Origin: Desulfobulbus propionicus DSM 2032
GTDB taxonomy: Bacteria > Desulfobacterota > Desulfobulbia > Desulfobulbales > Desulfobulbaceae
Direction of reading: 5' to 3'
DNA: 32,000 nt
Assembly (NCBI RefSeq): GCF_000186885.1
Contig: NC_014972.1
Location: forward strand, 270,001 to 302,000
In this document: piece by piece, positions 1-32,000 of the stretch
Layout of the letters: each line of letters starts with the position of its first letter
Position numbering within the stretch: the stretch's first letter is position 1
Position numbers and translations under genes: made by a program
Notes under the pieces: model-generated
What the model saw: only the letters and a program-made list of their open reading frames with translations
Told to the model about the DNA's origin: nothing
The model's database searches: none

Positions 1-128
1 GACCAGTTTCTTGGCCACCTGTGCCGCAAGGCCGGTTTGGCGCAAGGCGCTTGGCGTTCCGGAACGCTTGGCGTTTTTACCTATCAGGTCCAATCCTTCG
101 AGGAACCCCGCGCAGACGGGTGAACCCC

Positions 129-752
129 ATGAAAGAACTGTTTCTTCCCCCGGAACTCTCCTGCGAGATCAGCGAGATCTACGCCTCCATGGCCACCGCC
201 TACGACGAGGTGGCCCGCGCCATCACCCTGACCTGCGAGGGCTGTCCGGACAACTGTTGCGACTCCTATTTCCTCCACTACACCTATTGCGAATGGGCCT
301 ACCTGTGGGAGGGCATTCGCGCCCTGGATGACGCCCGTCTGGATCGGATCATGCAGCGGGCGCGGGACTATGTGGAGCAGAGTCGCGTGCTGATCGCCCG
401 GGGCCAGCGGCCGCAGATCATGTGCCCGCTCAACGAGGACGGCCTGTGCGGCCTGTACACGCATCGCCTGATGATCTGCCGCACCCACGGGGTGCCGGCC
501 ACCTTGACCCGGCCGGATGGCCAGCATCTCCGCTTCCCCGGCTGTTTTCGTTGCCAGGAGATCGTCAAGGCCACCTATGCGGCGGAAACCGATGCTCCGG
601 CCATGGACCGGACCATCCTCTACAAGCGGCTGGCGCAGCTGGAATCGCGTTTTTTGGGCGACAAACGCGGCCTCTTCCCCAAAATCAAGCTGACCATCGC
701 CGAGATGATTGTCGGCGGCCCGCCCAGGGACATTAAAACCAACCGGAACTGA
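129..752 (+). CDS. YkgJ-family (UPF0153, CxxCxxCC-type) cysteine-cluster / putative Fe-S or Zn-binding protein
   Basis: The translation contains LTCEGCPDNCCDSYF, then CPLNEDGLCGLYTHRLMICRTHG and GCFRCQ, the Cys pattern of the YkgJ/UPF0153 family. The track ORF starts at 21, but I chose the ATG at 129 (MKELFLPP...) because the upstream 36 residues are Arg/Pro-rich junk. Family recognised from memory only. Confidence 0.65.
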   Translation: MKELFLPPELSCEISEIYASMATAYDEVARAITLTCEGCPDNCCDSYFLHYTYCEWAYLWEGIRALDDARLDRIMQRARDYVEQSRVLIARGQRPQIMCPLNEDGLCGLYTHRLMICRTHGVPATLTRPDGQHLRFPGCFRCQEIVKATYAAETDAPAMDRTILYKRLAQLESRFLGDKRGLFPKIKLTIAEMIVGGPPRDIKTNRN

Positions 753-776
753 TCGCCGTCAAGGCACCCAGACATT

Positions 777-1745
777 ATGGACTCCATCGTACACCAGGCC
801 ACAGAAACGATTCTCACCGGCGGCCAGATCGACCGGTCCACCGCGTCGCGATTGCTCGGCAGCGACAAAGAGGAGCTCTATCGCAGCGCCGATGCCATCC
901 GCCGTCATTTCTGCGGCAACCACTTCGACCTCTGTTCGATCATCAATGCCAAGAGCGGCAACTGCACCGAGAACTGCCGATTCTGCGCTCAGTCGGCGCG
1001 CCACCGCACCGGTATCGACACCTATACCGTGATTCCCGAGGAGGAAGCCCTGGCCCAGGCCCGGGACAACGACGAGCACGGCGTGCATCGCATTTCGCTG
1101 GTCACCAGCGGCCGCAGCCTGTCGCCGGAGACGGTGGCAGAGCTGACTCACCTCTATCAGAAGATGGCCCAGACCACTTCGATGCTGTTCTGCGCCTCGG
1201 CCGGTTTTCTTGACGAGCGGATCGCCCGCGATCTGTATGCGGCCGGGGTGCGGCGCTACCACTGCAACCTGGAGGCGAGCCGCACCTATTTTCCCCAGGT
1301 GTGTACCACCCATACCTGGGAGGAAAAGGTCGAAACCCTGCGCCTGGCCCGCCAGACCGGCATGTCGCTCTGTTCGGGCGGCATCATCGGCATGGGCGAG
1401 ACCATGGAGGATCGACTCGACATGGCCTTTGAGCTGCGCGAGCTTGCGGTCAAATCGATCCCGGTCAACATCCTCACCGCCATTGAGGGCACGCCGTTGG
1501 CCGATCTGCAACCGTTGTCGGTGGACGAGGTCCTGACCACGGTGGCCCTGTTCCGCTTCATCAATCCCGACGCGGTGATCCGCATGGCCGGCGGCCGGCA
1601 GCAGCTGGGCGAGGAACAGTACCGCTGCTTCACCGCCGGCGCCAACGGCGCCATTGTCGGCAACTACCTGACCACCACCGGTTCGGGGATCGCCGGTGAT
1701 CTGCACCATCTCACGGAGCTTGGCTTCACCTTTGCGCGCGGATAA
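777..1745 (+). CDS. bioB: Biotin synthase (radical SAM)
   Basis: 322 aa. Radical-SAM motif [11 protein letters not shown] near the N-terminus, then [19 protein letters not shown] and [10 protein letters not shown], which are typical BioB blocks. It is followed 4 nt later by bioA. Confidence 0.92.
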
Positions 1746-1749
1746 GACC

Positions 1750-3033
1750 ATGGCCAGCGACAGTCTGCTGCGATTCGATCGCGACCACCTCTGGCACCCC
1801 TACACCTCGACCACCCGGCCGCTGCCGGTCTATCCGGTGGCTTCGGCTTCGGGCGTGCGCATCCGGCTGATGGACGGCCGGGAGTTGATCGACGGCATGT
1901 CCTCCTGGTGGTGCGCCATCCACGGTTACAACCACCCGGTGCTCAATCGGGCGATCCGCGAGCAGAGCGAGCGCATGGCCCACGTCATGTTCGGCGGCCT
2001 GACCCACGAACCGGCGGTGGAGCTGGGCCGGCTCCTGGTGCAACTCACGCCGGAACCGCTGGACAAGGTCTTTCTCTGCGACTCGGGCTCGGTCAGCGTC
2101 GAGGTGGCCCTGAAAATGGCCCTGCAGTACCAGCAGGCCATGGGCCGGCCGGAGCGGCACCGGCTGCTCACCGTGCGCGGCGGCTACCATGGCGACACCT
2201 TCCATGCCATGTCGGTCTGCGACCCGATCACCGGCATGCACACCCTGTTCGAGCGTTCCCTGCCGCAGCAACTCTTTGCCCCCCGCCCCACCTGCCGCTT
2301 TGGCGGCCCATGGGACGAGTCCGATCTGGCCTCCATGGCCGAGCTGCTGGCCGAGCGCCATCACGAGACGGCGGCGGTGATTATCGAACCCATTGTCCAG
2401 GGCGCGGGGGGCATGTGGTTCTATCATCCCGAGTATTTGCGCGGCCTGCGGCGACTGTGCGACCGCTACGGCGTGCTGCTGATCTTCGATGAGATCGCCA
2501 CCGGCTTTGGCCGCACCGGGGTTCTCTTCGCGGCCGAGCATGCCGGGGTCGCTCCGGATATCCTGTGCGCGGGCAAGGCCATCACTGGCGGCACCATGAC
2601 CCTGGCCGCCACCCTGGCCACCACCGAAGTGGCCACCGCCGTCTCCAACGGCGCGGCCGGCGTGTTCATGCACGGGCCCACCTTCATGGGCAATCCGCTC
2701 GCCTGCCATGTGGCCTGTGCCTCAATCAACCTGTTGCGGGCAACGCCTTGGCAGGAGCGGGTGGCCGCCATCGCCAGCCAGCTGGAACAAGAGCTTGAAT
2801 TGGCCCGCAGCCTGCCCACCGTGGCCGATGTCCGCGTGTTGGGCGCCATCGGGGTGATTGAGACCACACAACCGGTGGACATGGCCGTGCTGCAGCGCTT
2901 TTTCGTCGACCAGGGAGTGTGGATTCGTCCCTTCGGCCGTCTGCTCTACCTCATGCCGCCCTTCATCATCGAACCGGACGAATTGTCGCAGCTGACGAGC
3001 GCCCTGGTTCGGGCGGCGGCAATGGTCCAGTGA
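1750..3033 (+). CDS. bioA: Adenosylmethionine-8-amino-7-oxononanoate aminotransferase (class III PLP aminotransferase)
   Basis: N-terminus [11 protein letters not shown], then [37 protein letters not shown] and [10 protein letters not shown] (PLP lysine region). I chose the ATG at 1750 (MASDSLL) rather than the track start at 1696, which overlaps bioB. Confidence 0.9.
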
Positions 3034-3075
3034 CCGCAGCCGCCGTTCTTCCAACTCCTTTGCCGCAGGCAAGCG

Positions 3076-4290
3076 ATGAAACGGGAACTGATCAATAAAA
3101 GCGTGCTCCTGGCCTTGGTGCTGCTCATCTCGGCCCTGTTCCTCGACATGATCCGGCAGTTTCTGATGCCGATGTTCATGGCCGGCATCTTCTCCGCCAT
3201 TCTCAGCCCGGCCCACCGTTGGCTGACCGCGAGAATCGGCAATCGGGAGAATATCGCCTCGATCCTGGTGATCGTCGGCATCGTGGTGCTGGTGCTGGCG
3301 CCGCTGTCCATCCTTGTCGGCGTGGTGGTCGGCCAGGCCATCAGCGTCAGCCAGTCGGTCACCCCCTGGGTGCAGTCTTTCATCAACGAGCCGACCGCGA
3401 TCACCGCCTACATGGAAAAATTTCCCTATTACAAGGAAATTCTCCCCTACCGGGCGGTGATCATCGAAAAAGCCGGGATGATGGTGGGCAATCTCTCCAC
3501 CTTCCTCATCAACAGCCTCTCGGAGGTGACCAAGCTGACCGTCAACGCGGTCTTCAGCAGCGTGATCATGCTCTACGTGATGTTTTACTTCCTCACCATG
3601 GGCGAGGTGCTGCTCACCAAGATCCTCTATTTTCTCCCCCTCCAAGACCGCGATGAACGTCGTCTGTTGCGGCGGTTCACCTCGGTGACCAAGGCCACCC
3701 TCAAGGGCACGCTGATCATCGGCGCGCTCCAGGGGTTCATCTGCGGCGTGGCCTTTGCCCTGGCCGGGATCCAGGGACCGGTGTTCTGGGGCACGGTCAT
3801 GGCGGTGATGTCGATCATTCCCGCCTTTGGCACGGCCATTGTCTGGGTGCCGGCCCTGATCATCCTCGCCCTCAAGGGACAATTTTTCGGTGCGGTCATC
3901 CTCGGTGTGCTCTGCGGGGCGGTGGCCGGCAACCTCGACAATCTGCTCCGTCCCCGGCTGGTGGGCAAGGACACCGAGATGCACGACCTGTTCGTCCTCT
4001 TCGGGACCCTCGGCGGCATTTCCATGTTCGGTGTTCTCGGCATCATCATCGGTCCGATCGTCGCCGCCCTGTTCATCACCATCTGGGAGATCTACGGCAA
4101 GGCCTTCGAGGCCTATCTGCCCGATGTCGGGCCGTTGTTCAACCACAACCCGAGTGGGGGCGCCGTACCGGACTCCCTGACTGCCGAAGAGGTATCCGAT
4201 GCAACCGCGGAGTCGCCTCGCACGGCCGGGGAGGACGCCCCCAAAGCGGAGGAGCGGACAAGCGGCGACACAAACGGAAAGAGGGATTGA
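3076..4290 (+). CDS. AI-2E family transporter (PerM/YhhT, UPF0118) with an acidic disordered C-terminal tail
   Basis: 404 aa polytopic membrane protein. Its blocks (TLKGTLIIGALQG, IIPAFGTAIVWVPA, LLRPRLVGKDTEMHDLFVLFGTLGG, GIIIGPIVAAL) match the AI-2E/UPF0118 family as I remember it. Confidence 0.8.
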   Translation: MKRELINKSVLLALVLLISALFLDMIRQFLMPMFMAGIFSAILSPAHRWLTARIGNRENIASILVIVGIVVLVLAPLSILVGVVVGQAISVSQSVTPWVQSFINEPTAITAYMEKFPYYKEILPYRAVIIEKAGMMVGNLSTFLINSLSEVTKLTVNAVFSSVIMLYVMFYFLTMGEVLLTKILYFLPLQDRDERRLLRRFTSVTKATLKGTLIIGALQGFICGVAFALAGIQGPVFWGTVMAVMSIIPAFGTAIVWVPALIILALKGQFFGAVILGVLCGAVAGNLDNLLRPRLVGKDTEMHDLFVLFGTLGGISMFGVLGIIIGPIVAALFITIWEIYGKAFEAYLPDVGPLFNHNPSGGAVPDSLTAEEVSDATAESPRTAGEDAPKAEERTSGDTNGKRD

Positions 4291-4420
4291 ACGTCCCGCC
4301 TTTCTTCGGTACGCCTGGACCATCGGCAGCGGTACCGGTGGCGGCGCGTGATCGATCAGCGCGGGAACGGGCCGCAAGGCGTCATCACTTTTCAATTAAA
4401 ACAGCTTGTTGGAGGCATGC

Positions 4421-5599
4421 ATGAGCGAAGCGACCCGGGTCAAGAATACAGGGCTGCGTGGAGTGACCGTCGCCGATTCGGCGATCAGTTTCATTGACGG
4501 CGAAAAGGGGGTACTGATTTACCGGGGCTATCGGATCGAGGATCTGGCCGACCATTCGTCCTTCATGGAAACCGCCTTTTTGCTGCTGTTCGGCACCCTG
4601 CCCACAGGCGAACAGCTGGAAGGATTTACCGGTCAGGTCAAAGGCATGCGTCAGGTGCCGCCGTACGTGCTGGAGAGCATGCGTCACTGGCCCAAGGATG
4701 CCCGGCCCATGGATGTGCTCCAGGCGAGCGTGCCGCTGCTGGCCATGGCCGAGCAGCACAGCGATACCATGGACCGCGATGTCTGCCTGCAGCGGTCCAT
4801 CGGTCTGCTGGCGCAGATGCCCACTCTGGTGGCCGCCTGGCACCGTATCCGCACCGGCCAACCGGTGCTCGAACCGGACCCGGACCTGGACCATGCCGCC
4901 AACTTCCTGTGGATGCTCCAGGGGAAAAAACCGGATGCGGCCACGGCCCACGACCTCGACGTCTGCCTGATTCTCCATGCCGACCACACCTTCAATGCCT
5001 CGACCTTTGCCGCCCGCGAGGTGGTGTCCACCCGGGCCAGCCTCTATGCCGGGGTGGCCGCCGGCCTGGGGGCGCTGTCCGGCAGCCTGCACGGCGGCGC
5101 CAACGCCAAAGTGATGGAAATGCTGCTCAAGCTGGAAAACGAACCGGATGTCGAGGGATGGGTGAAGAAACAGCTCAGCGAGGGGGACCGGATCATGGGC
5201 ATGGGGCACGCCATCTACAAAACCGGCGACCCGCGCGCGGTCTACTTGAAGAAAATGGGCCAGCGGCTGGGCGAGAAGACCGGCGGCAAATGGGCGAGCA
5301 TCTCCCAGCGGATCGAGCAAACCGCCTTGGCCATCTTTGCCGAGCGCGGCAAGACCACCATCCTGCCCAACGTTGATTTCAACTCGGCGCCGGTCTATTA
5401 CCTTATGGGCATTCCCACCGATCTGATGACTCCGGTGTTTGCCGTTTCGCGGGTCGCCGGCTGGTGCGCCCATATCATCGAGGAGCAGTTCGCCGACGCC
5501 CAGGGCAAACCGGCGCTCTATCGGCCCCAGGCCCAGTACGTGGGTGAATACTGCGGCCTGATGGGCTGCGAGTATTCGCCGGTGAACAAACGGGAATAA
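4421..5599 (+). CDS. Citrate synthase (short dimeric type; 2-methylcitrate synthase cannot be excluded)
   Basis: YRGYRIEDLA, LILHADHTFNAST, SGSLHGGAN, GMGHAIYKTGDPRA and NVDFNSAPVY are canonical citrate synthase family blocks. I chose the ATG at 4421, which has GGAGG at 4411-4415. The track start at 4406 is a TTG. Confidence 0.88.
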   Translation: MSEATRVKNTGLRGVTVADSAISFIDGEKGVLIYRGYRIEDLADHSSFMETAFLLLFGTLPTGEQLEGFTGQVKGMRQVPPYVLESMRHWPKDARPMDVLQASVPLLAMAEQHSDTMDRDVCLQRSIGLLAQMPTLVAAWHRIRTGQPVLEPDPDLDHAANFLWMLQGKKPDAATAHDLDVCLILHADHTFNASTFAAREVVSTRASLYAGVAAGLGALSGSLHGGANAKVMEMLLKLENEPDVEGWVKKQLSEGDRIMGMGHAIYKTGDPRAVYLKKMGQRLGEKTGGKWASISQRIEQTALAIFAERGKTTILPNVDFNSAPVYYLMGIPTDLMTPVFAVSRVAGWCAHIIEEQFADAQGKPALYRPQAQYVGEYCGLMGCEYSPVNKRE

Positions 5600-5608
5600 G
5601 GGTTGGGG

Positions 5609-5631
5609 GCGGGGCGAAGGCGAGGCCCCGC
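5609..5631. terminator. GC-rich hairpin between convergent citrate synthase and HD-GYP genes (possible terminator, no U-tract)
   Basis: GCGGGGC (5609-5615) and GCCCCGC (5625-5631) form a perfect 7-bp stem with a 9-nt loop. There is no T-run on either side. Confidence 0.3.
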
Positions 5632-5633
5632 GG

Positions 5634-7355
5634 TCACCACGCCGCCGCGGTCAAATCGACCCGTTTATCCGCGATCAGGCGCAGACAGGCATCCACGCTT
5701 TCCGCGTGGTAGAGAACGCCCCGGCCTGAACGAATCTCCTCCACCGCCGTTTCCAGACCCAGGGAGGGACGGTATGGGCGGTGCGAACTCATGGCCTCGA
5801 CCACGTCGGCCACGGTGAGGATTTTCGCTTCCAGCAGGATTTCCTTGTCGGTAAGCCCGCGCGGATAGCCGGACCCGTCGAGATGTTCATGGTGCTGGTA
5901 GACGATGTCCGCCACCGGCCACGGGAAGGGGATGTTCTTGAGGATCTCGTAACCGACCTCGGTGTGGCATTTGATGATCGCCCGTTCCTGCGCCGAGAGG
6001 CGGGCCGGTTTGGCCAGGTATTCCGAGGGCAGGCTGATCTTGCCAATGTCGTGCAGCAGGGCGGCGAAATGCAGCCCCTCGATCTGCTTCTCCGGCAAGC
6101 CCAGTTCGCGGGCAATGGCGCAGGCCAGCGTGTCGACCCGCATCTGGTGGCCAGCGGTGTAAGGGTCGCGTTTTTCGGCGGCCAGGGCCAGCGACTTGAC
6201 CGTTTCCTCCAAACTGGTGTGCAGCTCGTCGCGGCTCTTTTTCAGGGCCTCGATGGCGTTCTTGCGCTCGGAAATGTCGCGGGCAATGCCCCGGTACCCC
6301 AAAAGCTCACCGTCATCGCCGAACACCGGCACCCCGTTTTTCTCGATCACCACCACTCGTCCGTCCCGGGTTTGACACACGGTTTCAAAGCCGTTGAACG
6401 GTTTGCGCGACGCGATCAGTTTCTTGAAAATACGGCTGGTGCGGTCTAGTTCCTGAACGGCGACCAGGTCCTCCAGCTGCTTGCCGATGATCTCCTCGGC
6501 CGCAAACCCCAGCAGATCGCGCACCTTGGGGCTGCTGTAGGTATAGGCCCCGGCCGGATCGATCTCCCAGATCCAGTCGCTGGTGGTTTCCACCAGGGAG
6601 CGGAACCGCTCGTTGCTCTCTTCCAGGGCGGTCAGCAGCCGTTCCCGCTCTTCCCAGATGATCCGCCGCACCCGATCGGCCAGCACCGTATGGCGGATGA
6701 TGTAGAAGGCGAGAAAGGCGTTGAGCAGGAGAATGACGGTGGCAATGGCGTTGAGCTGTTTGGCGATCAGGCCGATTTCGACATTGACATCGTCAATGTA
6801 CAGCCCCGTGCCGATTACCCAGCCCCAGGGCGCGAATCCCTTGACATAGGACAGTTTGGGCACGATCCTGTTGGGGTCGTCCTGCCACTGGAAGAGATAT
6901 TCCACATAACCGGCACCCTGGGCCTTGACCACCCGGACGAATTCTTCCAGCAGGTTCTTGCCCGTGGGATAGCGGAAATCCGGGACCGCTTCGCCGCGCA
7001 GATCGGGGCGGTAGGGGTGGACCACGATCAGGGCGTTCATGTCGTTGATCCAGAAGTAATCCTTGTTGGCCGGACCGTAGCGGAGGTCGGCAATGATCTG
7101 CAGAACCTGCTTTTGTGCAGCCTCGCGGCTCATCTCGCCGTTGCGCTCCATCTTCTCATAGGCAGCGATGACATCGTAGACGATCTCGGCCATTTCCCGC
7201 AGCATCTCCCGTTTTTTTTCCAACAGGTTTTCCTTGAACGACGGGAGGATGATGACAAAGGTGGCGGTGACGAACAGCAGAATGGTGAACAGGGCCGGCA
7301 GGGCGATCCTGATGGAGATGGCATGGGCGAATTTTCGTTTTTTTTCCTTCTCCAT
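5634..7355 (-). CDS. Membrane sensor HD-GYP domain c-di-GMP phosphodiesterase (TM - single Cache-like periplasmic domain - TM - PAS - HD-GYP)
   Basis: The C-terminal HD-GYP signature is present: LLHDIGK ... HHEHLDGSGYPRGL. The N-terminal TM segment is followed by DYFWINDMNALIVVHPYRPDLRG (Cache_2-like), a second TM (IATVILLLNAFLAFYII), and then a PAS-like block (ERFRSLVETTSDWIWEID...). I chose the ATG at 7355 (MEKEKKRKF). Confidence 0.85.
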   Translation of the reverse strand: MEKEKKRKFAHAISIRIALPALFTILLFVTATFVIILPSFKENLLEKKREMLREMAEIVYDVIAAYEKMERNGEMSREAAQKQVLQIIADLRYGPANKDYFWINDMNALIVVHPYRPDLRGEAVPDFRYPTGKNLLEEFVRVVKAQGAGYVEYLFQWQDDPNRIVPKLSYVKGFAPWGWVIGTGLYIDDVNVEIGLIAKQLNAIATVILLLNAFLAFYIIRHTVLADRVRRIIWEERERLLTALEESNERFRSLVETTSDWIWEIDPAGAYTYSSPKVRDLLGFAAEEIIGKQLEDLVAVQELDRTSRIFKKLIASRKPFNGFETVCQTRDGRVVVIEKNGVPVFGDDGELLGYRGIARDISERKNAIEALKKSRDELHTSLEETVKSLALAAEKRDPYTAGHQMRVDTLACAIARELGLPEKQIEGLHFAALLHDIGKISLPSEYLAKPARLSAQERAIIKCHTEVGYEILKNIPFPWPVADIVYQHHEHLDGSGYPRGLTDKEILLEAKILTVADVVEAMSSHRPYRPSLGLETAVEEIRSGRGVLYHAESVDACLRLIADKRVDLTAAAW

Positions 7356-7644
7356 GCACGGTACCGAGGCGGGGGATGGCTGGTTGAGAAACAGGAGACG
7401 AACATCGGCGCTCAAACCGGAACAACGGTGTTCCCCGCAGCCCGGCGGTCCCGAAGCCGCGGTGCATTCGCCGCGCGCGATGTGTCCCTCATGCGCGCAA
7501 CATAATGGCTATGTCCAAGATCAGCAAGGATTCTTCCGCGTTTTCCCGTTGACAGGCCAATCGGCGGCTGTGATCTGCCGCTGGACAGGGTGTGCACATT
7601 GCGCTTGACTTTACCGGCTCAATCAAGTTCCTTTACACACAAGT

Positions 7645-7799
7645 TTCAGGTTCCTTTCGAGGATTAATAGGGAACTCCGTGGAATTCGGAGACGGGCCCG
7701 CCGCTGTAACCGGGGACGACCACCACAGTTCAGTCACTGACCTTCAGGTTGGGAAGGCGTGGTGGAAGGGTGAACCGGAAGTCAGAATACCTGCCTGAA
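7645..7799 (+). promoter_or_regulatory. Cobalamin (adenosylcobalamin/B12) riboswitch aptamer
   Basis: The P1 stem is TTCAGG (7645-7650) pairing with CCTGAA (7794-7799). The conserved core TTAATAGGGAACTCCGTGGAATTCGGAGACGGGCCCGCCGCTGTAACCGGGG parallels the E. coli btuB leader TTAATAGGGAATCCAGTGCGAATCTGGAGCTGACGCGCAGCGGTAAGG. It also has GGGAAGGCG and the B12-box GAAGTCAGAATACCTGCC (7779-7795). Confidence 0.9.
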
Positions 7800-7859
7800 G
7801 CGTGACAGTCGCTCTCCGCGGATCTGAGAGACGGCGCCGAGACGAGGATCAACCAGGGC

Positions 7860-7901
7860 ATCCCCGGATCATTTGCACACAATGATCCGGGGATTTTTTT
7901 T
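7860..7901 (+). terminator. Rho-independent terminator (expression platform of the riboswitch)
   Basis: ATCCCCGGATCATT (7860-7873) and AATGATCCGGGGAT (7881-7894) form a perfect 14-bp stem with loop TGCACAC. A run of 8 T follows immediately (7894-7901). Confidence 0.88.
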
Positions 7902-8300
7902 GTCGATTCAGCGCGGCTCCCGGATCGCAGGGACGGAACGCCTGGCAGCGCATCGTGTGTGGACGCTGCCGCTTTTCCGTGGAACGGCTCCTTGAAACGA
8001 AAGGGGCCTGTGTGAGGAAGCAAGGTTTGTTGTTGGCCATGTCCGGGATGCGCGGCGGCGGTATTGTTTGCCGGCGATATTGCCGCCCGCTCTCCTCCTG
8101 CCTCCCTGTATCGCATTCCTGCCCCCATCGTGACCTGCCCGAAGCCATTCGACCCCGTCGTTCGGGAAGAATGGGCGAGGCGATCCCAGTTGCAAACGAG
8201 TCGCCTCCTTTTTCTGCGGTTCCGGGTGCCTCCGGCGCGCCGAGAGCCTTCCTCTCTCTCGCCCCGCAGGCGACAAAACGGTGTTTGTCTCAATAACCCC

Positions 8301-8329
8301 TTGATTTTCGATGAAGTTATAACGATAAT
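8301..8329 (+). promoter_or_regulatory. Candidate sigma70-type promoter of the prkA operon
   Basis: TTGATT (8301-8306), a 17-nt spacer, then GATAAT (8324-8329). It lies in the only AT-rich patch of the region, about 50 nt upstream of the prkA ATG. This is a motif match only. Confidence 0.4.
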
Positions 8330-8381
8330 AAAAACAATCCGCTCTGGCAAACGTATCCTGATCTGGTCAAGGAGGAACAAG

Positions 8382-10442
8382 ATGACCGACCCGAAGAACA
8401 CTTCACTGCATGCCCACATCCTTGCTGTCAAAAAAGGTGAACGGGTTTTTGAAAATGCCTTTCAAAGTGTCAGCCGGATGATCCTGGAAAAGGACATCAA
8501 CAAGGTCACGGTCAACGGCAAATCCACCTTTGATTTCACCATCTTCCGCGAAGGCAAGAAACACATCATCGGCATGTACGACGAGATCAACTCGTTCGTC
8601 TCCTTTGTCAAGGACGCCTCCCAGGGCGGCTCCTCCAAGGAGATGGCCTTTGTCCTCGTCGGCGAGCCGGGCAACGGCAAGACCTTCCTGGTCGAGTATC
8701 TGTGCAGTCTGTACCGCGATTTTCTCTCTCGGCCCAAGAATCGGAAATACACTTTTCGGTTCACCAATCTCGACCGGATCGGCAGCTACGGCGCCATCAG
8801 AATGATCGAGTCGCAGACCTACGAGGATCCGATGATCCTGGCCCTCAATCTGTTTGAGAGCAAAAGCGAATCGATGCAGTACCTCGCCAAGAAATGCAAG
8901 GTCAGCGACGCCACCCTGGAGACCTGGGCCGAGAATTACCGGCCGCTGGGCGCCTGCTCGGCTTATATCTGGAACGACATTCGCACGCTCTGCGGCGACG
9001 ACGTCGAGGCGATGCTGCAATGCGTGGAGATCGTGCCGGTGCCGCTGGTGGAGAGTTTGGGCACGGTCACCGGCAAATATCCGGCCAAGGACAAGATCAC
9101 CAGTTCGGCGGTGGATCTGCTCGGCGAGGAGTCGATCCAACGGCTGTTGCACATCACCGACACCAACAATCCCTACCGGTTCGACCTGCGGCGCGGAGCC
9201 CTGGCCCGGGTGGCCGGCGGCGGCATCCATTTCAGCGACGAGATCTACAAGAACAAGAAAGACCTGGTGCAAGTGTACCTGGGGATCATTCAGAACCGGA
9301 CCATCGAGATCGATGGCTACCGCTGGCCGATCGACACCCTGATCATCGCCACCAGCAACAACTCGGAATTCAACCGTTTCCTCGCCGAAAAGGAAGAAGC
9401 GCCGATCATCGACCGCTGCCGCATCTGCTATGTGTCGCACAACACCAACTACCGTCAGCAGCGCGATCTGACCGCCTACGCCATCGGCAACGAGTCCAAG
9501 ACCACCCTCACCGGCAACGTCATGCACCAGGACCCGAACCTCAACTACGCCGCCTCGGTGGCCGTGGTCCTCACCCGTCTGCCGCGCTCGGAGAAGCTGA
9601 CCCCGATCGAGACCATGAAGCTGGCCGCCGGCGAGGTGGCGGGCGAAAAGAGCCTGAAGACGCTCGCCGAGGTGATCGACACCCTCAACCAGGAGCACGA
9701 CATCACCAAACGTTTCGGCCAGAAGGGACTGGGCCAGCGCAACCTCGGCCGCACCATGCAGCTGATGCTCGAGAGTTCGGAGACCAACGAGGGCAAGTGC
9801 ATGTTCGCCTACGACGTGTTCACGGCGCTGGAGCGGGTGATCCTCGACTATGTGTCCGAGGCGGCTGACCGGGCCAAATTCCTCGATGATCTCAAGATCG
9901 CCAAGGGACTGTACCGCGAGCGGATCATGACCGAGATGTTCAACGCCTACATGGACGAACCGCTGGCCATCCGCAAGGACGTGCTCAACTACGTCAACAT
10001 GATCATCGGCATCGACGCCGAGAACCTGGGCGTGGATCGGATGTGGAAGTACAAGAACCCCCAGACCGGCGAACTGCAGGCCTTAAAGATCGACGAACGC
10101 TACATCGATTCGGTCGAAGCCTGCCTCGGCTTGAAGATCCGCGAGCAGAAAGACAGCTTCCGCACCTCGATCCGCAAGATTTATGGCCAGAAGATTTCGG
10201 TCAATCCGGACTACGATTTCATGGACAATCTGGAGTTGGTCAAGGCGGTCACCGATGTTCGCCTGAAATCCGACATCGCCGGTGCCGGCAGCCTGATTGG
10301 CGCGCTTGCCAACCGCACCAACGAGGAGAACCAGAAGCTCTACGACCGGATGATCGACACCATGCTGAACAAGCTCGGCTACTGTGTCACCTGCGCCCAG
10401 AAGACCATCGAGTACTTCTGTACCCAGGTGGATGAGAACTGA
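8382..10442 (+). CDS. prkA: PrkA family protein (AAA+ ATPase annotated as serine protein kinase; YeaG homolog), paralog 1
   Basis: The ATG at 8382 is preceded by AAGGAGG (8369-8375). Walker A is VLVGEPGNGKTFLVEYL, with IHFSDEIYK further on. The overall layout matches the N- and C-terminal parts of B. subtilis PrkA and E. coli YeaG, including the C-terminal MLNKLGYCVTCAQKTIEYF. The in-frame extension back to 8064 in the track is non-protein-like. Confidence 0.9.
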   Translation: MTDPKNTSLHAHILAVKKGERVFENAFQSVSRMILEKDINKVTVNGKSTFDFTIFREGKKHIIGMYDEINSFVSFVKDASQGGSSKEMAFVLVGEPGNGKTFLVEYLCSLYRDFLSRPKNRKYTFRFTNLDRIGSYGAIRMIESQTYEDPMILALNLFESKSESMQYLAKKCKVSDATLETWAENYRPLGACSAYIWNDIRTLCGDDVEAMLQCVEIVPVPLVESLGTVTGKYPAKDKITSSAVDLLGEESIQRLLHITDTNNPYRFDLRRGALARVAGGGIHFSDEIYKNKKDLVQVYLGIIQNRTIEIDGYRWPIDTLIIATSNNSEFNRFLAEKEEAPIIDRCRICYVSHNTNYRQQRDLTAYAIGNESKTTLTGNVMHQDPNLNYAASVAVVLTRLPRSEKLTPIETMKLAAGEVAGEKSLKTLAEVIDTLNQEHDITKRFGQKGLGQRNLGRTMQLMLESSETNEGKCMFAYDVFTALERVILDYVSEAADRAKFLDDLKIAKGLYRERIMTEMFNAYMDEPLAIRKDVLNYVNMIIGIDAENLGVDRMWKYKNPQTGELQALKIDERYIDSVEACLGLKIREQKDSFRTSIRKIYGQKISVNPDYDFMDNLELVKAVTDVRLKSDIAGAGSLIGALANRTNEENQKLYDRMIDTMLNKLGYCVTCAQKTIEYFCTQVDEN

Positions 10443-10470
10443 GGGTGGAGGCAACGGACCAGGGGCAGCC

Positions 10471-11862
10471 ATGTACAGATTACGGCAACTCTATCAGCGG
10501 CTCGAAGCCAAGGGACTGACCGACGACCAGCGGCGGGTGATCGAGCGCGAGCTGGCGATGGCCGAGCAGGGGAGCGATCCCGTACGTGACCATCTGATCG
10601 GTCCGCCGCCTGTGGCCCGTTCGCTGTACAGCTACACTGATCCGCAGATGCTCGGCCAGGGCAATCCGTCGCCCCTGATGTCGCTGGTGGCGGCCCAGTC
10701 GCTCGATCATCTGCTCCAGCGTGACCTGCAGCGGGAAAAAGACGGCTTTCCGCGCAAGATCCGAGTGGGCAAGCTGGTCAAGCCGGGCCGGGACGGCGAC
10801 GACAAGGTGGTGGTCATCCCGACCACGGTCGAGGAAAAGCTGATCCACGACCGCATCCCCGAAGAGGAGGAAGGCGAGGGTGGAGAAGGCCAGGGGCAAG
10901 GCGAAGGCGGGGCTGGCGAGGGTGAAGAGGGCGAGGTGATCGGCGAGCAGCCGATCCGCGAACAGCAGGGCGGCGGCAGTGGCGCCGGGCAGGGCCAGGG
11001 CGGCACCCACGAACTGGAATCCACGGTTTACGATCTGGGCCGCATCCTCACCGAACAGTTCGCCCTGCCCAACCTGCGCGATAAGGGCAAGAAACGCTCG
11101 TTGACCCGTTTTGCCTACGACCTGACCGACAAGAATCGCGGCTTTGGCCAGATCCTCGACAAGAAGGCCACCCTGAAGCGGGTGTTGCAGACCAACATCG
11201 CTCTGGGGCGCTTGCAGGCGGGCACCCCGGTCGATGTCAACACCCTGATGGTCTCGCCCCGTGACCGGGTCTACCGCATCCTGTCCAAGGAAAAAGACTA
11301 CGAGTCCCAGGCGGTGGTCTTTTTTGTTCGCGACTATTCGGGATCCATGGCCGGCAAGCCGACCGAGTTGGTAGTCAATCAGCACGTGCTCATTTACGCC
11401 TGGCTGAGCTACCAGTACCAAAATCAGGTGGAAACGCGCTTCATCCTCCACGATACCGAGGCGCGGGAGGTGGAGAACTTTCAGGCCTATTACCAGATGC
11501 AGGTGGCCGGCGGCACCCAGGTGAGTTCGGCCTACCGTCTGGTCAACCGGATCGTGGCCGAGGAGGAACTGGCCCGCGACTATTCCATCTACGTTTTCCA
11601 CGGCACCGACGGCGACGATTGGGATACCTACGGCGAGGAGTCGTTGCCCGAACTGGAAAAGATGCTCGTCTACGCCAGCCGCGTGGGGATCACCATTGCC
11701 GAGAACGGTCTCGACGGCACCCGTCGCACCGAGGTGGAAAAATATCTGAGCAAGTCCGGTCTGCTGGAGTCACGCAAGGCCCTGCTGCGCTTGGACGTGA
11801 TGTCCAAGGAGAGCACCGAGACGCGGATCATCGAGGGCATCAAACATCTGATTTCTGAATGA
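10471..11862 (+). CDS. yeaH: YeaH/YhbH family protein (DUF444, vWA-like C-terminal domain)
   Basis: The ATG at 10471 (MYRLRQLYQRLE). A Glu/Gly-rich low-complexity linker is followed by YDLGRILTEQFALPNL, then FFVRDYSGSM (a vWA MIDAS-like DxSxS) and VFHGTDGDDW. It sits directly downstream of prkA, as in the conserved yeaG-yeaH pairing. Confidence 0.85.
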   Translation: MYRLRQLYQRLEAKGLTDDQRRVIERELAMAEQGSDPVRDHLIGPPPVARSLYSYTDPQMLGQGNPSPLMSLVAAQSLDHLLQRDLQREKDGFPRKIRVGKLVKPGRDGDDKVVVIPTTVEEKLIHDRIPEEEEGEGGEGQGQGEGGAGEGEEGEVIGEQPIREQQGGGSGAGQGQGGTHELESTVYDLGRILTEQFALPNLRDKGKKRSLTRFAYDLTDKNRGFGQILDKKATLKRVLQTNIALGRLQAGTPVDVNTLMVSPRDRVYRILSKEKDYESQAVVFFVRDYSGSMAGKPTELVVNQHVLIYAWLSYQYQNQVETRFILHDTEAREVENFQAYYQMQVAGGTQVSSAYRLVNRIVAEEELARDYSIYVFHGTDGDDWDTYGEESLPELEKMLVYASRVGITIAENGLDGTRRTEVEKYLSKSGLLESRKALLRLDVMSKESTETRIIEGIKHLISE

Positions 11863-11884
11863 GGGCGGGGCCTCCGGTGCGAGT

Positions 11885-13516
11885 ATGGAACTGATCAGTC
11901 AGCATGCCAAACGGATCATGGAGGGGTGCAAGGAACGCGCCCGGCAGGCAGGCCTGCGCTTCGAGGACGAGACCCTGGAATACGTGGTCACCAACCGCGA
12001 CATGCTGGAACTCGGCCCCAAGGTGATGATCCCCACCCTCTACGATTACTGGGTGCAGGAGGTGGAGGTGCTGCGCGAGCAGGGCCGCTACGAGCTGTAT
12101 CCCAACAATCCCTACGAGACGGTGATCAATACCCGGCCGCCGATTTCCTACTACAACGACAACAATCCCGATTGGCTCAACGTGATGATTTTTTACCACG
12201 TCATCGGCCATATCGATTTTTTTCAGAACAATCTCTTCTTCCGCCACACCTGGGACTACGATTTCACCGGCCGGGCCCTGGCCGACAAACGGCTGTTCGC
12301 CAAGCTGCGTTCGGAAAAGGGGCGCTGGGTGGATTATGTGATCGAGTTCGCCCGCACCATCGACAACCTGGTGGGCTATTTCGATCTGCTGGCCGATGTC
12401 GGCCAAGCGGGCGGCGACCAGCCCCTCAGTCTGCTCGACTACTACTTCGATGTCTTTCTCCAGCGCGGGCCGAAAACAATGGTGAGCACCTATTCCCGGG
12501 AGATCGAACGCTACAACCGGATGTGCAGGGAGTATCCCGAAGACGGGGATCTGCGCTTTGTCAAGAGCGTCACCGAGAAGTATACCGAACTGGAGAGTTT
12601 GCACGCCAGGAAGCTGAAGGAAAAAAAGAGCGTCGGCCGCACGGACCTGCTCCAGTTTCTCATGGAGTATTCGCCCTTTCTCAACCAGGAGAAGAACCGC
12701 TGGATGCTGATGATCCTTGAGGTCATCCGTTCGACCTCGCTCTACTTCCAGCCGCAGATCCGCACCAAGATCCTCAACGAGGGCTGGGCCTCCTACTGGC
12801 ATGACACCCTCTTCCTCGGCGATGAGCGGATCAGGGGCCACGAGGTCGACTACGCCATTGTCAACGCCAAGGTGACCTCCATGCCCCGGGTCGGGCTCAA
12901 CCCCTATGCCTTGGGGCTGCGGTTGTTCCAGCATCTGGAGGAGCAGGCGGACAAGGGACGCACCGGGTTGGAATACTTTCAGACCGCCGACCGTGAGCAG
13001 CGGCGCCATTTTGACCGGGCCACCGGCCAGGGCAGGGAGTACATCTTCCACATCCGCGAGAACTACTGCGATTCAATGTTTATCAACAGCTTCATCGACC
13101 AGGAGTTTGTTGACCGCTACCGCTTGTTCGTCGCCGGCAAACGGCTCAACCGGGAACGGATGACCTGGCAGTACTATGTCAAGAGCCGCAAGGCCGTCGA
13201 TTACCGACAGATGGTGGCCGAGAGCCTGTATCATCCACCGCGCGTCGAGGTGACGGTGGCGGAGAACAATGCCCTGGTGCTTGACCATGTGTTCGAGGGG
13301 AAACCCCTGTTGCGCGATTTCATCCAGGGGGTGCTGCTCGGGGTGGAGTTTCTCTGGGGCGACGAGGTGCATCTCTATACCAGCGTGCCCATTCCGGTCA
13401 AGGCGGGCAAAGAGGACGGACAGCCCCGGGAAGAAACCCCGAAGCGGACCATCAGCTGGAAACGGTTCCGTTTCACCATGAAAGACAGGACCCTGTCGCG
13501 GACGCTCGCGGAATGA
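11885..13516 (+). CDS. spoVR: SpoVR family protein (YcgB homolog)
   Basis: 543 aa with FYHVIGHIDFFQNN, ILNEGWASYWH and NPYALGLRLFQHLEE, blocks characteristic of SpoVR/YcgB. It is the third member of the conserved prkA-yeaH-spoVR module. Confidence 0.9.
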   Translation: MELISQHAKRIMEGCKERARQAGLRFEDETLEYVVTNRDMLELGPKVMIPTLYDYWVQEVEVLREQGRYELYPNNPYETVINTRPPISYYNDNNPDWLNVMIFYHVIGHIDFFQNNLFFRHTWDYDFTGRALADKRLFAKLRSEKGRWVDYVIEFARTIDNLVGYFDLLADVGQAGGDQPLSLLDYYFDVFLQRGPKTMVSTYSREIERYNRMCREYPEDGDLRFVKSVTEKYTELESLHARKLKEKKSVGRTDLLQFLMEYSPFLNQEKNRWMLMILEVIRSTSLYFQPQIRTKILNEGWASYWHDTLFLGDERIRGHEVDYAIVNAKVTSMPRVGLNPYALGLRLFQHLEEQADKGRTGLEYFQTADREQRRHFDRATGQGREYIFHIRENYCDSMFINSFIDQEFVDRYRLFVAGKRLNRERMTWQYYVKSRKAVDYRQMVAESLYHPPRVEVTVAENNALVLDHVFEGKPLLRDFIQGVLLGVEFLWGDEVHLYTSVPIPVKAGKEDGQPREETPKRTISWKRFRFTMKDRTLSRTLAE

Positions 13517-13544
13517 CGGCTCGGCGACAAGGAAAGGGAACGTT

Positions 13545-15773
13545 ATGGGTGCACTGACCAAAGCCTTGCAGACCCTGCACAAGTATCGGGGCGATCACAA
13601 TCGGCAGGCGGAGCTGTCGTTCACGCAATTCCTCCGCGAGGTGGTCGAGCGGCCGGAACGCAATATCCGCAACGTCACCCAGGTCTATGCCGACATGGTA
13701 CATCATTTTGTCCGCAACGGCTTTGACGAATACCGCAACGATCCGGAATCGATCAACTATCTGCACTACGACTGTAGCCGCCTGTTTGTCGAGGGCTCGG
13801 ACCGGCCCTTCTTTGCCGATCGTCTCTTTGCCAACCGGCTGGTTCGCCATGTGGAATCGCTTTCGGTTGGCGACCAGCAGAACAAGATCTATATTTTCGA
13901 CGGTCCGCACGGCAGCGGCAAATCGACCTTCCTCAACAACCTGCTGCGCAAGTTCGAACAGTATGCCAACACTCCGGAAGGCAGTCGGTTCGAGGTGGTA
14001 TGGCGGTTGAAGGTTCCCGAATCGGTTGGTGGCCAGACCATGGGCAGCGATCAGGGGGAAGGCGGCCATTGGCTGACCTTGCCCTGCCCGAGTCACGATC
14101 ACCCGCTGTTGCTCATCCCCAAGGAAATCCGGCGCCAGTTCCTCGATGAGCTGCTGGAGGACGACCGGTTCAAGGCCCAGCTGTTCACCGAGAAGAAATA
14201 CGAATGGGTGTTCCGCGAGGAGCCCTGCACCCTCTGCCTGTCGCTCTACCAGGAGCTGCTGAAAAAGGAGGGCGATCCCCTCAAGGTGCTGGACCATGTT
14301 TTTGCCCGGCCGTATGTGTTCAATCGGCGGCTGGGGGCCGGCATTTCGGTGTTCAACCCCGGCGACCGGCGCTCGCAGCGCAATGTTCGCACCGACGACG
14401 AGGTGCAGCGTACCCTCAACAGTCTGTTCTCGCCCGCCGGCAAGGTGCCCTATCTCTACTCAGGCTATGCCAAGAGCAACAACGGCATCTATGCCTTGAT
14501 GGACGTCAAGTCGCACAATACCGAGCGGTTGATGGATCTGCACAACATCATCAGCGACGGAGTGCACAAGGTCGATCATGTCGAGGAGCGGGTCAATTCC
14601 CTGTTTTTCGCCCTGATGAACCCAGAGGACAAGAAGGTGCTCACCGATCTGGCTGCCTTCTCCGACCGGATCGAATATGTCAATATTCCCTATATTCTCG
14701 ATATTAAAACTGAAATCGAGATTTATCGTGAGGTCTTTGGCCGGCACATCGATGCCAGTTTTCTCCCCCGGGTGCTGCACAACTTTGCCCGGGTGATCGT
14801 CGCCACCCGGCTGCGGACCCGGTCGGAGGCCATGCTCGAATGGATTCAGGATCCGGACAAGTATGCGCTCTACTGCGACAAGAACCTGCAGCTGCTCAAG
14901 ATGGAGATCTATACGGGCCACATCCCGCCCTGGCTGAGCGAGGAGGACGTGGAGCGGTTCACCTCCAAGCGGCGGCTGAAAATCATCGCCGAATCGGAAC
15001 AGGACGGCTGGCAGGGGTTGTCGGGTCGTGATTCCATCCGCATGTTCAACGAGTTCTATGCGCGCTACGCCCGTGAGGACAAGCTGATCGACATGTCGAT
15101 GCTCGGCCTCTTCTTCCGCAAATACTGCAAGAAGGACAAGACCTTCCTGCCCATGGGCTTTCTCGATTCCCTGTTGCGGATGTACAACTACGCCGTGTTG
15201 CAGTCGGTCAAGGAATCGCTCTACGACTACAACGAGGAGCAGATCGCCCGCGACATCCAGAACTATCTGTTCGCGGTCAACTTTGAACCCGGGACCAGCG
15301 AAACCTGCCGCTTCACCGGCGAGCGGCTGGACATCAACGAAGCCTTCTTTCAACGCATCGAGTCCCGGTTGATGGTCTCGTCCGCCGACGCCACGGCCTT
15401 CCGCAACAGCGTGCAAAAGGCGTACACCACCACCACCCTCACCCAGGAAATCCTGCGCGACAACCTGGACATCAGCCAAACCGCGCTGTACCTCCACCTC
15501 CACGAACGCTATATCCACCATCTCAAGGAAAAGGTGCTCGACCCCTTTCTGGAGAACGAGAATTTCCGCCGCGCGGTCAAGGAGTTCGATCAGGAGTCCT
15601 TCAAGACCTATGATCACAAGATCCAGAGCGATGTCCGTTTCATGATGCACAACCTGCAGAAAAAATTCGGCTATACCCGTCAGGGCGCCAAGGAAATCTG
15701 CATCTACGTCATCGACAACAACTTGGCCCGGGTCTTTTCCGAGCAGATCAACTACGGGCAGCTCATCCCCTGA
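13545..15773 (+). CDS. Second, divergent PrkA-family AAA+ protein (paralog 2)
   Basis: 742 aa. The N-terminus (ELSFTQFLREVVERPERNIRNVTQVYADMV) resembles the YeaG/PrkA N-terminus. Walker A is IFDGPHGSGKSTFLNNLL, followed by LPCPSHDHPLLLIP and CTLC, then DRIEYVNIPYILDIKTEIEIY (compare YeaG LDRIYIVKVPYCLRVSEEVKIY). The C-terminus carries LQKKFGYTRQGAKEICIYV, parallel to paralog 1. Confidence 0.8.
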   Translation: MGALTKALQTLHKYRGDHNRQAELSFTQFLREVVERPERNIRNVTQVYADMVHHFVRNGFDEYRNDPESINYLHYDCSRLFVEGSDRPFFADRLFANRLVRHVESLSVGDQQNKIYIFDGPHGSGKSTFLNNLLRKFEQYANTPEGSRFEVVWRLKVPESVGGQTMGSDQGEGGHWLTLPCPSHDHPLLLIPKEIRRQFLDELLEDDRFKAQLFTEKKYEWVFREEPCTLCLSLYQELLKKEGDPLKVLDHVFARPYVFNRRLGAGISVFNPGDRRSQRNVRTDDEVQRTLNSLFSPAGKVPYLYSGYAKSNNGIYALMDVKSHNTERLMDLHNIISDGVHKVDHVEERVNSLFFALMNPEDKKVLTDLAAFSDRIEYVNIPYILDIKTEIEIYREVFGRHIDASFLPRVLHNFARVIVATRLRTRSEAMLEWIQDPDKYALYCDKNLQLLKMEIYTGHIPPWLSEEDVERFTSKRRLKIIAESEQDGWQGLSGRDSIRMFNEFYARYAREDKLIDMSMLGLFFRKYCKKDKTFLPMGFLDSLLRMYNYAVLQSVKESLYDYNEEQIARDIQNYLFAVNFEPGTSETCRFTGERLDINEAFFQRIESRLMVSSADATAFRNSVQKAYTTTTLTQEILRDNLDISQTALYLHLHERYIHHLKEKVLDPFLENENFRRAVKEFDQESFKTYDHKIQSDVRFMMHNLQKKFGYTRQGAKEICIYVIDNNLARVFSEQINYGQLIP

Positions 15774-15794
15774 GAACGGTCGATTTGCTGGCTG

Positions 15795-18272
15795 TTAGCC
15801 GTCGGCAAGCATCCCCTTGCGTTGCAGAAAGGCAAAGTATTCCTCCGGCGAAGGCAGACGCCCCGCAAGCGCGCTGATCGCGGTCAGCTCGGTGGAACCG
15901 AGATAGACCCGAGCGCCGTCGCCGAGACGGTTGTCGAAGTTGCGGGTCGAGGTGGACATCACCGTCGCCCCCGGTCGTACCCGGGCCTGATTGCCCATGC
16001 ACAGGCTGCAGCCGGGGATCTCCACCCGGCCGCCGACCTGGGCAAAGACGCTCAATCCCCCTTCCCGCTGGATGATGTCCCGGTCCATGCGGGTGGAGGG
16101 GGCGATCCATAGCCGGCTGGCCGCATAGGGTTCGTCCCGCAGCAACCGTGCCGCGGCCTGCAGGTGCGACAAATGGGTCATGCAAGAGCCGATGAAGGCC
16201 TCGTCAATGGCTGCCCCAGCCACCTCGCGCAATGGGCGCACATCGTCCGGGTCGTTGGGGCAGGCCAGCAGGGGTTCGGTGATCGCGCTTAGATCGATGT
16301 CGAGCACCGCCTTGTACTCCGCCCCTTTGTCCGCGCTGAGCAGGCGGGGGGAGGCCAGCCAGTCCTCAAGTGCAGCAATGCGCCGTTCCAACGCGGAACG
16401 ATCCGCATAGCCATCGGCGATCAGGTCCCGGAGCAGAGCGCTATTCTGGCGCACATTTTCGATCACTGCGGCCAGCGACAGCTTGACCGTGCAGGCGGCG
16501 GCGCTGCGCTCAGCCGAGGCATCGCTCAATTCAAAGGCCTGCTCGACACTGAGGTCGTCCACGCCCTCGATTTCGAGGATGGTACCGGCAAAGATGTTCT
16601 TCTTGCCCTTCTTGGCCACGGTCAGCAACCCTTGTTGGATGGCGGCATGGGGAATGGCGTTGACCATGTCGCGCACCGTGATTCCCGGCCGGCGGCGGCC
16701 ATGGAAACGGACCAGCACCGACGGCGGCATCTCCAGGGGCATGAAACCCAGCGCTCCGGCAAAGGCCACCAGACCGGAACCGGCCGGGAAGGAGATGCCC
16801 AGCGGAAAACGGGTATGGGAATCACCGCCCGTGCCCACGGTGTCGGGAACGAGCATCCGGTTGAGCCAGGAATGGATGACTCCGTCGCCGGGCTTGAGGG
16901 CCACGCCGCCGCAGACCACCGTGGTTTCGGTCATGCTCTGCCAGCGGCCGAGATCCGAGGCCTTGGGGTAGGCGGCGGTATGGCAGAACGATTGCATGAA
17001 CAGATCGGCCTTGAAGCGCAGGCAGGCCAGTTCGGCGAGTTCCTGCATGGTCATGGGACCGGTGGTGTCCTGGGAGCCGACCGTGGTCATCCGCGGCTCG
17101 CAGACCGTGCCCGGCACAACACCGACAACGCCGCAGGCCAGGCCAACCATTTTCTGCGCCAGGGTATAGGCGTGGTCAGCGTTGGGTACAGGATTGGTGA
17201 CCTCGTGGAACAGGGAGGGGAATGGGCGTCCCAAGGCCTCGCAGGCCCGACGGGTGAGATTGCGGCCAATGATCAGGTTGAGCCGGCCACCGGCGCGGTA
17301 TTCGTCGAGCAGGGTCAGCGGCGCGGGTTTGAGAGGAATGGCTTGTCCGTTTTCCTGTTCCAGGGTCCACTGGTGCAGGTTGAGCACCACTTGGTCGCCG
17401 GTATGCAGGCCGGCCACCTCGCATTCGATCGCCAGTACCCCGGCATCGCGGGCGGTGGCGTAAAAGATGGGGGCGATGATCCCGCCCAGCACCAGGCCGC
17501 CGCGCCGTTTGTTGGGAATATGGGGAATATCCTCGCCCAGATGCCAGCTCACCGAATTGATGGCCGATTTGCGCGAAGAGCCGGTACCGACCACGTCGCC
17601 GGCAAAGGCCACGGTCCGCCCTTGGGCGCGAAGGTCGGCGATGGTGCGGATACCGTCCGGAAAGCGGGTCACCCCGAAAAAGGTGGCGTGCAAGGGGATA
17701 TCGGCTCGGGTCTGGGCCTGATTGCCGGGGGAGAAATCGTCGGTGTTGATCTCACCCTCGACCTTGTACACGGTGCAGGCTATCTTCTCCGGCAATGCGG
17801 GACTGCGGGTGAACCACTCGGCCGCGGCCCAGGATTCGAGCACGCCGCGCGCCGCAGGATGCGTCGTGGCCAACTCGGCCACCTCGTCAAAGGCTTCGTA
17901 AATCTTGGTCAGCCCTTTAAGGGCCTCGGCGGCAGCTTCGGCCAGCGGGGCGATGCGCAGCAGACGCAGCAGGGCGCTGACATTGTAGCCGCCGCCCATC
18001 TGGGCGAGCATGGCGATGGCCGCCTGGGGAGGCAACTGGTCGACCGCAATCGCCCCTTTGGCCACCAGCTCAAGCCAGTCTGCCTTGACGCCGGCTGCCT
18101 TGCTCACCCCGGGTTCGACCCGATCAGCCAGCAGTTGGAGCAGGGCTGCCTGCTCCCCGTGACCGGCCGCCAGCAGTTCGGTGAGTTCCCGGGTTTGCAG
18201 GGCTGTCAGGGGCAGGGGAGGGACGCCGAGGAGGGCGCGTTCGGCCGCTTTGCTTCTGTACTGTTCCAGCAT
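15795..18272 (-). CDS. acnB: Aconitate hydratase B / 2-methylisocitrate dehydratase
   Basis: 825 aa. The N-terminus MLEQYRSKAAERALLGVPPLPL parallels E. coli AcnB MLEEYRKHVAERAAEGI. It has the AcnB-type domain order (HEAT-like N-terminus, swivel domain, then the Fe-S domains). Cys ligand regions include IGSCMTH and GCSLCMGNQARV. Confidence 0.9.
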   Translation of the reverse strand: MLEQYRSKAAERALLGVPPLPLTALQTRELTELLAAGHGEQAALLQLLADRVEPGVSKAAGVKADWLELVAKGAIAVDQLPPQAAIAMLAQMGGGYNVSALLRLLRIAPLAEAAAEALKGLTKIYEAFDEVAELATTHPAARGVLESWAAAEWFTRSPALPEKIACTVYKVEGEINTDDFSPGNQAQTRADIPLHATFFGVTRFPDGIRTIADLRAQGRTVAFAGDVVGTGSSRKSAINSVSWHLGEDIPHIPNKRRGGLVLGGIIAPIFYATARDAGVLAIECEVAGLHTGDQVVLNLHQWTLEQENGQAIPLKPAPLTLLDEYRAGGRLNLIIGRNLTRRACEALGRPFPSLFHEVTNPVPNADHAYTLAQKMVGLACGVVGVVPGTVCEPRMTTVGSQDTTGPMTMQELAELACLRFKADLFMQSFCHTAAYPKASDLGRWQSMTETTVVCGGVALKPGDGVIHSWLNRMLVPDTVGTGGDSHTRFPLGISFPAGSGLVAFAGALGFMPLEMPPSVLVRFHGRRRPGITVRDMVNAIPHAAIQQGLLTVAKKGKKNIFAGTILEIEGVDDLSVEQAFELSDASAERSAAACTVKLSLAAVIENVRQNSALLRDLIADGYADRSALERRIAALEDWLASPRLLSADKGAEYKAVLDIDLSAITEPLLACPNDPDDVRPLREVAGAAIDEAFIGSCMTHLSHLQAAARLLRDEPYAASRLWIAPSTRMDRDIIQREGGLSVFAQVGGRVEIPGCSLCMGNQARVRPGATVMSTSTRNFDNRLGDGARVYLGSTELTAISALAGRLPSPEEYFAFLQRKGMLADG

Positions 18273-18302
18273 GGGGATCCTCCGTGTGGTGACGTGGTGG
18301 CC

Positions 18303-18344
18303 AACGAGAAACCGCCGACTTTTCCGTGATTGAAAAGCCGACGG
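18303..18344 (-). terminator. Probable rho-independent terminator of the outer-membrane protein gene
   Basis: On the minus strand, CCGTCGGCTTTTC and GAAAAGTCGGCGG form a 13-bp stem (two G-U pairs) with loop AATCACG, followed by TTTCTCGTT. It starts about 17 nt after the stop at 18361. Confidence 0.55.
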
Positions 18345-18360
18345 TGCAGCTCAAGCGGGA

Positions 18361-19284
18361 TTACCAGGATTTGGTCAGGGTAGCGACGAACCGTGCATCT
18401 TCCGGACCATTGTCAACGCCGTATTCCTGCAGGTAGCGCAGGTTCACCTGGCAGAGCATCGGCAGGTAGAACACATTGACCTCGGCGCCGAGGGCATGGG
18501 CCTTTTTATGCTGATCGGCCGCCGCACCCGCTTCGTCGCTGTCGTCGGAGAACTGCCAGTAGGAGGCGCCGGTCAGGCCGGGGCGGATCATCAGACTGCT
18601 GTTGACCTGGAACTCCTTGCCGATGCCGTACTCGGCAACAAATTCCGAACCAGGGGTAATGTCGGTGTCTTCCTGCTCGCCGTTGATCAGGGTCCGGGTG
18701 AGGACGCTGGCCGACCAGGTTTTCTGGTCGTCAAGATAGAGGGTGCCGCCCACGGTCATCATCCCGGACCAATAGCCCAATCCGGGCGAGGCGGGTTCGT
18801 CGCCTTCAAAGTGGCCGGTGGGGACAATCACCGCCAGGGCAAAGGAGGCATCCCATCGCGGTTGCCGCCAAGCCAGGGCAAAAGGCTCCAAGGTGATGTC
18901 GCCGAGGGTGAAGGAGTGGCTGTCCGAGAACGAACCAGAGGTAAACTCTTGGTCGACCAAGGGGATGATAACGTCGTAGAAATAATCCGCGCCTAAAATC
19001 TTGACATCGGTCACGTGGATGATGCGCTGCACCGAGGCAAACACATCGAGCTCGAAGTTCCCGGGCACGGTGTTGCCGCTGTTGTCCTTCAGCTCATCCG
19101 GAGTGTACCAGAGGTTGTACATGCGGTAGTGCCAGCCCGGTGGGGGCGGTGTTGCCCCCAGCACCCCCTCGACGCCATAGGTGTAATGCGACCCAGAGGT
19201 CCACGCCCACCCAGACGCGCACAGGGGTAACGTCAGCGCAAGGCAACCGGCAAGCGTCCCAACCCATTGTTTGTTGCTCAACAT
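18361..19284 (-). CDS. Putative outer-membrane beta-barrel protein (resembles the MetA-pathway-of-phenol-degradation / 'transporter' OMP family)
   Basis: It has an N-terminal signal peptide (WVGTLAGCLALTLPLCASGWA), alternating amphipathic strand-like segments, and a C-terminal aromatic residue (..LTKSW) typical of an OMP beta-signal. The family assignment is from memory and tentative. Confidence 0.5.
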   Translation of the reverse strand: MLSNKQWVGTLAGCLALTLPLCASGWAWTSGSHYTYGVEGVLGATPPPPGWHYRMYNLWYTPDELKDNSGNTVPGNFELDVFASVQRIIHVTDVKILGADYFYDVIIPLVDQEFTSGSFSDSHSFTLGDITLEPFALAWRQPRWDASFALAVIVPTGHFEGDEPASPGLGYWSGMMTVGGTLYLDDQKTWSASVLTRTLINGEQEDTDITPGSEFVAEYGIGKEFQVNSSLMIRPGLTGASYWQFSDDSDEAGAAADQHKKAHALGAEVNVFYLPMLCQVNLRYLQEYGVDNGPEDARFVATLTKSW

Positions 19285-19366
19285 CTTTTCTCCCTCTTGT
19301 TGCTGTTATCGGATGCGGACAACAACGATCCGTGATCAATGTCCGCTGTTGCTCAGGGGTTTGCGT

Positions 19367-20644
19367 TTATTCCGCAAGGCGCGCGAACCGCTCCCAGAAA
19401 TCGGGAAAGGATTTGACCACGCACTGGGGGTTGCCGATGTACACGCCGGGGATGCGCAGACCGGCGACGGCAAAGCTCATGGCCATGCGATGATCGTTGT
19501 AGGTGGCGATGGAGGCGCCATGGAGTGTGCGGCCGCCCTGTTTGCCATGGATGATCATCCGCGCCGGCTCTTCCTCCACCTCGGCGCCCAGTTTACGCAG
19601 TTCGTTGACCACCGCCGACAGGCGGTCGCACTCCTTGATGCGCAGGTGGGCAATGTTGTTGATGATGGTCGTGCCCTCGGCAAAAGCCGCCACCACCGCC
19701 AGGGTCGGCGCCACGTCGGGCATGTCGCCCATGTCCACTTCGATACCTTCCAGCCTATCTGGACCGATCAGGGTGATACCTGCCTCGGTCTGCTCGATGC
19801 GGCACCCCATGCGGGCGAGATAGGGCAGCAGTTTGGCGTCGCCCTGGAGCGAGGGCACCGGAACATTGGCCACCGTGACCCGTCCGCCGGTCACGGCGGC
19901 TGCGGCCCAGAAATAGGACGCCCCGGAAGCGTCGCCCTCGATGGCGTAGGTTCGTCCCTGATAGCTCCCCCGGGGAATGCGGAAGAAATTGAGCGTTGGC
20001 GCGGCCTCGACCCGAACGCCGAAATCGGCCATTACCGCCAGCGTCATCTCCACATAGGGTTTGGAGAGAATTTCGCCCAAGACTTCCAATTCAGCCGGTG
20101 CGTTGGCATAGGGAGCCACCAGCAGCAGGGAGGAGAGGTATTGGCTCGATTTGCCCTCTGGCAGTACCGTGCGCCCGCCGGCAAGCCCCTTGGCCATGAT
20201 GGTCAGAGGCGGGCAGCCGGTGCCGGCGTCGCTATCGATGCTGACCTGCCAGCCGCGCAGGGCCTCCATTAACGGCAGGATCGGACGCTCGGCCATCCGT
20301 TCGCTGCCGGTGATATGGAAACGGCCCTGACCCAGGGCGGCCACCGAGGTGAGAAAGCGGGTGGCGGTGCCATTATTGCCGAGAAAGATGTCTCCTTCGG
20401 GGGCGAGGACTCGACCACCGCTGCCCTCGACCTGCCAGCGGTTGGGGTCGCGGTCATCGCAGGCGATGCCCATGGCCCGCAGGGCGTTCATGGTGAAATG
20501 GGTGTCTTCGCTCGCCAGGGGGCCAAGGAGTTGCGAGGAGCCTTCGGCCAAGGCGGCGGCAATCAAGGCCCGTTGGGTCAGGCTTTTGGAACCGGGAACC
20601 GTGACAACGGCATCGATGGTGGCGACGGGTTGGATGGTGATCAT
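19367..20644 (-). CDS. aroA: 3-phosphoshikimate 1-carboxyvinyltransferase (EPSP synthase)
   Basis: 425 aa with VPGSKSLTQRALIAAALAEG, LGNNGTATRFL, IKECDRL and DHRMAMSFAVAGL. Confidence 0.92.
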   Translation of the reverse strand: MITIQPVATIDAVVTVPGSKSLTQRALIAAALAEGSSQLLGPLASEDTHFTMNALRAMGIACDDRDPNRWQVEGSGGRVLAPEGDIFLGNNGTATRFLTSVAALGQGRFHITGSERMAERPILPLMEALRGWQVSIDSDAGTGCPPLTIMAKGLAGGRTVLPEGKSSQYLSSLLLVAPYANAPAELEVLGEILSKPYVEMTLAVMADFGVRVEAAPTLNFFRIPRGSYQGRTYAIEGDASGASYFWAAAAVTGGRVTVANVPVPSLQGDAKLLPYLARMGCRIEQTEAGITLIGPDRLEGIEVDMGDMPDVAPTLAVVAAFAEGTTIINNIAHLRIKECDRLSAVVNELRKLGAEVEEEPARMIIHGKQGGRTLHGASIATYNDHRMAMSFAVAGLRIPGVYIGNPQCVVKSFPDFWERFARLAE

Positions 20645-20665
20645 GGGAGTGTTGCTGGCATAGGA

Positions 20666-21502
20666 TTAGGATTGTCTTGACCGCAGTTCTTCCAGCAGGG
20701 CTTGGCGCATGACCGCGTGGGGCGCCTCACGGCCGGTCCAGAGGATAAACTGGGCTGCTCCCTGGTACTGGAGCATCTTGAGACCGTCGATGGTCCGGCA
20801 TCCGCGCTGTTTCGCCTCGACGAGCAAACGGGTGGAGAGTGGCGCATAGACGATATCCATCACCACTGGAAAGCGGGCCAACAGGGCCGGGTCGATCGGC
20901 ACGGCCTCCTTTTTGGGCGCCATGCCCACCGAGGTAGTGTTGATCAGGGCATCGGCCTGGGCGGTCGGCAATTCGTGGGCGCTGAGAAAGGGACAGTTGA
21001 GCTGCCGGGCCAGATCCCGACCTTTGGATTCGGTGCGGTTGGTCACCAGGACCCTGGCTCCGGCCTCGATCAGGCCAAAACCCACTGCGCGGGCCGCCCC
21101 GCCGGCACCGATGATCAGCACGGTACTGGTGGCTAGGTCCAGCGCCTCGGCCAAGGCCTGATTCGAGCCTAGCCAATCGGTGTTGTAGCCGAGACAGCGG
21201 TTCTGGCCGTCTTGGTCCCGACGAAACAACAGGGTGTTGACCGCGCCGATTTTGCGGGCCACCGGATCGACCTCGTCGATGTAGTCCATAACCGCCACCT
21301 TGAACGGCACGGTGACCGAGACACCAACAAAACCGAGGCTTTTCAGGCCCCGGAAGCCGTCGCCCAGATCCGCCGGCCGCATGGGAATGTAGACACCATT
21401 GAGGCCCAGATGGGCAAAGGCGGCGTTGTGCATCGCCGGACTGAGGGAATGTTCCACCGGATTGCCGATGATGCCGAAAAGTTGCGTCTGACCGTTGATC
21501 AT
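20666..21502 (-). CDS. aroE: Shikimate dehydrogenase
   Basis: LFGIIGNPVEHSLSPAMHNAAF, SVTVPFK, NTDWLG, the NAD(P) motif IIGAGGAARAV, and NTTSVGM. Its start overlaps the aroD stop by 4 nt (ATGA at 21499-21502). Confidence 0.9.
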   Translation of the reverse strand: MINGQTQLFGIIGNPVEHSLSPAMHNAAFAHLGLNGVYIPMRPADLGDGFRGLKSLGFVGVSVTVPFKVAVMDYIDEVDPVARKIGAVNTLLFRRDQDGQNRCLGYNTDWLGSNQALAEALDLATSTVLIIGAGGAARAVGFGLIEAGARVLVTNRTESKGRDLARQLNCPFLSAHELPTAQADALINTTSVGMAPKKEAVPIDPALLARFPVVMDIVYAPLSTRLLVEAKQRGCRTIDGLKMLQYQGAAQFILWTGREAPHAVMRQALLEELRSRQS

Positions 21503-22200
21503 GGGCGGTGGTCGAGCAAAGAAAGGAGGCGGTGAAGGTTGTCGACCGTGAGTTGTCCGGGGGCTGTGGCCTGCGCTTCCGACAGGGCCGCGTAGGTCAT
21601 GAAGCCACCAAGAAAGAGGGTGGCGAAGCGGCTAATGGTGCCAGCACGGCCCATGGCAAAGGCGCACAGGGGAAAATCGTGGGCCAGAGCGTCTTGTTGC
21701 AGGGCCAGTACCCGCAACACCTCGGCCGCTGACACGGCGGTGGTGACAATCTTGCCGATATCGGCACCGCTGGCCATCATCTGTTGCAGAGTTGCGTGGA
21801 GCTGCGCAGCGTCCGGCGTGCCGTCGAAATCATGGCTGGACACGATCACCTTGGCCTGATGGCGGTGTGCCTCTTGGATGATCTGGGCCTGCAACTCGGA
21901 TGCGGTCGCCAGTTCCACATCGACATAGCGGGCGCCCCAGCGCAGTGCTGCGCACAGCAGATTCACGCGCTCTTCTTCGGAACCGGTCCATTGCCCCCCT
22001 TCCCAAGCCGGCCGGTTGGTCGCCAGCACCGGTTTGTCCAGCGCAGCGATACACTGCCCGCATTGTGGATCGCGCATGCCATCCAAGCGGATCTCAACCA
22101 CATCGACGAGCGGCAGGACCGGCGTGACAGCTGACAGGATATGATGCTTGTCCTCGCTGGCGACCGAAACACAGATCAATCCCTGAGCAGTCATGGTCAT
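21499..22200 (-). CDS. aroD: Type I 3-dehydroquinate dehydratase
   Basis: VEIRLD and [12 protein letters not shown] (catalytic His), with GADIGKIV 27 residues after that His. This is the same spacing as His143-Lys170 in the enteric enzyme. [10 protein letters not shown] is also present. Its start overlaps the pyrD stop by 4 nt. Confidence 0.85.
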
Positions 22201-23138
22201 TTACTCAAGCGCAAGCCGCCAATGATGGAGCGCACCGAGGTTTCGCCTTGATCGCGCAGATAGGTTTCAATGCCGGCAAGGATCTGGGACACGGCGGCAG
22301 GGTTGTAAAAGTTGGCGGTGCCCACCTGCACGGCCGAGGCGCCGGCGAGGAGAAACTCGATCGCATCTTCGGGGGTGCCGATGCCGCCAATGCCGATCAC
22401 CGGAATGGAGACCGACGAGGTCACCTGCCAGACCATGCGCAGGGCCACCGGTTTGACTGCCGGTCCGGAAAGGCCGCCAATGACGTTGGCCAGCTTCGGT
22501 CTGCGGGTGCGCGCATCGATGGCCATACCGATCAAGGTGTTGATCAGGGACAGGGCATCGGCACCACCGTCCGCCACTGCTCGGGCCATGGCCACGATGT
22601 CGGTGACGTTGGGCGAGAGTTTGACGATCACCGGCAGCGTGGTCACCCGTTTGACTGCCGCGGTCACCGCCGCGGCCATTTCTGGAACCGTGCCGAAGGC
22701 CACGCCACCTTTCTTCACATTGGGGCAGGAGATATTGACCTCGAGAGCATCAATGCCAGCAACATCGGAGAGTGCTGCGGCCAGGGCAGCGTATTCCTCG
22801 ATGGAATCGCCAAGGATGTTGACAACCACCCGGCAACCGCAGGTGCGGAGGAACGGCATTTTGTCGCTGATGAACCGCTCGACGCCGACATTCTCCAGGC
22901 CAATGGCATTGAGCATGCCGCACGGAGTCTCGACAATACGCGGCGGTGGATTGCCTGGGCGAGGATGCAAGGAGATGCCTTTGACCACTACCGCTCCGAG
23001 GCTGGCCAGCGGAACAAGATGGGCAAACTCCGCCGCATAACCGAAGGTGCCCGAGGCGGTCATCACCGGATTGGCAAGGGCGAGTGGGCCGAGTTGGACC
23101 CGCAGATCGGGCACGGGAACAGAGGTTACCGTATCCAT
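22197..23138 (-). CDS. pyrD: Dihydroorotate dehydrogenase, class 1B catalytic subunit
   Basis: [34 protein letters not shown] (active-site Cys), [10 protein letters not shown] and IGIGGI. It is paired with pyrK. Confidence 0.9.
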
Positions 23139-23911
23139 GCCACCTCCTGTGCATCGAGAACCGGACCTTGTTTACACACATGCAGATATTGCCCCTCGGT
23201 GCCATGCACCGTGCAGCCAAGACACGCGCCCAGACCACAGGCCATGTGTGCCTCCAGCGAAACTTCACAGGCGACACCGGCCGAGTGGCAAAGCGCGGCC
23301 ACCGTGGCCATCATCGGGTGGGGGCCGCAGGTGTAGACCTTGCTGAAGCGACTGAGCTCAGGTGCTAGAAGTTCGGTGATGAAGCCATGATGTCCAAGGG
23401 AGCCATCGTCGGTAGCTGTATGCACCTGACACCCCAAGGCGCTGAATTCCATCGCCAGAGGAGCGAGCTCGTCTCCGGAACGGGAACCAAGGAAGACCGT
23501 GCAATCAGCGCCAGCTCCGCCGGCCTGCTGCAGGGCGTGGACAAGAAATCGCAGCGGCGCGATGCCGATGCCGCCACCAACAAGACTAACAGGCCGTCCG
23601 GGTTGGAGACGAAAACCGTGTCCCAAAGGGCCAATCAGGGAAAGTGATTGCCCTGTTCGGCATTCGGACAACAACTGGGTACCACGTCCAATGACCTTGA
23701 ACAACAGCTGTAAGGTCCCATCCTGGGTGCAGTGATGAATGGAAAAGGGTCGGCGCAACAACGGATCAAGGGTTAAACCGCAGGCGACCATCACGAATTG
23801 GCCCGGTTGGGCATGGGCAGCGATCATGGGACATCGCAGGGTGAGACGGTAAAAATCTTTGGAGAGCTGCTCGATACGCTCTATGCTGCAATTTTCCTGG
23901 TACTGTGGCAT
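23126..23911 (-). CDS. pyrK: Dihydroorotate dehydrogenase electron-transfer subunit (FAD/2Fe-2S)
   Basis: RRPFSI (FAD-binding RxxS), GGGIGIAPL, and the C-terminal cluster [11 protein letters not shown]...C. It lies upstream of, and overlaps, pyrD. Confidence 0.88.
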
Positions 23912-23974
23912 GGAAAGCGATACAACGAAGATACAAATTAAATATTATCCTTAATCAACAGGTGGTTATCAACA

Positions 23975-24757
23975 ATGGAAGCATCGCTGACCGTATTTGC
24001 CGCCCTGATCGGTGCCGTGGTGGGCTCCTTTCTCAACGTGGTCATTCTTCGCTTGCCCGAGGAAGGCGCGTCTATCGTGTTTCCTGGATCCCATTGCCCC
24101 TACTGCCAACAGCCGCTGACATGGTGGGAGAACATTCCCCTTGTCAGTTTTCTGTTGCTGGGGGGCAAATGCAAAACGTGCAAAGTGCCTATTTCGTGGC
24201 AGTATCCCTTGGTGGAAGCAGCGATGGCAGCTTTGACCGCCCTGTTGTTTTGGCGTTTTGGCCTCAGCGCTGAATTGTTGGTCTATTTTGTCTTTAGCGC
24301 TGCCCTGCTGGTTATCATATTTATTGACATCCATCATCAAATAATTCCCGATCGGATCAGTCTGCCGGGAATCGTGATTGGATTTGCCGGGTCGTTGGTT
24401 ATCGACCAGATAACCTGGCAGCAATCGGCCCTTGGTATTCTGTTTGGCGGCGGAATCCTCTATGCCGTGGCGTGGGGGTATATGGCGTTGACCAAACGGG
24501 AAGGCATGGGCGGTGGCGACATTAAGTTGCTCGCCATGATCGGGGCCTTTCTGGGTTGGCAGAGTTTGTTGTATGTGATTTTTTCCAGCTCCGTGGCGGG
24601 ATGTGTCGTCGGTGGAATCGCCATGGTCAAACAAGGCAGGGGAGGACAGACTCGTATTCCATTTGGACCTTTTCTGGCGATCGCTGCCCTGTCCTATCTC
24701 TTCTTTCAGGAACAGATCGTCGGGATTTGGCGCTGGTATCTGCACAGCGCCTTCTAA
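23975..24757 (+). CDS. pilD: Prepilin peptidase / N-methyltransferase (A24 family)
   Basis: N-terminal Cys pairs CPYCQQPL and CKTCKVPI, several TM segments, the catalytic Asp context GMGGGDIKLLAMIGAF, and a PFGPFLA C-terminal block. Confidence 0.88.
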   Translation: MEASLTVFAALIGAVVGSFLNVVILRLPEEGASIVFPGSHCPYCQQPLTWWENIPLVSFLLLGGKCKTCKVPISWQYPLVEAAMAALTALLFWRFGLSAELLVYFVFSAALLVIIFIDIHHQIIPDRISLPGIVIGFAGSLVIDQITWQQSALGILFGGGILYAVAWGYMALTKREGMGGGDIKLLAMIGAFLGWQSLLYVIFSSSVAGCVVGGIAMVKQGRGGQTRIPFGPFLAIAALSYLFFQEQIVGIWRWYLHSAF

Positions 24758-24775
24758 CGGCTGGTTGGTGCGGGT

Positions 24776-24810
24776 AAAAAAAAACCCCCGAACGAATCGG
24801 GGGTTTTCTT
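24776..24810. terminator. Bidirectional rho-independent terminator between convergent pilD and dsrP
   Basis: An A-run (24776-24784), the stem CCCCCGA (24785-24791) pairing with TCGGGGG (24797-24803), loop ACGAA, then TTTTCTT. It can therefore function on both strands. Confidence 0.75.
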
Positions 24811-24828
24811 GTTTCTCTTTGGCAGAGA

Positions 24829-26001
24829 TCAGGCTTCAATCTCGTGTTCTACGCCGATGGCAATCTTGTAGAGGATGGTCAGGATAAAGAAGCCGGTGGC
24901 CCAGACTCCGATAGTAATGAACAGCTCGTTGAGCGTCGGGTAATACTCGACAATCTCTTCGGTCGGTGTGGGAACAAATCCTCCAAGGACAAAGCCGATG
25001 CCCTTGTCCAGCCAGAAGGCGATGAAAATGGAGGCACAACCGACCCCGAGCCAAAGGTCACTCTGCCTGCGAGTGTAGGGAATGGTGATGAGGGCGATGC
25101 CAACCAGGAAGAGGACCACAAAGCCCCACATGAACGGAACCAGGTTATTGTAGACATGACCATGATGTTCCAATCCGAAGAACAGATACTGCAGGGTGTG
25201 TTTGTGACCCGGAATGTCTGAGTAGAAGCCGACGAAAAACTCCAGGCCGACAAAGAACATGTTGGCAATGGCCGCATAGGTGATAATGGTCACCATTTTG
25301 TCGATGGCTTGTTTTCCCGCATCGAAATTTGCGACTCGTTTCAGGATCAGGGCCATGACCACGATCAGCGCTGGACCTGCGGCAAAGGCTGAGGCGAGGA
25401 ATCGAGGAGCAACGATCGCTGACAGCCAGAAATGCCGTCCGGGTAAACCGCAGTAGAGCATGGCGGTGACAGTGTGGATCGAGAAGGCAAAGGGAATCGA
25501 CAGATAGACAAAGAAATAGATCCATTTTGGCGGATGCATCTGCTTGCGCTCGGCGGTCAGGATCACCCATCCGCATAGGGCGTTGAGCAACAGGTAGCCC
25601 CAGAGCACGCACATATCCCAGAACAGCATGGAATGCGGGGTGGCGTAGAACAGGACGTTCAAACCACGCAACGGCTGACCAAGGTCGGCCATAATGAACA
25701 TCATGCACATCAAAAGCGAGGCGATGGCGAGAAACTCACCGAGGATGGTGATCCGACCGAATGCCTTGAAGTTATGAATATAATAGGGAAGCACCAACAT
25801 CACGCCTCCCGCCGCCACACCGACCAGAAAAGTAAACTGGGAAATGTAGATTCCCCAGGAGACGTCGCGGGTCATGCCTGTCAGGCCAAGTCCGTAAAAA
25901 TACTGACGGAGATAGCAGAAAGCCGCCACCGCGATAAAAAAGCCGAGGAAGGCCAGCCACATCCAGTAGTAATTGTTTCCTTTTAATGCTTTTTCAAACA
26001 T
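24829..26001 (-). CDS. dsrP: DsrP, NrfD/PsrC-family integral membrane quinone-interacting subunit of the DsrMKJOP complex
   Basis: 390 aa with about 10 predicted TM helices and NrfD-like composition. It is the last gene of an M-K-J-O-P ordered cluster. Confidence 0.85.
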   Translation of the reverse strand: MFEKALKGNNYYWMWLAFLGFFIAVAAFCYLRQYFYGLGLTGMTRDVSWGIYISQFTFLVGVAAGGVMLVLPYYIHNFKAFGRITILGEFLAIASLLMCMMFIMADLGQPLRGLNVLFYATPHSMLFWDMCVLWGYLLLNALCGWVILTAERKQMHPPKWIYFFVYLSIPFAFSIHTVTAMLYCGLPGRHFWLSAIVAPRFLASAFAAGPALIVVMALILKRVANFDAGKQAIDKMVTIITYAAIANMFFVGLEFFVGFYSDIPGHKHTLQYLFFGLEHHGHVYNNLVPFMWGFVVLFLVGIALITIPYTRRQSDLWLGVGCASIFIAFWLDKGIGFVLGGFVPTPTEEIVEYYPTLNELFITIGVWATGFFILTILYKIAIGVEHEIEA

Positions 26002-26010
26002 GGGGGCCTC

Positions 26011-26838
26011 TCACACGATATAAAAGACTGAGGGTAAGGTTCCGAGAGAAGGATTCCGCTGAATGGTATGCTGCTCTTTGAGAATCTTTCGGATCTCGGA
26101 GTTGGGATCATTGAGATTGCCAAAAACCAAAGCCTTGCTGTCGCCAACGGCCTCGACACAGGCCGGCAGCTTGCCGATCTGGACGCGTTCGACGCAAAAA
26201 TTGCATTTTTCGACAACGCCGCGGGTACGGGCCGGGTAATCTCGGTTGATATCGGTGATAAAGGAGCGCGGATCACGCCAGTTAAAACTTCTGCTGCCAT
26301 AGGGGCAGGCTGCCATGCAGAACCGGCAGCCGATGCAGCGGTGGTAATCCATGCCGATAATGCCGTCCTCGGAACGGAAGGTCGCCTTGGTGGGGCAGGC
26401 TCGTACACAGGGCGGGTTGTCGCAGTGATTGCACAGGATCGGCAGTTGGTGCTTTTCGCTGGCTTCATCCAGGTAGAGATTTGGCTTCTCTGGGAAAGCA
26501 TTTTCGAAGTTGGTCATCCAGATCCATTTAATTTCGTCCCGCTTGTCAGGGAATTGCGGCACGTTGTGAATCTTATGACAGGCATGGACCGCCTTTGCGC
26601 CCAAACCGGGATCTTCCTGAAATTTTTTGATGTCGATGACCATGCCGTAGCGGATCCCGCCTTGTGCGGCACCGCCGTGCCCAGCGGCTGCTCCAGCCTG
26701 TTCCGCACCGTGGCCAGCACTAGTAGCATGGGCCAAACCCGCGCCAGACACCAAACGATCAACCACCGCAGTTCCGCCAAGGCCCGCCAGTGTGGAAATA
26801 CCGGCTACCTTGAGGAAATTTCTTCTATTTGTATCCAT
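26011..26838 (-). CDS. dsrO: DsrO, periplasmic (Tat-exported) 4Fe-4S ferredoxin-like subunit
   Basis: The ATG at 26838 (MDTNRRNFLKVAG, twin-arginine motif) is preceded by AGGAGGAAG. The ferredoxin Cys clusters are CNHCDNPPCVRACP, CIGCRFCMAACP and CNFCVERV. The track start at 26931 overlaps dsrJ and was rejected. Confidence 0.85.
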   Translation of the reverse strand: MDTNRRNFLKVAGISTLAGLGGTAVVDRLVSGAGLAHATSAGHGAEQAGAAAGHGGAAQGGIRYGMVIDIKKFQEDPGLGAKAVHACHKIHNVPQFPDKRDEIKWIWMTNFENAFPEKPNLYLDEASEKHQLPILCNHCDNPPCVRACPTKATFRSEDGIIGMDYHRCIGCRFCMAACPYGSRSFNWRDPRSFITDINRDYPARTRGVVEKCNFCVERVQIGKLPACVEAVGDSKALVFGNLNDPNSEIRKILKEQHTIQRNPSLGTLPSVFYIV

Positions 26839-26860
26839 CTGTCTCTTCCTCCTTAGCCGT

Positions 26861-27232
26861 TCACTCAACAGGAGCCAAATGGCAATCCCAACAATAGGGC
26901 GTAACCGATGCGTAGGTGTGACAGGTGTCACAGAACTGCTTCTTGCTCGTATGGCATTTCATGCAGGTCAGCATCAGGCTCTTCTGGTATTGCTTGCCTT
27001 CCAGCTCAAAGGTTTCCCGCTTCCCGTCGCGCAGCACATCGTCACGCCATACGTTGAGCAGTTTCATATGCTCGGCGCGAATCTCGGCGGCCGGCAGAAC
27101 ACAGGTTTTGGCATCCTTGGGCAACACGGGTTTCGGTACCGACCCAGCGGTGCCGCGATTGTACCAAATGGGTATGGTGATGATCAGGACGAAAATGATC
27201 AGTCCCGGAATTATTTTACCGCTATCGTACAT
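26861..27232 (-). CDS. dsrJ: DsrJ, membrane-anchored triheme cytochrome c
   Basis: An N-terminal TM/signal anchor (IIPGLIIFVLIITIPIW) and three CxxCH motifs (CMKCH, CDTCH, CWDCH). An additional conserved-looking Cys lies in AKTCVLP. The RBS is GGGAGGA. Confidence 0.85.
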   Translation of the reverse strand: MYDSGKIIPGLIIFVLIITIPIWYNRGTAGSVPKPVLPKDAKTCVLPAAEIRAEHMKLLNVWRDDVLRDGKRETFELEGKQYQKSLMLTCMKCHTSKKQFCDTCHTYASVTPYCWDCHLAPVE

Positions 27233-27259
27233 AGCTTTTCCTCCCTTCCTGCCGATCTA

Positions 27260-28891
27260 TTAAACCAAGGTCCTGAGCCCTTCGGTCAGGTCTTGTCGTT
27301 GTTCACCCTCAATCACCAGCGCATTGCCGACGAGTTCACTGAGACCGGCCACCTGTACCTCGGGCACCCAGTAGTTCATGAGGGTCGTCAGGGTTGCTCT
27401 GTCGATCGCGCATACACAGCCGAGCGTGTTGACGCCGTGCTTATCGTGGACATACCTGACCGCATTGGCGCGCGGCAGTCCCGAGCGCATGCGGAGTTCC
27501 ATGATCTCGTCGGTGTTGAGCGCTGTTCCCGATCCACAGCAGAAGGTTTTCTCACGGATGGTATTCTCGGGCATCTCCACCCAATTTTCGACCACGTTAT
27601 CCAGGATATACCTTGGTTCGTCCAACAGACCCATGGCCCGCGCCGGGTTGCAGGAATCGTGGAAGGTTGCCGTGACATGAGCATTGCGGCTCTTGTCGAG
27701 TTTGATCTTATTGTTCCTGATCAAATCGGCGGTAAATTCGGAGATGTGAATCATTTTGGTGGAGGCGGCATTGTCGAACACCGTGCCGGTGATCGGTGAG
27801 CGGGGGACCTCCAGGAAATCTGCCGGACCGTTCATGGTATCCATGTACTGGTGCAGGACGCGCCACATGTGGCCGCATTCACCACCAAGAATCCAGCGAA
27901 CTCCCAGACGTTTCGCCTCGGCATACATTTTGCCGTTCAGCTTCTTCATCATCTCGTTGGAAGTGAACAACCCGAAGTTGCCGCCTTCGGAAGCGTAGGT
28001 TGACCAAGTGTAATCAAGGCCGATGGCCTCGAACAGCAGGAGATACCCCATGCAGGTAAAAATACCCGGTTCGGCAAACACGTCAGCCGACGGGGTGATG
28101 AACAGGACCTCGGCACCTTTGCGGTTGAAGGTCGGATTGACCCGGATGCCGGTGAGATTCTCGATGTCATCACAGAGAAACTCCACATTACCCTTGAAGG
28201 CCTGAGGCGTGAGCCCCATGTGGTTGCCGGTCCGGTTGGAGTTGGCAACCGGCTCCATCGCCCAGTTGATGCCCACACCAACCAAGTGCAGCAACTCGCG
28301 CAGCATCATGGTGATTTCGGCCGTATCAATGCCATAGGGGCAGAAAACCGAACAGCGGCGGCATTCAGTGCACTGATAGGCATACATGAACCATTCTTTC
28401 AGTACACCCACGGTCATCTCGCGACCACCGGCAAGCCGGCCCAAAATCTTGCCCGCGCGGGTGAAGTTCTGGCGGTAGATGGAACGCAGCAGTTCCGCTC
28501 GCAAAACCGGCATATTCTTGGGATCACCGGTGCCGAGGAAAAAGTGGCATTTATCCGCACAGGCACCGCAACGGACGCAACAATCCATGAAGATTTTCAG
28601 GGAGCGAAAGCGATCCAGGCGGTCTGCCAATCCTTGGATTATAATTTCCTTCCAGTTCTCTGGAAGTTTCCAGTCATCGTCCTCCGGGCTCCACTCGCGG
28701 GCATTGGGGAAACTGACACCTTTTTGGCTGTCGAGATATCGAATGATCTCGGCTTTGGCCGGGTAGGCGTAATTCCCTGGCTTGAATACGGCAGGAACAT
28801 CCATCCAATCCTTAGTTGGAATGGAGCCTGTCATCAGCGAAGGTCCTTCGGCAACACTTCGTGCCAACATATCTACCTTTACTACTGCCAT
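27260..28891 (-). CDS. dsrK: DsrK, HdrD-like cytoplasmic Fe-S catalytic subunit (CCG domain)
   Basis: 4Fe-4S motifs CVRCGACADKCH and CTECRRCSVFCP, plus the CCG-domain signature FCCGSG and C-terminal Cys residues. It lies between dsrM and dsrJ. Confidence 0.88.
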   Translation of the reverse strand: MAVVKVDMLARSVAEGPSLMTGSIPTKDWMDVPAVFKPGNYAYPAKAEIIRYLDSQKGVSFPNAREWSPEDDDWKLPENWKEIIIQGLADRLDRFRSLKIFMDCCVRCGACADKCHFFLGTGDPKNMPVLRAELLRSIYRQNFTRAGKILGRLAGGREMTVGVLKEWFMYAYQCTECRRCSVFCPYGIDTAEITMMLRELLHLVGVGINWAMEPVANSNRTGNHMGLTPQAFKGNVEFLCDDIENLTGIRVNPTFNRKGAEVLFITPSADVFAEPGIFTCMGYLLLFEAIGLDYTWSTYASEGGNFGLFTSNEMMKKLNGKMYAEAKRLGVRWILGGECGHMWRVLHQYMDTMNGPADFLEVPRSPITGTVFDNAASTKMIHISEFTADLIRNNKIKLDKSRNAHVTATFHDSCNPARAMGLLDEPRYILDNVVENWVEMPENTIREKTFCCGSGTALNTDEIMELRMRSGLPRANAVRYVHDKHGVNTLGCVCAIDRATLTTLMNYWVPEVQVAGLSELVGNALVIEGEQRQDLTEGLRTLV

Positions 28892-28924
28892 TGCTCTATC
28901 CTTATACTCTTGAATTATCCAGCG

Positions 28925-29944
28925 TTAGTCATTAGCCTTAGGCGGCAACTCTTTCTCAACGGGAATGCCCTGCTCGATCATATCCTCACGGAATTCGTCC
29001 TCATAGCTCGCATAGGAGTGCGGCTTGATGTCCGGGTTCCAGGGATTGACGTGGCGTCTCATTCTCGAATCGTTGGCCAGATTTCGGGTCGGGCTGAGGA
29101 AGACACCGCCCATATGCATGAGCTTGCTGAAAGGAAAGTACGCAAGCAGTGTGCACACTAAAAAGAGATGAACATAGAACAGTGAACTGATCTCGGTGAC
29201 GATGGTCGGAGAAAAGGTAACCAAGCCGACGGCCAGTTGTTTGATCGCGTTGATGTCCACGTTGGTGCGCAGGAAGAAACGCATCAGGATCCCGGTGATC
29301 ACGATCCCGAGGATCAGGAACAGCGGGAAGTAATCGTTGACCAGCGAGATGTAGCGGACCTGCGGGTTCATCAAGCGGCGGCCGAACAGGAACAGGAGGG
29401 CAAGGACAATGGTGACATCGGTGGTATACATGGTGGGCGCGCCGATCTGCAGCAGGGAGTCGCCCGTTTCGACGAAGGACACCAGCCAGGGTACCGGGTC
29501 GAGGAAGAGACGCATGTGACGGACCACGATCACCAGGAAGCTGTAGTGGAACATGATCGCGAACAGCCACAGCCACTTGCTCGACTCGTAGGTCAGCTTG
29601 GGTCCTGCATAGACCGAAGCCTTGGTGTTGCGCCAGAGTGAACGGAAAAGAACGATTTCAAGAAACATCCTGGCCACCACCTGGGCGGTGTTGACCGGGG
29701 CTTCGAGCTTGTCATGCTTGATCCAGGGGAGCGAGTACCCCTGGCCACAGGTGGTTGGGATTTTGAACGGTACCGGCGATTGGGCCCAATGGATCACCCG
29801 GTAACAAAAACCGCCTAAGAACAGCGCCATAGCCAGATAGGGTATGACAACACCAAAGAGGTATTGCATTCCCGGTATCTGCACGGCTATCAGCGCAATC
29901 AACACCAGGGCAATTACTGCCGCCAAAGGGAAGGCGTACTTCAT
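28925..29944 (-). CDS. dsrM: DsrM, NarI-like diheme cytochrome b membrane subunit
   Basis: 339 aa polytopic membrane protein with conserved His in the TM helices (VIHWAQ, MFHYSF, VRHMRL). It is the first gene of the dsrMKJOP order. The RBS is GAAGGAG. Confidence 0.85.
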   Translation of the reverse strand: MKYAFPLAAVIALVLIALIAVQIPGMQYLFGVVIPYLAMALFLGGFCYRVIHWAQSPVPFKIPTTCGQGYSLPWIKHDKLEAPVNTAQVVARMFLEIVLFRSLWRNTKASVYAGPKLTYESSKWLWLFAIMFHYSFLVIVVRHMRLFLDPVPWLVSFVETGDSLLQIGAPTMYTTDVTIVLALLFLFGRRLMNPQVRYISLVNDYFPLFLILGIVITGILMRFFLRTNVDINAIKQLAVGLVTFSPTIVTEISSLFYVHLFLVCTLLAYFPFSKLMHMGGVFLSPTRNLANDSRMRRHVNPWNPDIKPHSYASYEDEFREDMIEQGIPVEKELPPKAND

Positions 29945-29973
29945 CGATCACTCCTTCGCATTCAAGTTGAACT

Positions 29974-29994
29974 GTAACTTGTAAAAAAAGTTAC
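29974..29994. promoter_or_regulatory. Perfect 7-bp inverted repeat GTAACTT-N7-AAGTTAC in the dsrM upstream region (candidate operator)
   Basis: GTAACTT (29974-29980) and AAGTTAC (29988-29994) are separated by GTAAAAA, 30-50 nt upstream of the dsrM start codon (minus strand). No known regulator could be assigned. Confidence 0.3.
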
Positions 29995-30056
29995 GATAAA
30001 AAGCCGAGCTTTCGCCTCAATCTCCACAATTGAAGCCGCTCGACCGGTCACACAGC

Positions 30057-30596
30057 CTACTTCCCGGCGTCAGGGCCGGATGTGTCAAGGTGTTGCCGCA
30101 TGAGTGCGGAAGGGCACGCTGCATCGGTGAGAATTGCGCTGCCACTTTTCAGTTCACGGATGCGGTTCTGGTACAATTGTTCTCGACATTCAGAATAAAT
30201 GTTGAATGCGGTCAATGCGATCCCGTCAATGGTGCAATCCAGTTGATCGAGAAGGCCAAGCAATGGCTTGGTCTCCTTGTCAAGGGAGAAAACCTGCTTC
30301 ACGACCCATTTCAATTCAAGAAAAGGCGCCACGGCCTGTGCCGGAGTGAAGTCCTGCACAGCTCGGATCCTGACGACCTGATCGATCGGCTGGCAATAGG
30401 CCTGTTGGTCGGTATCTGTGAGCAACAGTTCGTAGATGGATGTCAGGCCGGCAGAAATGTTGCTTCCCACGGGATTGGCAAACGGATCCTGTGACTGTTT
30501 GAAAAATCCAGGTGAGGCGTAACTGTCAAGCGTCCGCTCAATCCACAACGAAAGGATCTCTTTCTTCTTGTTTGCCAGCGCCTTCTGCAGTTCCAT
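30057..30596 (-). CDS. RsbRD_N-domain-like protein of unknown function, immediately upstream of dsrMKJOP
   Basis: I chose the ATG at 30596 (MELQKALANKKKEILSLWIERTLDSYASPGFFKQSQDPFANPVG...). The W...tY....F.....DpFaNPvG pattern matches my memory of the Pfam RsbRD_N family. The track start at 30776 would run through the IS200 left end and into tnpA on the opposite strand. Confidence 0.6.
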   Translation of the reverse strand: MELQKALANKKKEILSLWIERTLDSYASPGFFKQSQDPFANPVGSNISAGLTSIYELLLTDTDQQAYCQPIDQVVRIRAVQDFTPAQAVAPFLELKWVVKQVFSLDKETKPLLGLLDQLDCTIDGIALTAFNIYSECREQLYQNRIRELKSGSAILTDAACPSALMRQHLDTSGPDAGK

Positions 30597-30660
30597 GGTG
30601 CACAACTCTCGCCCATCATCTGGAGGGCGTTGGAGATCAATGTAATTTCCCTTGGGTAAA

Positions 30661-30679
30661 CCCCCGGCTTTGCCGGGGG
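30661..30679 (+). repeat. IS200 left-end subterminal hairpin
   Basis: CCCCCGGC-TTT-GCCGGGGG, a perfect 8-bp stem. It has the same architecture and loop as the right-end hairpin. Confidence 0.6.
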
Positions 30680-30713
30680 ACAACAACAGTTTGACAGTTC
30701 CTGCAAAATAAAG

Positions 30714-30760
30714 AAGCCTCCCGCCTCGTGAACCGGTCAAAGTCACGAAAAAGGAGGCTT
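30714..30760 (+). promoter_or_regulatory. Stem-loop sequestering the tnpA ribosome-binding site
   Basis: AAGCCTCC (30714-30721) is perfectly complementary to GGAGGCTT (30753-30760), which contains the Shine-Dalgarno sequence 1 nt before the ATG at 30762. RBS occlusion by a 5'-UTR stem-loop is a described feature of Salmonella IS200. Confidence 0.55.
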
Positions 30761-30761
30761 C

Positions 30762-31193
30762 ATGAACGACATACAATGTTTAAGCCACACAAGATGGGAT
30801 TGCAAGTTCCATGTAGTGTGGATACCGAAATGCCGAAGAAAAATACTCTATGGCCAACTTCGGAAAAATCTGGGTGATGTGTTCCATGATCTTGCACGGC
30901 AAAAAGAAAGTCGGATTGTCGAGGGGCATTTGCAGCCCGATCATGTGCACATGCTACTGTCGATCCCGCCGAAGTATTCGGTGGCCCAGGTTGTGGGCTA
31001 CATGAAAGGGAAAAGTGCGATTTACATCGCACGCAATTACCTTGGGCAAAAGAAGAACTACAATGGGATGCACTTTTGGGCACGGGGCTATTTTGTGTCA
31101 ACCGTTGGTGCCGACGAGGCAATGGTTCGCGCATATATCCGTAACCAGGAGCAAGAGGATCAGCGAGTCGAACAACTGAACTTGTTTAAATAG
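30762..31193 (+). CDS. tnpA: IS200/IS605 family Y1 (HUH) transposase TnpA
   Basis: 143 aa: W.CKFHVVWIPKCRRKIL, the HUH motif PDHVHMLLSIPPK, KGKSA, FWARGYFVSTVG, and the catalytic Tyr region AYIRNQEQED. Confidence 0.93.
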   Translation: MNDIQCLSHTRWDCKFHVVWIPKCRRKILYGQLRKNLGDVFHDLARQKESRIVEGHLQPDHVHMLLSIPPKYSVAQVVGYMKGKSAIYIARNYLGQKKNYNGMHFWARGYFVSTVGADEAMVRAYIRNQEQEDQRVEQLNLFK

Positions 31194-31261
31194 GCGACCA
31201 CCATATGGTGGTCAGATAATATTTTAAAGAGACCGCTTTGAGCGGTTCACAGTCTTTCAAG

Positions 31262-31280
31262 CCACCGGCTTTGCCGGTGG
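31262..31280 (+). repeat. IS200 right-end subterminal hairpin
   Basis: CCACCGGC-TTT-GCCGGTGG, a perfect 8-bp stem. It differs from the left-end hairpin by one compensated base pair (C:G to A:T). Confidence 0.6.
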
Positions 31281-31385
31281 TTCTGACTCTGTCAATATTT
31301 CAGCAATCTTTCAGCCATTAAAAATGAATGGCGATTCATGCACCGCATGCTCTAGCATGATTGCTGATTTGTTTCAAGAAAAAAT

Positions 31386-32000
31386 TTATCGGGAGGCTCC
31401 TGCCGACAGGCCCGCATTTCTTCCGTCTTTGAAGAGAAAGAGAGCAACCTGGATATACGGATCGGTGGCGACCAGCTCATCCAGCTTTTTCTCTTCGACC
31501 GGTTCACCGTCGTCCTCTCCGTTGCCGGTCAGCAATCCAGCATCCTTCGCCTCCTTTCGGGTGGCCGCCAGTTCCAGTCGCTCTTGCCACATGCCGTCGA
31601 GAAACACCGCCACATGGGTCTGTTTTGCTCGTGCCTTCGCTTTCCCCGTCTCCTGCCTGATCTTCTGAAAGGCGGTATTCTTTTCGGCCCACTGTGTGCC
31701 CTTCTGGCGGAGCTGTTCGGTAATCAACCGGTCGCCATTCCATTGCGCGAAATCCACTTGCTCGACCTGGTCCCAGGGCAGGGAATAATCCATATATTTT
31801 TCGCCCGTTTCCAGATAATCAAACATCGAGGGCACCACGAGATCCGGCTCCACCCCCTTATATTGCGTCGAGCCACCATTGATACGATAGAATTTTTGAA
31901 TGGTCAGTTTCAGCGCGCCCAGATCGTCGTATTTCTGCAGATGCAAGAGCGGCAGATTTCTATTCATGTCCATCATCGCCTGGACGGTACCCTTGCCGTG
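31386..32000 (-). CDS. prc: Tail-specific (C-terminal processing) protease, S41 family, C-terminal part; the gene continues beyond the window
   Basis: GALKLTIQKFYRINGGSTQYKGVEPDLVVP is typical of Prc. The frame stays open upstream of the track start, and the last 24 nt of the window encode HGKGTVQA (the S41 GKGTVQ block). The stop is at 31386. Confidence 0.85.
   Translation of the reverse strand, partial: HGKGTVQAMMDMNRNLPLLHLQKYDDLGALKLTIQKFYRINGGSTQYKGVEPDLVVPSMFDYLETGEKYMDYSLPWDQVEQVDFAQWNGDRLITEQLRQKGTQWAEKNTAFQKIRQETGKAKARAKQTHVAVFLDGMWQERLELAATRKEAKDAGLLTGNGEDDGEPVEEKKLDELVATDPYIQVALFLFKDGRNAGLSAGASR

Follow-up and report, generated by a model that had tools for sequence, protein, structure and literature searches.

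The cobalamin riboswitch that precedes the prkA operon of Desulfobulbus propionicus DSM 2032 is, with a probability that we put at roughly 0.8, a genuine B12 riboswitch orphaned by deletion of the gene cbiK, and its adjacency to prkA is a by-product of that loss. The window, meaning throughout the whole 32 kb stretch of DNA analyzed here, had earlier received a first-pass annotation that offered three explanations for a riboswitch with no B12-related gene behind it, namely (a) that it gates a non-coding RNA, (b) that it adds B12-dependent control to the prkA operon, and (c) that it is the remnant of a deletion. The annotation leaned toward (a) and (b) as new biology. That leaning does not hold as it was put, given that relatives carry a cob-type gene, cbiK, at this very position, the observation that the annotation had itself set against its preference. 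Option (c) is instead borne out, with cbiK lying between riboswitch and prkA in five of 12 relatives and in one metagenome contig, and ancestral on the tree. A B12 riboswitch beside the prkA/yeaH/spoVR stress operon would then be a consequence of gene loss and not a new regulon, a false lead removed by comparison with a dozen relatives, which resolves an apparently gene-less riboswitch.

A complete cobalamin riboswitch with a conserved terminator

The Rfam covariance model RF00174 (Cobalamin) matches the plus strand over its full length (positions 1-189 of 189). The match scores 116.1 bits (E = 1e-28), far above the gathering threshold of 31.5, and no further Rfam match occurs in the rest of the 32 kb window. 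The aptamer recognized in the first-pass annotation is thus confirmed at its location, although its start had been set at 7645, about 14 nt downstream of the position at which the Rfam match begins (Table 1). The accompanying terminator is likewise as perfect as described: its stem (7860-7894) comprises 14 pairs, seven of them G-C, around a 7-nt loop, and is completed by eight T's running from 7894 to 7901. Its folding energy of -23.3 kcal/mol (z = -4.6) is reached by none of 200 shuffled sequences. The spacing alone requires correction, from 60 nt after the aptamer to approximately 48 nt 3' of the end of the Rfam match.

The terminator is intact in all 13 loci compared, and in the basal clade one of its stem pairs has been replaced, in compensatory fashion, from C-G to U-A. 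In the hairpin predicted for the linker between aptamer and terminator, two pairs covary (UA to CG and CG to UA) with pairing maintained, and aptamer, linker hairpin and terminator are conserved as one block. The expression platform expected of a cobalamin riboswitch is therefore present, as predicted from sequence, at every one of the 13 loci, and agrees in type with the transcriptional OFF switch originally proposed. No gene for B12 synthesis or transport, or for a B12-independent isozyme, lies 3' of the riboswitch here, whereas cbiK does in five of 12 relatives and in metagenome contig L148; a downstream B12 gene is the usual context of RF00174 and not a requirement of the RNA family.

Table 1. 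Positions of features at the riboswitch locus. Coordinates refer to the window unless a relative is named.
Feature	Position	Strand	Basis
Cache-PAS-HD-GYP gene	ORF 5634-7415; public calls end ~7354	-	Pfam
CTTGAC/TTGACT box, -35-like, candidate promoter of the riboswitch unit	7605..7610	+	conservation
Cobalamin riboswitch aptamer (RF00174)	7631..7812	+	covariance model match, 12 orthologues, compensatory changes
CCGGGGA inside the aptamer, candidate antiterminator partner of the terminator 5' arm 7861-7867 (UCCCCGG)	7710..7716	+	RNAalifold
Linker hairpin between aptamer and terminator	7808..7835	+	predicted on alignment
Intrinsic terminator, 14-bp stem, 7-nt loop, eight T's	7860..7901	+	fold, 13 loci
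Element X, conserved structured RNA 3' of the terminator	7982..8150	+	13 loci and 4 metagenome contigs, covariation
Element X outer helix arms, 10 bp	7982-7991 and 8141-8150	+	alignment
Element X invariant UUGCCAUGUCCGG	~8034-8046	+	alignment
Element X inner hairpin, invariant GUUUGCCGGC top, freely covarying stem	8055-8086	+	alignment
Element X in relatives	L011 2741-2915; L009 3377-3553; L148 835-1026 (-)
Weak terminator-like hairpin and five T's, possible cbiK terminator remnant	8177..8213	+	fold
Sigma-70-like promoter of prkA: TTGATT, 17 nt, GATAAT	8301..8329	+	conserved block
prkA, first gene of prkA-DUF444-spoVR-prkA2	8382..10442	+	Pfam PrkA, AAA_PrkA

Approximately 25 nt 5' of the aptamer lies the hexamer CTTGAC, unchanged in 12 of the 13 Desulfobulbus loci whether or not cbiK is present; conservation does not extend into the DNA upstream of it. 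The box is likely the -35 element of the riboswitch unit, and we infer from it a promoter and start site; a search for the accompanying -10 hexamer returned no convincing one.

RNAalifold, run on the 13 sequences with the 3' arm of the terminator omitted, pairs 7710-7716 with 7861-7867. This pairing is a candidate antiterminator whose one supporting detail, in the place of covariation, is that the basal-clade arm, UCCUCGG, still pairs with CCGGGGA through a G-U. Inspection by eye gave no convincing kissing-loop partner for L5 within the expression platform. Just 3' of the T-run, at 7923-7940, a short block (CCGGATCnCAGnGnCGG) is conserved among crown-clade loci. The CCGGATC of the terminator 5' arm recurs in this block, which could consequently pair with the 3' arm in read-through transcripts.

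These elements suggest an ordinary class-I-type cobalamin riboswitch in which bound B12 would stop transcription via the intrinsic terminator. The ligand-bound aptamer would withhold 7710-7716, the terminator would then form, and the transcript would end at 7901. We infer this ligand response, as we do any present-day function of the orphaned riboswitch.

Genes around the riboswitch

The next plus-strand gene is, as noted before, prkA, which starts 480 nt past the terminator T-run. All genes from 8382 to 15773 lie on the plus strand in the order prkA, DUF444/yeaH, spoVR and second prkA; the two PrkA paralogues (686 and 742 aa) thus flank DUF444/yeaH and spoVR, and the first shows a partial match to the AAA_PrkA profile (positions 188-319 of 358). 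Besides these and the HD-GYP gene, the window encodes bioB, an aminotransferase, an AI-2E transporter, citrate synthase, acnB, aro and pyr genes and dsrMKJOP-like genes. Pfam scans of all larger ORFs found no B12-related gene within the 32 kb, in keeping with the earlier description. The prkA gene has a promoter of its own, predicted within a block (AATAACnCCTTGAATTTC...GCAATAATA) that is conserved in orphaned and cbiK-bearing loci approximately 55 nt before the prkA start codon.

Some relatives carry cbiK between the riboswitch and prkA

A PrkA protein scan with one genome per species yielded 80 loci, of which the twelve closest (L001-L012; 91-93% PrkA identity, all but one annotated Desulfobulbus or Desulfobulbaceae) served as relatives and the 68 from other genera (L013-L080) as outgroups. 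In each of the twelve relatives, a full-length cobalamin aptamer (110.8-126.6 bits) lies between the HD-GYP gene and prkA, on the same strand as prkA. Seven loci resemble the window in that prkA follows the aptamer after 550-730 nt, whereas in the other five the gap is 1.5-1.8 kb. In these five (L003, L005, L009, L011 and L012) the additional DNA holds an ORF of ~300 aa, between element X and prkA, that matches positions 2-261 of the 262-position Pfam CbiK profile (PF06180) with E-values from 1e-64 to 1e-71. Riboswitch, X and cbiK follow one another in this order on metagenome contig L148 as well. The riboswitch-prkA linkage that the first-pass annotation wished to see compared is accordingly an adjacency in seven of 12 relatives, is interrupted by cbiK in the other five and was not seen at the other-genus loci screened.

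Read by eye, the N-terminus of these CbiK proteins is hydrophobic and signal-like. Their closest solved structures are 2xvx (E = 4e-72), which we take to be the periplasmic CbiK(P) of Desulfovibrio vulgaris, and the heme-binding FetB; Salmonella CbiK is farther (3e-39). Judged by sequence, the relatives' protein is a signal-peptide-bearing CbiK(P)/FetB-like cobaltochelatase of the periplasmic type. In all five loci a strong intrinsic terminator (-16 to -28 kcal/mol) follows cbiK and precedes the conserved prkA promoter. Because cbiK has its own terminator and prkA its own promoter everywhere, the ancestral riboswitch unit would have comprised cbiK alone, insulated from prkA.

Polarity of the loss

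No cobalamin aptamer was detected within 5 kb of prkA at the 68 other-genus loci by sequence-only nhmmer searches, and the 12 nearest outgroups gave no Rfam match at all, which points to cbiK and not prkA as the ancestral target of the riboswitch. The HD-GYP/Cache/PAS gene is upstream in 12/12 Desulfobulbus loci and not near prkA in the 68 others, so the arrangement of HD-GYP gene, riboswitch, cbiK and prkA is genus-specific.

A neighbor-joining tree built from 4164 ungapped prkA-operon positions (200 bootstraps) places L009, L011 and L012, all with cbiK, in a basal clade (100% bootstrap). The crown (96.5%) divides into clade A (100%), where cbiK-bearing loci (L003, L005) mix with orphaned ones (the window, L004, L001, L008, L010), and clade B (99%; L002, L006, L007), where none has cbiK. 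CbiK identity tracks the species tree, at 85-87% inside the basal clade, 71% for L003 versus L005 and 68-70% between groups. Since cbiK occurs in the basal clade and is scattered in the crown, it is ancestral here and was lost at least twice. The placement of the window, L003 and L005 inside clade A is poorly supported (24-48% bootstrap), so that the losses number two or three and that of the window may be shared with the L004 group. A tblastn search at E <= 10 found no cbiK fragments in the window or the seven other orphaned loci, and the deletion is accordingly read from the phylogeny, having left no visible scar.

A trace of the ancestral cbiK terminator may nevertheless survive. The weak hairpin at 8177-8213 is the only terminator-like structure between 7901 and prkA in the window, at -12.8 kcal/mol (z = -0.7) no more stable than shuffled sequences. 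A 28-nt segment 38 nt 3' of it (8246-8273) resembles the L003 spacer 33 nt after the cbiK terminator (z = 3.6, 2/200 shuffles), and because this resemblance falls at a matching distance, the hairpin may be a degraded cbiK terminator, a homology that we propose tentatively on the strength of the sequence match. Between X and prkA, two terminator-like hairpins are present in L008 and L010 and none in L001 and L004; some read-through into prkA is possible in the D. propionicus genome.

In the account that we propose, the Desulfobulbus ancestor would have possessed a single-gene unit, consisting of promoter, riboswitch, terminator, structured leader X, cbiK and a second terminator, between the HD-GYP gene and a prkA operon that used its own promoter. 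The lineage of the window would have deleted cbiK, as would, independently, at least one other Desulfobulbus lineage, leaving promoter, riboswitch, terminator, X and probably the degraded cbiK terminator. The remnant would be a non-coding transcription unit of ~600 nt that should remain B12-repressed.

A structured RNA element downstream of the terminator

Element X occurs in 13/13 genomic loci and in four metagenome contigs, each time beside this riboswitch. A pattern scan of metagenomes returned 120 matches, only four of them true copies, and those with sufficient flanking sequence all lie at the riboswitch locus. The outer helix joins GAACGGCUCC with GGAGCCGUUC, or in the basal clade GAACGAAUCC with GGAUUCGUUC; in the window its 3' arm is degenerate (GAAGCCATTC), with two C-A mismatches. 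In an alignment of 16 sequences, both partners have been substituted in 10 of 24 pairs, and the covariation score of 0.308 compares with 0.203 in shuffles (0/500 reach 0.308) and at most 0.117 in slid controls. Frequent G-U pairs assign the structure to the plus-strand RNA. X is not coding, because the conserved blocks that follow its invariant ATG stand 26, 27 or 29 nt apart, depending on the genome.

Rfam holds no family for X, permissive searches included, and the matches obtained, to the purD motif (15 bits, E = 3) and, on the terminator, to NsiR1, are at chance level. By its conservation and covariation, X is a previously undescribed structured RNA linked to a periplasmic-type CbiK gene, a gene of poorly understood role to which it is newly tied here. 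A pseudoknot between UCCGGG and the GCCGGC loop of X was rejected on inspection, the substitutions of L005, L002 and L011 showing no covariation. ANTAR-type RNAs present dual hexaloop hairpins with A at loop position 1 and G at position 4; no tandem pair of this kind exists in any of the eight orphaned loci. In a target search of the window, the first invariant segment of X matched at chance level and the second gave nine matches versus four expected, none at an obvious target.

Some relatives show a second terminator-like hairpin and T-run after X, just 5' of the cbiK ribosome-binding site (L011 3010-3033, L012 ~3720-3745, L005 3817-3842), which is absent from L003 and L009. Given these hairpins, X may be a second attenuator-type control element.

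Conservation of the orphaned copies and their present function

An origin by cbiK loss is compatible with a present function as a non-coding RNA. The orphaned unit could act as a B12-gated RNA, with either the read-through X transcript or the terminated riboswitch working in trans, and we regard this as possible, if well short of probable. Its chief support is that the riboswitch has not decayed. Orphaned copies score 116-127 bits and cbiK-linked copies 111-122; in the eight orphans, no more than 19 of the 568 pair cells are disrupted (3.3%), and both partners have been substituted in nine of the 71 predicted pairs. Seven of the eight retain the TTGACT box, and the X core, with its covariation-backed structure, diverges by 1.4-17% among them. 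The post-X spacers of L008 and L010 align at 91%, which indicates one deletion common to both. These two loci differ at 3/265 riboswitch positions versus 48/452 positions of flanking non-coding DNA, roughly 9-fold fewer (Fisher p = 2e-7), and in all seven orphan-orphan pairs tested the riboswitch diverges less than its flanks (p from 2e-7 to 0.03). L008 and L010 also carry two terminator-like hairpins before prkA, so that prkA is not easily the output there.

Several properties of X weigh against this function. It has no ANTAR-type dual hexaloop, antisense partner or known motif, its outer helix contains two mismatches in the window, and it is also a leader in cbiK-bearing genomes and so did not evolve as a free-standing RNA. 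Moreover, clade A riboswitches, cbiK-linked copies included, diverge at 0.6-1.0 of the rate of 4-fold sites versus 0.15 in the basal cbiK clade, a faster evolution that could be partial relaxation. Such ratios are difficult to interpret at this locus, where 4-fold sites change at about half the rate of intergenic DNA. Flanking non-coding DNA was for this reason adopted as the neutral yardstick in place of 4-fold ratios. The fuller proposition, that after at least two cbiK losses selection kept promoter, riboswitch, terminator and X together as a free-standing B12-repressed non-coding RNA, we consider doubtful.

That the unit is instead an inert relic without present function, its apparent conservation reflecting recent deletions only, appears unlikely. 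Repeated loss of cbiK, with some losses maybe young, is in its favor, as are the degraded X helix and putative second terminator of the window and the case of L007, the sole orphan to have lost the TTGACT box, whose 117 bits are among the lowest orphan scores. Clade B, however, is orphaned throughout and 42-43% diverged at 4-fold sites, and its riboswitches are still 82-88% identical and have lost hardly any pairs; the divergence of L008 and L010 postdates their shared deletion, and their riboswitch has changed far less than its flanks. The orphaned copies are not decaying pseudo-riboswitches, their scores being no lower than those of cbiK-linked copies and their divergence well below that of the flanks. 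Sequence comparison suggests that they are under purifying selection and that the leftover switch is still kept. Such an absence of decay is unexpected for a mere relic and points to some remaining function.

Option (b) of the first-pass annotation, recast as read-through past 7901 after cbiK loss that would give prkA-DUF444-spoVR-prkA2 B12-repressible transcription or promoter interference, is improbable: purifying selection on the orphans requires some output, only the weak hairpin and five T's intervene before prkA in the window and no terminator-like site does in L001 and L004, but the prkA promoter is equally conserved with and without cbiK, a strong terminator insulated prkA ancestrally, L008 and L010, which supply the best evidence of selection, carry two hairpins before prkA, and no aptamer exists at the 68 other-genus prkA loci searched with nhmmer, the 12 closest also with Rfam. 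A literature search for a regulatory link between cobalamin riboswitches and prkA found no such paper, its single result being a broad review of B. subtilis annotation.

Relation to known riboswitch systems

A B12 element 5' of cbiK or cbiK-cbiL has long been known in delta-proteobacteria (Rodionov et al., 2004; PMC545781). The aptamer family is the same here, and the five cbiK-bearing relatives would share with those leaders a cobaltochelatase repressed by B12 through a terminator platform. The present locus differs in that the regulated gene is absent from this genome, that cbiK of the relatives is a lone copy beside prkA and outside any cob/cbi or btu cluster, and that an additional structured leader of ~170 nt, X, separates terminator and cbiK.

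EutX and Rli55 are cobalamin-riboswitch-gated non-coding RNAs of Enterococcus and Listeria that sequester an ANTAR regulator via dual hexaloops (PMC8079631). The D. propionicus unit resembles them in pairing a cobalamin riboswitch and terminator with no ORF behind, and in that read-through would add a structured domain, X; it differs in having neither dual hexaloops nor eut or pdu genes nearby, and in having become non-coding when a coding gene was deleted, any function being putative.

A choice between short and long non-coding transcripts, which the riboswitch would make here, recalls AspocR, a B12-riboswitch-controlled antisense RNA of Listeria that overlaps pocR. Unlike AspocR, the present unit has no antisense target, because the downstream 7 kb is all on the same strand. 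Lacking both dual hexaloops and an antisense partner, X as an effector would not act like EutX/Rli55 or AspocR.

The Listeria riboswitches SreA and SreB also act as trans small RNAs. In Desulfovibrio vulgaris, a SAM-I riboswitch is reported to double as an sRNA (bioRxiv 10.1101/803072), a precedent for dual riboswitch/small RNA roles that favors the non-coding RNA reading. A trans role of the terminated transcript would explain conservation without a downstream gene, but those riboswitches retain their cis gene, whereas the trans role is hypothetical here. As a natural series in which the regulated gene is present or absent and the orphan is conserved, these genomes offer a tractable case of cis-leaders becoming independent RNAs; if the non-coding RNA reading is true, a cis-regulatory leader has turned into a regulatory RNA gated by the riboswitch, and X is its effector domain.

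Additional observations on the locus

Two coding candidates near the riboswitch were rejected. A small protein in 7902-8381 finds no backing, since the ORF at 7955-8296 has no Pfam match and X spacer lengths vary; the region contains no conserved ORF and is not alignable as coding, with indels that are not multiples of three. A minus-strand ORF of 206 aa covering riboswitch, terminator and X (window 7730-8431) has no family match and is rich in indels between species. It appears among public gene calls on the conspecific contigs L202 and L204 (2349-2969, minus strand) and is almost certainly a gene-prediction artifact of GC-rich non-coding DNA.

The four contigs L201-L204, which come from different metagenome samples, are more than 99.7% identical to window 5382-13442 and share the orphaned layout. 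Their intergenic variants, at 7557, 7576, 7903 and 8224, all fall outside the riboswitch and X, and at four are too few to test.

L002 seems to have, around ~4800-4990, two copies of the prkA promoter block, AATACCGCCTTGAATTTCG...GCAATAATA and a degenerate one approximately 170 nt downstream, as if the spacer that remained after cbiK loss had undergone a local duplication.
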